Assembly: GCF_965662675.1 (NCBI RefSeq)
Contig: NZ_CBFIIK010000003.1
Coordinates: 13,401 to 77,400 of the forward strand
Source of the DNA: Roseicyclus sp.
GTDB taxonomy: Bacteria; Pseudomonadota; Alphaproteobacteria; Rhodobacterales; Rhodobacteraceae
DNA: 64,000 nt
Direction of reading: 5' to 3'
In this document: piece after piece, positions 1 to 64,000 of the stretch
How positions within the stretch are numbered: the first letter of the stretch is position 1
Layout: each line of letters opens with the position of its first letter
Made by a program: the position numbers and the translations under genes
The notes under the pieces: model-generated
What the model was told of the DNA's origin: nothing
What the model saw: only the letters and a program-made list of their open reading frames with translations
Database searches by the model: none

Positions 1-680
1 TCCAACGCGCCGTGCGTGAGCAACCCGACCGCATCGATTTTCGCCGGGGCTTGGCTTCCAGCCTCGTGCGCGCCGGGCGCGCTGATGAGGCGGTGCCCTT
101 GTGGCGTGAGATCGTGAACGGCAATGAAACAGTCGAACAAGACCGCATCGATTTCGCGGGCGCGCTGATCCGTGCGGGCGATTGGGAAGAGGCCGAGCGC
201 CAACTCGATCTTGTGCCCCCGACCCTCGAAACCTACGAACGCTACCGCCTTGAGGCCATGGTCGCCGACAGCAATCAGGAATGGGACCGGGCCGATCATT
301 TCTACGAGATCGCCGTAGGTCTGACCACGCGCCCGGCAAATGTGCTGAACAATTGGGGCTTCTCGCGCCTTTCGCGGGGTGATTTCGACGGCGCGGAAGA
401 GCTATTCTTGGAGTCGATCCGCTATGACCCCGCGCTGTTCACGGCCAAGAACAACCTTGTCATGGCGCGCGCCGCGCAAGGCAATTACCAGATGCCACTG
501 GTCCGCATGAGCGAGATCGAACGTGCGCAACTGTTGCACACGGCTGGCCTTGCGGCGATCCGCCAAGGCCAGACCGATGTCGGGCGCGGATTGCTGGCCG
601 AGGCGATCGAAACCCACCCCCAACATTTCGAAGCTGCCGTGCGCGCACTCGACACCCTTGATACGGAGGTTCGCCGCTGA
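1..680 (+). CDS. TPR-repeat protein, 5'-truncated at window edge (TadD-like, end of a Tad/Flp pilus locus)
   Basis: The frame is open from base 3 with no upstream stop. The sequence shows TPR-like helical repeats. Its stop overlaps the ATG of the next gene (TGATG at 678-682). Confidence 0.6.
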   Translation, partial: QRAVREQPDRIDFRRGLASSLVRAGRADEAVPLWREIVNGNETVEQDRIDFAGALIRAGDWEEAERQLDLVPPTLETYERYRLEAMVADSNQEWDRADHFYEIAVGLTTRPANVLNNWGFSRLSRGDFDGAEELFLESIRYDPALFTAKNNLVMARAAQGNYQMPLVRMSEIERAQLLHTAGLAAIRQGQTDVGRGLLAEAIETHPQHFEAAVRALDTLDTEVRR

Positions 681-1183
681 TGACGCTTGCCCTGACCCCC
701 ACCGAGGCGATGTGGTTCTTGCCCTTCGTGCTGCCGATCTGCGTCTGGGTCGCCCATAGCGACCTGCGCGCGATGCGTATTCCCAACATCGCGGTTCTGG
801 CCTTGGTCGGTGTCTTTCTGTGCGTCGGCCTCATCGTCATGCCATTCGAGGCCTATCTTTGGCGGCTTGCGGCTTTGGGCATCGTGCTGGTCATCGGCTT
901 TGTCATCACATCGCTGGGCATGGTGGGCGCGGGCGACGCGAAATTCGCAGCTGCAATGGCCCCCTTCGTGGTGCCGGGTGATGGCCTGTTTTTCCTGATG
1001 CTCTTCTCGATGGTACTGATCGGGTCATGGGTGACGCATCGTTTGGCGGGGCGTGTGCCCGTTTTGCGTCGCGCAACGGCGGATTGGGCTTCGTGGGATC
1101 AAAACAAGCTGTTCCCGATGGGCGTGGCCCTTGCGGGCGCGCTGGCGATCTATCTGATCATGGGTGCGGCGGCAGGGCTTTAG
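680..1183 (+). CDS. cpaA: A24-family prepilin peptidase (CpaA/TadV type)
   Basis: 167 aa polytopic membrane protein with DLR..RIPN and GAGDAKF aspartyl-peptidase motifs, adjacent to the TPR gene. Confidence 0.75.
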   Translation: MTLALTPTEAMWFLPFVLPICVWVAHSDLRAMRIPNIAVLALVGVFLCVGLIVMPFEAYLWRLAALGIVLVIGFVITSLGMVGAGDAKFAAAMAPFVVPGDGLFFLMLFSMVLIGSWVTHRLAGRVPVLRRATADWASWDQNKLFPMGVALAGALAIYLIMGAAAGL

Positions 1184-1266
1184 CCCCATCGCCATCCCAG
1201 CTTCGCCCATAAAGCGCCGCAATCCCAAGCTATTGGATGCGACAGCAAAATGCGTGGGGTTACGCC

Positions 1267-2589
1267 ATGAATATCCAAGTCTCGCAAACCGATACATTGG
1301 CGCCGCCGCCGTTGCGGCAATTGTCTGATACCGGCCTAACGCCGGTGATGATGCGCGATATTCTTCTCAAGACGGTGTTCCGCAAGAATGTGGAAAAAGC
1401 CTCGGAAATCGCGCGGGCCATCGCGCTGCCCATTCCCTTGGCGCAGGCCTTGATCGACAATCTGCGCGATCTGGGGCTGATGCAGGCCACCGGCACGCTG
1501 CACGCCACCTCAAGCTCGGAGATGGGCTTTCAACTCACCGATGGCGGCAAGGCGCGCGCGCTCGATGCGCTGTCGCAATCCGAATATTACGGGCCGATGC
1601 CCGTACCGCTCGAAGACTACAAGGCACAGGTCAAGCGCCAGTCGATCCGCGACATCAAGCTGACGCGTGCCATGCTCGAGGCCTCGATGGGCCATCTGAT
1701 CTTGCCGCACGGCCTGTTGGATCAGCTTGGCCCGGCGGTCGGCTCGGGCCGCTCGGTCTTGATGTATGGCCCGCCCGGCAACGGCAAATCCTCGATCGCC
1801 GAAGGCATCCGCAAGGCGATGGGAGACAACATCTATATCCCGCACGCGCTGTCTTATGCGGGACAGGTGATCACCATGTTCGACCCGATCGTGCATACGC
1901 CGGTCATCGCCTCACCCGACAGCCCCGACAACAGCCCGTTGCGCAAGAACGCAGCCCGCCACGATACGCGCTACCTGCTGTGCACGCGTCCCACGGTGAT
2001 GACGGGGGGCGAATTGACGCTTGCGATGTTGGACCTGAACTATAACGCGGTCAGCCGCACCTATCAGGCGAGCCTTCAGTTGAAATCCACGGGCGGGGTT
2101 TTCATCGTCGACGACCTTGGCCGCCAAGAGGAACCGCCGCAGGCGCTGATCAACCGTTGGATCGTTCCGATGGAAAACGCCTATGACATCCTCGCGCTCC
2201 AATCGGGCGAGAAGTTCGAGGTGCCCTTCGACACGCTGGTCGTGTTCTCGACCAATTTCCACCCCAACGAGATCTTCGACCAAGCAGCCCTTCGCCGGAT
2301 CTTCTTCAAGGTGAAGATCGACGGGCCGAACCAAGAGCAGTTCCTCAAGATCTTCGCGCTGGTCGCCAAGAAAAAGGGCATACCGCTCGATCAGGCCTCG
2401 CTCGTACATCTGCTCAAGACCAAATATCCCACCATCGGGCATAACTACGCCAATTATCACCCGGTCTTCTTGTGCGACCAGATCAAGGCGATCTGCGATT
2501 TCGAGGGTATCCCCTACCAGATGCGGCCCGAATTCATCGACCGCGCGTGGGAGAACCTCTTCGTCAAGGACGAGAAGATCGTTCACTAA
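1267..2589 (+). CDS. AAA+ ATPase with an N-terminal winged-helix-like region, function unknown
   Basis: Walker A GPPGNGKS, Walker B FIVDDLGRQ, sensor-1 VVFSTN and an ALRRIFFKV arginine motif. The ATG at 1267 is preferred over 1237 because of a G-rich stretch about 7 nt upstream. Confidence 0.7.
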   Translation: MNIQVSQTDTLAPPPLRQLSDTGLTPVMMRDILLKTVFRKNVEKASEIARAIALPIPLAQALIDNLRDLGLMQATGTLHATSSSEMGFQLTDGGKARALDALSQSEYYGPMPVPLEDYKAQVKRQSIRDIKLTRAMLEASMGHLILPHGLLDQLGPAVGSGRSVLMYGPPGNGKSSIAEGIRKAMGDNIYIPHALSYAGQVITMFDPIVHTPVIASPDSPDNSPLRKNAARHDTRYLLCTRPTVMTGGELTLAMLDLNYNAVSRTYQASLQLKSTGGVFIVDDLGRQEEPPQALINRWIVPMENAYDILALQSGEKFEVPFDTLVVFSTNFHPNEIFDQAALRRIFFKVKIDGPNQEQFLKIFALVAKKKGIPLDQASLVHLLKTKYPTIGHNYANYHPVFLCDQIKAICDFEGIPYQMRPEFIDRAWENLFVKDEKIVH

Positions 2590-2676
2590 GGCCGAAAAAC
2601 AGCAGTTCTCCCGAAGGTTTCGCTGCAGGGAAACACGCCCCGTGGCCAAGCGCGCACAAACCGTTATCTAAGGGGC

Positions 2677-5100
2677 ATGACGCGCGCCCTTCCCCCCCAG
2701 ATCACCGGCTGGTTTTCCGCTCGCGGCTGGTCGATCCACCCGCACCAGCAGGCGATGCTGGACCGCGCCGATGGCCCCTGCCAATTGCTCATCGCGCCCA
2801 CGGGCGGCGGCAAGACGATGGCGGGCTTCTTGCCGACACTGGCCGAACTGGCCGACGGGGCGCATCAAGGCCTGCACACACTTTATGTCTCGCCGCTCAA
2901 GGCGCTGGCCGCCGATATCAAGCGCAACCTGACCGGCCCGATCACCGAGATGGGCCTGCCCGTCAGGGTCGAGGATCGCACCGGCGACACCTCCTCCCAC
3001 ACCAAGCGCAGGCAGCGCGCCGATCCGCCCCATATCCTGCTGACCACGCCCGAATCCCTTGCGCTGCTGGTGTCCTACGAGGATGCGCAGCGCACATTCG
3101 CGGGACTGCAGCGCATCATCGTCGATGAGGTTCACGCGCTCGCCGAAAGCAAACGCGGCGATCAGCTGATGCTGGCGCTGTCGCGGCTGTCCACACTGGC
3201 CCCCGGCCTGCGCCGTGTGGGCCTATCGGCCACCGTCGAGGACCCCGCCGCCATCGCCCGCATCCTCGCCCGCCACCCCGACCCTTGCGACATCTTGCAG
3301 GCCGATCCCGGCCCCGACCCCGATATCGCCATGCTCACGACCGAGGCCCCCCCGCCATGGTCGGGCGGCGGCGGCAGATACGCGATTCCAGCGGTGCTGG
3401 AGCAGGTCAAGCGCCACCGCACCACGCTGATCTTTCACAACACCCGCGCGCAGGCGGAGTTGTTCTTTCACCATCTGTGGCTGGCCAATGAGGACCAATT
3501 GCCCATCGGCATCCATCACGGCGCGCTGGCACGCGAGCAGCGCGAAAAGGTAGAGCAAGCGATGGTCGAGGGGCGGCTTCGCGCCATTGTCTGTACTGGC
3601 TCGCTCGATCTCGGGATCGATTGGGGCGATGTGGATCTGGTGATCCAGATCGGTGCGCCCAAGAACGTCAAGCGGCTGGTGCAGCGGATCGGGCGCGCCA
3701 ATCATCGCTACAACGCCCCCTCCAAGGCGCTGATCGTGCCGGCCAATCGCTTCGAGGTGATCGAATGCACCGCAGCACTCGACGCTGTGCGCGCCCATGC
3801 GCTGGACGGCGACACCGACCATGACGGGCCGCTTGATGTCTTGTGCCAACACATCCTGATCCGCGCCTGCGCCGGGCCGTTTCAAGCCGATGACCTCTAC
3901 CAAGAGATCCGCAGCGCGGGCGCCTATGCGGAGCTACCGCGCGACACCTTCGATCGCTGCCTCGATTTCGCGGCGACAGGGGGCTATGCGCTGCGCGCCT
4001 ATGACCAGTGGCAACGCCTGATCCAGCGCCAAGATGGCGAGTGGCAGTTGCGCGATCCCCGCCGGGCCGCGCGCATCCGCATGAACATCGGCACCATCGT
4101 GGATGCCGACAAGATGCAGGTCCGCTATCAGAAAACCCGCGGCGGCGCGCCCCTGGGCGAGGTGGAGGAATATTTCGCCGCCAGCTTGCGCAAGGGCGAC
4201 ACCTTCCTGATCGGCGGGCAGATCGTGCGTTTTGAAGGGATGCGCGAGATGGTGGTCGAGGTCAGCCGCACGCCGACACAAAAGCCCAAGATCGCCACCT
4301 TCATGGGCACGAAATTCGCCACCTCCACCCAGCTTTCCGACCGCATTCTGGCGATGTTCCGCCAAGACGATTGGCCCGATCTGCCCGGCCACACCCGCGA
4401 TTGGCTGGTGCTGCAAGCCCGCCTCAGCCGCCTGCCCGAACGGGACCGGCTTTTGGTAGAAACCTTCCCCCATGACGGCCGCGAACATGTGGTGGCTTAC
4501 GGCTTTGCGGGCCGCAACGCGCAGCAGACGCTCGGCCTTTTGATCACTCAGCGGATGGAAGAGATGGGACTGAACCCGATGGGGTTCGTGGCCACGGATT
4601 ACGCAACGCTGATCTGGGGGCTGGAGGCCACGACCGATCCAAAGCCGCTCTTCGCGCGCAAAAATCTGGTCGAGACCATGGCGGCATGGCTGGCCGATAA
4701 CGCGGTGATGAAACGCACCTTCAAGGCCAGCGCACTCATCGCGGGGCTGATCGAGCGCAACCAACCCGGCGGCATGCGCAAATCCGGGCGGCAGGCGACG
4801 TTTTCGACCGATATCCTTTACGACACGCTTCGCAAATACGACCCCGATCACATCATGCTGGCGATCACCCGGGCCGAGGCGATGCGCGGCCTGGTCGATT
4901 TCGGCCGGATCGAGGGCATGCTCGACCGTATCGGTGACCGGATCGATCATCTGCGCCTGTCCCGCGTCAGTCCGCTGGCCGCACCCCTTTTTCTTGAGCC
5001 CGGCCGTGTGCCGATTGCGGGCATGGCCGATCAGCGCCTGCTCGAGGCCGAGGCCGCGCGCCTGATGGCGGCGGCCGGTCTGGACAGCGTCCCAAGCTGA
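2677..5100 (+). CDS. Ligase-associated DNA-damage-response DEXH-box helicase (Lhr-like)
   Basis: 807 aa with APTGGGKT Walker A, DEVH box and helicase C motifs, followed 7 nt later by pdeM. Confidence 0.85.
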   Translation: MTRALPPQITGWFSARGWSIHPHQQAMLDRADGPCQLLIAPTGGGKTMAGFLPTLAELADGAHQGLHTLYVSPLKALAADIKRNLTGPITEMGLPVRVEDRTGDTSSHTKRRQRADPPHILLTTPESLALLVSYEDAQRTFAGLQRIIVDEVHALAESKRGDQLMLALSRLSTLAPGLRRVGLSATVEDPAAIARILARHPDPCDILQADPGPDPDIAMLTTEAPPPWSGGGGRYAIPAVLEQVKRHRTTLIFHNTRAQAELFFHHLWLANEDQLPIGIHHGALAREQREKVEQAMVEGRLRAIVCTGSLDLGIDWGDVDLVIQIGAPKNVKRLVQRIGRANHRYNAPSKALIVPANRFEVIECTAALDAVRAHALDGDTDHDGPLDVLCQHILIRACAGPFQADDLYQEIRSAGAYAELPRDTFDRCLDFAATGGYALRAYDQWQRLIQRQDGEWQLRDPRRAARIRMNIGTIVDADKMQVRYQKTRGGAPLGEVEEYFAASLRKGDTFLIGGQIVRFEGMREMVVEVSRTPTQKPKIATFMGTKFATSTQLSDRILAMFRQDDWPDLPGHTRDWLVLQARLSRLPERDRLLVETFPHDGREHVVAYGFAGRNAQQTLGLLITQRMEEMGLNPMGFVATDYATLIWGLEATTDPKPLFARKNLVETMAAWLADNAVMKRTFKASALIAGLIERNQPGGMRKSGRQATFSTDILYDTLRKYDPDHIMLAITRAEAMRGLVDFGRIEGMLDRIGDRIDHLRLSRVSPLAAPLFLEPGRVPIAGMADQRLLEAEAARLMAAAGLDSVPS

Positions 5101-5107
5101 CGCCCCC

Positions 5108-5806
5108 TTGCCGAACCCGACCCCGCCCGCCTATGAGCAGGCGATGACCAGCCTGCCCTTTCCTTTTCGCGGCGAAACACTGCACGCCCTGCCGACGGGT
5201 GCGCTTTATTGGCCCACGCGCGAGGTCTTGTGTGTCTCGGACCTGCACTTGGGTAAATCGGACCGCATGGCGCGGCGGGGCGGTGCGCTTTTGCCGCCCT
5301 ATGAAACCATCGAAACGCTTGATCGGCTGGCCGAAGATATCGCTGCGATGCGCCCTGCCAAGGTGATCTGTCTTGGCGACAGCTTCGATGATCTGATCGC
5401 CGCCAAAGACATGGCCGATCCGCTCAAGGGCCGCTTGGTCAGTCTGATGGCAGGGCGGCGATGGATCTGGATCTCGGGCAATCACGACCCCGGCCCGGTT
5501 GATCTGGGCGGGAGCCATCTGGCGGAACACACCGACGGACCACTGATCTTTCGCCATATCGCCGAAGCGCACGCGACCGGCGAGATCTCGGGCCATTACC
5601 ACCCCAAGGCGCGCATCACCCTGCGCGGGCGGACAATCAGCCGCCGCTGCATGCTGCGCGATAAGAACAGGCTGATCCTGCCCGCCTATGGGGCCTATAC
5701 CGGCGGGTTGTTCTGCGACCGGCCCGAGCTATCGGGCTTGATGGCCAGCGACGCCGAGGCGATCTTGCTTGGCCCCTCGCCCATCCGTTTGCCCATGCCC
5801 CGGTGA
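5108..5806 (+). CDS. pdeM: Ligase-associated DNA-damage-response metallophosphoesterase PdeM
   Basis: Motifs CVSDLHLGKS, GDSFDD and GNHD of the calcineurin-like phosphoesterase fold, in the canonical position after the Lhr-like helicase. Confidence 0.8.
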   Translation: MPNPTPPAYEQAMTSLPFPFRGETLHALPTGALYWPTREVLCVSDLHLGKSDRMARRGGALLPPYETIETLDRLAEDIAAMRPAKVICLGDSFDDLIAAKDMADPLKGRLVSLMAGRRWIWISGNHDPGPVDLGGSHLAEHTDGPLIFRHIAEAHATGEISGHYHPKARITLRGRTISRRCMLRDKNRLILPAYGAYTGGLFCDRPELSGLMASDAEAILLGPSPIRLPMPR

Positions 5807-6609
5807 TCCAGCAAGCCCACAGCGCGCAATGGTTCAAGATAGGCTTGGCTGACCGGCAAGACGGTCCCATCGATCAAATCCATCACATGGCGCCGCCCCT
5901 CGGCCCTGACGCGCAAAACGGCCTCTGCCGCCACCCAATGGGAACGATGGATACGAAACCCCGCCAATTCCTCCAAATCCGGCATCGCATCGCGGAACCG
6001 CATGATCATGCGCCCGGTACTTTGCGTGGTCTGGATCTCCAGATAATGATCAGCGGCCGAGACCCGCATCACCGCGCCGGGCAGATCGAGGTCACTGCGC
6101 GCCAAGAAAGCGGGCCGGGTGATATTCGGCACTGTCTCAATGTCTGTGCGCGCCACTTGGCGATCACGGGCGACCAAGGCCGCAGGGGGTGGCGGCGCGC
6201 GGCGCGGCAGGCCGCGCAACAGCAGCACGCACAGCCAGACGGCAAAAACCGCCAGCATGATCTTGCCCGGTGGTGGCACAAGCGCCGGGTCGGCATGGGG
6301 CAAGACACAACACAAGGACCAGATCATCGGCCCAAGGATCAGGGCGGTCAATCCACCCTCCAGCCAAAGCCCAAGGAACGGGCGCCGTGGCAAAACCAAC
6401 CTTGAAAGGAAAGCCGCGCCCCCGGCCACCGTCACCGCTGCGATCAAGATCGCAGCCCAGAACGACAGCCGCCACACCAAGGGCAAGAGCACCCATGTGC
6501 CGTAGGGGCCCAAAAGGCCAAGGGCGACACTGCCCAAGAGCCACAACAGCGCCAATGACCAAAATGTCGTCTGTCTCGGACCGGCCGGATCGTTACGCGC
6601 AAACACCAT
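5695..6609 (-). CDS. Membrane-anchored LytTR-domain DNA-binding protein
   Basis: About 4 N-terminal TM helices plus a C-terminal LytTR signature (ADHYLEIQT...IHRSHWVA). The 3' tail overlaps pdeM convergently by 112 nt. Confidence 0.7.
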   Translation of the reverse strand: MVFARNDPAGPRQTTFWSLALLWLLGSVALGLLGPYGTWVLLPLVWRLSFWAAILIAAVTVAGGAAFLSRLVLPRRPFLGLWLEGGLTALILGPMIWSLCCVLPHADPALVPPPGKIMLAVFAVWLCVLLLRGLPRRAPPPPAALVARDRQVARTDIETVPNITRPAFLARSDLDLPGAVMRVSAADHYLEIQTTQSTGRMIMRFRDAMPDLEELAGFRIHRSHWVAAEAVLRVRAEGRRHVMDLIDGTVLPVSQAYLEPLRAVGLLDHRGMGKRMGEGPSKIASASLAIKPDSSGRSQNNPPV

Positions 6610-6701
6610 GAAAAACGACTTTTGAGAGCGAAAACTTTCCCGCGCACCCTAACCAAGATGCCCCGTGGCGCAAGTCATTCCGGCACGGACATTGGAAATG
6701 C

Positions 6702-7601
6702 TCAGGCGGTCAGGCCCTGAGGCTCGGCCACGCCATGCGCCCGGCAGCACGCCGTCAGCGTATTGGCCAAAAGGCACGCGATCGTCATTGGCCCCACGCC
6801 ACCGGGCACGGGCGTGATCGCGCCCGCCACTGCCGCGCAGCTCTCATAATGGCAATCGCCCACCAGCCGCGTCTTGGCCGGATCACCTGGGTGGGGCACC
6901 CGGTTGATGCCGACATCGATCACCGTCGCGCCGGGCTTGACCCAATCGCCGCGGATCATCTCGGGCCGCCCCACGGCCGCCACAAGGATATCGGCACGCC
7001 GACATACCGCAGCCAGATCGGCGGTGCGCGAATGCGCGATGGTGACCGTGCAGCTATCACCCAGCAAAAGCTGCGCCATCGGCTTGCCCACGATATTCGA
7101 GCGGCCAACCACCACCGCCTCCAGCCCCGCAAGGCTGCCGTGATGATCGCGCAGCATCATTAGGCTGCCCAAGGGGGTGCAGGGCACCAGCGCCTTCTGC
7201 CCTGTCCCCAGCAGGCCCACATTGGAGATATGGAACCCGTCGACATCCTTGGCCGGATCGATGGTGTTGATCACCTTGGCCGCATCGACATGGGCGGGCA
7301 GCGGCAATTGCACCAAGATGCCATGCACGGCAGGGTCGGCATTCAGCTTTGCCACCAGCGCCAAGATGTCGGCCTCGGGCGTGCCGGCATCGAGCTTGTG
7401 CTCGAAACTCGCCATCCCGGCCTCGACGGTCTGAAGCCCCTTGTTCCTGACATAGACCTGGCTTGCCGGATCTTCGCCCACCAGCACCACGGCCAAACCC
7501 GGCACGATCCCATGCCCGGATTTCAACGCCGCGACATGGTCCGCCACCTGCCCGCGCACCTTGGCTGCAAAGGCCTTTCCGTCGATGATCTGTGCCGCCA
7601 T
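6702..7601 (-). CDS. folD: Bifunctional methylenetetrahydrofolate dehydrogenase/methenyl-THF cyclohydrolase
   Basis: 299 aa, N-terminus IIDGKAFA...[21 protein letters not shown], full-length FolD pattern. Confidence 0.95.
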
Positions 7602-7610
7602 GCCCTTGAT

Positions 7611-7634
7611 CCTTCATCTTTCCCAAAATACGCA
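7611..7634 (-). promoter_or_regulatory. 24-nt leader motif (gene orientation TGCGTATTTTGGGAAAGATGAAGG) 9 nt upstream of the folD ATG
   Basis: Identical at 23 of 24 nt to 62335-62358 upstream of dut. Contains an SD-like GAAGG. Confidence 0.4.
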
Positions 7635-7694
7635 GCCGCAATCAGCCGACCCGCGCAGCGCTCTGATCGGAGCGCCCGGGTCGTCCAAGGCGGC

Positions 7695-7735
7695 GCGCGC
7701 GGCGGCGGGGGTTCGACGCCCCCGCCGCCGCGCGC
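7695..7735 (-). terminator. 17-bp perfect GC hairpin just 3' of fhs (terminator or attenuator-like, no U-tract)
   Basis: 7695-7711 pairs perfectly with 7719-7735 around a 7-nt loop. It starts 7 nt after the fhs stop. Confidence 0.35.
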
Positions 7736-7741
7736 CTTCGC

Positions 7742-9418
7742 TTAGAACAGGCCTTCGATCAGACCCGCCTCGTTCAGCCGGATGGTTTCCGAAGCCGGAA
7801 CCTTGGGCAGGCCGGGCATGGTCATGATCTCACCGCAGATCGCGACGACAAAGCCTGCCCCGGCCGACAACCGCACCTCGCGCACAGGGATCGTATGCCC
7901 CTCGGGCGCGCCGCGCAGATTGGGGTCGGTCGAGAAGGAATACTGCGTCTTGGCCATACAGACCGGCAGGTTGCCATAGCCCGCATCTTCCCACGCCTTG
8001 AGTTGCGCACGCACGCCGGCATCGGCGGTCACGCTGCCTGCACGGTAGATGCGCTTGGCGATGGTCTCGATCTTGTCCATCAGCCCCATCTCGTCGGGGT
8101 AGAGCGTGTGGAAATCGGCGCTGCCGCCTTCGGCGAGTTCCGCCACGCGGCGTGCCAGATCCTCGATCCCCGCGCTGCCATGCGCCCAATGCTTGCACAA
8201 GATCGCCTCGGAGCCTTGGGCCGCGACATAGGCTTTGACGGCCTCGACCTCGGCCTCGGTATCGCCCGCGAAATGGTTGATGCCCACGACGACCGGCACG
8301 CCGAAACCTTTGACGTTCTCGATATGGCGACCCAGATTGGCGCAGCCCGCCTTGACGGCATCGACATTCTCGGCCCCCAGATCGGCCTTGGCCACGCCAC
8401 CATTCATCTTCATCGCGCGCACCGTCGCCACGATCACCACCGCGTCAGGCGCAAGCCCCGCCTTGCGGCATTTGATGTTCATGAATTTCTCGGCCCCCAG
8501 ATCGGCACCGAAACCGGCCTCGGTCACGACGAAATCGGCCAGCTTCAGCGCGGTCTTGGTGGCGATGACGCTGTTGCAGCCATGCGCGATATTGGCGAAA
8601 GGGCCGCCATGCACGAAGGCCGGGTTGTTTTCGAGCGTCTGCACCAGATTGGGCTGCATCGCATCCTTGAGCAGCACGGTCATCGCCCCGTCAGCCTTGA
8701 TATCGCGGCAGTAGACCGGGGATTTGTCGCGGCGATAGGCCACGATCATATCGCCCAAGCGACGTTCCAGATCGGCCAGATCGCTGGCAAGGCACAAGAT
8801 CGCCATCACCTCGGAGGCAACCGTGATGTCAAACCCCGTCTGGCGCGGGAAACCGTTCGATACGCCACCCAGCGACACCACGATATCGCGCAGCGCGCGG
8901 TCGTTCATGTCCATCACGCGGCGCCAGACGACGCGGCGCTCGTCGATGCCCAGCGTATTGCCCCAGTAGATGTGGTTATCGATCATCGCCGACAGCAGGT
9001 TATGCGCGCTCGTGATCGCGTGGAAATCGCCGGTGAAATGCAGGTTCATCTCTTCCATCGGCACGACTTGCGCATAGCCGCCGCCAGCGGCCCCCCCCTT
9101 CATCCCGAAATTCGGGCCAAGGCTTGCCTCGCGGATACAGATCGCGGCCTTTTTGCCGATGCGGTTCAGACCGTCGCCCAAGCCCACCGTGGTCGTCGTC
9201 TTGCCCTCACCCGCAGGCGTGGGGTTGATCGCGGTCACCAAGATCAGCTTGCCATTGGGCCGGTCGGCCAGCGAGGTGATGAAATCCTGTCCGATCTTTG
9301 CCTTGTCATGCCCATAGGGCAAAAGCGCCTCGGTCGGAATGCCGAGCTTGTCACCGATCTGTTGGATCGGCTTTTTCTTCGCCTCGCGGGCGATTTCGAT
9401 ATCTGTCTTGAAGGCCAT
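7742..9418 (-). CDS. fhs: Formate--tetrahydrofolate ligase
   Basis: FTHFS pattern ([14 protein letters not shown]). Start set at [11 protein letters not shown] (ATG at 9418), preceded by GGGAAGGGAG. Confidence 0.93.
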
Positions 9419-9535
9419 GTCAGGCGGGCTCCCTTCCCACATGCGGGCGTGTGTGCTCACCCTTGGCTATAGCGGGTGACGCTGCTTGCGTAAGGATCGT
9501 TTCCGACACATTGCCTTGCTCATTCGTCACGCGGC

Positions 9536-9551
9536 GTTTCCCATGGGAAAC
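9536..9551. promoter_or_regulatory. Perfect 16-bp palindrome GTTTCCCATGGGAAAC between the MOSC stop and the fhs start
   Basis: Read directly from the sequence. Candidate operator; no known motif could be assigned. Confidence 0.25.
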
Positions 9552-9559
9552 CCATGTGC

Positions 9560-10168
9560 TCAAGCGTGACCACCGCGCGCCTGAGCGAGATGCGGCCAGA
9601 CCGGCTGATCGGGGATATGCAGCCGCAAGGTCGCGCCCAAGGTGATCACACCTTCGCGCTCGACCCAAGCCGTGACACCGCGCCGGTTTTGCGCCGCGCG
9701 CTTGAACCGCGCGCCCATGCCGGGATAGCGCCCCTCGATCGGCTTGGCAGGAAGCGTGCAGGGGCGGTTTTCCATGTCGATGGTCAAGGTCGTCCCGCTT
9801 GCCTCGTCCTGCAGCCGTGCGGATGGCGGCACATGGCTGAAATCGGGAATGCCGCGGATCACCATCGAAGCCCCCACCAGCGTCGGGTCGAGCGCGTCAA
9901 TCCCCATCTCGGCGGCGATGGCGTCAAGCTCCTCGGCCGACAGGATCGAGAGTTGGCGGGTATTCCTGATCGGCGTGCCGCGCTTGTATTGCGACAAGAC
10001 ACGGCTGTCGGAAGGGCGCACCAACCCCGCGCGGCTTTCCCCGGCATGGCCGGCGAAACTCAACGCCATTTCGCGCAAGGCTTGCGTTTCCAGCGCAGCG
10101 ACGCGGTCGGGGTTCATGCCCAGCCATGTGACGGTCGCGGTATATTGCGTGGGGATCAGGGCAGGCAT
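9560..10168 (-). CDS. MOSC domain-containing protein
   Basis: 202 aa with MOSC-like beta-barrel sequence (SRVLSQYKRGTPIRNTRQLSILS). Confidence 0.7.
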   Translation of the reverse strand: MPALIPTQYTATVTWLGMNPDRVAALETQALREMALSFAGHAGESRAGLVRPSDSRVLSQYKRGTPIRNTRQLSILSAEELDAIAAEMGIDALDPTLVGASMVIRGIPDFSHVPPSARLQDEASGTTLTIDMENRPCTLPAKPIEGRYPGMGARFKRAAQNRRGVTAWVEREGVITLGATLRLHIPDQPVWPHLAQARGGHA

Positions 10169-10242
10169 GGGGGCTTTCTCTCATTTGCGAGGTGATGTCA
10201 CCCAAAGATGCGGCGTCGTGCAACCCGGAACCTGTGCGCAGC

Positions 10243-10272
10243 ACAAAGAAAAGGCCCCCTGTCGGGGGCCTT
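10243..10272 (-). terminator. Rho-independent terminator of ftsH
   Basis: Minus-strand RNA reads AGGCCCCC-GACA-GGGGGCCU followed by UUUUCUUUG. Confidence 0.8.
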
Positions 10273-10295
10273 TCGATATCGCCGTGTCGCGTGGT

Positions 10296-12212
<1,917 letters not shown>

Positions 12213-12289
12213 GGGAATATCTCCTTACATGCCAGACGGGACAACCGCCCGTGCCTTACCCCTGAAAGATAGAGATGACGGGGCCGACT

Positions 12290-13567
12290 TCAATGCGATT
12301 CCAAGAACTGGGCGAAATGGCCGCTGCCGGGGCGGAAAATGATCGCCGTCTGTGGCCCGATACCCAAAAGCGGACAGGCCACCAAATGATCGTCACGAAA
12401 CAGCGCAGGCCAAGCATAGGCCGCGCGCGCAGGCCCTGAAAACGCTTTACTTTCTGTGCGTTGCGCCCATCCATCGGGGCCAAGCGCGCGCAGCGTAACC
12501 CCCGAAGGGGCGGCTTTGCCCACCACCCAGCGCCCATCCCAGCATGCACCCGCGCAGGCCGGAATTTGCCGATCGCGCAAGGCCGCACTCTCGCGAGAGA
12601 GGCGGATCGCCGCAGCGCGCGGCGTTGCGTCCACCCCATGCAGCGTCCCGCCGCCACCCGCCAAAAGCCGGTCAAGCAACCCTTCGAGCGCATGGGCGCG
12701 CGGCCTGTAGGGGCTTGAGGCCACCCATTGCAGCGCAGCCGCCAAAAGTCGCATCTGGCTGTCACGCTCCACCCCGGCCAACCCATCGCGGTCGATCAGC
12801 AGGTCGCCGGTGGAAAGCGCATTCACCCGCTCTTCGGTCACGATCCGCCCCGCGATATCGGCGACACGCGCCCGGCATGCCTGTGCCGCCCGGGCCATGC
12901 GGTCGGCGGTCTGGGCAAGCCCCTCCACCGACAGCCCCAGTGTCGCGATCGCGTGTCGCGCGCGCACCCGGTCGAAGCGCGGATCATCATTGGAGGGGTC
13001 ATCAACGAATGGCGTCTTCAACGTCACCGCATAATGGCGCAGATCTTCGCGGCGTTCGGTCAGAAGCGGGCGCAAAAGCCACCATTGGCCGCTTGCATCG
13101 CGCACGGCGCGCGCCGGGGACATCGCGGCCAACCCCTCGACACCCGAGCCGCGCAAAAGCCGCAGCAAGACGGTCTCGGCCTGATCGTCTTGCGTATGGG
13201 CGAACAGCACATGCGCCAGATCGCCCCGCCACGCGCCGATCAGATCGCGCCGCGCCTGTCGCGCGGCATCTTGCAGATTGCCATGCCCATCCCACTGCCA
13301 GTGAAGCGTGTCATGCGCATGGCCCAAGGCGGCGCATTCGGCCGCGACCATCGCGGCCTCATCAGCGGCGGCGGGCCGCAACCCATGATCGATCGTCACG
13401 ACACGCAACCCGATCCCCATGACCCGCGCCCAAGCATGGGCCAAGGCCAGCATCGCCATGCTGTCGCCCCCGCCCGAGACGGCAAGACCGATGGCAGGCG
13501 GGAAATCAGGGCCGAGCAACGCGCCCATGCGCGCGGCAAAGCGCGCCTCGAGCGTGTCGGATGTCAC
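12290..13567 (-). CDS. tilS: tRNA(Ile)-lysidine synthetase
   Basis: PP-loop LAVSGGGDSMAL. GTG start forms a GTGA overlap with the cpoB stop. Confidence 0.88.
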   Translation of the reverse strand: MTSDTLEARFAARMGALLGPDFPPAIGLAVSGGGDSMAMLALAHAWARVMGIGLRVVTIDHGLRPAAADEAAMVAAECAALGHAHDTLHWQWDGHGNLQDAARQARRDLIGAWRGDLAHVLFAHTQDDQAETVLLRLLRGSGVEGLAAMSPARAVRDASGQWWLLRPLLTERREDLRHYAVTLKTPFVDDPSNDDPRFDRVRARHAIATLGLSVEGLAQTADRMARAAQACRARVADIAGRIVTEERVNALSTGDLLIDRDGLAGVERDSQMRLLAAALQWVASSPYRPRAHALEGLLDRLLAGGGGTLHGVDATPRAAAIRLSRESAALRDRQIPACAGACWDGRWVVGKAAPSGVTLRALGPDGWAQRTESKAFSGPARAAYAWPALFRDDHLVACPLLGIGPQTAIIFRPGSGHFAQFLESH

Positions 13568-14394
13568 GTGCAGTTCAACCGGCTCCGCACGGCAAGCGCC
13601 TCGGATGCGGCGGGGCTTGTCGGAAAACGCGCGCCCACTTCGCTCAAGGTCAGGCAGGCCTCGTCGCGCTGGCCGATTTCACCCAAGGCAAGACCCAGAT
13701 TGAGCAGCGCATCACTGGCCCGCGCGCCCGACGGGTCGGCGGTGAAACTGTCCAGATAAGCGCGGGCCGCCCGGTTCCAGGCGCTTTGCTGCGCCTCGGA
13801 TTGGCCGCGCAGGAAATGCGCCTCGGCCGAAAGCGGACCGCCCGGATAGGTCTGGGTAAAGGCTTCGAAAAGCTGGGCGGCCTGCGCATAATCGGCCGCT
13901 TCATAGGCCGCGCGCGCGCGGTCGAAATCGCTTTGCTCGGCCACGGCAAGGTTGGCACCACTTGGCATCACCGGGGTCGCGGGAAGCGTGCCGGCACTTG
14001 CCCCTGCATCGCCCGCCCCACCCAAGGGAGGTGTCGCCGCCAGATCGCCGATCCGGCAATCGGGGGTCAGCTCGCACAGACGAAACTCCAGATCGCCGAT
14101 GCGGTTGGTGCCATCGGTGACGACCCGCTCGACCCTGATCTGCAACTGTTCGGTCTGGTCGGTCAGGCGGCGCAACTCGGCCTCGATGGCGTCAATGCGT
14201 GCCAGCACCGTGCCGCCGCCGCCTGCGCCCATCGCCCCGCCTGTCGTGTTCAACTCGCCCCGCAAACGCTGCATCTCGACAAACAGCACCGACAGCTCTT
14301 GCCGGATATCGGCGAGGGATTGGGTGCGGTCTTGTGCCAGCGCCATGGGCGGGCACAAGCCGATCAACAGCGCAAGGATCAGGGCGTGACGCAT
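13564..14394 (-). CDS. cpoB: Tol-Pal system protein CpoB/YbgF
   Basis: Signal peptide, coiled-coil and C-terminal TPR region, positioned after pal. Confidence 0.85.
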   Translation of the reverse strand: MRHALILALLIGLCPPMALAQDRTQSLADIRQELSVLFVEMQRLRGELNTTGGAMGAGGGGTVLARIDAIEAELRRLTDQTEQLQIRVERVVTDGTNRIGDLEFRLCELTPDCRIGDLAATPPLGGAGDAGASAGTLPATPVMPSGANLAVAEQSDFDRARAAYEAADYAQAAQLFEAFTQTYPGGPLSAEAHFLRGQSEAQQSAWNRAARAYLDSFTADPSGARASDALLNLGLALGEIGQRDEACLTLSEVGARFPTSPAASEALAVRSRLNCT

Positions 14395-14398
14395 CGGT

Positions 14399-14911
14399 TC
14401 AGACCCCAGCGCCCGTGCTGAGAACCGTCACGCCGCGGCGGTTCTGGCTGTAGCAGCTTTCATCGGAACAAATCTCGAGCGGGCGCTCCTTGCCAAAGCT
14501 GATCGTGTTGATCCGGTTGGCAGCCACCCCGCGCGAGACGAGGTAATCGCGCACCGCCGCCGCACGCCGCGCACCCAGCGCAAGGTTGTATTCGCGCGTG
14601 CCTTGCTCGTCGGCATGACCTTCGACAAGGGCCGTGAATTCGGGATTGGTCATCAGCCATTCGGCCTGCCCGTCCAGCACAGCCATGGCAGAAGCGTCGA
14701 TGGTGGATTGATCGACTGCGAAAAGTACCCGGTCGCCGACGATCTGGTTGAAATAGGCGATGCTGCCCGGATCGGAGACCGACCCGAAGGCACCTTGCGC
14801 CCCGTTGAGGTTAATGGCGTCATCACCGCCACGCAGCCCGCCCTGCGCACAGGCGGACAGGGCCATGGCGGCGGTCAGGATCAGCGCTGTCGCGCGAAAA
14901 GAAAAGGTCAT
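14399..14911 (-). CDS. pal: Peptidoglycan-associated lipoprotein Pal
   Basis: Lipobox LSAC and an OmpA-like C-terminal domain (GHADEQGTREYNLALGARRA). Confidence 0.93.
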   Translation of the reverse strand: MTFSFRATALILTAAMALSACAQGGLRGGDDAINLNGAQGAFGSVSDPGSIAYFNQIVGDRVLFAVDQSTIDASAMAVLDGQAEWLMTNPEFTALVEGHADEQGTREYNLALGARRAAAVRDYLVSRGVAANRINTISFGKERPLEICSDESCYSQNRRGVTVLSTGAGV

Positions 14912-14981
14912 GATGCTCGGTCCTTGTTGTTTTTCTCAATATAGCATGGGCGTATGGCCCGCGTCCATGCGGGGGTTATGC

Positions 14982-16322
14982 TCAGGGCAAGCGCGGCGAC
15001 CATGACGGGTCGGAGGCCATGCCCGGTGTCGCGACGCGCTGTAGGTTGCGCCCCGAGATATCGACGGAATAGACCGCTGGCGCACCATCGGCGCCTGCGG
15101 TTTCGCGGGTGAACATCAAGACGCGGCCATTGGGCGCCCATGTCGGCCCCTCATCAAGGAATGAGGCGGTCAACAGCCGCTCTTCCGAGCCGTTTGTGCG
15201 CATCACCCCGATATGGAAGCGTCCGCGCTCTTGCTTGGTAAAGGCGATGTAATCGCCGCGCGGCGACCAGACGGGGGTGCCGTAGCGCCCCGAGCCACGG
15301 CTGATGCGCTGCACCTCGCCGCCGCCTGCGGGCATGACATAGATCTGTTGGCCGCCGGTGCGGTCGCTCTCGAAAACCATCTGCCGCCCATCGGGCGAGA
15401 AGGAGGGCGCGGTTTCAATCGAGGGGGCATTGGTCAACTGGCTGCGCGCCCCACCGCCCACCGGCACGCGGTAGATATCGGTGTTGCCGCCTTGTTCCAT
15501 CGAAAAGACCACGCTGCCGCCATCGGCGGTAAAGCGCGGCGAAAAGGTCATGTTGCCTGCCGATACCGCCTCGAGCGGGCGGCGGCTGACACTTGCCACA
15601 TCCATCAGATAGACGCGCGGCTGGCCGCTTTCATAGCTGGTATAGATGATGCGATCGCCCGTCGGGCTGAAACGCGGCGCGAGAACAAGGCTACGGCTAT
15701 CGGTCAGAAATTGCACATTCGCCCCGTCGTAATCCATCAAGGCCAGCCGCTTGAGGCGGGCGTTCTTCGGCCCTTCCTCATGGACGAAAACGACGCGGGT
15801 GTCGAAATACCCCGTCTCGCCGGTGATCCGCTCATAGACCTGATCGGCGACATTATGCGCCATCCGCCGCCAGCCATCGCGGTTGCCCACGAATTGCAGC
15901 CCGTCACCCAAGGGCTGTTGGCTGAACACATCGAACAGGCGGAATCGCACGATCAGGCGGCCGCCCTGCTGCTCGACCTCGCCCACGATCAGGGCTTGGG
16001 CGTTGATCGCCTGCCAATCGGGGTAGAGGATCGGCGCGTCGAAATTGGTGACGCTCGAGATATGCGCGCTGTCGGGGATTTGACGAAACAGCCCCGTGCC
16101 ACGCAGATCGGCGGCGATGACGCGGGTGATGTCGGCGGCGGCATCGGCGGCCGCCCCGTTGCGCGCGATAAAGGCGGGGATGGCGAAGGGCATGGGTTCG
16201 ATCACCCCTTCGGTGATCTCGAGGCGCAAGGGCCGGCTTTGCGCGCGCACCAGCGCGGGCATACTTGCCGCCGCCGCGAAAACCGAGGCGGAACGGATCA
16301 GGGAACGACGGGTCAACAACAT
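14982..16322 (-). CDS. tolB: Tol-Pal system beta-propeller protein TolB
   Basis: TolB N-terminal domain plus repeated propeller blades. ATG at 16322 has AGAGG upstream; the track ORF begins at an upstream GTG. Confidence 0.93.
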
Positions 16323-16386
16323 GGATACACCTCTGGCCACGCGGAAAGCTTCCGCCAGCTTATGCTAATCGGGGCGCGCGACAAAA

Positions 16387-17451
16387 TCATCTCAGACGCA
16401 TCCCTTCGGGGTTGAAGACAAGCTCGACCTGCCGCCAATCATCATAGCTTTCGGCGGGCAGGCTATATCCGCTGGTCCCACAGCGCAGGATCGCGCGGCG
16501 GGCGGCCTCATAGGCTTGGCGGGCTGCGGCCTCTGATCCACCATCGAAGGAGATCAGGCGCAGCGAGCCATCGACGGGCCGGGCATCGGGGGTCATGTCG
16601 AACCCGACCACGACCGTCGTGCGCTGGGCCTCGTTGCTAAGCGAGCCGACATTCCAACAGGTCGACACAGCCACGCGGAACCCCTCGCGCGCGCCAGCGC
16701 TGAGCGGCGGGCCGGCGGGGGCTGCCGGGGCTTGCACCGCTTGGGCCACCGCCGAGGCGATGGCCGCGGCCAGCGGATCGACAGCGGGTTCGGGTGGCGG
16801 TTCTGGCGCGGGCTGCGGTTCAGGCGCAGCTGCGGCGACTGGTGTTTCGGCCGGGCGTGGGCGCTCGGGTCGCGTCGGCGGCCGGATCGAGGCGACGGGG
16901 CCAAGCGGCCCGCCCGAGGGCGTTTCCGCCTCGGTCACGATCTCGGTCGTGGCCTCTTCGGGGGCGGTTTCGGGCTGTGCCTCGACCGGGCTTGGCGATG
17001 GGGCTGGGGCGGTGGATTGGGTCACGGCCTCGGGGGCGGTCTCGACCTCGGGTTCGGGGGCGGGTGTGGGCAGGGGCGCGATCCGATCGGCGGCGCGCGG
17101 CGTCGGGCGGCCATCCTCGGGCAGATCGGGAGAGCCCGACAACGGCGCGGGTGGCGCCAGCGTATCGGTCACCTCACCCGGCGGGGTGGGTTCAGGCTGG
17201 GGTTCGGGTTCAGGCGCAGGTTCCGGCTCCGGCTCAGGCGTCGGTTCGGGGCGCGGCGGAGGCGGTGCAATTTCCAGCGCAACAGGCGTGGCCGCCGCCG
17301 TCAAGGCATCGAATTCGGCGGTCGACAAGATCGTGACGCCCGTGACCTCGAACACCGGATCAGGGCTTTCCTTGAACAAACCATCCCCGACCGCGACCCA
17401 AATCAAGAGCGCGGCATGTATCGCAGTCGAGGCGTAAAGGGACCGGCGCAT
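16387..17451 (-). CDS. tolA: TolA-like cell-envelope integrity protein (Pro/Glu/Ala-rich linker)
   Basis: N-terminal TM anchor, a long PEPEP/APAP low-complexity region and a C-terminal TolA/TonB-like domain, located between tolR and tolB. Confidence 0.8.
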   Translation of the reverse strand: MRRSLYASTAIHAALLIWVAVGDGLFKESPDPVFEVTGVTILSTAEFDALTAAATPVALEIAPPPPRPEPTPEPEPEPAPEPEPQPEPTPPGEVTDTLAPPAPLSGSPDLPEDGRPTPRAADRIAPLPTPAPEPEVETAPEAVTQSTAPAPSPSPVEAQPETAPEEATTEIVTEAETPSGGPLGPVASIRPPTRPERPRPAETPVAAAAPEPQPAPEPPPEPAVDPLAAAIASAVAQAVQAPAAPAGPPLSAGAREGFRVAVSTCWNVGSLSNEAQRTTVVVGFDMTPDARPVDGSLRLISFDGGSEAAARQAYEAARRAILRCGTSGYSLPAESYDDWRQVELVFNPEGMRLR

Positions 17452-17462
17452 CCGTTCCCCCC

Positions 17463-17936
17463 TTACTCTCCGCCACCGTCAAGCCGGGGGCCGCCGGAAT
17501 CGGTCACCAGACCGATCTCGCGAAAACCACCTGCATTCAGTGCCCCCATGATGCGCATCACATCCTCATAGGGTATCGCGCCATCGGCACGCAGGAATAT
17601 GCGCGACGATGCACGCTCGGCGGCAATCGCCTGTAGACGGTTGATCATCTCCTCAGGTGCGACCGCGGTAGTCTGGATCATCACCGTTCCATCAGGGGCC
17701 AGCGTCACCGTGAGCGGCTCTTCCTCCTCCGACGGCAGCGCTTCGGCGGCGGTATCGGGCAGGTCGATGGGCACGCCCACCGTCATCAAGGGCGCGGCGA
17801 CCATGAAGATGATCAACAGGCACAAGATCACATCGACGAACGGCGTGACGTTGATCTCGGACATGGGCTTGAGATTGGCACGGCGGCCCCGTCCCCGGCG
17901 GCGTGAGCCGCTATTGGTTGCAACCGAGACACCCAT
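17463..17936 (-). CDS. tolR: Biopolymer transport protein TolR (ExbD family)
   Basis: MSEINVTPFVDVILCLLIIFMV motif. Its ATG overlaps the tolQ stop (TGATG). Confidence 0.9.
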   Translation of the reverse strand: MGVSVATNSGSRRRGRGRRANLKPMSEINVTPFVDVILCLLIIFMVAAPLMTVGVPIDLPDTAAEALPSEEEEPLTVTLAPDGTVMIQTTAVAPEEMINRLQAIAAERASSRIFLRADGAIPYEDVMRIMGALNAGGFREIGLVTDSGGPRLDGGGE

Positions 17937-18628
17937 CAGTCGAGCTGCCGCGACAGCAGGGTCGAAAACTCATCGGCGAAACCTTCCAGCCCGCTGACAA
18001 GACGATCGGCATCGGCACTGAGCATGTTATACAAGATCACCGCGGGGATGGCTGCCAACAGGCCCAAGCCCGTGGCCAGCAACGCCTCGGCGATACCGGG
18101 GGCGACGATGGCAAGCGACGTATTCCCGGAAATCGCGATTTCCTGAAACGAGCGCATGATCCCCCAAACAGTACCGAACAGGCCGACGAAAGGCGCCGCC
18201 GATCCGGTGGTCGCCAGAAATCCGAGACCTTGGGTCCAGCGTTCGCTTTCGCGCGCGATCGCCACATCCATCGAGCGGTCGACGCGCTGCTGCACCCCGG
18301 GGATCAAGGCGCCATCATCGCGCAAGGACCGCCGCCATTCGGTCATGCCCGCGACAAAAACGCGTTCATAGGCGCTGGCGGGTGCATCGGCGACGCGGTC
18401 ATAAAGCTCGTCCAGCGGCTCACCCGACCAAAATGCCGCGTCGAAAGCACTCGCATTGGCGCGTGCGCTGCGAAACATCTTGAACTTGGTAAAGGTGACC
18501 GCCCAAACCCAGACCGAGGCCACGATCAAGGCGATCATGACAAGCTGGACAGTTATGCTTGCACGGAAAAACAGCGCAATAACGGTGTAATCCGCCTGCT
18601 GCGCGACAGCGAGTGTTTCGGTTTCCAT
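17936..18628 (-). CDS. tolQ: Tol-Pal proton-channel protein TolQ (MotA/ExbB family)
   Basis: 230 aa from the ATG at 18628 (METETLAV), with a MotA/TolQ/ExbB C-terminal pattern. Confidence 0.9.
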   Translation of the reverse strand: METETLAVAQQADYTVIALFFRASITVQLVMIALIVASVWVWAVTFTKFKMFRSARANASAFDAAFWSGEPLDELYDRVADAPASAYERVFVAGMTEWRRSLRDDGALIPGVQQRVDRSMDVAIARESERWTQGLGFLATTGSAAPFVGLFGTVWGIMRSFQEIAISGNTSLAIVAPGIAEALLATGLGLLAAIPAVILYNMLSADADRLVSGLEGFADEFSTLLSRQLD

Positions 18629-18740
18629 AGTGTCTAAAGGTTTCCTCTGCCCCGGCCTCAATACGATATGGGCACGTTTTCCATGCCTCATTAAGGGTGG
18701 AGCATATCAGCTTATAAGGGGGATTGCGAACACTTCTCTG

Positions 18741-19151
18741 TCAGCGGCTGACATCTGCCGTGAACGTATCGAGCTTTGCGCGAAGTTCCGCCGGAAGCCG
18801 CGTGGCCCGCCCTTCGGCGTTCAAGACCACAATGATCACATCGGCGCGGAACAAAAGCGTCTCGCCGCGCCACACCTCTTGCGGCATGGCGAAACTTGCG
18901 CCTCTCACATCGGTGAGCCGGGTGCGCACCTGGATCTGATCATCGTATCGCGCAGGCGACAGGTAGTCGGCCTCGACGCGCCGCACGGCGAAGACCAGCC
19001 CGGCTTGTTTCATCGCCACCTGGTCAATGCCTGCCGCGCGCACCAGTTCCGAGCGCGCGCGCTCGATGAAGCGCAGGTAATTGGCGTAATAGACGATCCC
19101 CGCCAGATCGGTGTCTTCGTAATAGACGCGGATGGGCCAGATATGGGTCAT
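18741..19151 (-). CDS. ybgC: Tol-Pal-associated acyl-CoA thioesterase YbgC (4HBT fold)
   Basis: 136 aa, IRVYYEDTDLAGIVYYANYLRF hot-dog motif. Confidence 0.88.
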   Translation of the reverse strand: MTHIWPIRVYYEDTDLAGIVYYANYLRFIERARSELVRAAGIDQVAMKQAGLVFAVRRVEADYLSPARYDDQIQVRTRLTDVRGASFAMPQEVWRGETLLFRADVIIVVLNAEGRATRLPAELRAKLDTFTADVSR

Positions 19152-19801
19152 TGCATCCGCCCCAGACGCGCGGCCACGCGCAACGCCAGCGCCGGATCGT
19201 CCGACGCCACGGGCAGCGCTGGATCATAAGCCGCCCGGATCAGATCGGCGATCTGCGGCTTGAGGATCGCAGGGCCGCCATCGCGTAGCACGGCAAGCGG
19301 CGATTGGCCAAGAAACGCCGTGTCCGACCACAAAAGGATCGTCTGCACGATCTGGCTGAGCGCGATGGTCTCGGCTGGTGCCTGCGCCATCGCGGCATCC
19401 ATGCGGATGAACACAAAAGCCGCCTTGATCCCGCCGCCCGCGTCAAAGCGAAAGGCGCGGTATTGATTAGCATCGGCCGCCTGCAGCCGCACCACCAGCG
19501 CGCCCAGATCGGGGATCAGCCGGTCAAGATTGGGGGTTGCCGTCAACTCGGCCCAGTCGCGGATGAAAAACACCATCAGGTTCGCGCCCAGTTCCGGGTC
19601 GGTTTCAGCCATGCGGTGACCGGCCAGCGCCACCACCGCCTCGATCGCGCCTTTCAGGATGGACACCGTGCCATCCTCGACCCCGAACACCACCGGCACG
19701 ATGGGCCGCCCCCAACGGGCAAACAGGAATTGACCATCCGCGCGGGTGAACAGCGCGGTGATGTCATCGGGGGACAGGGGGGAAAGGGTGGTATCGGTCA
19801 T
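19148..19801 (-). CDS. Hypothetical protein embedded between ruvB and ybgC
   Basis: 217 aa with normal codon and amino-acid composition. ATGA overlap with ybgC, 8 nt after the ruvB stop. I recognise no family. Confidence 0.6.
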   Translation of the reverse strand: MTDTTLSPLSPDDITALFTRADGQFLFARWGRPIVPVVFGVEDGTVSILKGAIEAVVALAGHRMAETDPELGANLMVFFIRDWAELTATPNLDRLIPDLGALVVRLQAADANQYRAFRFDAGGGIKAAFVFIRMDAAMAQAPAETIALSQIVQTILLWSDTAFLGQSPLAVLRDGGPAILKPQIADLIRAAYDPALPVASDDPALALRVAARLGRMQ

Positions 19802-19809
19802 CGGCGCGC

Positions 19810-20841
19810 TCAGAACAGATCGCCCTGCCCCGGCATGGGCGGGGCGGCCAGCCCAAGATGTGTCCAGCCCTTATGTGCCAGCATCCGCCCGCGCGGTGTG
19901 CGCGCGATCAGGCCTTGTTGTAGCAGATAGGGCTCGATCACCTCTTCCAGCGTATCGCGGCTTTCCGACAGCGCGGCGGATAGGGTTTCCACACCCACCG
20001 GCCCACCCGCATAGTTTTCCGCGATCAAGCTCAAATACCGCCTATCCGCCCCATCAAGGCCCAGATGATCGACGCCCAGCCGGGTCAGCGCGCTATCGGC
20101 GATGGCTTGGGTCAAACGCCCATTCCCCTCGACCAGCGCGAAGTCGATTACGCGGCGCAACAGCCGCCCTGCAATGCGCGGCGTTCCACGCGCGCGCCCG
20201 GCGATCTCGGCCACGCCCGCGGGGTCGGCATCGATCCCCGAGAGCCGTGCACCGCGCGCCACGATCCGGGTCAATTCCTCGGTCGTGTAGAAATTGAGCC
20301 GCGTGGGAATGCCGAAGCGGTCACGCAATGGCGTGGTCAAGAGCCCCATCCGCGTCGTGGCACCCACCAGCGTGAAGGGCTGCAATTCGATCCGCACCGT
20401 GCGCGCGGCGGGGCCTTCGCCGATCACCAGATCAAGCTCGAAATCCTCAAGCGCGGGATACAGCACCTCTTCTACCGCGGGGTTGAGGCGGTGGATCTCG
20501 TCGATGAACAGCACATCGCGCGCCTCGAGATTGGTCAAGATCGCCGCCAGATCGCCCGCGCGCGCCAGCACCGGGCCGCTTGTCATACGGAAATTGACCC
20601 CCAATTCGCGCGCCATGATCTGCGCCAGCGTCGTCTTGCCAAGGCCGGGGGGGCCGTGGAACAGCACATGGTCCATCGCCTCGGCCCGACGCCGCGCGCT
20701 TTCGATGAAGACCGACAGGTTCGCCCGCGCCTCGGCCTGACCGATGAAATCATCAAGGCTTTGCGGCCTGAGCGCGCGGTCTGCATCTTCGGGCAAGGGC
20801 GCGGGGCGAAGGGTTGGATCGGGGTCTGTCATGTCTTGCAT
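19810..20841 (-). CDS. ruvB: Holliday junction branch migration ATPase RuvB
   Basis: [16 protein letters not shown] and FIDEIHRL motifs. Confidence 0.97.
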
Positions 20842-20874
20842 CTATGGCTGAGGCGCAAAGCGCACGCCACCCCC

Positions 20875-21549
20875 TTACTCTTTTGGTGCCAAAAGGCGCA
20901 GCGCCGCGCGGATGAGCGCTGACGCCTCGGCCCCCGGCGCATTGCCCGCCGCCTCGGCCACGGCGCGCGCGGCCTCAGACGGTGCATAGCCCAGATTGGT
21001 CAGGGCGGAGAGCGCATCAGCTTGTGCCGCGCCCGCGTTTGGCGCGGCAGGTTTGGCCTTGGGCATGGGCGCTGGCGCGTCCTCGACGATCAAAGGGTCG
21101 GACGCGGTGCCCGCCGCCTGCCCCATCGTGCCACCCAAGGCCATGATGCCCGGTGCCTTTTCCTTGAGTTCATTGACCACGCGCTGCGCAAGCTTCGGGC
21201 CGATCCCCGGCGCGGCCTTGACCGCACCCCAATCACCAATGGCAATCGCGCGCGCCACGCCTTCGGGGCCAAGCGTGCCCAAGATCGCCATCGACGCCTT
21301 GGAGCCAACCCCCTGCACCGTGATGAGTAGCCGGTGCCATTCGCGCTCATAGGGCGTGAGAAAACCGAAAAGCTGCAGCAAATCCTCGCGCACCAGAAGC
21401 TCGGTATAAAGTGCCACCGCCTGCCCCGCGCCCGGAAGGGCCGCCAAGGTGCGGTCCGAACAATGCACCGTGTAGCCCACGCCGCCCACATCGAGCAGGA
21501 CATGATCGGCGGCCTTGTAATCCACCCGCCCCGTCAGCTTGCCGATCAT
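20875..21549 (-). CDS. ruvA: Holliday junction DNA helicase subunit RuvA
   Basis: Starts at [11 protein letters not shown] (ATG at 21549). The upstream track extension is Arg/Gly-rich and was rejected. Overlaps the ruvC stop by 4 nt. Confidence 0.93.
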
Positions 21550-22049
21550 GATGCCGCCCCGATGGCTTGGGCCAGACGCCCTGCCGATTGCGCGTGAAAG
21601 GCGTGGCAGATCGCGATCGCCAGTGCATCGGCGGCATCTGGCCCCGCCGGATCGCAACCCGGCAATTGCAGCCGCACCATGTGTTCGACCTGTTGCTTCT
21701 CGGCATGCCCCACGCCGACGACCGCCTTTTTCACCGCATTGGGGGCATATTCCGCCACGCTCAACCCCGCTTGCGCTGGCACCAGCATCGCAATGCCGCG
21801 CGCCTGCCCCAGCTTGAGGGTGCCTGCCCCATCCTTGTTGACAAAGGTCTGCTCGACGGCGGCCGCCTGTGGCGCATGGCGCGCGACAACCAGGCTCAAT
21901 TGCTCATAAAGCACCAAAAGCCGCGCCGCCAAATCACCCGTACCAGACAAGATATGCCCGTTGGCCACATGCCTGAGCCGCGCACCATCAACCTCGATCA
22001 CACCCCATCCAAGACATCTCAGCCCCGGGTCGATCCCGATTATCCGCAT
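21546..22049 (-). CDS. ruvC: Crossover junction endodeoxyribonuclease RuvC
   Basis: Starts at [19 protein letters not shown] (ATG at 22049), 167 aa, typical RuvC length. Confidence 0.93.
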
Positions 22050-22412
22050 CTGCCCGTCCTCGCCCCGCAATTGACAGCCCATTTCGTGGCCTTTCTGCAT
22101 CACTAGCACGAAAGGCGAACATTGCCTAGCGAATGGTCCCTTTGTCGCTGTGAAAAGTCGCTTTTGACCGATGTCGGAATCGCACCGCCAAAAAGCGTCA
22201 TCCGACGATGTGAAAGCGACATTGAATTTCCCGAAAACCCCTTTGATTATTGCGCGAAACGGCTCCTTTCGAGGCATGCGCAGATTGCATGTGACCCATG
22301 CACAAACGCGCATTGTGTGCCGTATTCCGCACATCTAGATGCGGCGTCTGAACACAGGCTCAACGCACTCGCAGCGCTTGGCCGAAAAGTTGAACCCGAA
22401 AGGAAACGCCAG

Positions 22413-22619
22413 ATGGCCCTTATCACGAACCGCCCCCTCGGCGCCGGCTTCGGCGCATCCCGTCTTCTGGCCGAAGTTTTCGGCCGGATCGCCGCATGGA
22501 ATGACGCGCGCGTCACGCGCAAAAGCCTCTCGGCCTTGACCGACCGCGAATTGGAAGATCTGGGCCTTGTGCGCGGTGATATCGACGATATCGCCCGCGG
22601 CACCTATCAGCGCGGGTGA
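22413..22619 (+). CDS. DUF1127 domain-containing small protein
   Basis: 68 aa with the C-terminal LSALTDRELEDLGLVRGDIDDIA signature. AGGAAA upstream of the ATG; terminator directly downstream. Confidence 0.8.
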   Translation: MALITNRPLGAGFGASRLLAEVFGRIAAWNDARVTRKSLSALTDRELEDLGLVRGDIDDIARGTYQRG

Positions 22620-22640
22620 ACCAACCACTCCCGAAAATAA

Positions 22641-22680
22641 AGGCGCCCCCGAAGCAGATCGGGGGCGCCTTTTTCTTTTA
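22641..22680 (+). terminator. Rho-independent terminator of the DUF1127 gene
   Basis: AGGCGCCCCC-N10-GGGGGCGCCT followed by TTTTTCTTTT. Confidence 0.85.
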
Positions 22681-22706
22681 TTGGCAAGATCGTTCTGGAC
22701 AGCCCG

Positions 22707-23084
22707 TCAAAGGGCCACCGCAGATTGTCGCCAAGCCATGATATACCCCCATATCCAATCATACTGGCCGACCACCCACATGGTCAGTTGATCAGGCATA
22801 AGGATACGCGCCGCGGCTTGTTCGAAGCGCGATCCACTCAGCAGTCGCAGCATCTCCAACTGATAAAGCTCCAAGCCAAGGAACCAGATCAGATAGGCCT
22901 TCACCATCACGGCGATGACGAAAGCCAAAATCAGGCCCTTGAGCGGGAAACCAAATCTCAGGCGACGCTGTTTCGGCACAAGAAGACCGTTCGATTGCAA
23001 CACGAACTCGCCCACCACCCGGTCACGCCGGGCACGGTTAATTCGATCCACGCGAGACCGAAAATTAGGATAGTCCTGATTCAT
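22707..23084 (-). CDS. Hypothetical small membrane protein
   Basis: 125 aa with one or two hydrophobic helices, in a lower-GC stretch. No SD is evident and I recognise no family. Confidence 0.4.
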   Translation of the reverse strand: MNQDYPNFRSRVDRINRARRDRVVGEFVLQSNGLLVPKQRRLRFGFPLKGLILAFVIAVMVKAYLIWFLGLELYQLEMLRLLSGSRFEQAAARILMPDQLTMWVVGQYDWIWGYIMAWRQSAVAL

Positions 23085-23170
23085 TGGGCAACTCGAACGT
23101 TCAAAGTTGCCCCCACCGCGTGGATATTTACCACGAGTCGCCGAAAACTGCGAGTGAATTGGGGCGGAAT

Positions 23171-24046
23171 TTAGGCGTGTTTACGGCACAAGGTCAGCGT
23201 GGCCCAATCCCCGATCTCGCGATGATCCTTCAACTCGAAACCCGCCGCGACATAGGCGGCCGTCACATCAGGCGCTTGATCGATCAAAAGCCCCGACAAG
23301 ATGACATGACCATCCGCGGCTGAATGCGCGGCCATATCAGGCGCCAACTCGATCAGCGGACCCTTGAGAATATTTGCAAAAACAAGATCATAAGGCGCGC
23401 GCGCGGCAAGATCGACATGGTCGAAACCAGCCGCCTCCACACAGGCGATACCCCCCGCCACACCATTGGCCGCAGCATTGGCCAAGGCAACATCGACGGC
23501 GACCGGATCGATGTCAGAGGCGATGACATCCCCCTCCAAAACCTTGGCGGCAGCGATGGCAAGAACCGCCGTGCCACAACCGATATCGGCCACATTTTTG
23601 AACGAATTCCCAGCGTTCAACAGTTTGTCCATCGCTTCGAGACAACCTTGCGTCGTCCCATGATGCCCTGTGCCAAAGGCCATCGCAGCCTCGATCAACA
23701 GGCCGATCCGCCCATCCGGCACCTTGTCGGCATCATGCGCGCCATAGACGAAGAACCGCCCGGCATTTACGGGGTGCAATTCCCGGCGCACATGCGCGAC
23801 CCAATCGGTTTCGGGAAGTTCCGATATCGCGAAAGGCCGCGCCCCATGCGCTGCGGCCAGCAACATCAGCGCGATCTCGTCGGGCGCCTCGGTGAAATAA
23901 GCGCCGACTTCCCATAGACCTGACCCGTCCTCCATTTCGAAGACGCCGACGCCGGTCGGCTCGGGCGTCATCTCTTCCAACGCAGCACCCAGCGCCTCGG
24001 CCATGATCTTCTCGGGCAGGGTCGTCAGCGCGGTCCAGGTGGGCAT
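23171..24046 (-). CDS. prmA: Ribosomal protein L11 methyltransferase
   Basis: FGTGHHGTTQGCL and DIGCGTAVLAIAA SAM-methyltransferase motifs. Confidence 0.9.
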   Translation of the reverse strand: MPTWTALTTLPEKIMAEALGAALEEMTPEPTGVGVFEMEDGSGLWEVGAYFTEAPDEIALMLLAAAHGARPFAISELPETDWVAHVRRELHPVNAGRFFVYGAHDADKVPDGRIGLLIEAAMAFGTGHHGTTQGCLEAMDKLLNAGNSFKNVADIGCGTAVLAIAAAKVLEGDVIASDIDPVAVDVALANAAANGVAGGIACVEAAGFDHVDLAARAPYDLVFANILKGPLIELAPDMAAHSAADGHVILSGLLIDQAPDVTAAYVAAGFELKDHREIGDWATLTLCRKHA

Positions 24047-24086
24047 TTGCGGGCTCCGTTCGGGTCAGGTCAAACTCGCCCTGCCC

Positions 24087-25352
24087 CTACGCGCTTGTCC
24101 CGCTCTTGGCAACGTCCGCGCCGCGCCGCGCGACCAATGTGGTCTCATGTCCCGGTTCGGGGTGGCGCGGCACAAGACAGGACAGGCCCAAGGACACCGC
24201 TGCCATCCCCGCCGCCAGTACAAAGACCGATATCGGTGATGTAAGCCAGACATAGCCCAGCAATGCGGGCAAGAACACGGCCGCGATATGGTTGATGGTG
24301 AAAGCCACCGCCGCCGTCGGCGCGATATCGCCGGGATCGGCGATCTTCTGGAAATAGGTCTTGATCGCCAAGGCCAGCGCGAAGAACAGATGATTGGCGA
24401 TATACAGCCCCGCCGCCACCATAGGGCCCCAGTCAAAGATATAGAGCGCGGCATAAAGCAAGAAGATGGCACCCAACCCGCCATATTCCACGATCAAGGC
24501 CAACCTTTCCCCGAAGCGCGCCACCACCGCCCCCAAAAGCGGTGCCACGACCATATTGGCAAGCAGCGTCACCATGAACAGCGCCGTGACCTCATGCACG
24601 GCAAAGCCATAGCGCTCTACCATCATGAAAGCCGCGAAAACGACGAAGATCTGCCGCCGCGCGCCCGACATGAATTGCAACGCATAATAGAGCCAATAGC
24701 GCCGGCGCAGCACCATCTTCTTGGTCTGCGGGTTCGGGCTTTCGAATTGCGGATAGGCCCAAAGGCACAGCAGCGCGATCGCCGCCGTCACACCGCCCGC
24801 CAGCCAATAGACAAGATCATAGCTCAGATCATAGGCCCGCCATGTCAGCACGATCAGCCCATAGGCAAGGAATGTCGCCCCCGAGCCTACGGCCATCAAC
24901 CAGCCCAGAACCTGCGGCGCGCGCTTCTTGTCGATCCATTGTAACTGCAGCGATTGGTTGACCGTCTCGTAATAGTGAAAGCCGATCGAACTGATCAGCG
25001 TGATCATCAACAAGCCACCCAAGCTAGGAAATTGCGCCGTCAGCGCGGTCGCCACACCAAGCATCAAAAGCGACACCAGCCCCAGCAGCTGCTCGCGGAT
25101 AAAGATGATCAAGGCAATAACCCCGATGGCGAAAAACCCCGGTATCTCGCGCACGGTATGCAGCCAGCCGATATCGGCCCCGTCGAAACCCGCCATCTCG
25201 ATGACGAAATTGTTCAGCAGCGCCGACCAAGTGGCAAAGGCCACCGGCATGGCGAACGCCATCAGCACCAAAAGCGCAATGGGGCGCCGCCAGAACGGCA
25301 GCCCTTGCGCCTGCGCAAGCGAGAGGGTGCTGAAACGATCGCCATATGCCAT
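24087..25352 (-). CDS. MFS transporter
   Basis: 421 aa with about 12 TM segments. Confidence 0.75.
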   Translation of the reverse strand: MAYGDRFSTLSLAQAQGLPFWRRPIALLVLMAFAMPVAFATWSALLNNFVIEMAGFDGADIGWLHTVREIPGFFAIGVIALIIFIREQLLGLVSLLMLGVATALTAQFPSLGGLLMITLISSIGFHYYETVNQSLQLQWIDKKRAPQVLGWLMAVGSGATFLAYGLIVLTWRAYDLSYDLVYWLAGGVTAAIALLCLWAYPQFESPNPQTKKMVLRRRYWLYYALQFMSGARRQIFVVFAAFMMVERYGFAVHEVTALFMVTLLANMVVAPLLGAVVARFGERLALIVEYGGLGAIFLLYAALYIFDWGPMVAAGLYIANHLFFALALAIKTYFQKIADPGDIAPTAAVAFTINHIAAVFLPALLGYVWLTSPISVFVLAAGMAAVSLGLSCLVPRHPEPGHETTLVARRGADVAKSGTSA

Positions 25353-25414
25353 GGATCGCCCTTACGCCCCTTCGCCGCCCGCGTCCATCGCCTCGAAAGC
25401 GCGGATCACCGCGT

Positions 25415-25489
25415 CATCTTTGCTTTTCAAATACTCCGGGGGTGCGGGGGCAGCGCCCCCGTGACCCGAGCCCCGCCAAGGGCGGGGCG
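25415..25489 (-). repeat. Structured repeat, copy A (tail + GGGGGCAGCGCCCCC hairpin + GCCCCGCC/GGCGGGGC hairpin)
   Basis: The reverse complement reads GGGGGCGCTGCCCCC..CCCCCGGAGTATTTGAAAAGCAAAGATG. It lies 3' of hss and about 60 nt 5' of the MFS ATG. Confidence 0.75.
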
Positions 25490-25538
25490 CGACACCAGCC
25501 GCGCAGCCGTAGTCTGCACCTTTCGATCGACGCAGGGG

Positions 25539-26960
25539 TCAGCTGGCCAATACATTGCGAAAAGCCCAAGGCTCTTCGGGGTCGATATCCTCGGGAAACA
25601 GTTCCCAGCGGTCCTGCAAAGGCGTCCAATCAGTATAATGCGCCTCGACCGGGCCCAGATAGGGCCGCTGCACCTCAAGGCAGCGCGCATGATCCATCTC
25701 ATCGGCCTCGACGATCCCCGCACCGGGGTTCTCCAAGGCCCAGACCATCCCCGCCAGAACCGCACTCGTCACCTGTAGCCCGGTGGCGTTTTGATAGGGG
25801 GCAAGATCGCGCGTCTCGGCATTGGACAGGCGCGAACCGAACCAAAGCGCGTTCTTCTCGTGGCCATAGAGCAGCACGCCCAACTCATCGATCCCCTCGA
25901 CGATCTCATCTTCGGCAAGGATATGATGCTTTTCCTGCGCCCGCCCCGAGCCGAACATCTCGTGCAAGCTCAGCACCGCGTCGTCGCAGGGATGATAAGC
26001 ATAGTGACAGGTCGGCCGATATTCCGGCGCCGCGCCTTGGCCCACGGTGTAGTAATCCGCGATCGAGATCGCTTCGTTATGGGTGACCAGAAAGCCGAAT
26101 TGCGGCCCCGGCGTCGGGCACCAGCTATGCACGCGGGTGATCGCGCCGGGACGGTCCAGCCAGATCGCGGCCTGACAGCCGGTATCGTGGCGATAGCCGT
26201 TCTCGGGGAACCACGGCTCATGCGTGCCCCACCCCAGCTCCGCGGGCTGGAACCCTTCGGCGATGAAGCCCTCGACCGACCACGTGTTGACGAAGACGCC
26301 GCGCGGGCGCGGCACACGGCGCGCCTGGGTGTCGCGCTCGGCGATATGCACACCTTTTACACCCAGATCGCGCATCAGCCCCGCCCAAGCGGCACGATCT
26401 TGTGGCATACCGACATCATGCCCGGTGTCGCGCGCCAGCGTCAAAAGCGCCTCTTTCACGAACCATGACACCATGCCGGGATTGGCCCCGCAGCACGAGA
26501 TTGCGGTCGACCCGCCGGGGTTGGCGGCCTTTTCATCGCGCACCGCTTGGCGCAGCGCATAATTGGTGCGCGCGGCATTATCCGTCGTGCCGAAGTAATA
26601 GCCCGCCCAAGGCTCTACCACGGTGTCGATATAAGGAACGCCGATCTCGCGGCAGTAGCGCATCAAGTCGAGCGAGGATGTATCGACACTCAGGTTGACG
26701 CAAAACCCTTTTCCCGGCTCCAAAAGACGGCCCAGCACGGCGCGGTAATTCTCGGGCGTCAGCGCCTCTTGCACATGGGTCAGGCGATGCTGGCGCAGGA
26801 AGTTGGCCTGTGCCGCGTCGGGTTCGATCACCACCAGCTTGTCGGCATCATAATCGAAATGCCGTTCGATCAAGGGCCAAGTGCCTTTGCCGATCGAACC
26901 GAAGCCGATGATCACGATCGGGCCGTCGATGCGGCCGTAGATGGGATGGGTCTGCGCCAT
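25539..26960 (-). CDS. hss: Homospermidine synthase
   Basis: 473 aa with RIDGPIVIIGFGSIGKGT...FCVNLSVDTSSLD...YIDTVVEPW, matching the bacterial HSS pattern as I recall it. Confidence 0.88.
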   Translation of the reverse strand: MAQTHPIYGRIDGPIVIIGFGSIGKGTWPLIERHFDYDADKLVVIEPDAAQANFLRQHRLTHVQEALTPENYRAVLGRLLEPGKGFCVNLSVDTSSLDLMRYCREIGVPYIDTVVEPWAGYYFGTTDNAARTNYALRQAVRDEKAANPGGSTAISCCGANPGMVSWFVKEALLTLARDTGHDVGMPQDRAAWAGLMRDLGVKGVHIAERDTQARRVPRPRGVFVNTWSVEGFIAEGFQPAELGWGTHEPWFPENGYRHDTGCQAAIWLDRPGAITRVHSWCPTPGPQFGFLVTHNEAISIADYYTVGQGAAPEYRPTCHYAYHPCDDAVLSLHEMFGSGRAQEKHHILAEDEIVEGIDELGVLLYGHEKNALWFGSRLSNAETRDLAPYQNATGLQVTSAVLAGMVWALENPGAGIVEADEMDHARCLEVQRPYLGPVEAHYTDWTPLQDRWELFPEDIDPEEPWAFRNVLAS

Positions 26961-26985
26961 TCGTGGGGCCTCCTATCGCCTGAAC

Positions 26986-27021
26986 GAAACAAAAAGGGCC
27001 GCGCCAGCTTGGCACGGCCCC
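26986..27021 (-). terminator. Rho-independent terminator of rpsD
   Basis: Minus-strand RNA reads GGGCCGUGCC-AAGCU-GGCGCGGCCC then UUUUUGUUU. The single mismatch is a G-U pair on this strand. Confidence 0.8.
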
Positions 27022-27043
27022 CTGAACTTGCGTGCAACAGTTA

Positions 27044-27664
27044 TCAGTTCTGTGCGTAGTATTCGATAACGAGATTCGGTTCCATCACCACCGGATAGGG
27101 CACATCGCCCAAGCCCGGGGTGCGCACGAAGGTGGCGATCATCTTGGAATGATCGACCTCGAGGTAATCGGGAACATCGCGCTCGGCCAATTGCACGGCT
27201 TCGAGAAGCACGGTCATCTGCTTGGACTTCTGACGCACCTCGATCACATCGCCTTCCTTCACGCGGTAGGAGGGGATGTTCACCCGCTGACCGTTCACCG
27301 TCACATGGCCGTGGTTCACGAACTGGCGTGCGGCGAAGATGGTGGCGACGAATTTCGCGCGGTAGACGACAGCGTCCAAGCGGCGCTCGAGCAGGCCGAT
27401 GAGCAATTCGCCCGTGTCACCACGGCGACGCTCGGCTTCGGTGAAGATGCGGCGGAACTGCTTTTCGGTCAGATCGCCGTAATAGCCCTTCAGCTTTTGC
27501 TTTGCGCGCAGCTGCAGGCCGAAGTCCGACATCTTGCCCTTGCGGCGCTGACCATGCTGGCCGGGGCCGTATTCGCGCTTGTTCACCGGGGATTTCGGAC
27601 GACCCCAGATGTTCTCACCCATCCGGCGGTCGATCTTATACTTGGCAGAGGTGCGTTTGGTCAC
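27044..27664 (-). CDS. rpsD: 30S ribosomal protein S4
   Basis: 206 aa, [26 protein letters not shown]... with an S4 domain. Confidence 0.97.
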
Positions 27665-27824
27665 CGTCTGATCTCCTCTTCATGCATCGAGAGGGCGTTG
27701 TCCTTTCCCCGGATTTTGCCGAGGCGACAGGCATTCCCTTGCGGGGGCCACCAACACCAATATGAACAGCGGCCCATTCGGACCGCCGCGTGAGCGCGCC
27801 GTTTAGGCCGAAGCGGCGGGGCTG

Positions 27825-28904
27825 TCAATGCCGCGCGGACACCGCATGCGCCGGTGCGCCATGTAAAAGGATCGCGGCCTCGGCGCGGCTGACCATACGC
27901 CGGGCGGGTGGGCCGTAAAGATCGGGGTTGTCCGACAATTCCGGGCGCAGGTCGAACAACAGGTCGCGCTGCGCCCCGTTCAGATGATCGAGGCCCATGA
28001 AGCCGGGATGGAATGTCTCTACCTCCAGCCCATTGGCCCAGATCACCTCGTGGCGTTCCAGCATCAGGTGGATGTACCATGTCTCGCGCAGGGAATGATC
28101 GATGGTGATGAAGCGATCGCCCACCAGATCGGCGGCGCGCACCAGAACCTCGTCCTCGCCCCAGAGATCGCGGGCGGCGCGCCCCTTGACCAGAACGCGA
28201 TGCTCGGGGCTGACCACCAGATCATCTTCGGGTCGGTCAAGCCCCAATGCCCCGCGGCGCAACCTGACGGGGCGCTGTTCGGGCATGGCGAAAAGCCGCG
28301 CGCCCGACATGCGGCGATGGCCTGACCACAGTACCTCTTGGGGGCCGCTGTCGCGGGTCAAAAGCTTGTCGCCCGGCCCCAGATCCTCGATCGCCATCTC
28401 GCCTGTCTCGGTTTTCAGCCGCGTGCCGGGCGTGAAACAGATGACCGAGGGCCGTTCGGACGGGGTCGCGCGCAACATGCGCTCGGAGCAATGCAAAATG
28501 GTCAGATCGCGCTCGGGCGGCGGCATCTCACCCAAGAAAAGCAGCACCGGCTCGGCCGCATCATCGAGATTGATCGGCACAATGGTAAAGAGCTTGCGTT
28601 GATCCGTGACCACGAAGGCCCCGCGAAAGATCGGGTCGGCCTCGTCAGCGGCGATTTCGGCAGCACTGGGTGCGGGGCGCTGCATCAGCTTGCGCACCAC
28701 ACGTGCCGCGCGGGCGCGCAACTCGACATGTTCGGCGCTGTCTTGCAGCAACAATGCGCCGCCCTCGCCCGCCAAAGGGATCGCGCGGCCCTGCCAACGC
28801 CATGTCATGCCTTCCGAAAGATGAAGATGCCCTTGTGCCGGATATCCATCCAGCATGGTCTGCGCCCATGTGATCACGAACGCGCCCCGAAAGCCCGTGC
28901 TCAT
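27825..28904 (-). CDS. Hint (Hedgehog/intein-like) domain-containing protein
   Basis: CFTPGTRLKTETGEMAIEDLGPGDKLLTRD...VSPEHRVLV...HEVIWANGLEVETF. The N-terminal region of about 150 aa is unassigned. Confidence 0.75.
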   Translation of the reverse strand: MSTGFRGAFVITWAQTMLDGYPAQGHLHLSEGMTWRWQGRAIPLAGEGGALLLQDSAEHVELRARAARVVRKLMQRPAPSAAEIAADEADPIFRGAFVVTDQRKLFTIVPINLDDAAEPVLLFLGEMPPPERDLTILHCSERMLRATPSERPSVICFTPGTRLKTETGEMAIEDLGPGDKLLTRDSGPQEVLWSGHRRMSGARLFAMPEQRPVRLRRGALGLDRPEDDLVVSPEHRVLVKGRAARDLWGEDEVLVRAADLVGDRFITIDHSLRETWYIHLMLERHEVIWANGLEVETFHPGFMGLDHLNGAQRDLLFDLRPELSDNPDLYGPPARRMVSRAEAAILLHGAPAHAVSARH

Positions 28905-29018
28905 TGCCCCGCCTCATACTCGTTACGCGGCCAGCCGTTGATCGGCCATGCCTTTCGCAAAGGGTATCAAAAGTGATTCGCTATGTATAGCGCTCGATTC
29001 GCGCCGAGACACAAAATA

Positions 29019-29975
29019 TCAGAATCGCAGGTTCAAACTGAGCGATCCGACAAGCTGGCCCTCGGGCTGACCCACGAATTCTTCGGACATGTAGGTCACG
29101 CCGTAGAAGAAATTGCTGGTGCCGACCGCGTAATTCGCGCCAAGGCGCAGCCTTTGACGCGTGGGTTCGACCATGTAGCCGCGGCTCTCGGGCAGAAAGA
29201 CCGAGCTGTCGACATGCGCGACATCGCCGCCGATCAAAAACGACCAGCCGCTGCCTTCCGCATCCACGATGCCCGCGATGCGCTGCCCGGTAATAGGATC
29301 GCGCGCGCGCAAACCGCCTTGCCCCAGCGTGCCGATGGTCAGATCGACCCCGGCGCGGGCCATGTTCTCGACCCCGGCCTGAAGCTCGGCAAAGGGGCGC
29401 AACTCGCCCCATGACAGCGCGACCGCTTTCGCCATTTCTACCGTGCCGTGCAGATAGACACCGTTGGCGACTTGAAACCCTTCGACATCCATCCGTGGCA
29501 TCGAGAACCAATCATGGATTTGCGACTGCAAGCGCCGCACGCCCGATTGTTCGCCCGTCACGACCAGATCGGCCCCCGCCGTCACATCGAGCCCCTGCCA
29601 TCCCAGATGCGTGTGCGCGCCAAGCCACAGGCTACCGGCATAAAGCCGGTCCCCCGGCGCGGGGCGGGCCAGATTGTCAGGCGCCATCACCTCGCCACGC
29701 AGGCGATATTCCATGATCGTGAAGGGTTGGTTGGGCAACGCACCGAACCATTCCGCGCCGCGAAAGGCGCTGACCCCGTAGCCACCCGAACGCCAGCGAT
29801 CTTGCCTGTCGGCGATGGTGTCATTGGTAAAGACCCGCGCCATGCCGAGCGCTTGGCGTCCATCGACGTCTTGGGCCAAGGCCGGGGCGGCCCAGCCCAG
29901 AACAGCGATCGCCAAAGCCCCGAACCGGGTGAAACCGAAACCCATGATACCGACCCACGCAAAACAGCGGCGCAA
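29019..29975 (-). CDS. Outer-membrane beta-barrel protein, LpxR (lipid A 3-O-deacylase)/DUF2219-like
   Basis: Signal peptide, alternating beta-strand pattern, terminal F, and an FTNDT..DRWRSGGY motif resembling LpxR. The start may instead be 29945. Confidence 0.45.
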   Translation of the reverse strand: MRRCFAWVGIMGFGFTRFGALAIAVLGWAAPALAQDVDGRQALGMARVFTNDTIADRQDRWRSGGYGVSAFRGAEWFGALPNQPFTIMEYRLRGEVMAPDNLARPAPGDRLYAGSLWLGAHTHLGWQGLDVTAGADLVVTGEQSGVRRLQSQIHDWFSMPRMDVEGFQVANGVYLHGTVEMAKAVALSWGELRPFAELQAGVENMARAGVDLTIGTLGQGGLRARDPITGQRIAGIVDAEGSGWSFLIGGDVAHVDSSVFLPESRGYMVEPTRQRLRLGANYAVGTSNFFYGVTYMSEEFVGQPEGQLVGSLSLNLRF

Positions 29976-30042
29976 ACGCCCGCCCGTTACCCCGACTTAT
30001 GCGGCGGAATGCGGCGAAAATGTGGCGCGGCGCGGCCTTATC

Positions 30043-32316
30043 TCAGCCACATTTCGAATAGCCGCAACTGTTGCAGGTCAGGCACCCTTCGGCCATGCGC
30101 ATGTCGTATTGCCCGCAAGACGCACAGGCCGGGCCGGGTTTGTGGCCCAGATTGACCACCTCGGCCTGCGGGTCGGATTTCAGCCCCATCCCCTCGCCCG
30201 CGATGAAGCCGATAGAGATCATGTGCCGTTCGATCACGCCTCCGATGGCCGCCAAGATCGACGGCACGTATTTGCCGTTCATCCACGCGCCACCACGCGG
30301 ATCGAACACGGCCTTGAGCTCCTCGACCACGAAACTGACATCGCCCCCGCGCCGGAACACCGCCGAGATCATCCGCGTCAGCGCGACGGTCCAGGCGAAA
30401 TGCTCCATGTTCTTGGAGTTGATGAAGACCTCGAAGGGCCGCCTGTGGCCCGACAGCACGATGTCGTTGATCGTGATGTAAAGCGCATGCTCGCTATCGG
30501 GCCATTTGACCTTGTAGGTATGCCCCTCAAGCGTTGCGGGGCGGTCCAGCGGTTCGGACATATAGATGACTTCGCCGCTTGCGGCCTCGACGGCCTCGGG
30601 GCCATCGGCTTTATCGGCGGTCTCGGAAACCGACAGGACCGATCCCGTCACATCATTGGGCCGATAGGTCGTGCAACCCTTGCAGCCGGTGGCGTAAGCT
30701 TCTGCATAAACATCCTTGAAGCTTTCGAAATCGATATCAGCCGGCACATTGATGGTTTTCGAGATCGAGCTGTCGATCCAGGGCTGAGCCGCTGCTTGCA
30801 TGCGGACATGGTCGAGCGGTGCCAGCGTTTGGGCGGTCACGAAGTGATCGGGCAACGCGGTATCACCAGCATAAGCGCGCCATGCCTTCACGGCGTAATC
30901 CACCACCTCTTCCTCGGTCCGGCTACCATCGGGTTGCAGCACCTTTCGCTTGTAGGAATTGGCGAAGATCGGCTCGATCCCCGAGCTGACATTACCCGCG
31001 AACAGGCTGATCGTGCCCGTAGGCGCGATGGAAGTCAAAAGCGCGTTCCTCAGCCCGTGTTGCGCGATCAAGGCCTGCACTTCCGCATCAAGCCGCAAGA
31101 TCATCGGTGCCTTGGCATAGGCCGCCGGGTCATAAAGCGGGAAAGCCCCCTTTTCAGCCGCCAGCAAAGCCGAGGCGCGATAGCTGGCATTGGCGATCAG
31201 CCGCAGCCATTCACCCGTCATCTCGGCCGCCTCGGGCGCGCCGTAGCGCAGCCCCACCATCGCCAAGGCATCGGCCAGACCCGTCACACCAAGCCCGATC
31301 CGGCGCTTGGCGCGTGCCTCGGCGGCTTGTGCCTCCAGCGGGAAGCGCGAAGCATCGACAACATTATCCATCATCCGCACCGACAGCGCCACAAGATCGG
31401 CAAGCTTGGCGGGATCGATCCTTGCGTTCGCGCCGAACGGATCATCCACCAGCCGCGACAGGTTGATCGACCCCAAAAGACATGCCCCATAGGGCGGCAA
31501 GGGCTGCTCTCCGCAGGGGTTGGTCGCCGCGATCGTCTCGACATAGTTGAGGTTGTTTTCGGCGTTGATGCGGTCGATGAAGATCACGCCGGGTTCGGCA
31601 TAATCATAGGTCGCGCGCATGATCTTGTTCCACAGATCGCGCGCCTGCACCGTGCGGTAGACCCGCCCCCCAAAGACCAGATCCCACGGGCCGTCGGCCT
31701 TGACCGCCTCCATGAAAGGATCGGTCACAAGAACCGAAACATTGAACATGCGCAGGCGCGCGGGGTCCGATTTCGCGTCGATGAAGGCCTCGATATCGGG
31801 GTGATCGCAGCGCAGGGTCGCCATCATGGCACCACGACGACTGCCCGCCGACATGATCGTGCGGCACATCGCATCCCAGACATCCATGAACGACAGCGGC
31901 CCGGATGCATCGGCGGCCACGCCCAAAACCTCGGCCCCCTTGGGTCGGATGGTTGAGAAATCATAACCGATGCCGCCACCCTGCTGCATGGTCAGCGCCG
32001 CCTCGCGCAGATTGTCGAAGATACCGCCCATGCTGTCGGGCACCGTCCCCATGACGAAGCAGTTGAACAGCGTCACCGACCGCCCCGTGCCCGCACCCGC
32101 CACGATACGCCCCGCGGGCAGGTATTTGAAATCCTCGAGCGCGGTGTAGAACCGCTCTTCCCACCCGGCCTTGTCTTGTTCGACATCGGCCAGCGCACGC
32201 GCGATGCGGCGCCATGTATCCTCGACCGACTGGTCGATGGCGCTGCCATCGCCTTGCTTGAGACGATATTTCATATCCCAGATTTGCTCGGCGATGGGGG
32301 CGGCGAAACGGGTCAT
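30043..32316 (-). CDS. nrdJ: Class II (adenosylcobalamin-dependent) ribonucleotide reductase
   Basis: 757 aa, NPCGEQPLPPYGACLLGS active-site region and a C-terminal Cys cluster. ATG at 32316 has AAGGAG 9 nt upstream. Confidence 0.93.
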   Translation of the reverse strand: MTRFAAPIAEQIWDMKYRLKQGDGSAIDQSVEDTWRRIARALADVEQDKAGWEERFYTALEDFKYLPAGRIVAGAGTGRSVTLFNCFVMGTVPDSMGGIFDNLREAALTMQQGGGIGYDFSTIRPKGAEVLGVAADASGPLSFMDVWDAMCRTIMSAGSRRGAMMATLRCDHPDIEAFIDAKSDPARLRMFNVSVLVTDPFMEAVKADGPWDLVFGGRVYRTVQARDLWNKIMRATYDYAEPGVIFIDRINAENNLNYVETIAATNPCGEQPLPPYGACLLGSINLSRLVDDPFGANARIDPAKLADLVALSVRMMDNVVDASRFPLEAQAAEARAKRRIGLGVTGLADALAMVGLRYGAPEAAEMTGEWLRLIANASYRASALLAAEKGAFPLYDPAAYAKAPMILRLDAEVQALIAQHGLRNALLTSIAPTGTISLFAGNVSSGIEPIFANSYKRKVLQPDGSRTEEEVVDYAVKAWRAYAGDTALPDHFVTAQTLAPLDHVRMQAAAQPWIDSSISKTINVPADIDFESFKDVYAEAYATGCKGCTTYRPNDVTGSVLSVSETADKADGPEAVEAASGEVIYMSEPLDRPATLEGHTYKVKWPDSEHALYITINDIVLSGHRRPFEVFINSKNMEHFAWTVALTRMISAVFRRGGDVSFVVEELKAVFDPRGGAWMNGKYVPSILAAIGGVIERHMISIGFIAGEGMGLKSDPQAEVVNLGHKPGPACASCGQYDMRMAEGCLTCNSCGYSKCG

Positions 32317-32439
32317 TGGCAGGGCTCCTTTGGGCAGACGCACAACATAGCGCGACCGGCCTTTGCGATCAACAGATTGCAGCGGCGCGTGAACGCCCTA
32401 CGATATGCGGTAGAAACTCGGGATTCTGTGGAGCAGTCT

Positions 32440-32877
32440 GTGAGTAAGTCGGGGACAATTCATCTGATCAAGCTGTGCGTCGGCGCAGAGCGGGTCGAAG
32501 ACCTGACTGATTGGCAGGCGACAGCGCGGGCCAAAGGCCCCGACGGCCTTCCGCGCCATGTCACCCGCATGTGGCCCAAACGCGCCGAAGAGGTGCTGAA
32601 TGGCGGCGCGCTTTACTGGGTGTTCAAGGGGTTGGTGCTATGTCGCCAACCTATCTTGCGGCTTGATGCTGTGGATCGTGGCGACGGGATCGCGCGCTGC
32701 GGCATCGTGCTTGACCCGACGATAATCCGCGTGGCTCCGACCGCCAAGCGACCCTTTCAAGGCTGGCGCTACCTTGCCCCCGAGGACGCACCGCGCGATT
32801 TGCCCAAGGGCCGCGAGGCCGAAGAAGCGCTGCCGCAAGCGTTGCAAAATGCATTGGCTGAAATCGGTGTTCTGTAG
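32440..32877 (+). CDS. DUF1489 domain-containing protein
   Basis: GTG start with GGAG 6 nt upstream; IHLIKLCVG...YWVFKG pattern. The upstream part of the track ORF lies antisense to nrdJ and was rejected. Confidence 0.7.
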   Translation: MSKSGTIHLIKLCVGAERVEDLTDWQATARAKGPDGLPRHVTRMWPKRAEEVLNGGALYWVFKGLVLCRQPILRLDAVDRGDGIARCGIVLDPTIIRVAPTAKRPFQGWRYLAPEDAPRDLPKGREAEEALPQALQNALAEIGVL

Positions 32878-32885
32878 CGGCCCCT

Positions 32886-33578
32886 TCAAGCCGCGCCGAT
32901 GAGGCCCACCAGATGGGCCAGCGCCGCCTTTTCCGCCGCGCCCCATTCCGCCCCGCGCGCACGAAACAACGTCGCCTCGGAGCGGTGGATCAGCCCATCC
33001 TCCAAGATGCGCAGGTGATTGGCGCGCAAAGTCTCACCGGTCGAGGTGATGTCGGCAATCGCCTCGGCGGTGCCATGGGCGACGGTGCCTTCGGTCGCCC
33101 CTTGGCTGTCGACAAGCTGATAATCGGCAACCCCCGCCTCACGCAGGAACTCGCGCACGAGGCGGTGATATTTCGTGGCGATCCGCAGGCGGAACCCGTG
33201 CTTGCGCCGAAAGGCGGCCGCGACCGCATCGAGATCCTCAAGGCCCGTCACATCGATCCAGCAGGCGGGCACGGCGATCACCAGATCGGCATGGCCGAAC
33301 CCCATCGGCGCCACCACCTCGACCGCTTGATCCCAAGCGGGGATGCGTTCTTGCACAAGATCAGAACCGGTGACGCCCAGATGGATGCGCCCCGCCGCCA
33401 ATTCGCGCGGAATCTCACCCGCGGCGAGCAGCATCAAGCTCATATCCACCCCGTCGACGGCGGCGGCATATTCGCGCTCGGAGCCCGTGCGCCGCATCTC
33501 GACGCCGCGGTCGGCGAACCAGCCGAATGTCTTGTCCATCAGCCGCCCCTTGGAGGGCACCCCCAGCCGGATCGTCAT
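32886..33578 (-). CDS. hisG: ATP phosphoribosyltransferase catalytic subunit (short form)
   Basis: 230 aa, LGVPSKGRL...DITSTGETLRAN motifs. Confidence 0.92.
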   Translation of the reverse strand: MTIRLGVPSKGRLMDKTFGWFADRGVEMRRTGSEREYAAAVDGVDMSLMLLAAGEIPRELAAGRIHLGVTGSDLVQERIPAWDQAVEVVAPMGFGHADLVIAVPACWIDVTGLEDLDAVAAAFRRKHGFRLRIATKYHRLVREFLREAGVADYQLVDSQGATEGTVAHGTAEAIADITSTGETLRANHLRILEDGLIHRSEATLFRARGAEWGAAEKAALAHLVGLIGAA

Positions 33579-34684
33579 GGTGCCCCCCCCGCCGTCAGCC
33601 GCATCACCAACTCGGGCCGGATCACGCCGCCCACCGCAGGGATCGCGCGGCCATCGCCCAAGATCCGCGTCAGCGCGTCATAGCGCCCGCCCGATGCGAC
33701 AGGCGGCAGATCGGCCTGCGCCGCGGCCCAGAAGCCGAAGACAAAGCCGTCGTAATATTCCATCGTGGTACGTCCGAAATTCGCCTCGAACGGCAGGGTC
33801 GCGACATCGATGCCGGCGGCAGAAAGCGCAGCCGTCCGCGCGGCGAGCCGGTCGACGGCCGGCGACAACCCCGGCAGATCGACACAGATATCGCGCAGAT
33901 GTTCCAGCGCATCGGGCAGCATCGCCTTGAGCGACAAGATCCCGCCCAGAACCTCGGCCTGTGCGGCGGGGATGGGCGCGGTTGCGGCATCGGCGGCAAG
34001 GGCGTCCAGACGCGCGGCGACCTCGGCCATGCTGCGCAGACCGATTTCGGGTGCGGCCCCAGCCAATAGCTTTGCTGCACCCTTATCCGCCAACGCAGCG
34101 ATCAAAGATGCGCGGGCAGGCGCGGCAGCCTTGGCCCCGGTGAAGCGGTCAAGCAGCGCGCGAAAGCGGCGCGGGCGCCAGATGTGGCGGCGCAGCGCGG
34201 CCTTGCGCGCATCCGAGGTGGTCAGCGTATCGATGGCAGCTGACAGAATGCCGATATCGCCCGTCACCGCACGTAGATCGAGCCCGCCAAGCGCGCGGGA
34301 AAACAGCGCGAACACCTCGGCATCGGCGCGGGTCGGATCGGCGCGGTCGAACACCTCGTATCCCACTTGCAGATATTCGCTGGGCCGGCCCGAGCCTGCG
34401 GCCTGCGTGCGGAACACCTCGCCCTGATAGCAATAGCGCGCGGGATCGGCCCCGCCCTGCATATGCATCTGCACCACCGGCACGGTGAAATCGGGGCGCA
34501 GCATCAATTCGCCCCGGTCGGGGTCATGGGTGACATAGGCGCGCGCGCGGATATCTTCGCCGTAAAGATCGAGAAGCGTCTCGGCGGGCAGCAAAAGATC
34601 GGCCTCGACGGGTTGAGCGCCCGCCGCGGTGAAGATGGCCTGAAGCCGTGCTGCCTCGGCCCTGAGGGCGGATTTGTCGCTCAC
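33575..34684 (-). CDS. hisZ: ATP phosphoribosyltransferase regulatory subunit HisZ
   Basis: HisRS-like paralog. GTG at 34684 forms a GTGA overlap with the hisS stop, and there is a 4-nt overlap with hisG. Confidence 0.85.
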
Positions 34685-36171
34685 CTGTGGCGATCCAGAA
34701 TGGCGCGGGTCTGGGCCACCAAATCGGCCAACGGCACCTCGATTTGCGCGGGCTGGGATTTCCATTCCTCCAACGTCGCCTCCCCAGCCAGTTTCGCGCC
34801 GAGGATCAGATCCTTAATCTGAACCACCCCGCGTGCGGCCTCGTCCCCGCCCTGGATGATCGCGACGGGGCTGGCCCGTTTGTCGGCGTATTTGAGCTGG
34901 TTGCCGAAATTCTTGGGGTTGCCCAAGTAAACCTCGGCGCGGATGCCTGCAGCGCGAAGCTCGGCGGCCATGCGCTGGTAATCTTCCATGCGGTCGCGAT
35001 CCATCACGGTAACGACGACGGGGCCTTGGGCCTCGCCCGAGAGCCGCCCCTTGGCGCGCAGCGCGGCAAGCAAGCGGTCCACGCCGATGGAAACGCCGGT
35101 GGCCGGAACCTCTTGCCCGGTGAAGCGCTTGACCAGATCGTCGTAGCGCCCGCCCCCCGCCACGCTGCCGAATTGGCGCGGACGGCCTTTTTCGTCGAGG
35201 ATTTCAAAGGTCAGCTCGGCCTCATAGACCGGGCCGGTGTAATAGCCCAAGCCCCGCACGACCGAGGGGTCGATGACGATGCGGTCAGGGCCATAGCCTT
35301 GGGCGTTAAGCAGGGATGCGATGGTTTCCAACTCGGCCACGCCGTCGCGCCCGATTTCCGAGCCAGCGACCAATTCATAAAGCCGCGCGACCGTGGCCTG
35401 TGCGCTATCGCGGCGCGCGTCCATGAAACCCATGATCACATCGGCCTGCGCCTCGGCCAGCCCTGCACCGTGGGTGAAATCGCCGCTTTCATCCTTGCGG
35501 CCCGCGCCCAGAAGCGCGCGCACGCCGCCCTCGCCCAAGCGGTCCAGCTTGTCGATGGCGCGCAAGACGATGCCGCGCGCATCCTCTTGATCCTCGCCCG
35601 ACAGGCCCGCGACCTCAAGCACGCCGTTCAAAACCTTGCGATTGTTGACGCGCACGATGTAATCGCCCCGCTCGATCCCCACGGCCTCAAGCGCGTCCGC
35701 CAACATGCCGCAAATCTCGGCGTCGGCGGCCACGCTGGCCGCACCCACCGTATCGGCATCGCACTGATAGAACTGCCGAAACCGCCCCGGCCCCGGCTTC
35801 TCATTGCGCCAGACAGGGCCCATCGCGTAGCGGCGATAGGGGCTGGGCAAATCGTTGCGGAATTGTGCCGCGACGCGCGCAAGCGGCGCGGTCATATCAT
35901 AGCGCAGCGCCAGCCATGTGCCCCCTTCGCCCTCATCCTCTTGCCACGAAAAGACGCCGGCATTGGGTCGGTCGACATCGGGCAGGAACTTGCCCAGCGC
36001 CTCGACGGTTTCAACGGCGGCGGTTTCCAGCGGGTCGAAGCCATGGGCGTGATAGACGCGCGCGATCTTGTCCAGCATCTGCTGGCGTTCCAGCACCTCG
36101 GCGCCGAAAAAGTCACGGAAGCCTTTGGGCGTCTCGGCCTTGGGGCGGGGCTGTTTGCGGTCTTTGGCCAT
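34681..36171 (-). CDS. hisS: Histidine--tRNA ligase
   Basis: Class II aaRS motifs (PKGFRDF..., GGGRYD). Three in-frame ATGs at 36204, 36180 and 36171; 36171 ([11 protein letters not shown]) is preferred. Confidence 0.93.
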
Positions 36172-36312
36172 GGGCGGCATATCCCTCGGGTCGGGGTCGG
36201 GCATCGTCTAGCGGAGGGGGGCGCGATCGGCAAGGTCACGCGGGGGGATGTGCTGACGGCGGGCAGGCTATAGGCTAGGCCAACTGCACTGCGCGCCGCA
36301 AAGCGAGGCCCC

Positions 36313-36516
36313 ATGACCGATATGACCGCCTATGAAGAACGCATCGCCCATCTTGCCCGCATGCTCGACGATCTATCCGAAGTCGTCGCGCGCCAAGACA
36401 CCGAGATCGCACGCCTGACACGCCGCGTGGAAATGATCATGGCGCGCGAGGCCGAACGCGAGTTCGCGGCGGGCGGCAGCGTGCCCTTGGCCGATCAAAA
36501 GCCGCCGCATTGGTGA
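36313..36516 (+). CDS. slyX: SlyX family protein
   Basis: 67 aa coiled-coil, ERIAHLARMLDDLSEVVARQDTEIARL. Confidence 0.8.
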   Translation: MTDMTAYEERIAHLARMLDDLSEVVARQDTEIARLTRRVEMIMAREAEREFAAGGSVPLADQKPPHW

Positions 36517-36538
36517 GCGCCCCAGAGTCCTTGTGTGC

Positions 36539-36602
36539 GGGGGGCGCTGCCCCCCGACGGCCCTTGGCCGTTCCCCCCGGAGTATTTGGGAAGCAAAGAT
36601 GG
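36539..36602 (+). repeat. Structured repeat, copy B
   Basis: GGGGGGCGCTGCCCCCC - ACGGCC/CTT/GGCCGT hairpin - CCCCCCGGAGTATTTGGGAAGCAAAGATGG, between the convergent slyX and MFS genes. Confidence 0.8.
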
Positions 36603-36626
36603 CAGGGGGTTCGCCTTGCGGAATGG

Positions 36627-37844
36627 TCAAGCAGGCAAAGGCTGCGGCCTGCGCGGGCGTGAGCGGGCCAAGATGTAGAGCATGACCGCCACATTGAGCG
36701 CGTTGAAGGCGATGCCGTTAAGGAAAGCCCAGCGGTAGGAACCGGTGATGTCGTAGATCAGCCCCGACAGCCAACCGCCCAGCGCCATGCCGATGATCGT
36801 GGCCATGATGACGAAGCCGACCCTTGCGCCCGCCTCGCGCGCGGGCAGGTATTCGCGCACGATGATCGCATAGGCAGGCACGATGCCCCCTTGGCTGAGG
36901 CCGAAGATCAGGCTGACAAGATAGAGCGAGGTCAGGCCGCTGCTCGGCAAATAAAGCATGAGCGCCAGCATTTGCAGGCTCGATCCGATCAGAAGGGTCA
37001 TCACCCCCCCCAAACGGTCGGCCAAAAGCCCCGAGATCAGCCGCGAGGCGACCCCACCCAACAGCATCAAGCTCAACATTTCGGCACCGACCGCCGGGCC
37101 GTAGCCGAGATCGACGCAATAGGCGACGATGTGGACCTGCGGCATGGACATGGCCACGCAGCAGCCGATGCCTGCCGCCGCCAAGAGCCATGTCAATGCC
37201 CGCGGGCCCAGCCCGCTATCGCGCGCGCGTGCCGCGGCAGCGGTGTCGGAGGCCTCGATCGCGCCGGCGGGAAGCGGTGCGCGCAAAAGCCATGTGGCGG
37301 GCAGCATGATGAACAATGCGGCGGCAGCGATCACAAGATAGGCGGTACGCCAGCCGGGCCCGGCAAGGATATCGGCCAAGATCAGGGGCCAGATCGCACC
37401 GGAGAGGTAATTGCCCGAGGCGATCATCGCCACCGCGATCCCGCGGCGCTTGAGAAACCATTGGCTGACATCGGCGATGAGCGGGCCGAAGCTGGTGGCG
37501 GTGCCGAAGCCGATCAGGAGTTGCAGCGCCGAGAGCGTGGCGATGTTGGGCGCGATCGCGGCACCGGCGAAACCCAAGGCCATGAGCAAGGCCGAGGCCG
37601 CCAAGGCGCGTGCCACCCCCCAGCGATCCACCGCGCGACCGATCAGGAAATTGCCCGCCGCAAAGCCCAGCATGGTCAGCGTATAGGGGATGGCGGCATC
37701 GGCGCGGTCGACACCGAACTCGGCCTGCATCGCGGGCATGATGACGATGATCGACCACATCCCCACATTGCCGATCAGCGAGATCAGCAGCGCGAGGCCA
37801 AGGCGGAACCACGATGCGCGGCTATCGAGAATGGGGGCGATCAT
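36627..37844 (-). CDS. MFS transporter
   Basis: 405 aa with about 12 TM segments. Confidence 0.75.
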   Translation of the reverse strand: MIAPILDSRASWFRLGLALLISLIGNVGMWSIIVIMPAMQAEFGVDRADAAIPYTLTMLGFAAGNFLIGRAVDRWGVARALAASALLMALGFAGAAIAPNIATLSALQLLIGFGTATSFGPLIADVSQWFLKRRGIAVAMIASGNYLSGAIWPLILADILAGPGWRTAYLVIAAAALFIMLPATWLLRAPLPAGAIEASDTAAAARARDSGLGPRALTWLLAAAGIGCCVAMSMPQVHIVAYCVDLGYGPAVGAEMLSLMLLGGVASRLISGLLADRLGGVMTLLIGSSLQMLALMLYLPSSGLTSLYLVSLIFGLSQGGIVPAYAIIVREYLPAREAGARVGFVIMATIIGMALGGWLSGLIYDITGSYRWAFLNGIAFNALNVAVMLYILARSRPRRPQPLPA

Positions 37845-37903
37845 GGCGCGAGGCTAGGCCTGTCATCGCGGCTTGGAAAGAGGGTGTTTGGCCCGATGGA
37901 CAG

Positions 37904-40900
37904 CTAGACCTCTTCGACCGTCACGACCCCTTCCATGGCGCGCAGGGCGCCCTTGATCTGGGGCGAGACGGGAAAGTCATCGCCCAGCACCAATTCGACC
38001 TCACCCGGCAGATCGGGGGCCATCAGGCAAAGATGGATCGGCCCCCGCACGGCGCGGGCCGCGTCGGTGGCCATGCGCGACAAGAGCGATTGCACCGATG
38101 TGATCCCGATCTCGCCATCGACGAAAACCCGCAGGCCGGTGGTGGCACTCGCCACGGCGGCGTCCAACGGCTGCACAGCCCGGCAAAGCAATTTCAGCTG
38201 ATCGGCCTCATAGGTCGCCTCGACCTGCAGCAAGACATTCATCCCCGTATCGAGATGGGGCCGCGCGGCATCGAGCACGTCGGAGAACATCGTCACTTCG
38301 TAAAGCCCCGTTGGATCGGAGAGCGCCACGAAAGCGAAGCGATTGCCCTTTTGCGATTTGCGTTCCTGCCGCGACGAGACCGCCCCCGCCATGCGCGCGA
38401 CAAAGGCCCCGCCCTGAACCTTGGCCATCACATCGGACAGGGTCAGCACCCCCTTGCGCCCCAGCGCGGGCAGGTAGTCGTCAAGCGGATGGCCCGAAAG
38501 GTAGAACCCGACAGCCGCATGCTCGGCACTCAGCCGCGCGGCGGGCAACCAATCCTCGGTGTCGGGCAGGCGCGGCTCGGGCAGGTCGTCGCCCGCTTCG
38601 CCGAAAAGCGAGACCTGATTTGATGCGGCCGCATCATGGATCGCTGCCGAATAGGCCACCAGCGCATCGAGGCCGGCGAACACGCGCGCCCGGTTGCGGT
38701 CGAGCGTATCAAAAGCACCCGCCCGTGCCAGCATTTCAAGCGAACGCTTGCCCACGCGTTTCAGATCGACACGGCGGGCGAAGTCGAAAAGCGAGCGGAA
38801 GGGTTTGTCGCCGCGCGCCTCGACGATCAGCCGCATCGCATCGACGCCTACATTCTTGAGTGCGCCCAGCGCGTAAAGGATCTTGCCCTCCGCAACCGTA
38901 AAGCTGGCCGCCGCGCGGTTCACGCAGGGCGACACCACATCGATGCCCAGCCTTGCGACCTCTTGGCGATAAATGGCGAGTTTCTCGGTGAGATGGATGT
39001 CGCAATTCATCACCGCGGCCATGAATTCGACCGGGTGGTTGGCCTTGAGCCATGCCGTCTGATAGCTGACCACCGCATAGGCGGCAGCATGGGATTTGTT
39101 GAAGCCGTAATTGGCGAATTTCTCGAGCAGGTCGAAAACCTCACCCGCCTTCTCATTGGTCACGCCATTGGCGGTTGCCCCTTCGATGAATTTGGGGCGT
39201 TCCTTGGCCATTTCCTCGGCGATCTTCTTGCCCATGGCGCGGCGCAGGAGGTCGGCACCGCCCAGCGAATAGCCCGCCATGACCTGCGCGATCTCCATCA
39301 CCTGTTCTTGGTAGACGATGATGCCTTGGGTCTCTTGCAAGATATGATCGATCGAAGGGTGGATCGATTCAAGCGGCCGCAGGCCGTTCTTGACCTCGCA
39401 ATAGGCGGGGATGTTCTCCATCGGGCCGGGGCGATAGAGTGCGACCAGCGCAACGATATCCTCGATGCAGGTGGGTTTCATGCGGCGAAGCGCATCCATC
39501 ATGCCCGAACTTTCCACCTGAAACACCGCGACCGTCTTGGCGCTGGCATAAAGCGCGTAGGTCTTGGCGTCATCGAGCGGGATGGCGTTGATCTGGTTTT
39601 CCGCCCCCGGCGCGGGGTCGTATAGCCGCGTGCCATCCGGCCCCTCATGGAGTTGCCGTCCGCTGGCATGGATCAAGGCGATGGCGTTTTGCACCACCGT
39701 CAGCGTCTTGAGGCCGAGGAAATCGAATTTCACCAAACCGGCCGGCTCGACCCATTTCATGTTGAACTGGGTGGCGGGCATATCCGAGCGCGGATCGCGG
39801 TAGATCGGCACCAGCGCGTCAAGCGGGCGATCAGCGATCACCACACCCGCTGCATGGGTCGAGGCATTCCTGAGCAGACCTTCGACCTTTTCGGCGTAAT
39901 CGAACAGGCGCCGCACCGGGTTGGTGCGACCCTCGCGGCGATCTTGCTCGGTCTCGCGCATTTCTTCGCGGATGCGTTCCTCTTGCGTCACGGCTTGCGT
40001 GATCGAGACCGGCTTCACCCCTTCGACGGGGATCATTTTCGACAGCCTGTCGACCTGGCCAAAGGGCATTTGCAGCACACGGCCGACATCGCGCACAGCA
40101 GCCTTGGACAAAAGCGCGCCGAAGGTGATGATCTGGCCCACCCGGTCGCGGCCGTATTTTTCCTGCACATAACGGATCACCTCTTCGCGGCGGTCCATGC
40201 AAAAGTCGATGTCGAAATCGGGCATCGACACGCGCTCGGGGTTGAGGAAGCGTTCGAACAACAGCGAATAGCGCAGCGGGTCAAGGTCCGTGATCGTCAG
40301 CGCATAGGCCACAAGCGAGCCCGCCCCCGATCCCCGGCCCGGACCCACGGGAATTCCCGCATCCTTGGCCCATTTGATGAAATCGGCCACGATCAGGAAG
40401 TAACCGGGGAACCCCATCCCCTCGATGATGCCCAGTTCGAAATCAAGGCGCGCCTCGTACTCAGCGACCGGGGCGGCATGGGGGATCACGGCCAAACGCG
40501 CGGCAAGCCCGGCACGGGCCTGACGGCGCAATTCCTCGATCTCATCCTCGGCAAAACGCGGCAGGATCGGGGGGTGCGTCCGCGCGCGATAGGCGCAGCG
40601 GCGCGCGATCTCGACGGTGTTTTCCAACGCCTCGGGCAGATCGGCGAAAAGCGTCGCCATCTCTTCGGGGGATTTGAAATAATGCTGCGGGCTGAGGCGG
40701 CGGCGCGGCTCGGATTGGTCGACATAGGCACCTTGCGCGATGCAGATCAATGCATCATGGGCTTGGAACATATCGGCTTTCGGGAAATAGACATCATTGG
40801 TCGCCACCAGCGGCAGACCCATCGCATAGGCCAGCTCGATGCTGGGCCGCTCGGTCAGTTGCTCGGCCTCGGGCAGGCCTGTCTCGCCCGGGTGGCGCTG

Positions 40901-41422
40901 CAATTCAACATAAAGCCTGTCGGGATAGATCGTGGTCAAACGCGTCAAAAGCGCCTCGGCCTTGGCATGATTGCCCATGCGCAGCAAACGTCCCAGCGGT
41001 CCATCCGGCCCACCCGTCAGACAGATCATCCCCGCCCCATGCGCCGCCAATTCATCAAGCGTGACATGCGGCGCGCTGCCATCCCCGCGCAGGTAAAGCG
41101 CCGAGTTCAGCTTCATCAGATTTTCATAACCCTGCCGGTCTTGGGCCAAAAGCACGATCGCGGCGGGCGGCACGGGACGCTCGCCGGGGCGGACCGGGTC
41201 GTAATCGACATCGAGCTGGCAACCGATGATCGGCTGGACCCCAGCCTTGACAGCGGTTTCCGAAAACTCCAGCGCACAAAACATGTTGTTGCTATCGGTC
41301 ACGGCGACCGCGGGCATGCCGGCATCGGCCACAAGACCGGGCAGCTTCTTGACCCGCATCGCCCCTTCGAGCAGCGAATATTCCGTGTGCAAGCGCAGGT
41401 GGATGAATTTCGGATCGGACAT
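37904..41422 (-). CDS. dnaE: DNA polymerase III alpha subunit
   Basis: 1172 aa with PHP domain ([15 protein letters not shown]), polymerase core and OB fold. Confidence 0.97.
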
Positions 41423-41649
41423 GTCGGCACGCTATCGCAGCCGTCCGCGCGATGGAACCGCAACCTCGCGGTTCGCACAGAAAACGGGCGCAACCATGCG
41501 CGCGGATGGCTTGGCGCAAGGCAAGGCTTGCAATATCGCCGCAACACCGCTTTTCTAGAGGGCGGTCGTACAACTTTGGGGCCGCGCTCTACGCCGCATC
41601 GAGCGCCGGACGACCTCCCCGAACACGGGTATCGCGGCAGGCAAGTTTC

Positions 41650-43095
41650 ATGACGATCCGGTTTCTTTTGAACGGGGAACCTGTGGATGTCGATGCGCCC
41701 CCCACCGCGACGCTGCTCGATTGGCTGCGCGAGGAACGGCGGCTCACCGGCACCAAGGAAGGCTGTAACGAGGGCGATTGCGGCGCCTGCACGGTCATGG
41801 TGACCAATCCCGAAGGAACATCGCGCGCGCTCAATGCCTGCATCTTGTTCATGCCCCAACTCGCAGGTCACGCGGTCCGCACGATCGAGGGGATCGCAGG
41901 CCCCGACGGCGCACTGCACCCGGTACAACAGGCGATGGTCGATCATCATGGGTCACAATGCGGCTTTTGCACACCGGGCTTCGTGGTGTCGATGGCCGTG
42001 GCCCATCTGAACGGGCGGCACGACCATGACGATCAATTGGCGGGCAACCTGTGTCGTTGTACGGGCTATGCCCCGATCATTCGCGCCGCCGAAGCCGCAA
42101 CCACGGCCCCCATACCTGACTGGATGCGGGTTGATGCGGCCACCCTGGCGGCCTCACCCTTGTGTGTTTCACAAATATCCCCGGGGGGGCGCCATTCGAG
42201 CGCCACTGGTCCGAGCGACAATGGCGGCCGGGACAGACAGCCCCCCACTTGCCCGACATCCGCCGATGAACTCGCCGCTTGGTATCTGGACAACCCCGAC
42301 GCAACCTTGATCGCGGGGGCCACCGATGTGGGGCTTTGGGTGACCAAGGGCTTGCGCGATCTTGCGCCGGTCGCCTTCCTGAACCAATGCGCCGATTTGC
42401 GCGGGATTGTTGCCGATGACGAAACAATCAGCATCGGCGCGATGACCACAATCGCGGAACTCGGCGCATTCATCGCCGACCGCCACCCCGCCTTCGCCGA
42501 GCTGATCCGCCGCTACGGCTCGGTGCAAGTGCGCAATGCCGCCACCATCGGCGGCAATATCGCCAATGGCTCGCCCATCGGTGACAGCCCACCCGCGCTG
42601 ATCGCCTTGGGCGCAACACTGCACCTGCGCCGGGGCGATATACGGCGCAGCCTGCCGCTCGAGGATTTCTTTCTCGCCTATGGCAAGCAAGACCGCGCCG
42701 CCGGGGAATTCGTCGAGGCCGTCACGATCCCCGTCCAGCCGGACCATTTGCGCTGCTACAAGCTGTCCAAGCGCTTCGATCAAGATATCTCGGCGGTGTG
42801 CGGCGCATTCAACATCACGCTTGAGGGTGGCATCGTGACAGCCGCGCGCATCGCATTCGGCGGCATGGCCGGCACGCCCAAACGCGCCCATGCGGCCGAG
42901 GCCGCGTTGATCGGCCAGCCATGGGCCGACACCAGCATCACCGCCGCGCAAGACGCGCTTGCCGCGGATTTCACCCCGCTCTCGGATATGCGCGCCTCGG
43001 CCGACTACAGGCTGCGCAGCGCCAAAGCCATGCTGATGCGCTGCTTGCGCGAAAGCAGGGGCGAAGATGTGAACGTGCTGGCGGTGCAACCATGA
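41650..43095 (+). CDS. xdhA: Xanthine dehydrogenase small subunit (2Fe-2S + FAD)
   Basis: Starts [11 protein letters not shown], with [11 protein letters not shown] and CRCTGY clusters plus an FAD-binding domain. Confidence 0.92.
42166..42246 (-). repeat. Degenerate inverted copy of the structured repeat, in-frame in the xdhA interdomain linker
   Basis: GTTTCACAAATATCCCCGGGGGGG closely matches the copy E tail GTTTCAAAAATATCCCGGGGGG (one substitution, one extra C and one extra G). It is followed by the GGCGC/GCGCC hairpin and a C-run, and encodes [12 protein letters not shown]... Confidence 0.55.
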
Positions 43096-45434
43096 GCGCG
43101 CATGACAGCCTGCCGCATGATGCGGCCTGCCTGCATGTGACCGGGCGGGCGCGCTATGTCGACGATATTCCCACACCTGCCGATTGCCTGCATCTGGCCT
43201 TTGGGCTCTCGCCAATCGCGCGCGGCACGATCCGCGCCATGGACCTTGCCGCTGTCCGGTCGGCACCGGGCGTGGTCGAGGTGCTGGCGGGGACCGATCT
43301 CGACCCGATGCCCGATTGCGCCCCGGCCGCCCATGACGAGCCGCTCTTGTCGGACGGCACGATCCATTACGCGGGCCAGCCGCTTTTCTTGGTGGTCGCG
43401 ACAAGCCATCTGGCCGCGCGCCGCGCCGCACGGATGGCGCGCCTCGATCTGATCGAAGAGACACCGATCCTCGGCGTCGATGAGGCGCTCGCCGCCAATG
43501 CCCGTTTCGAGGACGGCCCACGCATCTATGCCAAGGGCGATGTCGCCGCCGCGATCGCAACGGCCGATCATGTGATCACGGGACAGATCACCCTTGGCGG
43601 ACAAGAGCATTTCTATCTTGAAGGCCAAGCCGCCCTCGCCTTGCCGCAAGACAACGGCGACATGGTGATCCATGCCTCGACCCAGCATCCGACCGAGATC
43701 CAGCACAAGGTCGCCGATGCGCTGGGCTTGCCCATGCATGCCGTGCGCGTCGAGGTGCGGCGCATGGGTGGCGGTTTCGGCGGCAAGGAAAGCCAAGGCA
43801 ATGCGCTGGCCATCGCCTGCGCCATCGCGGCCGCGCGCAGCGGCCGGCCCGCCAAGATGCGCTACGACCGCGATGATGATTTCGTCATCACCGGCAAGCG
43901 CCATGATATCGTGATCGCATACCGGGTGGGCGTCGATGCGACCGGGCGGGTCTTGGGGCTTGATTTCACCCATTACCTGCGCTGCGGCTGGTCGATGGAT
44001 CTATCGCTGCCGGTGGCCGATCGGGCGATGTTGCATGCCGACAATGCCTATGATCTGCCGGCCGCGCGCATCACCTCGCATCGGTTGCGGACCAATCACC
44101 AAAGCGCCACGGCCTTTCGCGGCTTTGGCGGGCCGCAAGGCATGGTGGGGATCGAGCGGGTGATGGATCATATCGCCCATCACTTGGGCCGTGATCCCTT
44201 GGAGATCCGGCGCCTCAATTACTATCCCGAGGCGCATGTGGCCCGGTCCGAGGCCTCCGGCGGGAGTATTTTTGAAGCAAAGATGGCCAAAGATGCGCCC
44301 CGCATCGGGATCACGCCCTATGGGATGGAGGTGCGCGATTTCGTCTTGCATGACCTGACCCAACGCTTGGCGCAATCTTGCGATTATGCCGGGCGGCGCG
44401 CGGAGATTGCGCGGTGGAACGCGCACCAGCCGGTGCTTAAGCGCGGCATCGCGCTCAGCCCGGTGAAATTCGGCATTTCTTTCACGCTCACCCATCTCAA
44501 CCAAGCGGGCGCGCTGGTCCATGTCTATCAAGATGGATCGATCCAGATAAACCATGGCGGCACCGAGATGGGCCAAGGCCTGTTCCAAAAGGTGGCGCAG
44601 GTGGCGGCAAGCCGCTTCGGCGTCGGCATAGAGCAAATCAAGATCACCGCGACAGATACGGGCAAGGTGCCCAATACCAGCGCCACGGCGGCCAGTTCGG
44701 GCACCGATCTGAACGGGATGGCGGTGCAAGCGGCCTGTGACACGATCCGGGCGCGCATCGCCACGCATCTGGCCGCGGTCCATGGCAATGACGATATCCA
44801 TTTCGGCGATGGCTGCGTCCATATCGGCCAAGATCACAGGCTGAGCTTCCGGGAAGCGGTACAGTCGGCCTATGCCGCGCGCGTCAGCCTATCGGCCACG
44901 GGCTTTTACAAGACACCCGATATCGCATGGGACCGCATCGCGGGCCAAGGGCAGCCGTTCTTCTACTTCGCCTACGGCGCGGCCTGCTCGGAGGTGGTGA
45001 TCGACAGCTTGACCGGCGAGAACCGCATCCTGCGCACCGATATCTTGCATGATGCGGGCGCAAGCCTGAACCCCGCGCTCGATATCGGGCAGATCGAGGG
45101 CGGGTTCGTGCAAGGTGCGGGATGGTTGACCTCGGAAGAGCTGGTCTGGGACGATCACGGACGGCTGCGCACCCATGCGCCCTCGACCTACAAGATCCCC
45201 GCCTGTTCGGACCGGCCGCCGGTGTTCAACGTCGACCTGTGGGACCAGCCCAACCGGGCCGAGACGATCTATCGGTCCAAAGCCGTGGGTGAGCCGCCCT
45301 TCATGCTGGGGATCAGCGTCTTGATGGCGCTCTCGGATGCCTGCGGGGCATGCGGGCCGCATTATCCCGACCTGCAGGCCCCCGCGACACCCGAGGCGGT
45401 ACTTGCGGCGATCGACCGGGCGCGTGGGCCATGA
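43092..45434 (+). CDS. xdhB: Xanthine dehydrogenase molybdopterin-binding large subunit
   Basis: ATGA overlap with xdhA; [24 protein letters not shown] and GGTEMGQG motifs. Confidence 0.95.
44229..44286 (+). repeat. Copy of the structured repeat, in-frame inside xdhB
   Basis: CTCCGGCGGGAGTATTTTTGAAGCAAAGATGG matches the tail of copies B and D. It translates to [11 protein letters not shown] inside a loop. Confidence 0.6.
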
Positions 45435-46204
45435 GCACGATCCGCGTCACCATCACCGCCGTGCAAGGCTCGGCCCCGCGCGAGGTGGGGGCAGCGATGC
45501 TGGTCCGGGGCGACGGTATCGATGGCACCATCGGCGGCGGCGCGCTGGAGTGGGAGGCGATGCGCATCGCGCGCGCCATGCTGGTTGAAGGGCGGGATCG
45601 GGCCGAACATCGCCTGCCCCTCGGCCCGGCCTTGGGCCAATGCTGCGGTGGCGCGGTGAGCCTGTCTTTCGAGGCAGCCGAGGCGCTGGATCGCCACCAA
45701 GGCGCGCCGCTTTGGGTCTGGGGCGCGGGCCATGTCGGGCGCGCGGTCGTGGCGGTGATGGCCCCGCTGCCGGAGGTGGCGATCACATGGATCGACGATG
45801 CCGACGCGCGCTTTCCCGGCGATGTTGCCGAAGGTGTCGAAACGGTCGTGGCCGCCGATATGGCGCTTTTGATGGCCCATGCACCGCCTGTCGCTCATCA
45901 CCTGATCCTGAGCTACAGCCACGAGATCGATCTGGCGCTATGTCACGGCGCGCTCATGCGCGGCTTTGCGAGTTGCGGGCTGATCGGCTCAGATACCAAA
46001 TGGGCACGGTTTCAGGCGCGGCTGAAGGCACTGGGGCATATAGATGCCGAAATTTCACGCATCACCTGTCCGATCGGCGACCCGCGGATGGGCCGACACC
46101 CGCAAGCCATTGCCGTGGGGGTGGCCGGGCGGCTACTCACAATGCATCTGCACAAAGAATCGGCAGGCAAGCCGATCCAACGGGGGAAAGTGATCGCGAC
46201 GTGA
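45431..46204 (+). CDS. xdhC: Xanthine dehydrogenase accessory protein XdhC
   Basis: ATGA overlap with xdhB; XdhC/CoxI pattern with a Rossmann-like GAGHVGRA. Confidence 0.85.
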   Translation: MSTIRVTITAVQGSAPREVGAAMLVRGDGIDGTIGGGALEWEAMRIARAMLVEGRDRAEHRLPLGPALGQCCGGAVSLSFEAAEALDRHQGAPLWVWGAGHVGRAVVAVMAPLPEVAITWIDDADARFPGDVAEGVETVVAADMALLMAHAPPVAHHLILSYSHEIDLALCHGALMRGFASCGLIGSDTKWARFQARLKALGHIDAEISRITCPIGDPRMGRHPQAIAVGVAGRLLTMHLHKESAGKPIQRGKVIAT

Positions 46205-47715
46205 CGGCGCTCTTGGAAATCGAGGGGCTATGCAAAGCCTATCCGGGTGTCGTGGCCAATGACGATGTGTCATTCGCGATTCAGCCGGGCGAAGTGCATG
46301 CACTTCTGGGCGAGAACGGCGCGGGCAAATCCACGCTGGTCAAGATGATCTATGGGCTGGTCAAGCCCGACCGGGGCGCGATGCGCTTGCGCGGGGCGCC
46401 TTATGCGCCGGTAGAGCCACGCGCGGCACGCGCGGCGGGCGTGGCGATGGTGTTTCAGCATTTCAGCCTGTTCGAAGCATTGAGCGTGGCCGAGAATATC
46501 GCGCTGGGCATGGAAGATCCGCCAAAACCACGCGATCTGGCTGCGCGTATCCGCGATGTCTCGCAAGCCTATGGCCTGCCGCTCGATCCTTTTCGGCTGG
46601 TGGGCGATCTGTCGGCGGGCGAGCGTCAGCGGGTCGAGATCATCCGCTGCCTGCTGCAAGAGCCCAAGCTCTTGATCATGGATGAGCCCACCAGCGTCTT
46701 GACCCCGCAAGAGGTGGAGATCTTGTTTCACACCCTGCGCAAGCTGGCAGCCGAGGGGACGGCGATCTTGTATATCAGTCACAAGCTCGAGGAGATCCGC
46801 ACGCTTTGCGATGCGGCCACGATCTTGCGGTTGGGGCGCAAGGTGGGAGAATGCACCCCGCGTGATGTGACGGCCGCGCATATGGCGGAATTGATGGTTG
46901 GCAAATCGCTGGCCCAACCGGCGCGCGACACCCATACGCCGGGCGCGGTCTTGCTTGCGGTGGCGGGGCTCAACCTGCGCGCGGCCTCACCCTTTGGAAC
47001 AAGCTTGCAAGATGTCAGCTTTTCGGTGCGGGCAGGGGAGATCCTTGGCATCGGCGGTGTCGCGGGCAATGGCCAAGACGAGTTGCTGGCCGCCCTGTCG
47101 GGTGAAATCAGCGCCGCAGCCGATGCGATCACGCTCAACGGCGCGCCCATCGGCGCGCTGAGCCCCAATGCACGCCGCCAGAAGGGTGTGCTTTGCGCAC
47201 CCGAAGAACGGCTTGGCCATGCCGCTGCGCCAGAGATGACATTGACCGAGAACGCGCTGCTGACCGCGCGTATCCGGCGTGGGCTCGATCGTGGCGGCTT
47301 TGTCGATTGGGCCCGCGCGCGGGGCTTTGCCCAAGATATCATCACCCGCTTCGATGTCCGCACCCCGGGAACCGAGGTCGCGGCACGCGCCCTTTCGGGC
47401 GGCAATCTCCAAAAATTCGTGATCGGGCGCGAAATTCTACAAGATCCGACCGTTTTGGTGGTCAACCAACCCACTTGGGGCGTGGATGCCTCGGCAGCGG
47501 CCGCGATCCGGCAGGCGCTCTTGGATCTGGCCCAAGGCGGCGCTGCGGTGGTCGTGATCAGCCAAGACCTTGATGAGTTGCTCGAGATTTCAGACCGGTT
47601 CTGCGCGCTCAACGAGGGGCGGCTTTCGACCGCACGCGAGGCGCGCGGCCTGAGCATGGAAGAGATCGGCCTGATGCTGGGCGGGGCGCATGACATGGCC
47701 GAGGTGGTGGCATGA
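46201..47715 (+). CDS. ABC transporter ATP-binding protein with duplicated NBD (nucleoside/sugar type)
   Basis: GTGA overlap with xdhC; GENGAGKST Walker A, LSAGERQRV and LSGGNLQK signatures. Confidence 0.88.
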   Translation: MTALLEIEGLCKAYPGVVANDDVSFAIQPGEVHALLGENGAGKSTLVKMIYGLVKPDRGAMRLRGAPYAPVEPRAARAAGVAMVFQHFSLFEALSVAENIALGMEDPPKPRDLAARIRDVSQAYGLPLDPFRLVGDLSAGERQRVEIIRCLLQEPKLLIMDEPTSVLTPQEVEILFHTLRKLAAEGTAILYISHKLEEIRTLCDAATILRLGRKVGECTPRDVTAAHMAELMVGKSLAQPARDTHTPGAVLLAVAGLNLRAASPFGTSLQDVSFSVRAGEILGIGGVAGNGQDELLAALSGEISAAADAITLNGAPIGALSPNARRQKGVLCAPEERLGHAAAPEMTLTENALLTARIRRGLDRGGFVDWARARGFAQDIITRFDVRTPGTEVAARALSGGNLQKFVIGREILQDPTVLVVNQPTWGVDASAAAAIRQALLDLAQGGAAVVVISQDLDELLEISDRFCALNEGRLSTAREARGLSMEEIGLMLGGAHDMAEVVA

Positions 47716-48797
47716 TCGCGCTGGAAAAACGCCCGCAGCCCGCGCGCGGTTGGGTCATCGGCGCGCCGCTTTTGGCGGTGGTGCTGACGATGGTCGCAGG
47801 CGGGATCATGTTCGCGGCGCTGGGCAAGGATCCGGTCGGCGCGATCCGCATCATCTTTTGGGATCCGCTGTTTTCCGAGCAGTTCGCAGGCTATTCGCGG
47901 CCGCAATTGCTGGTCAAGGCAGGGCCGTTGATCTTGATCGCCATCGGCCTCAGCCTTGGGTTTCGCGCAGGGATTTGGAACATCGGGGCCGAGGGGCAAT
48001 ATATTGTCGGGGCGCTGTGCGGCGCGGCCTTCGGCTTGGCGTTTTGGCCATCGACACACCCGCTGATCTTTCCCGGCATGGTGCTGGCCGGTGTGCTGGG
48101 CGGTGTTCTTTGGGCGATGATCCCGGCGTTTTTACGGGTTTATGCGCGTACCAATGAAATTCTCGTGTCGCTTTTGTTGGTCTATGTCGCCGAGGCGATG
48201 CTGGCCTCGGCTGCGACGGGTTGGTTGCGCAACCCCGATGGGGCGGGCTTTCCCGGATCGCGCAACCTTGCGCGGCATGCGGGCACCAACAATCCCGAAC
48301 TGATCGCAGGAACGGGGATGCATTGGGGGGTTTTGGCCGCCTTCGTGGCAGTGATCGCGGCCTATGTGCTGATGACGCGCCATGTGCTGGGTTACCAGAT
48401 CCGGCTGGCGGGCCAAGCCCCGCGCGCGGCGCGTTTTGGGGGCGTGAATGCCGGGCGGCTGGTGATTTTGTGCATGGGTGTCTCGGGCGCGCTGGCAGGC
48501 ATGGCGGGCCTGTTCGAGGTAAGCGGCCCCGCAGGGCGCATCTCGATCGATTTCAACGTCGGCTACGGCTTTACCGCCATCATCGTGGCTTTCCTTGGCC
48601 GGCTGAACCCGATCGGCATCTTGATGGCCGGGCTTTTGTTGGCGCTGACCTTCATCGGCGGCGAGTTGGCGCAGCTGATGTTGGGTATTCCCGCGCCCGC
48701 GATCCAAGCCTTTCAAGGCATGCTGTTGTTTTTCTTGCTCGCGCTCGATGTGCTGGCCAATTATCGTGTGAAGCTCAAGCGGGGGGCCATGGCATGA
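47712..48797 (+). CDS. ABC transporter permease
   Basis: 361 aa polytopic protein; ATGA overlap with the ATPase gene. Confidence 0.85.
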   Translation: MIALEKRPQPARGWVIGAPLLAVVLTMVAGGIMFAALGKDPVGAIRIIFWDPLFSEQFAGYSRPQLLVKAGPLILIAIGLSLGFRAGIWNIGAEGQYIVGALCGAAFGLAFWPSTHPLIFPGMVLAGVLGGVLWAMIPAFLRVYARTNEILVSLLLVYVAEAMLASAATGWLRNPDGAGFPGSRNLARHAGTNNPELIAGTGMHWGVLAAFVAVIAAYVLMTRHVLGYQIRLAGQAPRAARFGGVNAGRLVILCMGVSGALAGMAGLFEVSGPAGRISIDFNVGYGFTAIIVAFLGRLNPIGILMAGLLLALTFIGGELAQLMLGIPAPAIQAFQGMLLFFLLALDVLANYRVKLKRGAMA

Positions 48798-49717
48798 TCG
48801 TCGATCCCGTCACGCTGATCGTGGCCTTGATCACCGTTGCCACGCCCGTGCTTTTGGCGGCCATCGGCGAATTGGTCGTGGAAAAGGCCGGTGTCTTGAA
48901 CCTCGGGGTCGAGGGGATGATGATCATGGGCGCGGTCTGTGGCTTTGTCGTCGCCCATCACAGCGGCTCTGCGGCTTTGGGCTTTGCCGCTGGCATGGCG
49001 GGTGGGGCGGCGCTTGCCATGCTTTTCGCGATCTTGACCCAGCTCTTGATGGCCAATCAGGTGGCATCGGGATTGGCGCTGACGCTGTTCGGCCTTGGCC
49101 TCGCCGCGCTGATCGGGGTGGGCTATGGTGGGCTGGCCCTGCCTGCGGTCTACAGGCCCTTTCCCGAGGCCTTGCACAATATCCCTGTCGTGGGGCCGAT
49201 CATGTTTTCGCATTCCGCGCTGGTCTATGTGGCGCTGATGTTGGTGGCGGCGGTGTGGGTGGTGCTGACGCGCACGCGGATCGGGCTGATCCTGCGGGCG
49301 GTTGGCGAAAACCACGACGCCGCCCATGCGCTTGGCTACAAGGTGGTGCGTATCCGCATCGCCGCGATCTTGTTCGGCGGGGCTTGCGCGGGTTTGGGCG
49401 GAGCTTTCCTGTCCGTGGTGCGGGTGCAGAATTGGCTCGAGGGGATGACCGCAGGCGCAGGCTGGATCGCGCTGGCGCTGGTGGTCTTCGCCTCGTGGAA
49501 GCCGTGGCGCGTTTTGTTGGGCGCGTGGCTGTTCGGGGGCATCGCGGCGCTGCAACTGCGCCTTCAGGCCGCCGAGGTGGGTGTGCCCGTGGCGCTACTG
49601 GATGCCTCGCCCTACCTCATCACGATCATCGTGCTTGTCATCATCTCATCGGACCGCAGCCGCGCGGCGCTGAACGCGCCCGCGATGCTGGGTCGTATCT
49701 TTCACACATCTGGCTGA
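48794..49717 (+). CDS. ABC transporter permease
   Basis: Starts MIVDPVTLIV (ATG at 48794, ATGA overlap), 307 aa polytopic protein. Confidence 0.85.
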   Translation: MIVDPVTLIVALITVATPVLLAAIGELVVEKAGVLNLGVEGMMIMGAVCGFVVAHHSGSAALGFAAGMAGGAALAMLFAILTQLLMANQVASGLALTLFGLGLAALIGVGYGGLALPAVYRPFPEALHNIPVVGPIMFSHSALVYVALMLVAAVWVVLTRTRIGLILRAVGENHDAAHALGYKVVRIRIAAILFGGACAGLGGAFLSVVRVQNWLEGMTAGAGWIALALVVFASWKPWRVLLGAWLFGGIAALQLRLQAAEVGVPVALLDASPYLITIIVLVIISSDRSRAALNAPAMLGRIFHTSG

Positions 49718-49812
49718 GGATGTCGGGACATGCCAAAGACGCCAGACCATGATCAACCCCGCACGCGCCAGCGCGTACCTTCTTCACCCTATCCAAACTG
49801 GAGGATATCTGA

Positions 49813-50889
49813 ATGAAAATGCTGCCAAAATTTTTGACCTCTGCGGCGCTCGCCGTAGGCCTTGCGCTGCCCGCGCTGGCACAAGACCCCTTCAAGGTCG
49901 GCTTCATCTATGTCGGCGCTGTCAGCGACATGGGCTGGACCTTTACCCATGATGTCGGCCGTCTGGCCGTCGAAGAGCATTTCGGTGATGCGGTCGAGAC
50001 CGTGTTTCTCGAGAATGTTCCCGAAGGCGCGGATGCCGAGCGCGCGATCAGCCAAATGATCTTGGGCGGTGCTGACATGATCTTCACCACCTCCTTTGGT
50101 TATGGCGAGGCGACCAATGCCGTCGCGGGCCAATTCCCCGATGTCTATTTCGAGCATGCCACGGGCTATATGCGCGACCATCCCAATGTGTCCAACTATT
50201 CGGCCCGCTTCTACGAAGGCCGCGCCGTCTTGGGCCATATCGCAGGCCACATGACGGAATCGAACATCGTGGGCTATATCGCCTCCTACCCGATCCCCGA
50301 AGTGATCCGCGGCATCAACTCGGCCTATCTGCATGCACGTGCGGTCAATCCCGATGTCGAGTTCCGGGTGGTTTGGGCCTATACTTGGTTCGATCCCGCG
50401 ATCGAAGCCGACGCCGCCCAAGCACTGGTCGATGCCGGCGCCGATGTGATCATGCAGCATACCGACTCGACTGCACCACAGACTGTCGCGCGCGATGCCG
50501 GCATCATCTCCTTTGGCCAAGCATCCGACATGATCCAATTCGCACCGCGTCCGCGCGTGGCCTCGATCATCGACAACTGGGCGCCCTACTATATCCGCCG
50601 CGTCGGTGAAGCGATGGAAGGGAATTGGGAACAGGCCGACACCTGGGAAGGCATGCCCACGGGCAAAGTCCTGATCGGTGAATTGAGCGAGGCGATCCCC
50701 GCCGAAGTCCGTGCCTCGGCCCAAGACATGATCGACGCGCTGAAGGCGGGCACCTATCACCCCTTCACCGGCCCGATCAATCGTCAGGACGGCACCGCAT
50801 GGTTGGCCGAAGGCGAAGTGGCCGATGATGGCACGCTTTTGGGCATGAACTTCTACGTCGAAGGCATCACCGGCGAAGTGCCGAACTGA
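49813..50889 (+). CDS. BMP-family (basic membrane protein) ABC substrate-binding protein, purine-nucleoside type
   Basis: Signal peptide, FKVGFIYVGAVSDMGWT BMP pattern, GGAGGA SD. Confidence 0.85.
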   Translation: MKMLPKFLTSAALAVGLALPALAQDPFKVGFIYVGAVSDMGWTFTHDVGRLAVEEHFGDAVETVFLENVPEGADAERAISQMILGGADMIFTTSFGYGEATNAVAGQFPDVYFEHATGYMRDHPNVSNYSARFYEGRAVLGHIAGHMTESNIVGYIASYPIPEVIRGINSAYLHARAVNPDVEFRVVWAYTWFDPAIEADAAQALVDAGADVIMQHTDSTAPQTVARDAGIISFGQASDMIQFAPRPRVASIIDNWAPYYIRRVGEAMEGNWEQADTWEGMPTGKVLIGELSEAIPAEVRASAQDMIDALKAGTYHPFTGPINRQDGTAWLAEGEVADDGTLLGMNFYVEGITGEVPN

Positions 50890-50912
50890 TCCGCGACATC
50901 GGTTTTTGGATC

Positions 50913-50943
50913 GGCCCGCCCTTGTGGCGGGCCGTTTCGTTTG
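50913..50943 (+). terminator. Rho-independent terminator of the BMP gene
   Basis: GGCCCGCC-CTTGT-GGCGGGCC followed by GTTTCGTTT. Confidence 0.75.
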
Positions 50944-50961
50944 GGTGGGGTCGAGACCGCG

Positions 50962-51039
50962 AATTTTCATCCGAAAACTCGGGGGGCGCTGCCCCCGCCC
51001 GTGCCGGGCTCCCCCGGAGTATTTTCGAAGCAAAGATGG
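50962..51039 (+). repeat. Structured repeat, copy D (most complete, with both arms)
   Basis: AATTTTCATCCGAAAACTCGGGGGG-CGCTG-CCCCC-GCCCG/TGC/CGGGC-T-CCCCCGGAGTATTTTCGAAGCAAAGATGG. Confidence 0.8.
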
Positions 51040-51168
51040 CGCTGACGGGGTGCCATTCGGCACGCGTGTCGCTTTCGTGTCGAATTCGGTCGGGTGGGCG
51101 AGGCACGGCTTGCGCCGCTCGGGCAGGTAGGGTCAGCATGTTTGCGCGCTTTGCCCGAAGGACCGGCC

Positions 51169-53667
51169 ATGAAGACCCATGTCAAAGCCCTTGTCGTCGG
51201 CGGCGGTGCCGTCGGCACCTCGATCGCCTATCACCTTGCCCGGGCGGGCTGGGACGATGTCATGCTGCTCGAGCGCGACGAGTTGACCAGCGGCTCGACC
51301 TGGCATGCGGCAGGTCTGTTGCCCTTGTTCAACATGGGCTTCGCGACGAGCCATATCCATGACTACTCGGTCAGGTTCTACAAGACGCTCGAGGCCGAGA
51401 CCGGGCTGAACGCAGGCTTCTCGGTTGTGGGCAATCTCCGCATGGCGCAGACCGATGCGCGCATGGATGAATACATGCTTTATGCCTCGACCGCAGAGAC
51501 GGTGGGCATTCCCTTCGAATGGTTGACGCCCGATGAGATCAAGGCGCGCTGGCCCCTCGTCAGAACCGAGGATCTGAAGGGCGCAATCTATCACCCGACG
51601 GACGGCTACATAAATCCCGCCGATGTGACCATGGCGATGGCCAAGGGCGCGCGCCAGCGGGGTGTGGTGATCGAGCGGAAATGGCAGGTCGATGGCTATG
51701 CATGGACCGGGTCGGACTGGCGCGTGACCTGCACCAAGATGGTGGAAAAGGGCGGCAATCTTGTGCCATCCGATGAGCAGGTGGTGATCACCGCCGAGCA
51801 TGTGGTGACGGCGACCGGCAACCACGCCCAGCGCACGGCACGGCTTTTGGGGATCAAGATCCCCGCCATTCCCGTCGAGCATCAGTATATCGTGACCGAG
51901 CCGGACCCCGCGCTGGTCGACTACCGCAAGACCAATGGCGAGCATCCGGTTTTGCGCGATGCGGATGCCAAATGGTATGTGCGCGAGGAACGCGGCGGCT
52001 GGATCTTGGGCCCCTATGAGCGGAACGCGCCCGCCTGTTTCGAATACAGCGTGCCCGACAGTTTCCGCGCCGATCTCTTTCCGCTCGATCTGGAACGGAT
52101 CGAAGAAGAATACATGAGCATGATCCATCGGCTGCCCTCGTCCGAAACGGTGGGCCTCAAGGATGATTACAACGGCCCGATCTGCTACACCCCCGATGGC
52201 AACCCGCTGGTCGGCCCCGCGCCGGGCCTGCGCAACATGTGGCTGGCCGAAGGGTTCAGTTTCGGCATCACGGCGGCGGGCGGCACGGGTTACTACCTCG
52301 CCCAGATGATGGTCGAAGGCGAGGCCGAGATCGACATGGCCGCCCTTGACCCCAAGCGCTACGGGTCGTGGATGACGACCGAATACGCCGCGCGCAAGAA
52401 CGAGGAATGCTACGAGAACGTCTTTATCCTGCATCATCCGGACGAGGAGCGCGAAGCCTGCCGCCCCCTGCGCACAGCACCCGCCTATGACCGGCAAAAG
52501 GCGCTCGGCGCGCAGTTCGGCCAGGTGAATGGCTGGGAGCGGCCGAATTACTACGGGCCGATCGGCGCGCCCGAAAGCTTCGATCATGACAGCCGCAGCT
52601 TCCGACGCGGCGCATGGTGGGAGTATGCCAAGGCCGAGGCCGCGGCGATCCGCAGCGCGGCGGGCATCATCGATGCCACGGCATTCGCCAAGCATGTGGT
52701 CAAAGGCCCCGGCGCGGCGGCCTTCCTTGATTGGTTCACCACCAACAAGCTACCCAAGGTCGGGCGCATCAACCTGACCTATGCGCTGACCGACACCGGC
52801 ACGACGCGCACCGAATACACGATCATGCGCGAGGAGGAGGACCGCTTCGTCCTGATTTCCGCCGGGGCGTGGCATGCCTATGACCAAGATTACCTGCTCA
52901 AGGCCGTGGCAGACAAGGAGCCCGAGTTCGGCCGGATCGAGGTCGAGGATTGGACCACCCGTTTCGGCGTCTTCGCCTTGGCCGGGCCGAATTCGCGCGC
53001 GATCCTGAACGAATTGGTGCGCGATGCCGATCCGGGATCGGCGCTGTCGAACAAGCGGTTCCCATGGCTGTCCTTGCGCAAGATCGAGCTGGAGATGTGC
53101 CCGGTCGTGGCCGTGCGCGTGGCCTATACGGGCGAGCTGGGCTGGGAATTGCACCACCCGGTCGAGATGGGCCGCTATTTGTGGGATCGATTGATGACGG
53201 TCGGGGCCAAACATGGGCTCAAGCCCGTGGGCGCGCGGGCGCAGAACTGGCTCCGGCAAGAGAAATCCTATCGCGCTTTCGGCACGGAACTGGGCCGTGA
53301 TGCCACCCCGCTGGAGGCTGGGCTCGACCGCTTTGTGGACCTTGGAAAAGAGTTCCGCGGCAAGCAGGCGATGCTGAACAAGGGCCTGCGGTCGGTTTGC
53401 GTGACGCTGCTGATCGACGGGCCAGCGGATGCCGATCCGTGGGGGCGCGAGGCGCTGCTCCATGACGGGGAAAAGATCGGGCGGCTCACCTCGGGCGGGT
53501 ATTCGGTCGCTTTCGGCAAGCAGATCGGCATGGGCTATGTGCGCCCCGATCTGGCCAAGCCGGGCACCAAGCTCAAGGTCCGGATGTTCCGCGCGTTGTG
53601 GGATGCAGTGGTGACCGAGGACAGCCCCTATGACCCGCAGAACGCGGTGATCCGGGTGGATGGCTAG
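51169..53667 (+). CDS. FAD-dependent oxidoreductase with a GcvT-like C-terminal domain (dimethylglycine/sarcosine dehydrogenase family)
   Basis: 832 aa from MKTHVKALVVGGGAVGTS (GAAGGA SD), a DAO domain plus an aminomethyltransferase-fold C-terminus. Confidence 0.85.
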   Translation: MKTHVKALVVGGGAVGTSIAYHLARAGWDDVMLLERDELTSGSTWHAAGLLPLFNMGFATSHIHDYSVRFYKTLEAETGLNAGFSVVGNLRMAQTDARMDEYMLYASTAETVGIPFEWLTPDEIKARWPLVRTEDLKGAIYHPTDGYINPADVTMAMAKGARQRGVVIERKWQVDGYAWTGSDWRVTCTKMVEKGGNLVPSDEQVVITAEHVVTATGNHAQRTARLLGIKIPAIPVEHQYIVTEPDPALVDYRKTNGEHPVLRDADAKWYVREERGGWILGPYERNAPACFEYSVPDSFRADLFPLDLERIEEEYMSMIHRLPSSETVGLKDDYNGPICYTPDGNPLVGPAPGLRNMWLAEGFSFGITAAGGTGYYLAQMMVEGEAEIDMAALDPKRYGSWMTTEYAARKNEECYENVFILHHPDEEREACRPLRTAPAYDRQKALGAQFGQVNGWERPNYYGPIGAPESFDHDSRSFRRGAWWEYAKAEAAAIRSAAGIIDATAFAKHVVKGPGAAAFLDWFTTNKLPKVGRINLTYALTDTGTTRTEYTIMREEEDRFVLISAGAWHAYDQDYLLKAVADKEPEFGRIEVEDWTTRFGVFALAGPNSRAILNELVRDADPGSALSNKRFPWLSLRKIELEMCPVVAVRVAYTGELGWELHHPVEMGRYLWDRLMTVGAKHGLKPVGARAQNWLRQEKSYRAFGTELGRDATPLEAGLDRFVDLGKEFRGKQAMLNKGLRSVCVTLLIDGPADADPWGREALLHDGEKIGRLTSGGYSVAFGKQIGMGYVRPDLAKPGTKLKVRMFRALWDAVVTEDSPYDPQNAVIRVDG

Positions 53668-54314
53668 GCCGGGCGGTCGAACACCAAGAGCAGGTTGTTG
53701 GCCGGCATGGGGATGGTTTCGGCATGGGCCAGCCCATGGCGTTGCAGCATCGCGATCACATCGGCCATGTCTTTGTAGCCGATAGCGGGGTCTTGGGCGC
53801 GCAGGGCGGCGTCGAAATCTGCATCGCCTTGGCTGGTCGTGCAGCCATCGCGCAAGAACGGGCCGTAGAGGGCAAAGCGCCCGCCGGGGGCGAGCGCTGC
53901 GGCGACCTCGGCCAGCAAGGTCGTGACCTCAGGCATGGAAATCAGGTGCAACAGGTTGATCAGCACGATCAGATCGGCAGGGCCGTGATCCTTGGTCCAG
54001 CCCGGTTGCGCGGCATCCAGATCGCGCGGGGGCAGGATATTGGGCAAACCGGCATCGGCCACCCATGCCGTGATCGAGGCGCGGCGGGTCGGTTCGGGAT
54101 CGGTCGGCTGCCAGACTATCCCCGGCATGGCGGCGGCGAAGGCGATCACATGCTCGCCGGTGCCCGAGGCGATTTCCAAGGCGCAGCCATGCTGGGGTGC
54201 GATGCGGGTCAATTCGGCGGTGATGGCCTCGCGGTTCCGGAGCGCCGAAGGGGCCGAGATGCGCGGATCGGCGGTTTTCGCGGCCGCATCGGGCAGGTCG
54301 AGCTTGCGGATCAT
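53664..54314 (-). CDS. DUF938-family SAM-dependent methyltransferase-like protein
   Basis: Starts MIRKLD (ATG at 54314, ATGA overlap with the upstream gene); SAPSALRNREAI...LEIASGTGEH pattern. Confidence 0.7.
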   Translation of the reverse strand: MIRKLDLPDAAAKTADPRISAPSALRNREAITAELTRIAPQHGCALEIASGTGEHVIAFAAAMPGIVWQPTDPEPTRRASITAWVADAGLPNILPPRDLDAAQPGWTKDHGPADLIVLINLLHLISMPEVTTLLAEVAAALAPGGRFALYGPFLRDGCTTSQGDADFDAALRAQDPAIGYKDMADVIAMLQRHGLAHAETIPMPANNLLLVFDRPA

Positions 54315-55405
54315 GCCACGCCACCCCGAAACCGCGCGGGCGACAGCGCCGCAACCAGATCGGCGTCCAACTCTGGTACGCGACCTGCGACCAGATCGGC
54401 CACAAGCCGCGAGGCCGCGGGGGCGGTCTGGAACCCGTAGCCGCCCTGCCCCGCGACCCAGACAAAGGCGGGATCGACCGGGTCGGGGCCAAGCACCAGC
54501 AACCGGTCGGGCGCGAAACTCCGCAAGCCTGCCCAAGAGGCTGTCAGCCGCGTGACCTCGGGCGTGACGAAGTCCTGATAGCGGGCGATCCCCTCGGCCA
54601 GTACCATGTCATCGGGCCATGCGTCATGGGGTTCGCTCACCGGGTCTTCCTCGGCGGGTGAGATGATGAGTTGCCCGGCATCGGGCTTGGCATACCATGT
54701 CTCGCCTGCGCCCATCAGCATCGGCCAGTCTGAAATGTCATGGCCGCCCGGCGCGGGGATACGCGCGACCGAGCGGCGCAAGGGCGTGATCCCGATGGGC
54801 GCGATCCCCGCCATTGCGGCGATCTGATCGGCCCAAGCACCGGCGGCATTCACAAGGATGCGGGCCTGATGATCGCCGTTTGTGGTCCTGACACGCCAGC
54901 CGCCCGAGATGCGCGTGATCGCGGTCACAGGCGCGCCTGTTGTCACCTGCCCGTCATGGGCGCGGATATGCCTTGCGAAATGCTGGATCAGCCGGTCGGT
55001 GTCGATATCCCATGCCTCGGTATGGATCGCGGCGGCATGGATCGCGGCGGGGTTCAGGATCGGCACACGCGCCACCGCTTCATCCACCGGGATCGGGGTC
55101 AGATGCATATCGGCGACGTCATGGTCGAATGCCGCCTGCGCGCCCGGCCCGGCCAAGACCATCAGGCCACGCGGGCTGAGAACGCCACCATCAAGGCTGT
55201 CATGATCGGCGCGCGAGGCAAGGTTAAGCGCCACAGTCGCAGGCTTGCCATACTGCGCCTCGTAAAGTGCAGCCGACCGGCCCGAGGCGTGATAGGCAAG
55301 CGCCGCCTCGCCCTCGAGCAGCAGCACCCGGCCCAGTTCGGCCAGCTGCGCCCCGGCGGAGACCCCCGCAATGCCACCGCCGATGATGAGGAAATCATGG
55401 GTCAT
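54311..55405 (-). CDS. FAD-dependent oxidoreductase (DAO family)
   Basis: Starts MTHDFLIIGGGIAGVSAG (ATG at 55405). It has no SD of its own. The upstream in-frame extension was rejected. Confidence 0.8.
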   Translation of the reverse strand: MTHDFLIIGGGIAGVSAGAQLAELGRVLLLEGEAALAYHASGRSAALYEAQYGKPATVALNLASRADHDSLDGGVLSPRGLMVLAGPGAQAAFDHDVADMHLTPIPVDEAVARVPILNPAAIHAAAIHTEAWDIDTDRLIQHFARHIRAHDGQVTTGAPVTAITRISGGWRVRTTNGDHQARILVNAAGAWADQIAAMAGIAPIGITPLRRSVARIPAPGGHDISDWPMLMGAGETWYAKPDAGQLIISPAEEDPVSEPHDAWPDDMVLAEGIARYQDFVTPEVTRLTASWAGLRSFAPDRLLVLGPDPVDPAFVWVAGQGGYGFQTAPAASRLVADLVAGRVPELDADLVAALSPARFRGGVA

Positions 55406-55473
55406 GGGTGGATGGGTGGCATGGCGGCAGGGGTGGTGGCAAGGGGGGGCGATTGAGGCTCTGTTGATGGCAT
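55402..55473 (-). CDS. Candidate 23-codon Pro-rich leader ORF (MPSTEPQSPPLATTPAAMPPIHP)
   Basis: AGGAGG lies 8 nt upstream of the ATG at 55473. The stop TGA overlaps the ATG of the FAD oxidoreductase (ATGA). Confidence 0.3.
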   Translation of the reverse strand: MPSTEPQSPPLATTPAAMPPIHP

Positions 55474-55568
55474 GGATGCCCCCTCCTGACGGCATCGCAA
55501 TGTGCCAATGTGATGTGTGTTGAAGTCATCACAGAAGGAGAGGACATCCATGCCATCAACAGAGCCCC
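55455..55568 (-). ncRNA. Structured leader element: 32-bp stem closing two small hairpins
   Basis: Arms 55455-55486 and 55537-55568 have a 22-bp perfect core. The 3 mismatches become G-U pairs only on the minus-strand RNA. Inner hairpins are TGTGATG/CATCACA and GGCA/TGCC. Confidence 0.45.
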
Positions 55569-55695
55569 CAAAAGAAACCAAAATCTAGGGAAACTCATGG
55601 CGGCAACGATACTTCGTTAACTGGAATATCCCCCCGCGTGGCTCAATCATAAAGTGAAAATTCTTCTGGCATACAAGATCAACATCACCCCCCCC

Positions 55696-56682
55696 TCACA
55701 ACATACTCGGCACAACCAGATCGGGCGGCCTATGGCCATCGGCGAAGGTCTTGATGTTGATCAGCACCTTCTCGCCCATCTCGATGCGGCCCTCTTTCGT
55801 AGCCGATCCCATATGGGGCAAGAGCACCACGTTGGGCAGTTCGCGCAGGCGGGGGTTCACCTCGCGGCCGCGCTCGAAGACGTCGAGGCCCGCGCCGCCG
55901 ATCTCGCCTGCGCGCAGCATGCGGGTCAGCGCGTTCTCGTCGATCACTTCCCCGCGCGAGGTGTTCACGATCACCGCCGAGGGTTTCATCAGCTTCAACC
56001 GCCGCGCGTTGAGCAGGTGGAAGGTCGAGGGCGTGTGCGGGCAATTGATCGAGATCACATCCATCCGCGACAACATCTGGTCAAGGCTGTCCCAATAGGT
56101 CGCCTCGAGCGCGGTCTCGATATCGGCATGAAGGCGGCGGCGGTTGTGGTAATGCACCTGCATCCCAAAGGCACGCGCGCGGCGTGCCACGGCCTGACCG
56201 ATGCGGCCCATGCCCAAGATGCCCAAGCGCTTGCCGCCGACGCGCCCACCCATGAAGGCCGTGGGGGCCCAGCCCTCCCAGCGGCTTTCCTGCATCACCG
56301 CCATCCCCTCGGGCAAGCGGCGCAAGACGGCCAGGATCAGCGCCATCGCCATATCGGCGGTGTCATCGGTCATCACGCCCGGCGTGTTCGACACCAGAAC
56401 GCCGCGCTGGCGGGCCGTCGCCACATCGATATGATCGACGCCTGCGCCGTAATTGGCGATCAGCTTCAGCCGCTCACCCGCCTGCGCCAGCATCGCGCCA
56501 TCGATGCGGTCGGTGATACAAGGCACGATCACATCGGCGCGCGCCATCGCTGCGACAAGCTCCGCCTTGGTCATCGGTACATCCGCGCCGCTAAGTTCGA
56601 CGTTGAACAACTCGCTCATCCGCGTCTCGACGACCTCGGGCAACCGTCGCGTCACGACAACACTCAATCGCTGCGCTGGCAT
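55696..56682 (-). CDS. D-2-hydroxyacid dehydrogenase (glyoxylate/hydroxypyruvate reductase type)
   Basis: 328 aa from MPAQRLSVVVTRRLP, with GILGMGRIGQAVA NAD motif and a catalytic R/E/H pattern. Confidence 0.85.
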   Translation of the reverse strand: MPAQRLSVVVTRRLPEVVETRMSELFNVELSGADVPMTKAELVAAMARADVIVPCITDRIDGAMLAQAGERLKLIANYGAGVDHIDVATARQRGVLVSNTPGVMTDDTADMAMALILAVLRRLPEGMAVMQESRWEGWAPTAFMGGRVGGKRLGILGMGRIGQAVARRARAFGMQVHYHNRRRLHADIETALEATYWDSLDQMLSRMDVISINCPHTPSTFHLLNARRLKLMKPSAVIVNTSRGEVIDENALTRMLRAGEIGGAGLDVFERGREVNPRLRELPNVVLLPHMGSATKEGRIEMGEKVLINIKTFADGHRPPDLVVPSML

Positions 56683-56825
56683 TCGTCGCATCCCCCTGCT
56701 GGCAATCCCGCCTTTCCTCTGACACTCTCGCATCCGAACCGGCGACGCAAGCCGCGCGGCGAGCGCCGGACCGCACCACCCCGCACCCGGCACGGGCAGC
56801 GGGACCAAGGACAGAGACGAGCAGT

Positions 56826-57473
56826 ATGAACAAAGCATGGGTCAGGCCGGGTATGGCCACCGCTCTCACGGCGCTGATCTTCGCCCTGCCCGGCATAGCG
56901 CTGGCCGAGACATCCACGGCGACGCAAGCACCCCAACCGCGGCCGACAAGCGCCACCGCCGCGTTGGTCCCTGCGCCGCAATCGGTTCAACCCGCCGAGG
57001 ATACAGCCGAAAGCGCCGTCCCATCGCCACAGATCACGGGACCGCAGCGCGGCTCGGTGACGGGCTTTCCCATACCGCGTTTCGTCTCGATCAAGGCCTC
57101 CGAGGCCAATGTCAGGCGCGGCCCATCGCGCAGTCACCGCATCGACTGGGTCTTTCAGCGCCGCAATATGCCGGTGATGGTGGTCGCAGAACATGGCCAT
57201 TGGCGGCGCATCATCGACCGCGACGGTGCGGGCGGCTGGGTGCATTACACACTTTTGTCGGGCGAGCGGACCGCCATCGTGACCGCCGAGATGCTGCCGA
57301 TCTACACGCGCCCCGACACCGGCGCGACGATCCGCGCGCGCGCCGAGCGCGACGTCATCGCCGAATTGCGCCAATGCCAAACCGGCTGGTGCGAGATCGA
57401 GGCCGGCGGCTTTCGCGGCTGGGTCGCGGTCTCGGGGCTGTGGGGTGTCGATCCGGACGAGCAGATCGACTGA
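56826..57473 (+). CDS. Secreted SH3b-like (DUF1058) domain protein
   Basis: Signal peptide plus two SH3-like repeats (RFVSIKASEANVRRGPS...GWVH; ...GWCEIEAGGFRGWV). Confidence 0.7.
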   Translation: MNKAWVRPGMATALTALIFALPGIALAETSTATQAPQPRPTSATAALVPAPQSVQPAEDTAESAVPSPQITGPQRGSVTGFPIPRFVSIKASEANVRRGPSRSHRIDWVFQRRNMPVMVVAEHGHWRRIIDRDGAGGWVHYTLLSGERTAIVTAEMLPIYTRPDTGATIRARAERDVIAELRQCQTGWCEIEAGGFRGWVAVSGLWGVDPDEQID

Positions 57474-57516
57474 ACCCCGCAGCCGCCCTCCGCCTGCGTG
57501 AAAGGCCGCCATCCCG

Positions 57517-58680
57517 ATGATCCCCGATCCGACCCCGCAACGTGCCGAGGTTCCCGATGCGCGACTTGGCGCCGCGATGCTGGCCACGCGACTGTCCTTT
57601 CTCGCGGCGGGTTTCGTCATGGCCTGCTGGGCGCCGCTGATCCCCTTCGCCAAGGCACAGGTCGGCGCGGATGAGGGGGTCTTCGGCCTCTTGCTGCTCT
57701 GCCTTGGGGTTGGCGCGATCCTTGCCATGCCGCTGACGGGATATCTGAGTGCGCGCACGGGGGCGCGACCGATGATCTTGCTGGGCGGCTTCGGGCTGGT
57801 CGCGATCTTGCCCTTGCTGGTGCTGGCCCCTTCGGTCTGGGCGCTTGGCCTTGCCTTGGCGCTTTTCGGCGCCGCACTCGGCACCATCGATGTGGCGATG
57901 AACATCCATGCCGCCGAGGTCGAAACCCGCGCCGCGCGCCCGATGATGTCGGGCTTTCACGCGATGTGGAGCGTGGGGGGCATCTTGGGCGCGGGTGGGC
58001 TGACGGCGCTCTTGTCGCTCGGGCTGTCGCCCCTTGGCGCGGCCCTTTTGGGAAGCGGTCTGGCCGGCGTCGCGATGATCTTGGCCGCGCCCCGCCTTTT
58101 GCGGCGATCGGGCGGGGCCAAGCCTGAATTCGTCCGCCCGCGCGGTGTCGTGCTGCTCTTGGCCATCCTTGCCGCGATCTCGTTCCTCGTCGAGGGGGCG
58201 GTGCTGGATTGGGGCGCGCTCCTGATGGTGGCCCAAGGGCTGATGGAGCCGACGGGCGCGGGCATCGGCTACATGCTGTTTTCCATCGCCATGACGATCG
58301 CGCGGCTGACGGGTGACAGGGTCGTCGCAGCCCTCGGGCGCAAACAGGTGATGATCACGGGCGGTCTGATCGCCATGGCGGGCATCGCGCTGACGCTTGT
58401 GCCGGGCGTGCTTTGGCCCGCGCTTTTGGGGTTTGCCCTAATCGGTCTGGGCTGCGCCAATCTTGTGCCGGTTCTCTTCAGCCTTGCCGCGCAAAGCCGC
58501 GACATGGCCCCCGGCATGGCGGTCGCCGCCGTCACCACCACGGGCTATGCGGGCATCTTGCTGGGCCCGGCCCTGATCGGCTTTGCGGCTGACGCGACCA
58601 GCCTTGCCATAGCCTTCGGTGCCTTGGTGGTTGCGATGGCGGCCTTTCCCTTGGCCGCCGCCCGCGCCAGCCGACCCTAG
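57517..58680 (+). CDS. MFS transporter
   Basis: 387 aa with about 12 TM segments. Confidence 0.75.
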   Translation: MIPDPTPQRAEVPDARLGAAMLATRLSFLAAGFVMACWAPLIPFAKAQVGADEGVFGLLLLCLGVGAILAMPLTGYLSARTGARPMILLGGFGLVAILPLLVLAPSVWALGLALALFGAALGTIDVAMNIHAAEVETRAARPMMSGFHAMWSVGGILGAGGLTALLSLGLSPLGAALLGSGLAGVAMILAAPRLLRRSGGAKPEFVRPRGVVLLLAILAAISFLVEGAVLDWGALLMVAQGLMEPTGAGIGYMLFSIAMTIARLTGDRVVAALGRKQVMITGGLIAMAGIALTLVPGVLWPALLGFALIGLGCANLVPVLFSLAAQSRDMAPGMAVAAVTTTGYAGILLGPALIGFAADATSLAIAFGALVVAMAAFPLAAARASRP

Positions 58681-60695
58681 GCCACCCGGTCGAGGCCGCG
58701 CCCCTTCAACAGCGCCTCCACCCCCGGCATCCGGCCACGAAAGGCGGTGTAAAGCTGATCGGCCTCTTGGCTGCCGCCCGCCGACAAGATGAACCGCTCC
58801 AGCCGCGCCGCCGTTTCAGGATCGAAGGGATCGCCCACCTCCTCGAAGGCGGCAAAGGCATCGGCATCCATCACCTCGGACCACATGTAGGAATAATACC
58901 CCGCCGAATAGCCATCGCCCGAGAACACATGCGCAAAATGCGGCGTCGCATGGCGCATTCCGATCGCCGCAGGCATGCCGATGCGCGCAAGCGTCGCGGC
59001 CTCCGCCGCCATCGGGTCGGCGGGCGCGGGGCCGTCATGGAAATCCAGATCGACAAGGGCCGAGGCGACATATTCCACTGTCTGGAACCCCATGTCATAG
59101 GTCCGCGCCGCAAGCAGCCGGTCGCGCAAGGCCACAGGGATCGGCGCGCCGGTCACGGCATGGCGGGCATGGCGATCCAGCACCTCGGGCACCTCCAGCC
59201 AATGCTCGTAAAGCTGGCTGGGCAATTCCACGAAATCGCGCGCCACGCTTGTGCCGCTGATCGAGCCATAGGTCACATCCGATAGCATCTGGTGCAGCGC
59301 ATGGCCGAACTCGTGAAACAACGTGCGCGCATCGTCATAGGACAACAGGCACGGATCGCCCTTGGCGAAATTGCACACATTGACCACGATGGGGCGTACA
59401 TCGCCGCCCAGTTTCTTCTGGCTGCGCATCGCCGAACACCACGCGCCCGACCGTTTCGAGCCGCGCGCGAAATAATCACCCACGAACACCGCCACATGGC
59501 GCCCCCCGCGCGTCACTTCCCATGCCCGCGCATCCGGGTGGTAAAGATCGACATCGAGCGGCCGAAACTCCAACCCGAACAGCCGCGTCGCGCTATCAAA
59601 ACCCGCTTCGATCATCGCATCGAGCTGGAAATAGGGCTTCAGCTCCGCCTCGTTCAGATCATGCTCGGCCAAGCGCCGCTTTTCCGAATAATAGCGCCAA
59701 TCCCACGGCGCGAGCGCGTCATTGATCCCATCGGCATGGAGCATCGCGGTCAGCCGCTCCGCATCAACCTCGGCCTGCGCGCGCGCGGGCGCCCAGACCG
59801 CCATCAACAGATCGCGCACCGCTGCCGGATTGCCCGCCATCTCGGTCTCAAGCTTGTAGGCCGCGAAACTCTCATATCCCAGCAACGCCGCTCGCTCGGC
59901 GCGCAGCGCGAGAATCTCGGCACTCAGCACGCGGTTATCGCTTTCGCCCCCATTCGCCCCCCGCGCAGCCCATGCCCGATAGGCCCGCTCACGCAGATCG
60001 CGCCGGGGCGAGAATTGCAAGAACGGCACGATCAGCGAGCGCGACAGCGTCACCACCGGCCCCGCCTGCCCCTTTTCACGCCCCGCCTCACGCGCGGCCG
60101 CGACCACGAACTCGGGCAGACCCGCCAGATCGGCCTCAGACAGCGCCATGAACCAATCGCGCTCATCGGCCAACAGGTTCTGCGTGAATTGCGTGCCCAA
60201 CACCGCCAACCGCGACTTGACCGCCGTCAACCGATCCCGCGCCGCGCCCTCCAGCGCCGCGCCCGACCGGACAAAGGACCGATGCGTCAGGGTCAGCACG
60301 CGCATCTCTTCATCGCCAAGCCCCAGTTCATCCCGCCGCTGCCACAGATCGTCGACCCGCGCGAAGAGCGCGGCATTATTGGTGATCTCCGATGCATAGG
60401 CCGACAGCATCGGCGCGAAGTCCCGCTGCAACGCATCGCGCGCCGGGTTCGCATCGGCGCCGGACAGGTTGTAGAATACGCCGGCCACCCGGTCGAGCAG
60501 CTGATCGGCCAATTCCAAAGCAGCGATGGTATTGGCGAAGCTGGGCGGCGCGGGGTTCTCGGCAATCGCCGCCACGGCCGCCCGCCCCTCGTCCAAAGCC
60601 GCCGCCATCGCGGGCGCGAAATCCCCATCCGCGATCCGCGCGAAAGGCGGCAGGCCAAAGGGCGTATCCCATGTCTCGAGCAGCGGATTTGTCAT
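58677..60695 (-). CDS. dcp: M3-family peptidyl-dipeptidase Dcp
   Basis: 672 aa, HEFGHALH zinc motif, AAGGAG SD. Confidence 0.88.
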   Translation of the reverse strand: MTNPLLETWDTPFGLPPFARIADGDFAPAMAAALDEGRAAVAAIAENPAPPSFANTIAALELADQLLDRVAGVFYNLSGADANPARDALQRDFAPMLSAYASEITNNAALFARVDDLWQRRDELGLGDEEMRVLTLTHRSFVRSGAALEGAARDRLTAVKSRLAVLGTQFTQNLLADERDWFMALSEADLAGLPEFVVAAAREAGREKGQAGPVVTLSRSLIVPFLQFSPRRDLRERAYRAWAARGANGGESDNRVLSAEILALRAERAALLGYESFAAYKLETEMAGNPAAVRDLLMAVWAPARAQAEVDAERLTAMLHADGINDALAPWDWRYYSEKRRLAEHDLNEAELKPYFQLDAMIEAGFDSATRLFGLEFRPLDVDLYHPDARAWEVTRGGRHVAVFVGDYFARGSKRSGAWCSAMRSQKKLGGDVRPIVVNVCNFAKGDPCLLSYDDARTLFHEFGHALHQMLSDVTYGSISGTSVARDFVELPSQLYEHWLEVPEVLDRHARHAVTGAPIPVALRDRLLAARTYDMGFQTVEYVASALVDLDFHDGPAPADPMAAEAATLARIGMPAAIGMRHATPHFAHVFSGDGYSAGYYSYMWSEVMDADAFAAFEEVGDPFDPETAARLERFILSAGGSQEADQLYTAFRGRMPGVEALLKGRGLDRVA

Positions 60696-60748
60696 ATGCG
60701 AAATCTCCTTCAGATCACGAGATAGGCCAAAGGGGCCGATCCTGCACC

Positions 60749-60813
60749 CCTTCTTCGTTTCAAAAATATCCCGGGGGGAACACCCGGCACGGGTGTGGGG
60801 GGCAGCGCCCCCC
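60749..60813 (-). repeat. Structured repeat, copy E
   Basis: The reverse complement reads GGGGGGCGCTGCCCCCC-ACACCCG/TGC/CGGGTGT-TCCCCCCGGGATATTTTTGAAACGAAGAAGG. It abuts the stop codon of the moeB-like gene. Confidence 0.8.
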
Positions 60814-61859
60814 TAAACGCCGCCGCAGACCGGGCAATCGCCCCGCCGCGCCAGCTTGATCTCGCGGCTTTCCGCCATCAAGGCATCATGGATCACCATC
60901 CGCCCGGCCAAGGGCACCCCCGCCCCGGTGATCAGCTTGACGGCCTCCATCGCCATCATCGCTCCGATCACACCCGGCAAGGCCCCGACGACGCCCGTTT
61001 CGGCACAGGTGGCCGACAGCCCGGGCGCGGGCGCTTGCGGAAAGATGCACGCCATGCAGGGCGCGCCGCGCGCCGGGTCATAGACCGTCACCTGCCCCTC
61101 CCAAGCCGAGATCGCGCCCGCCACGACCGGCTTGCCTGCGCGCACTGCGGCCCGGTTGATCATCGCGCGGGCAGCGAAGCTGTCGGTGCCATCGAGGATC
61201 AGATCATATTCGGCGAACAGCTCCGCCGCGATCCCCTCCTCCAGCGCCCGGTTATAGGGCCTGACCTCGACATGGGGGTTCAAATCCGCCATTGCCTTCT
61301 GCGCCGAAAAAACCTTGGGCATGCCTTGGCGCGCATCCGTGTGGATCACCTGCCGCTGCAAATTCGACAGGCTGACGGTATCGGCGTCGATCACGCCCAC
61401 CCGCCCCACACCGGCGGCAGCAAGATACAAAAGCGCAGGCGCCCCCAGCCCCCCCGCGCCCACGACCAGCACCCGCGCCGCCTTCAGCGCGCGCTGGCCC
61501 GACCCGCCGATCTCGCGCAGCGTGATATGGCGGGCGTAGCGCTCCAACTCCTCATCCGAGAACGGCCCCTTCGGTGCGGCTACAGGCGCGGCTTGCACGC
61601 TGCGATCCGCCCGCGCGCGCAACCATCCAAGCCCACCGCGATAGACCAGAACCACCCCAACCAAGATGCCCACGAACAACCATTCACCCAGCGAGCCACC
61701 CGTCGCCTGTCGCAAGGGATGCGTAATGGGCAGCACGATCTGCACCGCGACGACCGCAAGATAGAGCAAAGCCAGCATGACGAAGCGCGCCCGATAGGGG
61801 GTCTTCATCAGATGCCCCAAGCCCCAAAGCATTGCGCCCAGCGCCAGCACGAACACCAT
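60813..61859 (-). CDS. HesA/MoeB/ThiF-family adenylyltransferase with an N-terminal 3-TM extension
   Basis: RYARHITLREIGGSGQ...VLVVGAGGLGAP Rossmann motif and C-terminal CPVCG. Its ATG directly follows the dut stop (TGAATG). Confidence 0.8.
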   Translation of the reverse strand: MVFVLALGAMLWGLGHLMKTPYRARFVMLALLYLAVVAVQIVLPITHPLRQATGGSLGEWLFVGILVGVVLVYRGGLGWLRARADRSVQAAPVAAPKGPFSDEELERYARHITLREIGGSGQRALKAARVLVVGAGGLGAPALLYLAAAGVGRVGVIDADTVSLSNLQRQVIHTDARQGMPKVFSAQKAMADLNPHVEVRPYNRALEEGIAAELFAEYDLILDGTDSFAARAMINRAAVRAGKPVVAGAISAWEGQVTVYDPARGAPCMACIFPQAPAPGLSATCAETGVVGALPGVIGAMMAMEAVKLITGAGVPLAGRMVIHDALMAESREIKLARRGDCPVCGGV

Positions 61860-62327
61860 TCAAGCCACCCCGGTCGAGCCGAAACCGCCTGCGCCGCGCG
61901 CGGTCTGATCCAAGCCATCCACAATGACGAAGCGCGCCTGGATCACCGGCGCGATCACCGCTTGCGCGATGCGGTCCCCGTGGCCCACCACGAAATCCTC
62001 CTGCCCGAAATTCACCAAGATCACCCCCAAGGGCCCGCGATAATCGCTGTCGATCGTGCCGGGGCTGTTGGGCAGCCCCACCCCATGCTTCAGCGCGAGG
62101 CCCGAGCGCGGGCGGATCTGCATCTCATAGCCTTGCGGGATCGCCACGCGCAGCCCCGTCGGCACCAAGACCCGCGCACCGGGGACCAAGATCAACCCTG
62201 CCGCCCGATCCTCGGGCATCAGATTGGCGCGCAGATCGGCCCCCGCCGCCCCCGCAGTGGCATAATCGGGCAGCGCCACGCCGGGATCGGCCCATGCCTC
62301 GCGCAAGGTCTCGATCACAACGCCCAT
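61860..62327 (-). CDS. dut: dUTP diphosphatase
   Basis: 155 aa with [20 protein letters not shown] and [10 protein letters not shown] motifs. Confidence 0.95.
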
Positions 62328-62334
62328 AACGCCC

Positions 62335-62358
62335 CCTTCATCTTTCCAAAAATACGCA
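62335..62358 (-). promoter_or_regulatory. 24-nt leader motif (gene orientation TGCGTATTTTTGGAAAGATGAAGG) 7 nt upstream of the dut ATG
   Basis: Identical at 23 of 24 nt to 7611-7634 upstream of folD. Confidence 0.4.
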
Positions 62359-62372
62359 TGCGTCCTTGCCGC

Positions 62373-63569
62373 TCAGGCCAGCGCATCGGCAATGCGCAGG
62401 GCCAGCCGCCGGGCGACCTCGGCCTTGGCCAAGCGCGGCCAGCTTTCCGCGCCCTCGGCGGTGATCAGCGTGACCGCATTCTCGGCCCCGCCCATGATCC
62501 CCGTCTCGGGCGAGACATCATTGGCCACGATCCAATCGCAGCCCTTGCGCGCGCGCTTGGCCTCGGCATGGGCCACGACCGTCTCGGTCTCGGCGGCAAA
62601 GCCCACCACAAGCCGCGGACGCCCCGCGCCCATCTGCGCGACATGGGCCAAGATGTCGGGGTTTTCCGCGAACGCCAGCGCGGGCGGCCTGCCCGTGCCA
62701 TCCTTCTTCATCTTCTGCCCGGCGGCATTGGCCACCCGCCAATCGGCCACCGCCGCGGCAAAGACCGCCGCATCGGCCGGAAGTGCCGCCGCCACCGCAT
62801 CGGCCATCTGTTGCGCCGTTTCCACCGCGAACACATCGACACCGAAAGGCGGCGGCACGCTGGCGGGACCGGTGATGAAACTCACCCTTGCCCCCAGATC
62901 GCGCAGCGCTGCCGCAAGTGCCGCCCCTTGCGCCCCTGATGAGCGGTTGGCGATGTAGCGCACCGGGTCGATCGGCTCATGGGTGGGGCCGGATGTGACC
63001 AGCACATGCCGCCCCTTGAGCGGCCCATCGCCAAGTGCGGCAGAAATGGCCGCCACGATCTCGGGCACCTCGGCCATGCGCCCCGGCCCGAACTCGCCAC
63101 AGGCCATCGGCCCCTCGCCCGGCCCAACCATCAGCACGCCATCGGCCTGCAATTGCGTCAGATTGCGCTGCGTCGCAGGGTGCTCCCACATCCGCACATT
63201 CATTGAGGGCGCGATCAGCACCCGCTTGTCGGTCGCCAACAAAAGCGTCGTGGCCAAGTCACCCGCCAGCCCCCCCGCCATCTTGCCCATCAGATCGGCC
63301 GTGGCGGGGGCCACCACCACCAGATCGGCGGCGCGGCTCAACTCGATATGGCCCATCTCGGCCTCATCGGTCAGATCGAACAGATCGCGGTAAACCTTTT
63401 GCGCGGCCAGGGCCGAGACTGACAGTGGTGTGACGAATTCCTCGCCCGCCCGCGTCAGCACCGGGGTCACATGCGCGCCATGCTCGCGCAGTCGCCGGAT
63501 CAGGTCGAGCGCCTTGTAGGCCGCGATCCCGCCGCCGATGATCAAGAGAATCCGCTTATCCGCCAGCAT
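62373..63569 (-). CDS. coaBC: Bifunctional phosphopantothenoylcysteine decarboxylase / phosphopantothenate--cysteine ligase
   Basis: Starts MLADKRILLIIGGGIAAYKA (ATG at 63569); flavoprotein N-domain plus DFP C-domain. Confidence 0.93.
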   Translation of the reverse strand: MLADKRILLIIGGGIAAYKALDLIRRLREHGAHVTPVLTRAGEEFVTPLSVSALAAQKVYRDLFDLTDEAEMGHIELSRAADLVVVAPATADLMGKMAGGLAGDLATTLLLATDKRVLIAPSMNVRMWEHPATQRNLTQLQADGVLMVGPGEGPMACGEFGPGRMAEVPEIVAAISAALGDGPLKGRHVLVTSGPTHEPIDPVRYIANRSSGAQGAALAAALRDLGARVSFITGPASVPPPFGVDVFAVETAQQMADAVAAALPADAAVFAAAVADWRVANAAGQKMKKDGTGRPPALAFAENPDILAHVAQMGAGRPRLVVGFAAETETVVAHAEAKRARKGCDWIVANDVSPETGIMGGAENAVTLITAEGAESWPRLAKAEVARRLALRIADALA

Positions 63570-63827
63570 CCCCGGTCGCCCTTTTGCTCCGCGCGGAAGG
63601 TTAGGGGCCCGCCATGCCAAGGGCAATGCCAATCTCCCTCGGCCGCCCCTGCGGCGCGCGCCATAGGTGCTGCGTCACGCGAACGCTGCGGCCCGACGCC
63701 TAGCGCAGAAAGGCGATGATCTGGGTCGGCACCACGGCCTCATCGGACCCTATCCGCGCATCGGGTGCGGCGACAGAGATCGACAGGACGAACAGCCCCG
63801 CCAAAAGCGCCAATGGCGCATGGAGGA

Positions 63828-64000
63828 TCACGCGGCGAAGAATGACCGAACCTCTTTGGATTGCGCCTCGAGCGTTTTGCGCATCTTGGCGAATGCTGCC
63901 GCCTCAAGCTGGCGCACACGCTCCTTGGACAGGCCCAGCTCATCGCCCAAGCTTTCCAGCGTCCGCGGCTCGTCACGCAGTTTGCGTTCGCGCACGATGA
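63828..64000 (-). CDS. rpoH: RNA polymerase sigma factor, RpoH (sigma-32) type, C-terminal 56 codons only
   Basis: Not in the ORF track because no start lies in the window. My translation reads IVRERKLRDEPRTLESLGDELGLSKERVRQLEAAAFAKMRKTLEAQSKEVRSFFAA*, a region 4.2 HTH. Confidence 0.75.
   Translation of the reverse strand, partial: IVRERKLRDEPRTLESLGDELGLSKERVRQLEAAAFAKMRKTLEAQSKEVRSFFAA

Follow-up and report, generated by a model that had tools for sequence, protein, structure and literature searches.

The best-known selfish DNA in protein-coding genes is that of Rickettsia, whose palindromic elements (RPEs), reportedly described by Ogata et al. in 2000, are roughly 100–150 nt long. They are small hairpin repeats located between genes as well as in frame within them, their translation adds peptides at the surface or in linkers which spare the protein fold, and they occupy orthologous sites conserved in related species; in all these traits, likened by description, they resemble the repeat family presented here. 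REP/BIME/REPIN sequences also resemble it, being abundant short G+C-rich hairpin repeats located mostly directly downstream of genes. RPEs are mentioned by Di Nocera et al. (2013, PMC3733652), according to whom intragenic REPs occur occasionally, at times in an identical place in related species, an example being the recB gene of Xanthomonas. Bacterial MITEs, such as Correia/NEMIS, ERIC and the Coxiella QMITEs (PMC10969869, PMC5896051), share with the family the character of non-coding repeats of tens to hundreds of nucleotides with stable folds, which may be present in transcripts and may add peptide segments.

The repeat copy analysed here, element X, occupies 88 bases (42159..42246, + strand) in frame within xdhA, coding for the small subunit of xanthine dehydrogenase, in a 64,000-nt stretch of Roseicyclus sp. 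DNA (hereafter, the window). By analogy, its closest counterparts appear to be the in-frame RPEs and the intragenic REPs. As with RPEs, the ORF is left intact and the insertion lies in a region that tolerates extra residues, with shorter orthologs existing without the segment. The family differs from RPEs in its host order, the high-G+C Rhodobacterales, in the smaller size of X-type elements (about 50–100 nt) and in the absence of an overall palindrome, as it is composed of a non-palindromic AT-rich head and G/C hairpins. Unlike REPs, it shows no consistent GTAG/CGTC tag in its consensus (alignments inspected by eye), has middle hairpins that vary freely, does not pair into inverted doublets and carries a conserved 25-nt head with no REP counterpart; within the 64-kb window it was seen with neither a RAYT gene nor any other linked transposase. 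Unlike MITEs, it lacks terminal inverted repeats, the consensus 5′ end CTTCATCTT... and 3′ end ...CAGACAGCCCCCC not being complementary. A terminator scan flagged X on neither strand, and the reading of X as an intrinsic terminator was rejected, there being no G+C-rich stem-loop directly 5′ of a U-tract. Since defining traits of REPs, MITEs and terminators were tested and found to be absent, X is described as working like an RPE-type in-frame repeat and is not assigned to any of these families.

Repeat family in the window and in other genomes

Six places in the window share one design, in which an AT-rich head (..CTTCnTCTnnnCnnAAATAYYC) leads into a G-run, a variable G+C hairpin and a G-run/CAGCG/C-run hairpin. 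In the family as a whole, a conserved AT-rich head, about 25 nt long and with AAATAYYC at its end, is followed directly by a G-run, then optionally by a palindromic insert and lastly by a 3′ hairpin formed by a G-run, a short loop (CAGCG, CAGAG or CAGACAG) and a C-run. The core AAAWAYYCCSGGGG is found five times in the window compared with 0.34 occurrences expected.

Profile R1 was built from 26 copies, including the four intergenic copies of the window and no xdhA-linker copy. Those four are short-form copy A (25415..25460, +, 31.2 bits), copy B downstream of an MFS transporter gene (36539..36602, −, 44.4 bits), copy D between Bmp and M3-peptidase genes (50981..51039, −, 40.8 bits) and copy E (60749..60813, +, 46.6 bits), the last of which had served as the reference in the first-pass annotation, an earlier note on the same DNA; the genes next to B and D were assigned by Pfam matches of their orthologs in L084. 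Copy D read in reverse gave the sole terminator candidate, a weak one of 5 bp, and a canonical terminator is located 70 nt upstream of this candidate. Behind the seed copies, which score 31–47 bits, X is placed fifth in the window (42167–42192, 17.9 bits, E~9e-5) and a head-only remnant in xdhB sixth (44261..44286, −, 11.1 bits, E 0.011; repeat family D2), the latter reading as 10 protein letters on the + strand.

R1 covers only the head and the G-run of X because of the long insert present in X. As this insert proved to be a recurring module, profile R2 was built from 11 long-form copies, eight of them from metagenome contigs and three from xdhB, with none originating from the window or from an xdhA linker. 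It matches X at 42159–42245 over model positions 6–92 of 93, with a score of 57.5 bits and an E-value of about 5.5e-17 (the E-values of both profiles are rough owing to a shortened calibration, and the margin for R2 is large). The proposal of the first-pass annotation that the variable linker of XdhA contains a family copy in frame is thus borne out by scans with both models. The long-form layout of X is also seen in L027, L028 and L054 and in the eight metagenome copies, and, judged by its sequence, X is a genuine, full-length and slightly eroded long-form member of a Rhodobacterales repeat family.

Outside the window, family matches were found in 94 plasmid records, with the Rhodobacterales genera Phaeobacter, Leisingera, Paracoccus, Cereibacter and Thioclava leading and a few other genera, e.g. 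Acidovorax and Variovorax, also represented. All 40 plasmid matches listed lie in unannotated DNA, and three family copies on a Phaeobacter plasmid adjoin gene ends. Orthologs of copy B occupy the same place in L084, L085 and L086, and copy D is syntenic in L084 according to the alignment, so the family has not been mobile here in recent times; the stems of intergenic orthologs are kept or even lengthened through paired or compensatory changes. Rfam gave no hits at gathering thresholds over the whole window, and scans at E≤10 around E and X returned chance-level matches only, one of them for X. No description of the repeat family or of the 39-nt module was found in the literature searched by topic and by literal sequence strings. 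The family is apparently undescribed so far, and R1 and R2 provide profiles for annotating it.

Element X in the linker of XdhA

The xdhA gene (41650..43095, +) codes for a protein of 481 aa with the Pfam domains Fer2, Fer2_2, FAD_binding_5 and CO_deh_flav_C, which matches Rhodobacter capsulatus XdhA (2W3R/1JRO) with 609.8 bits and an E-value of 2.7e-182; its ORF is intact and the product is 100% identical to an annotated NCBI Roseicyclus sp. protein. It is followed by xdhB (43089..45434, +), coding for the molybdopterin subunit of 781 aa with the domains Ald_Xan_dh_C, MoCoBD_1 and MoCoBD_2 and a match to 1JRO_B. X is translated as approximately residues 171–199 of XdhA (29 aa) and lies between the domains Fer2_2 (residues 78–147) and FAD_binding_5 (201–362). 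The window XdhA is 19 residues longer than that of R. capsulatus, and 18 of these 19 are located in the linker. In the AlphaFold2 model residues 169–194 form a coil with pLDDT below 50, the FAD domain being above 90, although this call of disorder is weak on its own because the model is moderate overall (mean pLDDT 68). Most likely, X is translated as a Gly/Ser/Pro-rich disordered linker extension which is tolerated by the enzyme, and it would appear to have no role in the protein.

The R. capsulatus XdhA contains FTLAQLSSGVRGQTAP, which matches the peptide encoded by the element in L079, and the R. capsulatus XdhB contains RGGLSAPP..PEPIATKK at the site of the xdhB element. Judging from these peptide matches, the crystallised R. 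capsulatus enzyme appears to carry both element-derived segments, one in the small-subunit linker and the other in a large-subunit loop.

X begins with an AT-rich head and a G-run, continues with a palindromic module of 39 nt nested within it and ends in a G/C tail hairpin that is eroded. The head (42159..42182, +) reads CTTGTGTGTTTCACAAATATCCCC, with the family consensus being CTTCnTCTnnnCCGAAATATCCTC; the stretch 42159–42189 aligns to the head of both models, and the window copy nearest to it is E (60749–60775), with four mismatches and one indel over 31 nt. The G-run of the head (42183..42189, +) is a G7 which is able to pair with the terminal C6, and in the minimum-free-energy fold of X positions 42184–42190 pair with 42240–42246. 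In metagenome copies, G-run variants co-vary with the tail stem, as in L155, where GGAGAGGG is accompanied by CCTCTCCC.

The module (42190..42228, +) has the sequence CGCCATTCGAGCGCCACTGGTCCGAGCGACAATGGCGGC and is followed by the tail (42229..42246, +), which reads CGGGACAGACAGCCCCCC (the tail string is also given as GGGACAGACAGCCCCCC), the ancestral form being GGGGGCAGACAGCCCCCC. The loop CAGACAG and the C6 run (42241–42246) of the tail are present, and its 5′ arm is worn down to GGG(A). The same hairpin is intact in the orthologs from L082 and L084, and in P0004 its stem is kept by a compensatory pair, GGGCG/CGCCC as opposed to GGGGG/CCCCC in L084.

The first-pass annotation had likened 42166–42189 to copy E, and the resemblance holds, since the 22-mer GTTTCACAAATATCCCCGGGGG at 42166–42187 has a sole other match in the window with up to three mismatches, namely GTTTCAAAAATATCCCGGGGGG at 60757–60778, where none would be expected by chance. 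The start assumed there, 42166, has to be moved, as the element begins about 7 nt earlier, at 42159, with CCCTTGTGTGTTTCAC aligning to CCCTTCTTCGTTTCAA in copy E. The translation, the C6 run and the position between the 2Fe-2S and FAD domains had been given correctly. A GGCGC/GCGCC hairpin had also been proposed, but it simply results from a direct repeat within the module, GCGCCATTCG/GCGCCACTGG, the conserved pairing partner of which is CAATGGCG (42219–42226); an arm/arm/arm′ layout of the module is favoured instead. X had moreover been called an inverted copy, which is correct with respect to B, D and the xdhB copy and incorrect with respect to A and E, all three lying on the + strand.

Orthologous copies and allele forms in Rhodobacterales

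In a survey of 80 xdhA loci from Rhodobacterales, in which full elements were called by a strict pattern, 22 loci were found to possess a full element at the same position of the xdhA linker, always in the ‘+’ orientation, and 17 to possess one at a single xdhB site, always in the ‘−’ orientation, with only seven copies located elsewhere in the 80 loci. Many further xdhA orthologs have eroded heads or tails, and many others have linker segments of 16–21 residues without the element. All close relatives carry the element at the site of X; orthologous copies of X itself are present in the xdhA linkers of L082, L084, L086 and L209, and orthologous xdhB remnants in L082, L084 and L085. The relatives P0002–P0007, which possess orthologous copies, share 84–86% amino-acid identity with the window XdhA. 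The occurrence of opposite-orientation copies in adjacent genes, pointed out in the first-pass annotation as unusual, is therefore real, but it is no oddity of this genome: the pair is a conserved state of xdhAB across Rhodobacterales, which makes it old and not the product of a recent event.

A role of the two copies in promoting rearrangement, also suggested in the first-pass annotation, was rejected. The predicted duplex of X with the xdhB remnant (−54.1 kcal/mol) is at background (control −50.1 ± 7.2 kcal/mol), the two are absent from the 25 longest inverted-repeat pairs of the region 42100–44350, so that no inverted repeat joins them, and the gene order is the same in six related loci (L082, L084, L085, L086, L209 and L210). 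With no useful complementarity between the two copies of the window, the idea is left unsupported.

Among close relatives, the element is compact where XdhA has 466 aa, short where it has 469 aa and long where it has 481 aa, so the linker-length polymorphism does track the element, which gives a positive outcome for a check proposed in the first-pass annotation. The long form, comprising head, module and tail, is found in L084, L086 and L209 as well as in the window. The short form is represented by the pristine copy of L082 (43 bits with R1), which consists of the head, G8, a T and then GGGGGGCAGACAGCCCCCC, without the module, and the compact form by that of R. marinus, with the head and G6-CTTG-C6; other 466-aa alleles are more decayed than the latter. 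No clean empty site by which to delimit a target-site duplication was found among the alleles compared, as ‘short’ alleles retain eroded head or tail remnants. These comparisons show that the site is orthologous in the relatives, that X is intact in frame and that the type of allele goes with the form which the element takes.

In the XdhA tree built without the linker, long, short and compact alleles are interleaved. P0004 (481 aa) and P0013 (466 aa) share 88–100% DNA identity in windows away from the linker, whereas over approximately 160 nt around it their identity drops to 0.53–0.73, and in the same block P0004 is 83–92% identical to the Roseicyclus window. The divergent block includes xdhA-specific flanks, which indicates allelic recombination between xdhA genes and not conversion from an unrelated copy, and shows that the linker block has been swapped between lineages through recombination. 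The length alleles of the XdhA linker are thus explained by the element, and their movement by recombination.

Conservation of the element and its explanation

Within X, nucleotide identity among the window, L084 and L086 is flat over the three codon positions (0.77–0.90), whereas in the rest of xdhA it is 0.90–0.94 at positions 1 and 2 and 0.61–0.79 at position 3; third positions in X are thus conserved no less than first and second ones, with the Fisher tests on this contrast being individually marginal (p = 0.05–0.17). The rare Ile codon ATA is retained in 20 of 23 full copies, compared with 3.1% of the Ile codons in the rest of xdhA. In 12 pairs compared, the identity of linker DNA is 0.77–0.91 versus 0.49–0.75 at 4-fold sites, and in many lineages the G/C stems are still perfect. 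The tail is read in differing frames among genomes, giving GGQTAP, RGADSPP or GGRQPP, so no one peptide is conserved. Conservation concerns the nucleotides and not the peptide, which argues against selection on the latter and for either nucleotide-level constraint or gene conversion.

It is probable that X is an old in-frame passenger copy of a small structured repeat common in the intergenic DNA of Rhodobacterales. A copy would have been inserted into the flexible linker that joins the 2Fe-2S and FAD domains of XdhA long before the divergence of the Roseicyclus group, another, oppositely oriented, would have gone into a surface loop of XdhB, and both would have been inherited ever since. In the lineage of the window, the xdhA copy would have acquired, or inherited, the nested 39-nt palindromic module, resulting in the 481-aa ‘long’ allele. 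X appears to be slowly eroding in this genome, as the 5′ arm of its tail is lost and its xdhB partner is reduced to a head. If so, the notion of selfish DNA in protein-coding genes would be extended from Rickettsia to free-living high-G+C Rhodobacterales, where the phenomenon is order-wide and concerns two fixed sites of one enzyme. What counts against a passive passenger is that it should drift at about the synonymous rate, while the linker DNA is more conserved than that; the state of the stems and the similarity of copies within one genome suggest nucleotide-level constraint or gene conversion that still goes on, and neither is accounted for by the passenger model.

This conservation, rare codons included, speaks for a different explanation, which we hold to be unlikely as a whole, namely that the intragenic copies are functional nucleic-acid elements under selection, the copy of the window being a decaying remnant. 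The sense copy in xdhA and the antisense copy in xdhB are carried by one xdhAB transcript and would pair over about 60 nt, and such a long-range duplex, or a local hairpin, could set mRNA processing, stability or translation pausing between the domains. In agreement with this, each of the two sites keeps a single orientation from genus to genus, the tail stem shows one compensatory change, the stems of intergenic orthologs are maintained by compensatory or extending changes, and in Thioclava L010 an unusual middle hairpin is common to both copies. In ten genomes where xdhA and xdhB each contain a full copy, compared by gapped alignment and duplex energies with the heads showing register shifts of 1–2 nt, the copies of the same genome resemble each other more closely than they do foreign ones (identity 0.72 versus 0.67, p~0.03) and their duplexes are stronger (−94.3 versus −81.2 kcal/mol for cross-genome pairs, permutation p~0.002). 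However, gene conversion alone would yield such same-genome similarity, many lineages lack one or both copies or have remnants alone, and the pair of the window shows no complementarity above background. The fold energies of single copies are also unremarkable compared with dinucleotide shuffles (z from −2.5 to +0.9, weak for a G/C-rich sequence).

A broader formulation, to which we give a similarly low chance, is that the xdhA and xdhB copies constitute a conserved opposite-orientation intragenic pair throughout the order, co-evolving in each genome and kept by selection on structure or by dedicated conversion; if this were true, the family together with the 39-nt module would make up a class of small alphaproteobacterial elements, structured or mobile, that has so far escaped description. 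In either case, nucleotide conservation together with the co-variation of xdhA and xdhB copies offers a concrete, testable case for intragenic repeats being shaped by function or by gene conversion.

Selection on the encoded peptide as protein, for the length or flexibility of the linker or for its Pro-Pro and Gly-Gly motifs, is considered very improbable. The frame is kept in many genera, the R. capsulatus enzyme that was crystallised is active and has the segment, and the Gly/Ser/Pro-rich composition suits a linker, but inside X codon positions 1 and 2 are less conserved and position 3 more conserved than elsewhere in the gene, the tail frames differ among genomes, and the many orthologs with 16–21-residue segments work without the element. 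There is next to no likelihood that an active mobile element inserted X recently or that the resemblance is due to chance, even though the family is multi-copy in the window and linkers vary and have a high content of G and C: chance is excluded by the end-to-end R2 match of 57.5 bits, and recent insertion is refuted by the series of orthologous copies at the same codon position in P0002–P0007 and far beyond, with X also having an eroded tail and the loop CAGACAG in place of the CAGCG of the four intergenic copies of the window.

The nested 39-nt module

The stretch 42190–42228 fits the GCCATTGGTCCGAGNGACAATGGC module, which is the optional insert of long-form copies, is missing from the short-form ortholog of L082 and is present in L084, L086 and L209. 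It is laid out as an arm, 3 nt, the same arm again, the loop TCCGAGCGA (also given as TCCGAGNGA) and the complementary arm. Its 24-nt core GCCAYTGGTCYGAGNGACAATGGC was found in at least 120 metagenome contigs, with conservation extending over about 39–42 nt, which makes the module a separate lead with many public copies. Of 81 module instances, eight are nested in host elements, where they are invariably flanked by the G-runs of head and tail, and many others are located within transposase-like coding sequence, including two plasmid cases confirmed to be rve integrase genes. In the comparison of ORF healing, made by removing 38–42 nt, long open frames were common by chance in high-G+C DNA. Module copies are also written as TGAGCC...GAGAGACAATG. 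In Cereibacter, as read from the translation, a 39-nt insert is placed in frame within a TD|RG motif.

Independent 39-nt module in X

The 39-nt module at positions 42190-42228, nested in X (the in-frame long-form repeat copy of the xdhA linker), is an independent repeat, further instances of which lie at 1490-1535 in the Cereibacter locus L087, at 1500-1545 in the locus L088, and in the loci L089-L168. It is built, in order, of an arm, 3 nt, an arm, the loop TCCGAGNGA and a complementary arm. The core of the module is present in at least 120 metagenome contigs with transposase genes as a frequent location, the rve context being Pfam-confirmed and the IS66-, IS5- and IS3-like contexts being assigned by eye. 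A literature search for the module found no description of it. One subfamily starts with TGAGCC at the 5′ end and finishes with ..GAGAGACAATGGCG at the 3′ end, an arrangement that could serve as a stop codon with an SD-like site and a restart at ATG behind it.

The module-containing rve gene of L087 harbors an apparent second palindromic insert in frame at approximately 1650-1700 (..HPW-SEAGQKTIQWIVFPP-NGQVERMN..), a hint that genomes of this kind often carry small palindromes in frame.

xdhA linker and head types

The xdhA genes encoding P0004 (481 aa, locus L209) and P0013 (466 aa, locus L210) form a sharp mosaic, with 88-100% DNA identity in windows outside the linker and an identity falling to 0.53-0.73 across about 160 nt around it (xdhA alignment columns ~440-600). 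There appear to be two old linker haplotypes swapped among lineages via recombination. In close relatives, the compact alleles of xdhA, P0013 among them, possess no G/C hairpins and have the head type (..TTTCCCCAAATACGCAC) of two near-identical head-only motifs, CCTTCATCTTTCC(C/A)AAAATACGCA. These motifs are located on the plus strand of the window at 7611-7634 and 62335-62358, where genes on the minus strand have their ATG start codons 8-12 nt away, with the motif on the upstream side.

xdhB site

A head-only remnant of the repeat family lies in xdhB at 44261-44286 (minus strand) and is translated within XdhB as a 10-residue stretch. A full family copy occupies this site in 17 of 80 relatives, invariably in the minus orientation, and the XdhB of R. 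capsulatus contains an apparently element-derived peptide. The XdhB loop at this site is an insertion hotspot, since the R. marinus protein has a further 35 aa inserted beside the remnant site. In the loci L010, L077, L075 and L024, variants of the head and middle hairpin that are specific to the genome recur in both the xdhA and the xdhB copy, and the two copies are predicted to form very stable intra-transcript duplexes (up to -138 kcal/mol).

Intergenic copies and other repeats

A canonical intrinsic terminator, GGCCCGCC-CTTGT-GGCGGGCC followed by TTTCGTTT, is located at 50912-50934 (plus strand), immediately 3′ of the gene for Bmp. The intergenic copy D (50981-51039, minus strand) lies about 45 nt further downstream and is therefore ruled out as the terminator of the operon. 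Downstream of the ortholog of copy B (another intergenic copy, 36539-36602, minus strand) in L084, the unit ACGAAGGACTCTGGGGCAGCGCCCCCC is tandemly duplicated right past the element tail (4800-4870); the window has one degenerate unit.

The window also contains a 31-nt inverted repeat with 94% complementary arms (55457-55487 and 55536-55566) spaced by 48 nt, and a direct-repeat family, D8, whose GGTTCAGGCGCAG-like units at 16799-17237 are probably a repetitive coding segment.

Follow-up and report, generated by a model that had tools for sequence, protein, structure and literature searches.

A short REP/BIME-like repeat of Rhodobacterales read in-frame in the xanthine dehydrogenase genes xdhB and xdhA

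Small intergenic repeats that give protein sequence are best known from Rickettsia, whose palindromic elements (RPEs), as far as they are summarised in PMC10969869 (citing Ogata et al. 2000, 2002), are ∼100–150 bp long and have a large share of their copies in many unrelated open reading frames (ORFs). The same summary (citing Delihas 2007) describes intragenic ERIC sequences, ∼127-bp MITE-like elements with terminal inverted repeats, as small intergenic repeats that sometimes form in-frame fusions. The CGTC superfamily of REP sequences is characterised by an unpaired CGTC (or TGTC/CCTC) end, an 8–9-bp stem that begins with A/T pairs, a 4–5-nt loop and a short CCA-like tail (Di Nocera et al. 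2013, PMC3733652).

We analysed a stretch of 64,000 nt from Roseicyclus sp. (GCF_965662675.1; NZ_CBFIIK010000003.1, positions 13,401–77,400, forward strand; hereafter the window), in which a repeat family has one copy within xdhB and another, inverted, within xdhA. A sequence-only reading of this DNA had likened the xdhB copy to an RPE. The likeness, drawn from description and not from sequence, holds in that the repeat is also intergenic, lies in-frame in conserved enzyme genes and adds peptide at a fold-compatible position. However, the family here consists of units of 35–85 nt, nearly all of them intergenic and coding only in xdhB and xdhA; the window copy in xdhB has no palindrome, and the same two sites are filled across a whole order. 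The many-ORF habit of RPEs was not seen: metagenome contigs gave 55 exact matches to the tail, and of these the ones at the xdhB site (2 contigs) alone were in-frame coding. With ERIC the family shares the presence of a small intergenic repeat within coding sequence, and differs in having no inverted termini; a MITE was rejected, the 5′ end (GGGGGCKCTGCCCCC) and the 3′ end (..AAGCAAAGATGG) not being inverted repeats of each other.

The REP/BIME sequences and REPINs of gamma-proteobacteria resemble the family in their GC-rich hairpin modules, high copy number, preference for sites downstream of genes with the sense orientation, mosaic or tandem clusters built from few module types, homogeneity within and divergence between genomes, and occasional intragenic copies. 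REP sequences have a conserved unpaired GTAG at one end and are associated with a RAYT transposase gene; in the aligned copies of the family here no GTAG was visible, and its most conserved part is a long, non-palindromic tail. Membership of the CGTC-tagged REPs was rejected, CGTC occurring at the junction of hairpins 1 and 2 in 9 of 85 distinct copies and the stems being GC-only. The family is a short interspersed REP/BIME-like repeat of Rhodobacterales; it thus appears to be of a kind already known, while the literature, searched by sequence strings and by topic, gave no published description of the family itself or of such in-frame insertion in this lineage, for which the earlier reading likewise knew of none. 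In a free-living high-GC lineage, it would constitute a second, independent case of small intergenic repeats giving protein sequence.

Modules and genomic setting of the family

Copies of the family are built from a conserved G5–6...C5–6 hairpin, a second, GC-rich hairpin that varies and may be absent, a C-run and a tail of ∼25 nt with the conserved sequence GGRKATTT-N3-4-...AAGAWGAAG; canonical copies measure 45–85 nt. Four such copies lie between genes in the window.

25406–25464, minus strand: canonical intergenic copy lacking hairpin 2; the ORFs on either side both run on the minus strand
36536–36609, plus strand: canonical intergenic copy with hairpin 1 (GGGGGGCGCTGCCCCCC), hairpin 2 (GACGGCCCTTGGCCGTT), C-run and tail, downstream of slyX
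50979–51045, plus strand: canonical intergenic copy, its tail nearest to that of the xdhB copy (14/15 variable-part positions)
60745–60816, minus strand: canonical intergenic copy with a second tail variant (GGGATATTTTTGAAACGAAGAAGG), downstream of a 348-aa ORF

All four are downstream of genes and in sense orientation, and hairpin 1 of the copy at 60745–60816 begins in the TAG stop codon of the 348-aa ORF upstream. Orthologues of two of them were found in locus L081, at 3457–3517 between the SlyX and MFS genes (for 36536–36609) and at 17889–17945 between the Bmp and DAO/GCV_T genes (for 50979–51045). Tandem hairpin 1–hairpin 2 modules with 12–13-nt linkers were present in L093, L100, L102, L109 and L111, and long and solo subtypes also occur.

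The family is overwhelmingly intergenic; across ∼1.8 Mb of loci, the clearly coding sites were those in xdhA and xdhB only. Coding status was judged by spanning-ORF tests and by gene calls in orthologous loci, an ad hoc GC3-based gene finder having been dropped as too strict, and the borderline coding calls in L092, L093, L122 and L125 proved to be non-coding or 5′-UTR. Rfam 15 gave no gathering-level match in the window, the matches around the 51-kb copy being sub-threshold and to an adjacent terminator-like hairpin.

The in-frame copy in the XdhB loop

The gene and the segment concerned are the following.

43092–45434, plus strand: xdhB coding sequence, molybdopterin subunit of xanthine dehydrogenase, 780 aa
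44226–44312, plus strand: hypervariable XdhB loop, 29 aa, between the helix ...RRLNYY and TPYGMEV
44253–44286, plus strand: in-frame repeat copy of the hairpin-less ‘solo-tail’ subtype (GCCTCCGGCGGGAGTATTTTTGAAGCAAAGATGG), with an exact tail motif and a profile match

The window XdhB matched R. capsulatus XdhB (1jro_B) over its full length (E=0) and is 100% identical to the NCBI protein ‘xanthine dehydrogenase molybdopterin binding subunit [Roseicyclus sp.]’ (P0001). Its frame is unbroken, with ORF 42921–45434 enclosing the coding sequence, and the peptide read through the segment is the one given in the sequence-only reading. The 34 nt at 44253–44286, which encode 11 residues of the loop, are a member of the repeat family read in-frame in xdhB. 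The string CTCCGGCGGGAGTATTTTTGAAGCAAAGATGG, by which the copy had been noticed, is indeed present, occurring once in the window at 44255–44286, one base downstream of the start assigned to it at 44254. The window contains the family tail GGAGTATTTNNNAAGCAAAGATG exactly four times, at 25415–25437 (minus), 36579–36601 (plus), 44263–44285 (plus) and 51016–51038 (plus), and with 0.00 matches expected in shuffled sequence a chance resemblance is excluded. Furthermore, a profile built from the four intergenic window copies alone matched 44262–44287 significantly (E=1.1e-4 in a 1.7-Mb search space).

With only GCCTCCGGCGG and the tail, the xdhB copy belongs to a hairpin-less subtype, which its 34-nt unit GCCTCCGGCGGGAGTATTTnnnAAGCAAAGATGG (44253–44286) matches. 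The unit recurs, behind unrelated upstream sequence, at five sites outside xdhB (L095/L128, L108, L121, L122 and L136), on metagenome contigs from the same lineage. Degenerate hairpins had been proposed upstream of the tail; the family models aligned to the tail alone and to nothing at 44229–44252, and the region 44226–44290 folded no better than shuffles (z=+0.59), which speaks against them. Of the proposed in-frame palindromic repeat, the repeat origin and the frame were confirmed, the copy itself being without hairpin and not palindromic. Inside the copy, five consecutive codons end in A or T (AGT ATT TTT GAA GCA), which happens nowhere else in xdhB, a gene with a GC3 of 0.78; among them are the rare AGT (4.7% of Ser codons), ATT (6.3% of Ile codons) and GCA (8.4% of Ala codons).

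Among 81 XdhB genes the loop measured between 5 and 73 aa. The window loop of 29 aa is expanded, as had been supposed by comparison with eukaryotic XDH, because human XOR has KEGDL alone (5 aa) between NLY and THF and four outgroup bacteria have 7–8 aa. The loop was 5–10 aa in 18 further loci, nearly all from Rhodobacterales, and element-free genomes as a group had loops of 5–14 residues; a homologous loop of the window's length and sequence, which would have refuted the earlier reading, was not found among them.

In R. capsulatus XDH, residues 378–401 are missing from 1JRO and are stated to be far from the binding region (PMC3311054). Alignment with 1jro_B showed that these residues, DPPERGGLSAPPSPPEPIATKKTQ, are exactly the loop homologous to that of the window. 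The XdhB segment lies in a surface loop for which the crystal structure of the R. capsulatus enzyme shows disorder, the location that the sequence-only reading had put up for checking. Residues 380–403 were coil with pLDDT<50 in an AF2 model of mediocre overall quality (mean pLDDT 66). In an R. capsulatus genome, the DNA of this loop, GGGGGGCTGTCTGCCCCCCCGAGCCCCCCCGGGCGTAATGCCGCCAAGAAGAAG, matches the family model (E=2e-4); the unmodelled XdhB loop is itself a repeat copy at the DNA level. Translation of the segment in Roseicyclus is expected from the integrity of the gene and from the expressed, active R. capsulatus homologue. A separate loop module, DLTSRGA / ADLAGRG...RYGGAHSPVP, was considered as a second dispersed repeat and rejected, its tblastn matches being confined to XdhB loops.

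A second copy in xdhA and occupancy across Rhodobacterales

The gene upstream of xdhB also contains a copy, which had gone unmentioned in the earlier reading.

41650–43095, plus strand: xdhA coding sequence, Fe-S/FAD subunit, 481 aa, starting at the Met at ORF residue 67
42151–42245, minus strand: inverted in-frame long-subtype copy with hairpin 1, a long internal module, C-run and tail (GGGGATATTTGTGAAACA...)

R. capsulatus XdhA (2w3r_A) matched query residues 67–547 of ORF 41452–43095 (E=6e-182), and the L081 xdhA orthologue is annotated with 481 aa. The copy was matched by the family profile at 42165–42245 on the minus strand (E=5e-4) and by the tail profile from 42151 (E=1.6e-3). It is translated on the plus strand, within the linker joining the [2Fe-2S] and FAD domains, which is 18 aa longer in the window XdhA than in that of R. 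capsulatus. As in xdhB, the copy is the one place in the gene where five A/T-ending codons follow one another. Copies at the identical site and in the same, inverted orientation were found in xdhA at 28 loci.

In a sample of 81 XdhB genes (the window and 80 loci, the latter partly retrieved via the loop peptide pattern FEAKMAKD, with a possible sampling bias), 38 loops matched the tail model, all 38 in one orientation and frame. All six frames are free of stop codons in 73–96% of intergenic tails; with six frames mostly open, the uniform frame and orientation point to shared founding events. The occupied XdhB site is common to many related genera, including the species with the solved enzyme structure. 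Within the genus, GCC(T/G)CCGGCGGGAGTATTTnnGAAGCAAAGATGG is common to the window, L081 (91%), L001 (82%) and L082 (R. persicicus), the Roseicyclus orthologues with the same copy being 78–91% identical in XdhB. The xdhB copy is thus neither recent nor private, being orthologous across Roseicyclus; it is older than the Roseicyclus radiation, and the window lineage has shortened the loop of the genus. Loop states were ordered on a quick neighbour-joining tree of XdhB without support values. Losses are also seen: L083, 92.6% identical to L071, has 54 nt of the element gone and a tail remnant kept, and in L139, deposited as R. capsulatus and 90% identical to the PDB sequence, the loop measures 14 aa and no element could be detected.

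Likeness within genomes and origin of the xdh copies

The tails of the in-frame copies resemble other copies in their own genome. Variable-part identity between xdhB and xdhA tails was 0.74 in the same genome and 0.51 in other genomes, and between xdhB and intergenic tails 0.65 and 0.49, respectively; between xdhB tails of different genomes it was 0.57. The differences between same- and other-genome values gave permutation p≤2e-4, a figure that ignores the phylogenetic non-independence of the loci, and each genome was represented by ∼22 kb, with its own family variant sampled from 1–5 copies. In L009 and L075, the xdhA and xdhB copies are near-identical, hairpin 2 included. L007 and L020, which share 89.5% aa identity, have hairpin 2 sequences that are unrelated but each perfect; perfect palindromes are kept in the in-frame copies of other genera, and the rare A/T-ending codons have likewise been retained in the xdh copies. 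The tails of the window and L082 are identical at 33 of 34 positions, against a gene-wide third-position identity of 0.60. From these patterns we infer one or a few founding insertions followed by ongoing homogenisation, by gene conversion or replacement. Gene conversion is suggested by the patterns of similarity; neither a conversion tract nor a donor nor a mobility enzyme came to light. Selection on a nucleic-acid motif could explain equally well why the tail is so highly conserved, in coding copies as in intergenic ones.

It appears likely that the xdh segments are tolerated in-frame repeat copies, derived from early founding insertions and later homogenised with the genome's own repeat pool. 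Colonisation of the xdhB site would date from early in the history of Rhodobacterales and would have happened on one or a few occasions, and the inter-domain linker of XdhA would be a second permissive site, likewise colonised early, by an inverted copy. Both sites would have remained in the evolving repeat population, conversion or local replacement keeping the variant of the own genome, while in individual lineages copies may have been trimmed or deleted, or the loop extended with other sequence. An insert would be tolerated if its length were a multiple of three and it had no stop codon; since the loop is solvent-exposed, intrinsically disordered and far from the active site, any encoded peptide might be accepted, and a function of the insert in the enzyme would be neither needed nor indicated. 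Less probably, the xdhA and xdhB copies would be no passive relics: over very long times and throughout an order, coding stretches of a housekeeping enzyme would have been rewritten again and again from the non-coding pool (by element-intrinsic homing or conversion), or the conserved bipartite tail would be kept by selection as a binding or processing signal in frame. If so, the disordered loop and the linker of R. capsulatus XDH would be by-products of a system acting at the nucleic-acid level.

The match of in-frame copies to the tail variant of their own genome could also arise if lineages had acquired their copies separately and recently, through site-, orientation- and register-specific integration or a preference for existing copies. 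Such recurrent insertion would fit the wholly different hairpin 2 of close relatives, the presence and absence of copies at ∼90% protein identity, and the tandem BIME-like intergenic clusters, in which copies accumulate side by side. We nevertheless consider it unlikely, given the single frame and orientation of 38/38 xdhB copies and the opposite orientation of 28/28 xdhA copies when six frames are usually open, the orthology of the copy across Roseicyclus, and the nature of L083 as a deletion derivative and not an empty site; moreover, the copies showed no target-site duplication (in a non-systematic look), no terminal inverted repeats and no transposase associated with them. A single ancient insertion with purely vertical descent, the likeness being residual or kept by peptide selection, would account for the constancy of site, orientation and frame throughout the order and for the recurring peptide motif GG(D/S)IS..K(K/M)K. 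It is very improbable, however, as genes with a GC3 of ∼0.78 still hold rare codons ending in A/T as well as perfect palindromes, xdhB tails are nearer to copies of the same genome (0.65–0.74) than to the xdhB tails of other genomes (0.57), and intergenic copies hold the same nucleotide motif without coding constraint. Selection on the peptide is made implausible by the disorder and the hypervariable length of the loop.

A dual use of the site, in which the tail (and elsewhere the hairpins) would serve as a nucleic-acid signal for protein binding or for RNA processing or stability, for example in regulating the xdhABC transcript, seems doubtful to us. Such a signal would explain why, across Roseicyclus, the tail half-sites GGAGTATTT and AAGCAAAGATG hardly vary on either side of a free 3-nt spacer, whether the copy is coding or intergenic, why coding sequence retains palindromes, why a single operon has held two copies throughout an order, and why the intergenic window copies share their sense position behind genes. 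It is harder to reconcile with the many lineages that have lost one or both copies and retained the operon, with a window xdhB copy that has neither hairpin nor significant fold, with the lack of an Rfam family match, and with the antisense xdhA and sense xdhB copies, which would hardly serve one RNA-level role. Nothing was found in favour of a chance resemblance or an assembly or annotation artefact, which the identical NCBI protein, the orthologues in independent assemblies and metagenomes, and the homologous loop of the crystallised R. capsulatus enzyme make scarcely credible.

The two sites, at which dozens of genera have copies that are complete, shortened, replaced or deleted, offer a natural experiment, in which the homogenisation of a repeat family and the tolerance of a protein to inserts could be measured. 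In practice, the loop may serve as a permissive site, already in place, for tagging XDH; the repeat can confound xdh alignments, gene trees and codon-usage scans. In R. capsulatus XDH, a textbook bacterial molybdoenzyme, the unmodelled XdhB loop and the linker in XdhA would both be accounted for as translated, tolerated and homogenised repeat copies.

The repeat family and its affinities

Across the 64 kb of the window there are exactly four instances of the tail core GGAGTATTTNNNAAGCAAAGATG, against none predicted by dinucleotide-preserving shuffles, and a variant copy is also present:

25415-25437, minus strand: tail core, exact match
36579-36601, plus strand: tail core, exact match
44263-44285, plus strand: tail core, exact match, inside xdhB
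51016-51038, plus strand: tail core, exact match
60745-60816, minus strand: variant family copy with the architecture common to the three core copies outside xdhB

In the four copies outside xdhB, a hairpin, GGGGG(G)CGCTGCCCCC(C) (hairpin 1), is followed optionally by a further GC-rich one of variable sequence (hairpin 2), then by a C-run and the tail; hairpin 2 is absent from 22 of 85 copies (about a quarter). The 36.5-kb and 51-kb intergenic copies are orthologous to copies in a second Roseicyclus genome (L081), there lying between annotated genes. Within Roseicyclus the copy that follows slyX is orthologous, and the gene order hisG/hisZ-like, hisS, slyX, (MFS), dnaE, xdhA, xdhB, xdhC, ABC transporter with Bmp-family binding protein (window ~33-51 kb) is conserved between Roseicyclus and Rhodobacter (window, L081, L082, L138, L139). 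The 60.8-kb copy directly abuts the coding sequence of a 348-aa ORF (60813-61859, minus strand), the first G of hairpin 1 being the last base of that upstream ORF's TAG stop (60813-60816, minus strand). About 40 nt upstream of the 51-kb copy, a hairpin with a T-run behind it, resembling a terminator (GGCCCGCCCTTGTGGCGGGCCGTTTCGTTT; 50912-50941, plus strand), gave weak sub-threshold Rfam matches to several sRNA families, at their 3' ends. Roseicyclus tails come in two variants, GGAGTATTTnnnAAGCAAAGATG (found in xdhB and at most intergenic sites; window tails 36579, 44263, 51016 and 25415) and GGGATATTTnnGAAAC(G/A)nAGAAG (the xdhA copy at 42151, the 60.8-kb copy at 60750, and L081 at 17917).

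The tail motif has 55 exact matches in the metagenomes scanned, mostly canonical hairpin-bearing copies and often in BIME-like tandem clusters. Tandem hairpin 1-hairpin 2 modules with 12-13-nt linkers and a single tail behind them form BIME-like mosaics at L093, L100/L123/L132, L102/L104/L135, L109/L120/L133 and L111, and a 'long' subtype (L089, L105/L115/L119) carries an internal module, ..TGTCGCTCGGACC.RTGGCGCGAC.ATGGCGAC...

No Rfam family matches the repeat, and no published description was found within the limited literature searched. Judged from sequence, the family appears REP/BIME-like by architecture and location, but no GTAG tag is visible in its aligned copies. Membership among CGTC-tagged REPs fails, the tag occurring in 9 of 85 copies with differing stems, as does membership among MITEs, the copies having no inverted termini. 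Rickettsia palindromic elements (RPEs; PMC10969869), to which the sequence-only reading had likened the xdhB copy, share the in-frame behaviour of the xdh copies, but this family does not colonise ORFs as RPEs do: xdh provides its only coding sites among the 55 metagenome matches and ~1.8 Mb of loci. The xdh copies also behave similarly to the intragenic REPs of Di Nocera et al. (PMC3733652). The in-frame xdh repeat is a known kind of phenomenon, of which this family is a further case.

The in-frame copy in the XdhB loop

A profile built from the four non-xdhB window copies alone matched xdhB at 44262-44287 (E=1.1e-4 over the 1.7 Mb searched), and the in-frame copy is real and statistically secure. 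The string singled out in the sequence-only reading occurs once, at 44255-44286, and translation gave the open frame and peptide it had described; the window XdhB is 100% identical to an NCBI protein from Roseicyclus sp. That reading also saw degenerate hairpins upstream of the tail. These were not borne out: 44229-44252 aligns to the hairpin part of no family model, and the fold of 44226-44290 is no better than that of shuffles (z=+0.59). The unit GCCTCCGGCGGGAGTATTTnnnAAGCAAAGATG recurs with unrelated upstream sequence at five independent metagenome sites (L095/L128, L108, L121, L122, L136). The xdhB copy, 44253-44286, is hence no decayed palindrome but a full representative of a "solo-tail" subtype that has no hairpins. 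This subtype is also intergenic in another genus (L025 at 14762, tail profile).

The alignment of the window XdhB with its R. capsulatus counterpart (1jro_B, E=0) runs the full length of the protein. Between ...RRLNYY and TPYGMEV its loop comprises 29 residues (44226-44312) as against KEGDL in human XOR, an expansion correctly recognised from the sequence; four outgroup bacteria have 7-8 residues, and another 18 loci, almost all from Rhodobacterales, have 5-10. The R. capsulatus loop has 24 residues, DPPERGGLSAPPSPPEPIATKKTQ (378-401, numbered by alignment to 1jro_B). In a molecular dynamics study of this enzyme, residues 378-401 are missing from 1JRO, 30-377 and 402-777 were modelled, and the missing section is described as distant from the binding region (PMC3311054). 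In L138, a genome deposited as R. capsulatus whose XdhB is 93% identical to the PDB entry, the loop is encoded by GGGGGGCTGTCTGCCCCCCCGAGCCCCCCCGGGCGTAATGCCGCCAAGAAGAAG, a family copy with hairpin 1 intact (E=2e-4), and the xdhB repeat copy is thereby directly connected with the loop left unmodelled in the solved structure. In an AF2 model of the window XdhB, mediocre overall (mean pLDDT 66), residues 380-403 are coil with pLDDT<50. No catalytic role is indicated for the repeat-encoded peptide.

Occupancy of the xdhB and xdhA sites

We compared 81 loops, from the window and 80 XdhB loci of GTDB species representatives (nearly all Rhodobacterales, four outgroups), with lengths of 5-73 residues. 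At the DNA level many of them are full elements, e.g. GGGGGCTGTCTGCCCCCC-GCCGATCCTCCGGATCGGC-CCCCCCCGAGGGTATTTCGGCCAAGAAGAAG in L009, or solo tails, GCCTCCGGCGGGGATATTTC..AAGATGAA. The tail profile matches 38 of the 81, with orientation and reading frame identical in 38/38. Among 83 intergenic tails, any given frame of the six is free of stops in 73-96%, so stop codons do not account for the uniform orientation and frame at xdhB.

Many long loops carry a second conserved module, (R)LETADLAGRGAxKVE..G...R(Y/F)GGAHSPVP (proteins P0017, P0021, P0022, P0030, P0034, P0035, P0040, P0046 and P0068; L005, 11183-11293), or a shorter D-L-T/A-S-R-G-A core (DLTSRGA form; L015, L029, L031, L034, L041, L043, L045, L052, L054, L056, L061, L070, L080). 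By tblastn it was found nowhere else in the loci, being confined to XdhB loops. After the tail, this module of ~34 residues (RLETADLAGRGAxKV...RYGGAHSPVP) is present in other species of Roseicyclus and in neighbouring genera; it is absent from the window lineage.

The same tail/family profile revealed a partner copy in the operon:

42151-42245, minus strand: inverted in-frame family copy within xdhA (41650-43095), in the stretch that links the [2Fe-2S] domain to the FAD domain

The in-frame repeat proposed from the sequence alone is real, but older and far more widespread than supposed. The window XdhA linker is 18 residues longer than that of R. capsulatus; a copy occupies the same position in 28 loci, inverted in 28/28, with a median linker of 65 residues with a copy vs 55 without. 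In L138 the xdhA copy (7904-7951, minus strand; E=1e-8) has the reverse translation FTLAEISSGVRGQTAP, corresponding to the FTLAQLSSGVRGQTAP stretch of the crystallised XdhA. The window xdhA copy is of the "long" subtype; its internal module (..TGTCGCTCGGACCAGTGGCGC..) recurs in the copy within L016 xdhA and, between genes, in metagenome loci L089 and L105.

Age, proposed homogenisation and loss of the in-frame copies

Four Roseicyclus genomes carry the same xdhB unit at the same place, which indicates that the copy predates the radiation of the genus.

xdhB units in Roseicyclus, with XdhB identity to the window
Window: GCCTCCGGCGGGAGTATTTTTGAAGCAAAGATGG (reference)
L081, 91%: GCCGCC...TATGAAGC...
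L001, 82%: ...TCCGAAGC...
L082 (R. persicicus), about 78-83%: ...TTCGAAGC...

Over the 15-nt variable part of the tail, xdhB copies are 0.74 identical to the xdhA copy of the same genome and 0.51 to those of other genomes, 0.65 and 0.49 to intergenic copies, and 0.57 to xdhB copies of other genomes; the same-genome excess is significant for both the xdhA and intergenic comparisons (permutation p<=2e-4). In two loci the xdhA and xdhB copies form a near-perfect inverted repeat within the operon, ~2 kb apart and near-identical over 57-68 nt including the variable hairpin:

L009 (Rhodovulum kholense): 9083-9150, minus strand, vs 11157-11224, plus strand
L075 (Ruegeria marisflavi): 9044-9100, minus strand, vs 11147-11203, plus strand

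These pairs suggest recent conversion between copies, and could form a long-range RNA duplex or an inversion substrate. In L016, a congener of L009, the middles are quite different at both sites, and L007 and L020 (XdhB 89.5% identical) have unrelated hairpin 2 sequences, both perfect palindromes. The window and R. persicicus tails are identical at 33/34 positions, third-codon-position identity being only 0.60 gene-wide. Within xdhA and xdhB, five A/T-ending codons follow one another only in the two repeat tails; AGT accounts for 4.7% of its synonymous set, ATT for 6.3% and GCA for 8.4%, at a GC3 of ~0.78.

Since site, orientation and frame are uniform, we propose one or few founding insertions at the xdh sites. 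The resemblance to copies of the same genome, the intact palindromes and the codons that have not ameliorated would then reflect continuing homogenisation of the in-frame copies, with other family members acting as gene-conversion donors or replacing them locally. As both sites are disordered, selection would demand no more than a length divisible by three and freedom from stop codons. Site-specific re-insertion may operate instead of gene conversion, and the strongly conserved bipartite tail may itself be a functional nucleic-acid motif. Persistent sites co-evolving with a repeat pool are an evolutionary pattern deserving follow-up.

Deletions are also seen. L083 (92.6% identical to L071) has lost 54 nt of the element and kept a tail remnant. 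L139, the other genome deposited under R. capsulatus (90% to the PDB sequence), combines a decayed xdhA copy with a 14-residue XdhB loop in which no family element is detectable. At ~90% XdhB identity (L138, L139, P0128-P0132), loops hold either the full element (EPPETGGLSAPPSPPGRNAAKKKQT) or 10-14 residues without it (APPIIKNSQTKAQT, APPAGPGATAVSQT), and element presence varies among close relatives of the crystallised R. capsulatus enzyme.

Follow-up and report, generated by a model that had tools for sequence, protein, structure and literature searches.

A 64-kb stretch of Roseicyclus DNA (the window) carries eight copies of a short modular repeat in which an order-wide, non-palindromic tail follows one of several interchangeable hairpin heads. 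The repeat is dispersed through the Rhodobacterales, sits mainly between genes, occurs in both orientations and is occasionally translated as part of a protein. The reading that we favour, with slightly better than even confidence, is that of a dispersed, non-coding DNA repeat, of a kind with REP/BIME/REPIN elements, that is common to this order and whose effects at the RNA level would be incidental. It is drawn from the purely Watson–Crick palindromes, the indifference to orientation, the harmless positions, the inverted doublets, the swapping of modules, the uniformity within genomes and the translated copies; how the repeat is copied, and its neutrality, we infer.

In the window, the tail pattern GGAGTATTTNNGAAGCAAAGATG with at most three mismatches gives 4 matches (0.00 expected) and the head GGGGGCGCTGCCCCC likewise 4 (0.07 expected). 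A covariance model trained on copy A together with 22 short-form foreign copies, and run over the window with filters off, finds exactly eight places (Table 1). Four of these (A, B, D and E) had been reported in the earlier note and lie where it put them, with matches far above chance, but four others had been overlooked, namely one in xdhB, one in xdhA and two that consist of a tail only. The xdhB copy first surfaced in the tail search, at 44263–44285, the xdhA copy was detected by a tail HMM, and the two tail-only copies proved near-identical in a repeat search (TGCGTATTTT(T)GGAAAGATGAAGG). Six of the eight copies are extragenic; those in xdhA and xdhB are intragenic and translated. A further “degenerate tail” that had been proposed at 55612–55637 matched neither the tail HMM (E ≤ 100) nor the covariance model (E ≤ 10).

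Table 1. Copies of the repeat in the 64-kb window.
Copy	Position	Strand	Make-up	Context	Covariance model
Tail only	7611–7634	−	tail TGCGTATTTTGGGAAAGATGAAGG	fhs–folD spacer, 9 nt upstream of folD start (7601)	E = 0.015
A	25413–25462	−	short-form type 1: C-G5-CGCTG-C5-G, linker CA, C5, tail GGAGTATTTGAAAAGCAAAGATGA	between hss-like and MFS genes	61.8 bits (copy in training set)
B	36537–36602	+	long-form type 1: G6-CGCTG-C6, hairpin GACGGCC-CTT-GGCCGT, T, C6, tail GGAGTATTTGGGAAGCAAAGATGG	between convergent slyX and MFS genes	
xdhA	42157–42246	−	degenerate type-1 head G6-CTGTCTG-TCCC, long hairpin region, C7, tail GGGGATATTTGTGAAACACACAAGG	intragenic, antisense to xdhA	E = 0.007
xdhB	44253–44287	+	type-2 head GCCTCCGGCGGG, tail GGAGTATTTTTGAAGCAAAGATGG	intragenic, sense	
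D	50979–51039	+	G6-CGCTG-C5, hairpin GCCCG-TGC-CGGGC, T, C5, tail GGAGTATTTTCGAAGCAAAGATGG	3′ of the terminator of the Bmp gene, 5′ of the DAO/GCV_T gene leader	
E	60749–60813	−	G6-CGCTG-C6, hairpin ACACCCG-TGC-CGGGTGT, T, C6, tail GGGATATTTTTGAAACGAAGAAGG	G-run begins within the TAG stop of the ThiF/MoeB-like gene	
Tail only	62335–62358	−	tail TGCGTATTTTTGGAAAGATGAAGG	fills the coaBC–dut spacer, 7 nt upstream of dut start (62327)	E = 0.02

The details of the four known copies needed some correction. For copy D, which had been given as 50962–51039, the end holds but D proper starts at about 50979–50981; a separate palindrome, CGAATTTTCATCCGAAAACTCG, lies at 50958–50980, is kept in relatives at the Bmp locus only and is outside the repeat family. 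The second hairpin (“module 2”) has the described stems in D, B and E, but copy A is without it. The neighbouring genes are those named before, according to Pfam and the called genes (saccharopine-DH/hss-like, MFS, SlyX, Bmp, ThiF/MoeB-like and peptidase M3), and copy B takes up most of the 110-nt slyX/MFS spacer. Among the proteins of the window, XdhB is 100% identical to a Roseicyclus sp. protein, and an exact-protein look-up of Bmp gave no record. An apparent “target duplication” at the xdhB copy (CAAAGATGG/CCAAAGATG) was set aside as coincidental because relatives are without it.

Further copies, for which the earlier note had suggested a search of relatives, turned out to be numerous. The exact pattern GGGGCGCTGCCCC-N(0–30)-CCGGRRTATTT, run on one-genome-per-species contigs, matches at least 120 genome loci. 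Among the matches listed, about 113 carry a Rhodobacterales label and represent dozens of genera (Paracoccus, Rhodobacter, Ruegeria, Roseovarius, Dinoroseobacter, Leisingera and many more), the remainder being MAGs labelled vaguely or as other taxa. IMG/VR contigs contain 31 exact pattern matches, Rhodobacterales plasmids also bear copies (BLAST), and 61 additional tails were found independently of heads in about 0.94 Mb of flanks. Extrapolated from the 64-kb window and the seeded 8-kb loci, abundance is roughly one copy per 8–15 kb, or a few hundred per genome. Rfam 15 gave no gathering-score match in the window and only chance-level ones around D and B (E ≥ 0.89), and a literature search by sequence strings and topic found no published description of the repeat, in keeping with the earlier note, which had recognised no named element. 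Its proposal of a dispersed structured repeat of the REP/RPE kind is borne out by the matches in the window and by this wide distribution.

The anatomy of the repeat was derived from 128 pattern-defined copies and the 61 tails found independently of heads. Its constant module is the non-palindromic tail GGRR-TATTT-N4-(C/A)AAGAWGAAR, whereas the heads are interchangeable. The commonest head, type 1, reads NN-G(n)-CNNNG-C(n)-N′N′, with loops such as CGCTG, CTCTG, CTTTG, CGCCG, CTGTCTG and others, and is followed by either a 3-nt linker (NNA) or a second hairpin and then by a second C(n) run. Type-2 heads, (A/C)TGCCTCCGGCGGG, are also found in intergenic copies elsewhere, and on some tails (TGAG/TGCG-TATTT) a head is not recognisable; accordingly, the 61 head-independent tails carry type-1 heads with various loops, type-2 heads or none. 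The G-run and both C-runs are of equal length in 101 of the 128 copies (4/4/4, 5/5/5 or 6/6/6), a match that is seen copy by copy inside single genomes. These matched run lengths are a feature that the model of a DNA repeat leaves without explanation.

Pairing in the hairpins is strict. In short forms, the dinucleotide just before the G-run pairs with the one just after the first C-run, and the two flanking pairs are Watson–Crick in 44/47 and 39/47 copies against 18.5 and 16.5 expected, values that none of 2,000 permutations reached. A formal count of the flanking pairs gave CG14/UA8 and CG11/GC6/UA1, matched by 0 of 500 shuffles; the flanking-pair counts come from the gap-free 5-run subset of the short forms and a script. 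Hairpin 2 has no fixed sequence, with 71 distinct inserts among 75 long-form copies, of which 52 nevertheless form perfect stems of at least 5 bp (about 4 by shuffles), mostly around 3-nt loops (TGC in 21, TTC in 9). The complementarity that had been taken as a sign of selection on structure is thus kept, but the 383 stem pairs include not one G:T pair, and this lack of G:U-type pairs points to palindromy at the DNA level and not to selection on an RNA fold. Folding energies are no better than those of shuffles (z −1.8 to +1.2).

Units also combine into larger palindromes. In at least 17 of the 128 copies (about 13% of the seed copies), an inverted tail lies 32–59 nt downstream, so that two units stand tail to tail. 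The arms of such doublets covary and have their idiosyncrasies in common, whereas the two heads differ; two copies in one Aliiroseovarius genome (locus L115) carry the loop between their arms in opposite orientations.

Placement was scored for 174 tails, using gene calls from a GC3 heuristic, which are noisy, together with a second, independent frame call. An upstream sense stop codon lies at most 15 nt (−1 to 15) from the head in 40 of them, in 20 the tail ends −2 to +4 nt from the stop codon of a convergent gene, and a sense start codon follows the tail within 0–15 nt in 27. Convergent spacers outnumber divergent ones by 30 to 15 (29 to 5 with the second gene call). The four copies first reported all point in the direction of their upstream gene, which had been put forward as the rule, but the family as a whole does not keep to it: between tandem genes, 40 copies are sense and 36 antisense (34 and 25 with the other gene call), and the GTA spacer described below contains both orientations as well.

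The two intragenic copies of the window become part of their proteins. The xdhB copy is translated as an 11-residue peptide in a surface loop that varies when compared with the R. capsulatus structure, and related XdhB motifs occur in several genera (for example, ASGGSFSAKMK and ASGGDIFETEK). The xdhA copy is read through in frame, the Fe/S–FAD linker being about 18 residues longer than in 2W3R_A, and orthologous copies are present at about positions 9067–9132 of loci L123–L129. Intragenic copies in both orientations would be unexpected of an RNA 3′-end module but are expected of a DNA repeat that flexible parts of a protein can accommodate.

Seven syntenic 22-kb loci from Roseicyclus relatives (91–78% XdhB identity) provide a view of how individual copies change. 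In the slyX/MFS and Bmp/DAO spacers, the repeat is found at the same sites in 6–7 of 7–8 Roseicyclus genomes, and these positions are therefore old, an observation that also fits a retained function. The contents of the sites are less stable. At the slyX site, the window and L123 share the hairpin GACGGCC-CTT-GGCCGT, R. marinus has GGCC-TGC-GGCC, L129 has GTCGCG-TAC-CGCGAC, and R. persicicus has a long, different insert; at the Bmp site, the window, L123 and L126 have the same head and hairpin, but the tail variant of the window is different. Within one genome, the tails of the two sites are 0.91–0.96 identical (window, R. marinus and L129; 0.65 in L123), whereas the mean tail identity of one site between genomes is 0.64 and 0.58. 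To judge from these sequences, uniform tails within a genome together with exchanged modules are a case of concerted evolution. None of the compared loci shows a clean, recent insertion flanked by a target-site duplication.

A second series of comparisons comes from gene transfer agent (GTA) clusters, since many of the IMG/VR matches are 14-kb RcGTA-like clusters with the repeat between the terminase and portal genes (g2–g3 spacer). Among 69 usable clusters, 41 have a tail in this spacer (28 sense, 12 antisense and 1 both) and 28 are empty; the excess of sense copies, which are not phylogenetically independent, is compatible with some orientation-dependent selection. The heads in the spacer are of type 1, type 2 or other kinds, and both the alignment and a stop-independent recount class L163, L189 and L198 as repeat-bearing. 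Close relatives (L161/L162, L163 and L164/L165) have the tail in common but different heads. Locus L187 contains an antisense copy and L177, with an otherwise near-identical spacer, contains none; this filled/empty pair has no evident target-site duplication, and the empty site may be a deletion. A spacer filled both ways and with varied heads indicates that one permissive spacer has been occupied repeatedly. The GTA spacer also gave a hint that the tail might be the upstream half of a terminator, which was rejected, as a canonical terminator lies past the tail in just 6 of the 174 copies.

The head has relatives beyond the repeat. A metagenome scan with the head alone (GGGGGCGCTGCCCCC) yielded 120 distinct occurrences, which we sorted into 38 with the tail, 29 with an extended hairpin and a third C-run but another continuation, and 53 with something else. 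This other continuation, cca-G5CGCTGC5-tgg-A-C5-GCC-AAGGGC...GCCCTTGG-AAYCCC, often lies within large composite palindromes. A related unit is carried internally by an IS3-family element (L339/L296), between orfB and the right inverted repeat; the inverted repeats of the element (279–315 and 1770–1806) are unrelated to the repeat. Plasmids of Prescottella equi and Azospirillum have a 27-nt match to the head only. The grammar of the head is therefore not confined to Rhodobacterales, while the tail appears to be.

As a dispersed DNA element, the repeat would have the following history. Copies would land, or survive, only where they are harmless, that is in stop-to-start gaps, mostly at gene 3′ ends and occasionally in flexible protein loops, and would then stay for long periods, during which heads and tails may be overwritten repeatedly from other copies in the same genome by gene conversion or recombination. 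A putative trans-acting, hairpin-recognising enzyme that reads the tail possibly aids this overwriting. Template switching at quasi-palindromes is a known mutational mechanism; within the hairpins it could keep the stems perfectly Watson–Crick and would yield “compensatory” changes in one step, without any need for RNA selection. Once transcribed, the repeat would place stable hairpins just past stop codons, and its purine-rich tail end might act as an RBS region in tight spacers (coaBC–dut and fhs–folD), both as side effects; such RNA-level effects look secondary.

The conserved tail is read by something, either a protein or RNA machinery, and its conservation throughout the order exceeds what one would expect of a purely neutral repeat. 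Together with the matched run lengths and the slight majority of sense copies in the GTA spacer, this conservation keeps alive a reading in terms of function or of protein recognition. In one form of it, to which we give a low probability, the tail, in species-specific “dialects”, would be the recognition sequence of a putative conserved Rhodobacterales factor that copies or converts the units, in a vertically inherited partnership resembling that of REPINs and RAYTs, or else a DNA-exchange signal tied to GTAs. The matched G/C/C runs would encode, for use by this factor, either two hairpins of which only one can form at a time or a triple interaction by fold-back. Were this the case, it would be a new order-wide system of genome-repeat maintenance with a structural logic of its own.

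Other explanations place the function in the transcript or in a bound protein. The earlier note had suggested a terminator, insulator or RNA-stability module, and hairpins followed by UAUUU could indeed be a terminator or attenuator, or a 3′-end barrier to exonucleases that insulates neighbouring genes. The copies that begin 0–15 nt past stop codons (40/174), the enrichment of copies between convergent genes, the repeat being the sole structured sequence in the slyX/MFS spacer and the 28 to 12 majority of sense copies in the GTA spacer are all consistent with such a module, as is an alternative fold that sets a 5–7 bp GC stem 2 nt before AGUAUUUU. REP hairpins of E. coli are known to stabilise the mRNA upstream of them, which makes a by-product role of this RNA kind plausible for the repeat. 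As its principal role, however, we consider it unlikely. Orientation between tandem genes is near random, with antisense copies in the same spacers; Bmp, the gene that precedes D, is followed by a canonical terminator of its own (GGCCCGCC-CTTGT-GGCGGGCC then TTTCGTTT, 50912–50944), which is kept in all relatives; and in RcGTA-type clusters a canonical terminator comes after the repeat. In the consensus, GGRR separates the stem from a U run that is itself short and interrupted, and even a lenient hairpin-plus-T-run rule, although it speaks for the RNA module where it applies, is passed by only 40 of the 174 copies. Stems with no G:U in 383 pairs that fold no better than shuffles, tail-only copies and translated intragenic copies complete the case against it.

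An array of DNA-binding sites seems less probable still. Here a conserved Rhodobacterales protein would recognise the tail, and the copies would serve chromosome organisation or DNA exchange; candidates are a GTA-linked uptake or packaging factor and a nucleoid or gyrase/IHF-type factor as for E. coli BIMEs. This would account for a non-palindromic tail that is kept order-wide while heads vary, for tail variants that are species-specific and uniform per genome, for the irrelevance of orientation and the occurrence of inverted doublets, and for a range that coincides with RcGTA-type clusters, whose g2–g3 spacer is often occupied. However, the tail is, judged by eye, unlike the IHF consensus WATCAANNNNTTR, a density of about one copy per 8–15 kb is far sparser than that of uptake sequences, GTA spacers vary in whether they are occupied (28/69 empty), and the candidate protein is putative, with nothing that ties the copies to packaging or uptake. 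We regard an expression cassette as very improbable, in which the purine-rich tail end (AAGAUGAAGG / AGAAGAAAGG) is the RBS region of the downstream gene and the repeat is selected as a spacer that uncouples or tunes translation of adjacent genes. Although 27 of the 174 tails have a sense start 0–15 nt after them, the tail-only copies of the window form the spacer itself, with 9 nt left to the folD start and 7 nt to that of dut, and Paracoccus denitrificans shows the same layout, the majority of copies face a convergent gene or are without a nearby start, antisense copies are common, and a good GGAG/GAGG match is often missing from the tail core. Tolerance is the simpler account, in that only insertions that spare the RBS survive in tight operon spacers. 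Several classes of known signal were given a by-eye look only and dropped as unsupported: sigma-70, RpoH and sigma-54 promoters; IHF, CtrA, DnaA, parS and CcrM sites; and anti-Shine-Dalgarno complementarity and CsrA, Hfq and RNase E motifs.

If the repeat is the dispersed DNA element that we favour, a single modular repeat shapes the gene boundaries of a major order of marine and environmental bacteria, which includes the models Rhodobacter, Cereibacter, Paracoccus, Ruegeria and Dinoroseobacter, and would have filled stop-to-start spacers, occupied the GTA operon and added peptide segments to enzymes such as xanthine dehydrogenase. The repeat would then account for small spurious ORFs that keep recurring and for gene ends called wrongly, could confound the prediction of terminators and sRNAs, and would be a ready marker for strain typing. 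The “compensatory” evolution of its hairpins and its species-specific uniformity probably reflect DNA copying rather than selection on an RNA fold, while the conserved tail points to a putative tail-reading factor.

Among known systems, an intrinsic terminator resembles the repeat in having a GC hairpin and then a T-containing stretch at gene 3′ ends, but the repeat differs in its 4-nt GGRR spacer, its mere TATTT, its occurrence in both orientations and the genuine terminators alongside it. With the Correia/NEMIS elements of Neisseria, ERIC/IRU and MITEs it shares the character of a small, non-autonomous gene-boundary repeat that forms long hairpins when complete and is co-transcribed, and the tail-to-tail doublets resemble a small MITE. 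Single units, however, are without terminal inverted repeats, in doublets the inverted parts are internal, and no parent IS with matching ends was found, the inverted repeats of the IS3-family element (L339) being unrelated; the repeat is not a MITE in the strict sense. Like Rickettsia RPEs, it can be a palindromic repeat in frame within coding genes and translated where the protein tolerates it, as in the xdhA linker and the xdhB loop; compared by description, RPEs are 100–150 bp long, largely intragenic and restricted to Rickettsia, whereas the repeat has 25–90 bp and is mainly intergenic. RIME and Sm-repeats of Sinorhizobium are mosaic intergenic palindromes of low copy number in a different alphaproteobacterial order, and the likeness, again by description, is that of mosaic intergenic palindromic repeats in an alphaproteobacterial lineage.

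The closest resemblance is to the REP, BIME and REPIN sequences of Enterobacteria and Pseudomonas, which are accompanied by RAYT transposases. As in these, short GC-rich hairpin repeats are present in apparently hundreds of copies, lie in spacers, often no more than about 15 nt from stop codons, occur in both orientations with some inverted doublets, are not terminators in themselves, and keep their positions between related species while their sequence is species-specific. A phmmer search of the ORFs in 1.3 Mb of loci with an E. coli RAYT query gave no match; the query itself matched no Pfam family, and the negative therefore carries no weight. A REPtron-like layout in R. capsulatus (L065) was rejected, the gene between head-to-head copies being an ornithine carbamoyltransferase and not a transposase. 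On the evidence of its consensus, the repeat falls outside the REP family proper: across the 128 copies, the GTAG/CGTC tag is absent from the foot of the hairpin, CGTC occurring just within the hairpin-2 subclass GTCGCC...GGCGAC. Singlets predominate, unlike in Pseudomonas REPINs, and the conserved part is a 24-nt, AT-richer tail to which hairpins of free or swapped sequence are joined, with a consensus that is common to a whole order.

Two further conserved features flank the copy of the repeat family that lies between the Bmp gene and the DAO/FAO_M/GCV_T gene (copy D). A near-perfect palindrome adjoins the head of the copy, is found in every Roseicyclus relative compared and is accompanied in one of them (L129) by a second, similar palindrome, GCGAATTCTTGAAAATTCGC. 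The palindrome adjoining the copy looks like an element outside the repeat family, namely a putative operator at which a dimeric regulator would act on the Bmp/xdh or DAO genes. Downstream, the leader of the DAO/FAO_M/GCV_T gene is kept in 7/7 Roseicyclus relatives, including R. persicicus, which carries the leader without the repeat. The leader had no match in Rfam and could be a candidate cis-regulatory RNA or a promoter region.

Coordinates of features in the window and in the loci fetched for comparison (L-numbers)
Feature	Location	Strand	Sequence or remark
Near-perfect palindrome, 22 bp	window 50958-50980		CGAATTTTCG-TA-CGAAAATTCG
Palindrome in relatives	L124 about 17955-17980; same place in L126, L127, L128, L129		
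Conserved leader	window about 51067-51140		GTCGCTTTCGTGTCGAATTCGGTCGGGTGGGCG...CTCGGGCAGGTAGGG; upstream of DAO/FAO_M/GCV_T gene (start about 51169)
AT-rich island	window 55457-55700		within GC-rich genome
Very long near-perfect GC hairpin	window 7695-7745	(-)	GGCGCGCGGCGGCGGGGGCGTCGAACCCCCGCCGCCGCGCGCGCC
parDE toxin-antitoxin pair	L125 4241-4790; L129 4331-4868		
IS3-family insertion sequence	L339 279-1806; also L296		OrfA/OrfB; 37-nt inverted repeats
Exact 27-nt match to CCGGGGGCGCTGCCCCCGGACCCCCGG, no tail	L361 1501-1527		Prescottella equi plasmid p2-WH99

Several other structures were observed in the window and elsewhere. The AT-rich island contains a 31-nt inverted repeat (55457-55487 / 55536-55566, 94% complementary), adjoins the “degenerate tail” of the earlier note and may be a candidate mobile-element end or regulatory region. 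The GC hairpin lies directly 3' of the fhs stop codon and upstream of the tail-only copy, and two of the eight Roseicyclus genomes carry parDE as an insertion that separates the MFS gene from dnaE. Many XdhB proteins of Roseicyclus, Rhodophyticola and Gymnodinialimonas (among proteins P0017-P0120) contain an extra ~35 residues, G-RL-TADLAGRGAVKV...RFGGAHSPVP, in the loop after the ASGGS motif; this stretch, counted here as a second insertion, is absent from the XdhB of the window and from R. capsulatus XDH. Lastly, many RcGTA-like clusters (L161-L190 and others) have a canonical terminator-like hairpin with a T-run in the spacer between g2 (terminase) and g3 (portal), for example AAGGGCTGCC-GTTT-GGCGGCCCTTTTTCG. 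Located directly 5' of the portal RBS and within a presumed single operon, it may be a candidate attenuator tuning the ratio of terminase to structural protein.

Head-like units also occur outside the tailed family. In the IS3-family element, an additional segment of ~240 bp separates orfB from the right end and holds a head plus a tail-like unit (ttGGGGGCGCTGCCCCCaaACCCCCGGAATTTTTCGC...CCGCCAGAATGA), making the element a candidate vehicle that could have spread the unit horizontally. A second family shares the first hairpin and lacks the tail (cca-G5CGCTGC5-tgg-A-C5-GCC-AAGGGC..GCCCTTGG-AAYCCC). Its members, which found no match in Rfam, form composite palindromes of 200-300 bp directly 3' of stop codons on taxonomically unassigned metagenome contigs of 47-72% GC (L335, L334, L307, L353, L349, L352 and others). 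Beyond these, the tail-less 27-nt match on the Prescottella plasmid recurs exactly in Azospirillum brasilense (NZ_CP059450.1), again without the tail, and is present in two to four copies per actinobacterial plasmid. Such matches could represent either low-complexity hairpins that have converged or a very widely shared module.

Follow-up and report, generated by a model that had tools for sequence, protein, structure and literature searches.

The long stem upstream of a DAO-family oxidoreductase gene in Roseicyclus sp. is probably a relic of two nested insertion sequences

The long stem upstream of a DAO-family FAD-dependent oxidoreductase gene in Roseicyclus sp. is, in our assessment, what remains of two nested insertion sequences (ISs), a non-autonomous element of 110 bp, rather than a regulator that evolved to serve the DAO gene (probability of roughly 0.85). 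The first-pass annotation of the 64-kb stretch of DNA analyzed here (the window; 64,000 nucleotides, features in Table 1) had interpreted the stem as a dedicated translational control device. Because the palindrome is a mobile-element leftover that is also found at unrelated sites in Rhodobacterales, it is probably not a control device built for DAO. The feature worth attention in the DAO/DUF938 operon is a conserved 6-codon uORF, not the stem.

The inverted repeat itself is real. Its arms (55457-55487 and 55536-55566) are 31 nt each, 94 per cent complementary, and separated by 48 nt; the 32-bp stem annotated earlier (55455-55486 and 55537-55568) is the same repeat with two weak pairs added. 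Within the 64-kb window, the 22-nt perfect core occurs only in these two arms (chance expectation of 0). In computed folds of positions 55395-55600, the minus-strand RNA (-85.7 kcal/mol, z = -6.73) forms the long stem without interruption, as had been proposed, whereas in the plus-strand RNA (-90.7 kcal/mol, z = -4.40) the stem is broken where C.A replaces G.U. The folds of both strands thus bear out the claim that the mismatches become G-U pairs only on the minus-strand transcript. This strand asymmetry is common to most other copies of the element (IS-sense cells are unpaired in columns 23-27) and is therefore inherited rather than local. Both small interior hairpins of the annotation are also predicted in the minus-strand RNA, one with 7 bp and the other with 5 bp (GGCAT/GUGCC) instead of the 4 bp (GGCA/TGCC) originally given, and both are conserved in the parent IS. 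No Rfam family matched either the window region or a full-length IS copy.

Table 1. Features of the 110-bp element and of its surroundings in the window (positions within the 64-kb stretch).
Feature	Position	Strand	Basis or remark
110-bp palindromic, non-coding, MITE-like element	55457..55566		Limits from 12 aligned copies with unrelated flanks
GGCTCTGT, outer tip of IS903-group (ISPko1-like) 18-bp terminal inverted repeat	55457..55464	+	Match to ISPko1 ends
Left end of IS1111-type IS, 88 nt	55465..55552	+	Identity to pre-transposase stretch in plasmids; consensus fold
7-nt extension TGATGGC	55465-55471	+	Part of IS1111-type left end
Subterminal repeat ATGGATGCCCC	55472-55482	+	Part of IS1111-type left end
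Inner hairpin 1, GGCAT / GTGCC	55491..55506		Predicted fold; 98% of cells paired
Inner hairpin 2, TGTGATG / CATCACA	55509..55533		Predicted fold; 96% of cells paired
Transposase SD AGGAGAGGA	55536-55544	+	Part of IS1111-type left end
Transposase ATG	55550-55552	+	Part of IS1111-type left end
GCCATCA, the 7-nt left extension in inverted form	55552..55558	+	Full-length right ends differ (GGGGCATCCAT-ACA)
ACAGAGCC, second, inverted IS903-group repeat tip	55559..55566	+	Aligned copies; co-varies with left tip
23-codon uORF	55402..55473	-	AUG 55473 and SD 55487-55482 within 3' arm
6-codon mini-uORF, ATG CCA CCC ATC CAC CCA TGA (MPPIHP, stop)	55402..55422	-	TGA overlaps DAO ATG
Native C-rich DAO leader	55406..55456	-	Conserved in relatives without the palindrome
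DAO-family FAD-dependent oxidoreductase gene, 364 aa	54311..55405	-	Pfam PF01266, E = 7e-49
DUF938 methyltransferase-fold gene	53664..54314	-	Start overlaps DAO stop (ATGA)
Low-GC orphan spacer, 129 nt, from palindrome to 2-hydroxyacid dehydrogenase stop	55567..55695		GC 47-55%
D-2-hydroxyacid dehydrogenase gene, 328 aa	55696..56682	-	Same length in relatives

Most of the element derives from the left end of an IS1111-type IS. Among plasmid sequences, 289 records from many alphaproteobacterial genera match the element, most of them over window positions 55457-55552, and the left-end part of the window copy is 87-93 per cent identical to a stretch located directly before IS110-family transposase genes. 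In four sequences (L001, L003, L007, and L008), the match runs into the transposase gene itself, whose ATG coincides with that of the window. The parent transposase carries the Pfam domains PF01548 and PF02371 (DEDD, IS110-type) and matches NCBIfam NF033542 (IS110 family RNA-guided transposase; E = 3.8e-94). Judged by the hallmarks of the IS1111 family (PMC11187229; PMC11208160), the copies in L007, L008, and L003 have its transposase, termini, and non-coding region: the termini TGATGGC-GTGGATGCCCC ... GGGGCATCCAT-ACA consist of 11-bp subterminal repeats extended by 7 nt on the left and by 3 nt on the right (criteria of PMC11187229), and 273 nt of non-coding sequence lie downstream of the transposase gene. 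That region carries putative target-complementary guide segments. In L007 and L003 it reads ATTTGTGCA-G-GAGCC, the complement of the target, and in L008 it reads TTTACTGCA, which fits the right flank of that very copy (TGCAGTAAA) and shows what appears to be a naturally changed guide. The parent shares these traits (DEDD transposase, subterminal repeats, extensions, and a long non-coding region with target-complementary segments), as well as site- and orientation-specific insertion without target duplication, with IS4321/IS5075, ISEc11, ISKpn4, and ISPa11, which are guided by seekRNA or bridge RNA.

As with IS4321/IS5075, the target of the parent is a terminal inverted repeat that belongs to a second transposable element, here one of the IS903 group of the IS5 family and not a Tn21-family transposon. 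All full-length IS1111-type copies carry the GGCTCTGT tip on the left. ISPko1, a member of the IS903 group (PMC3281130), has the ends GGCTCTGTTGCACAAATC, and an uninterrupted ISPko1-type terminal repeat is contiguous in many plasmids. Sequence comparison shows that the Rhodobacterales IS1111-type element splits the 18-bp IS903-group repeat on insertion, between positions 8 and 9 (GGCTCTGT^TGCACAAATC), and likewise identifies the outer 8 bp of the palindrome as target-derived repeat tips. We found no report in the literature of IS1111-family elements targeting IS903-group IS5-family repeats; the data point to such an RNA-guided element in marine Rhodobacterales. An IS6-family parent was also considered, given the likeness of the tip GGCTCTGTTG to IS6100/IS26 repeats and an IS6 transposase directly next to the Antarctobacter copy, and was dropped: the ends of that IS6 (GGTCCG...) are different ones, and with the IS1111-type insert taken out the tip matches the IS903-group repeat over 18 bp. 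Landing of an IS in a pre-existing palindrome is ruled out by L008, in which the whole left end with its hairpins interrupts another transposase gene, the reading frame of which resumes exactly past the insert.

The window copy is a fragment and not a member of the IS1111 family. Its match to the IS is confined to 55457-55552 (of the IS itself, the ~88-nt left end only), it has neither a transposase, nor a right end, nor the guide-RNA region, and no transposase or other IS fragment was found anywhere in the 64-kb window. Its second end is an inverted left end and not the right end of the IS: a repeat tip and a left end are followed by the inverted first ~24 nt of the left end and an inverted repeat tip, a layout that lengthens the native 17-bp stem of the left end to 31 bp. 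The short form retains 8-10 of the 18 IS903-group repeat positions.

End hairpins are a common means by which ISs stop the translation of read-through transcripts. In IS10, IS50, and others, hairpins at the ends sequester the transposase translation signals (e.g. Mahillon and Chandler 1998). The full-length parent is alike: in the consensus fold of its left end, which corresponds to the plus strand of the window, the tip pairs with the transposase SD and ATG. The window differs in having no transposase gene behind the hairpin, and its DAO-sense signals are only a mirror image. The AGGAGG, 8-nt spacer, and AUG that the first-pass annotation noted on the minus strand are present, as a reflection of the plus-strand transposase SD and ATG rather than as a signal in their own right. 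A riboregulator-like stem hiding an SD and an AUG can mirror a hairpin that controlled transposase translation in the insertion sequence that left it behind, and extra copies together with empty orthologous sites are the check that settles such cases.

Extra copies, which the annotation itself had named as grounds for abandoning its model, do exist at no fewer than 11 other Rhodobacterales loci. A pattern specific for the short palindromic form, used to find further copies in genomes, recovered 10 genomic stretches that, with one Antarctobacter plasmid copy, make 11 distinct further copies; the genomic ones come from Paracoccaceae, Cypionkella, Natronohydrobacter, Pseudodonghicola, Rhodobacter, Sulfitobacter, Ruegeria, and other Rhodobacterales. 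All 12 aligned copies, including that of the window, are ~110 bp long with the same ends and unrelated flanks, and there are one or two per genome (two within one MAG). No DAO, DUF938, or 2-hydroxyacid dehydrogenase homolog adjoins any of the other copies, and the palindrome pattern was not found in viral contigs.

The short form would have arisen when an IS903-group element was hit by the IS1111-type element in both of its terminal repeats, followed by deletion of everything between two 17-nt direct repeats; these would be positions ~73-89 of the left end in one copy and, in the other, the complement of ~8-24. None of the sequences retrieved contains the precursor, an IS903-group element with both repeats occupied by the IS1111-type element. 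At 92-99 per cent identity, the short forms are interspersed among three different IS lineages, a pattern that argues for more than one origin of the short form, and the data point to repeated collapse of the IS1111-type element into small palindromes. In 12 of 12 copies the palindrome ends at the repeat tip (+/-2 bp), which makes it less likely that one IS copy gave rise to it by fold-back (snap-back) synthesis.

Whether the 110-bp unit is an immobile deletion scar formed in place or a MITE still mobilized in trans bears on how it reached this site. Mobilization through the action of an IS903-group transposase on the repeat tips, or of the IS1111-type transposase with its guide RNA, is possible but on balance unlikely. 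A 9-bp target duplication is expected of IS903-group insertion. Such a perfect direct repeat flanks the L017 copy, and the copies of the window, L010, L019, L011, and L016, from different genera, are 94-100 per cent identical over the left-end part; the other 11 of the 12 copies, however, lack a target duplication. Likewise against mobilization, the short form retains only part of the IS903-group repeat, ends on the right in an inverted left end, and is devoid of the guide-RNA region, and its clustering with three IS lineages fits repeated formation better than the spread of one element. There is a precedent in MITEPpu9, a MITE-like element associated with the IS110-family ISPpu9 (PMC12288879). 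The window element resembles it and other MITEs: it is short and non-coding, its terminal inverted repeats are akin to those at the ends of an autonomous IS, and it occupies several unrelated intergenic sites. It differs in combining pieces of two IS families, in having left ends at both termini, in its one or two copies per genome, in having a target duplication at only one of 12 copies, and in its apparently repeated formation. A broader proposal, speculative and in our view rather unlikely to hold, is that the short palindrome is a regular by-product of RNA-guided IS1111-type recombination and that, separately, the 6-codon uORF is a true ribosome relay to the SD-less DAO start. The outward-lying left ends of ISs in both repeats would be joined with the loss of all between them, and left-end/left-end 110-bp palindromes would be made repeatedly and then persist or spread. 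If true, bridge/seekRNA recombinases would have a way of generating non-autonomous elements that has not been described before and that would also inactivate a competing IS family.

The relic reading also has to be weighed against a function in the DAO operon. In the annotated model, the stem is a dedicated sensor (a thermosensor, a ligand- or protein-controlled stem, or a proline/EF-P device) gating a 23-codon uORF coupled to the SD-less DAO gene. It draws on a strong SD, spacer, and AUG that all lie inside the 3' arm and on a uORF stop that overlaps the DAO start, and in covering an SD and an AUG the stem does resemble RNA thermometers and SD-sequestering riboswitch-type leaders. Unlike these, it is not positionally conserved and belongs to no Rfam family: the palindrome is absent upstream of DAO in 16 of 16 ortholog loci with upstream sequence (L020-L027, L029, L034, L040, and L105-L109), which retain the gene order without the element. 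Moreover, the same palindrome occurs in unrelated contexts, 6 of the 11 other copies have ACG at the position of AUG 55473, the SD and AUG are a reflection of transposase signals, and a predicted stability of -73 kcal/mol for 110 nt is far too high for physiological melting. Nor is the Pro-Pro motif kept in the conserved part of the uORF, where ortholog variants read MAAIRP, MAPMRP, and VAPIRP, contrary to the suggested proline/EF-P sensing. The comparative data have already largely refuted the sensor model, which we regard as highly improbable. It is also improbable, if less so, that a relic of mobile-DNA origin has been co-opted, with its hairpin stabilizing the DAO-DUF938 mRNA, directing its RNase III processing, or insulating it from the 2-hydroxyacid dehydrogenase transcript, or with transcripts that start inside the element exposing the mirror SD and AUG and feeding ribosomes via the uORF into DAO. 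The element does lie between co-directional genes and 51 nt upstream of the DAO start, the mRNA strand is by z the one we count as folding more stably, and the L015 and L018 copies likewise precede a gene, with the same relative orientation. Against co-option, a scan for promoters and terminators found neither a promoter-like site nor a terminator with a U-tract, most of the other copies are situated downstream of a gene or between two convergent ones, the palindrome was seen in one population only (a metagenome population, from a DNA run), and the strand asymmetry came with the family. As a relic, the element would have little or no effect on DAO: neither the native C-rich leader nor the 6-codon uORF overlaps it, and read-through RNA would just carry a very stable hairpin ahead of the gene.

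The 23-codon uORF is present as annotated, translating from 55473 to 55402 as MPSTEPQSPPLATTPAAMPPIHP, with a TGA stop overlapping the ATG at 55405. No purine-rich SD precedes that ATG, again as annotated, and alignment of homologs favors it as the DAO start over the in-frame ATG at 55495. The idea of an ATGA-coupled uORF ahead of an SD-less gene survives in the 6-codon form only; the longer, stem-linked form falls, as its start is not conserved among copies and the element is absent at orthologous loci. The mini-uORF, which is the last six codons of the longer frame, starts at -17, outside the stem. It is found 17 nt before the DAO start in 15 of 16 ortholog loci, including all 13 at or above ~76 per cent identity, so that this putative ORF, in a stretch of only 17 nt, appears conserved in position and length. 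As in known translational coupling via ATGA overlaps or short leader ORFs, its TGA overlaps the SD-less DAO ATG, and DAO and DUF938 overlap in the same way; the predicted mini-uORF differs in lacking an SD of its own, and it is independent of the stem.

The 129-nt spacer on the other side of the palindrome had no plasmid match and no read depth in the related populations X2-X4. In relatives, a 293-aa gene precedes DAO, and no remnants of it were found in the window; the element probably occupies a hypervariable site at which that gene disappeared from this genome.

The palindrome upstream of the gene for a DAO-family FAD-dependent oxidoreductase (DAO) is a real structure, far from chance, but it is in all likelihood (probability of about 85 per cent) a relic of nested insertion sequences (ISs) in a hypervariable spacer. 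An inverted-repeat search recovered two 31-nt arms that are 94 per cent complementary and separated by a 48-nt gap; within the 64-kb window their 22-nt perfect core, for which no occurrence is expected by chance, is found in the two arms only. The minus-strand RNA (206 nt; -85.7 kcal/mol, z = -6.7) folds as one long unbroken stem that encloses two small hairpins; on the plus-strand RNA, the stem is broken at sites with C.A in place of G.U. The minus strand also carries AGGAGG, then 8 nt and an ATG at 55473 that opens the ORF MPSTEPQSPPLATTPAAMPPIHP, whose TGA overlaps the DAO ATG at 55405. The first-pass annotation had therefore read the local sequence correctly in describing a long inverted repeat with inner hairpins, wobble pairs confined to the minus-strand transcript, and a Shine-Dalgarno (SD) sequence, 8-nt spacer and AUG opening an upstream ORF (uORF) that overlaps DAO. 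A scan of the palindrome and its surroundings detected neither a promoter-like nor a terminator-like site, and an Rfam search of the region returned zero matches.

Because DAO homologs are approximately 360 aa long and begin with MTHDFLIIGGG, we place the DAO start at 55405 and not at 55495, where another in-frame ATG lies. The stop codon of DAO and the start of the following DUF938 gene overlap as ATGA at 54311-54314, as they do in the closest relatives (L020, L021, and L109). An extra ORF of 124-155 aa separates the two genes in the Roseicyclus-clade loci L105, L106, and L108.

Features of the window, mini-uORF peptides at orthologous DAO loci (L-numbers), and anatomy of the full-length IS
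Feature	Position or locus	Strand	Description
DUF938	53664-54314	-	flanking gene
DAO-family FAD oxidoreductase	54311-55405	-	flanking gene
D-2-hydroxyacid dehydrogenase	55696-56682	-	flanking gene
Palindrome arms	55457-55487 / 55536-55566		
Mini-uORF, window	55402-55422	-	MPPIHP
Mini-uORF	L020		MPPIYP
Mini-uORF	L021, L022, L025, L026		MPPIAP
Mini-uORF	L023		MPPIPT
Mini-uORF	L024		MPPLVP
Mini-uORF	L106		MPPLRP
Mini-uORF	L105		MAPMRP
Mini-uORF	L027, L029		MAAIRP
Mini-uORF	L040		VPPMRP
Mini-uORF	L107		VAPIRP
Mini-uORF	L108		VPPIGP, reads on without overlapping TGA
Full-length left extension			7 nt, TGATGGC
First subterminal repeat			GTGGATGCCCC
Stretch after GTGGATGCCCC			~60 nt, two hairpins, then SD + ATG
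Transposase			342 aa
Non-coding region after transposase			273 nt
Second subterminal repeat			GGGGCATCCAT, then 3-nt extension ACA

A BLASTN search of plasmids with 55440-55585 returned 289 records from Rhizobium, Sulfitobacter, Sinorhizobium, Phaeobacter, Paracoccus, and other genera, which mostly match 55457-55552 at 85-93 per cent identity. When one genome per bacterial species was scanned with a pattern specific to the short form, 10 stretches of DNA were found, without exception from Rhodobacterales (with two copies in one metagenome-assembled genome [MAG] and two Cypionkella contigs accounting for a single copy); viral contigs held no copy. These copies, together with an Antarctobacter plasmid copy and the window copy, form a 12-copy alignment with a mean column identity of 91 per cent, a common start GGCTCTGTTGATGG, and a common end CCATCAACAGAGCC. 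The first-pass annotation had called for a check of the genome for extra copies to exclude a MITE; across other genomes there are 11 further copies in unrelated flanks, some upstream and some downstream of genes, and none adjoining a homolog of DAO, DUF938, or 2-hydroxyacid dehydrogenase. The G-U strand asymmetry is typical of the family, with 9 of the 12 copies showing it. Covariation between the arms (five pairs, exceeding every shuffle) is no argument for RNA function, because it is expected if both arms copy one IS end. In the Paracoccaceae MAG locus L010, palindromes at 705-814 and 1642-1751 lie in opposite orientation with 836 bp between them, and ACAAATAGG stands beside the IS-left tip of each. 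On Antarctobacter plasmid pSMS3-1 (L002, 1625-2610), an IS6-family element directly abuts one palindrome copy; the palindrome tip GGCTCTGTTG is also similar to IS6-family terminal repeats.

In plasmids of Paracoccus yeei, Sulfitobacter, and others, the palindrome-matching stretch leads directly into an IS110-family transposase gene (domains PF01548 and PF02371; NCBIfam IS110 family RNA-guided transposase model, E = 4e-94), whose ATG corresponds to 55550-55552 within the right arm and is preceded by AGGAGAGGA. The full-length anatomy, read from copies L007, L008, and L003/L009, matches the IS1111 group in its 11-bp subterminal repeats, 7/3-nt extensions, and short left and long right ends, which are hallmarks of that group; in that group, the guide RNA lies downstream of the gene for the transposase (PMC11208160; PMC11187229). 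The GGCTCT to the left of every full-length copy is target DNA. Copy L008 lies inside another transposase gene, the frame of which runs through ATGCGGTTTGTT and picks up again at GCAGTAAAG; this host gene, on Pseudosulfitobacter plasmid pSMR1-1, is itself of the IS110 family. In L007 and L003, ATTTGTGCA-G-GAGCC occurs in the non-coding region and complements TGCACAAAT and GGCTC. At the ATTTGTGCA position L008 (3527-3803) has TTTACTGCA, which complements its own right flank TGCAGTAAA; from these sequences, its guide looks naturally re-programmed. Fusing the sequences on either side of L003 reconstructs a target that is uninterrupted in many plasmids and equals GGCTCTGTTGCACAAATC, the terminal repeat at the left end of ISPko1-type elements, whose opposite end has the inverted copy. 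ISPko1 is an IS5-family element placed in the IS903 group (PMC3281130), so the terminal repeats of IS903-group elements, at position 8/9, are the target of the IS1111-type element, in much the way that Tn21 repeats are for IS4321 and IS5075.

In the predicted consensus fold of the full-length left-end RNA, the tip GGCGTGGATGCCCCTCC pairs with the transposase SD and ATG, and the two inner hairpins are those of the window, with slight covariation. The window element consists of the 8-bp repeat tip and left end, followed, instead of by the transposase, by GCCATCA and ACAGAGCC, which are the inverted 7-nt extension and inverted tip; their presence at the right side lengthened the native stem to 31 bp. 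On the minus strand, the series SD, 8 nt, and AUG is simply the left arm in complement, an arm that ordinarily covers the transposase signals, and the AUG exists because CATG is self-complementary. Each end of the palindrome consists of a repeat tip and a left end, and all copies end at the tip (+/-2 bp). Most simply, an IS903-group element would have been struck in both terminal repeats, and a deletion would then have occurred between 17-nt direct repeats (AGGAG..CATCCATG in one copy and, in the other, the tip's complement). Repeated formation of short forms appears favored over the spread of a single element, because they cluster with three different IS lineages: the L005-type IS (L014 and L002, 96-99 per cent), the L004-type (L012 and L017, 97 per cent), and the L001-type (the window group, 92-94 per cent). 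This origin is not an entirely tidy story, however: the retrieved sequences include no precursor, and only L017 among the 12 copies is flanked by the 9-bp direct repeat that IS903-group insertion should leave. MITEPpu9 is a described case of a MITE-like element associated with an IS of the IS110 family (PMC12288879).

The 16 DAO ortholog loci with upstream sequence (L020-L027, L029, L034, L040, and L105-L109; DAO identity 67-91 per cent) retain, where the flank suffices, the order 2-hydroxyacid dehydrogenase, an intervening stretch, DAO, DUF938, and none carries the palindrome. Absent from all 16 of these loci and present in many unrelated places, the stem does not bear out its proposed role in controlling the DAO and DUF938 genes, although there is a small probability that the relic has been co-opted and affects the mRNA secondarily. 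In the wider clade (L022, L040, L105, L107, and L108), a 293-aa gene separates the dehydrogenase from DAO and stops 33 nt short of the latter; the closer relatives L020 and L021 have different cargo. The window spacer holds the palindrome and 129 nt of low-GC orphan DNA (55567-55695), which had no match in the plasmid search; nothing of the 293-aa gene remains there. Compared with L020-L022 and L105-L108, the spacer (55406-55695) is a hypervariable spot with G8 and C7 runs as its borders. The source is a metagenome population; metagenome contigs of related populations cover the flanking genes and leave 55556-55678 uncovered, and the palindrome interior is over-represented in the same runs.

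The 51 nt from the palindrome to the DAO ATG are a native C-rich leader conserved in relatives. A six-codon mini-uORF, (M/V)-(P/A)-P-(I/L/M)-x-P in consensus, starts with ATG or GTG exactly 17 nt ahead of the DAO ATG, without indels, in 15 of the 16 loci (all 13 with identity of at least ~76 per cent, and Roseicyclus, included; L034 lacks it), and its TGA overlaps the DAO ATG in every carrier except L108. No SD precedes DAO in any locus examined. The notion of a uORF overlapping an SD-less DAO start thus survives as a candidate in this six-codon form, but not in the stem-borne one, as the stem is missing from all 16 loci and the AUG at 55473 is ACG in 6 of the 11 other palindrome copies. Proline/EF-P sensing is not supported, because the Pro-Pro pair is not conserved (MAAIRP, MAPMRP, VAPIRP). 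The sequences are compatible with the mini-uORF acting as a relay through which upstream translation would be coupled to that of DAO, although the conserved stretch is just 17 nt and has no SD of its own. Locus L109 has an additional ORF at -23. The leader CCCCTTGCCACCACCCC (55406-55450, minus strand) is common to the window and Roseicyclus marinus (L106), and its template strand is G-rich, with several G3-G7 runs.
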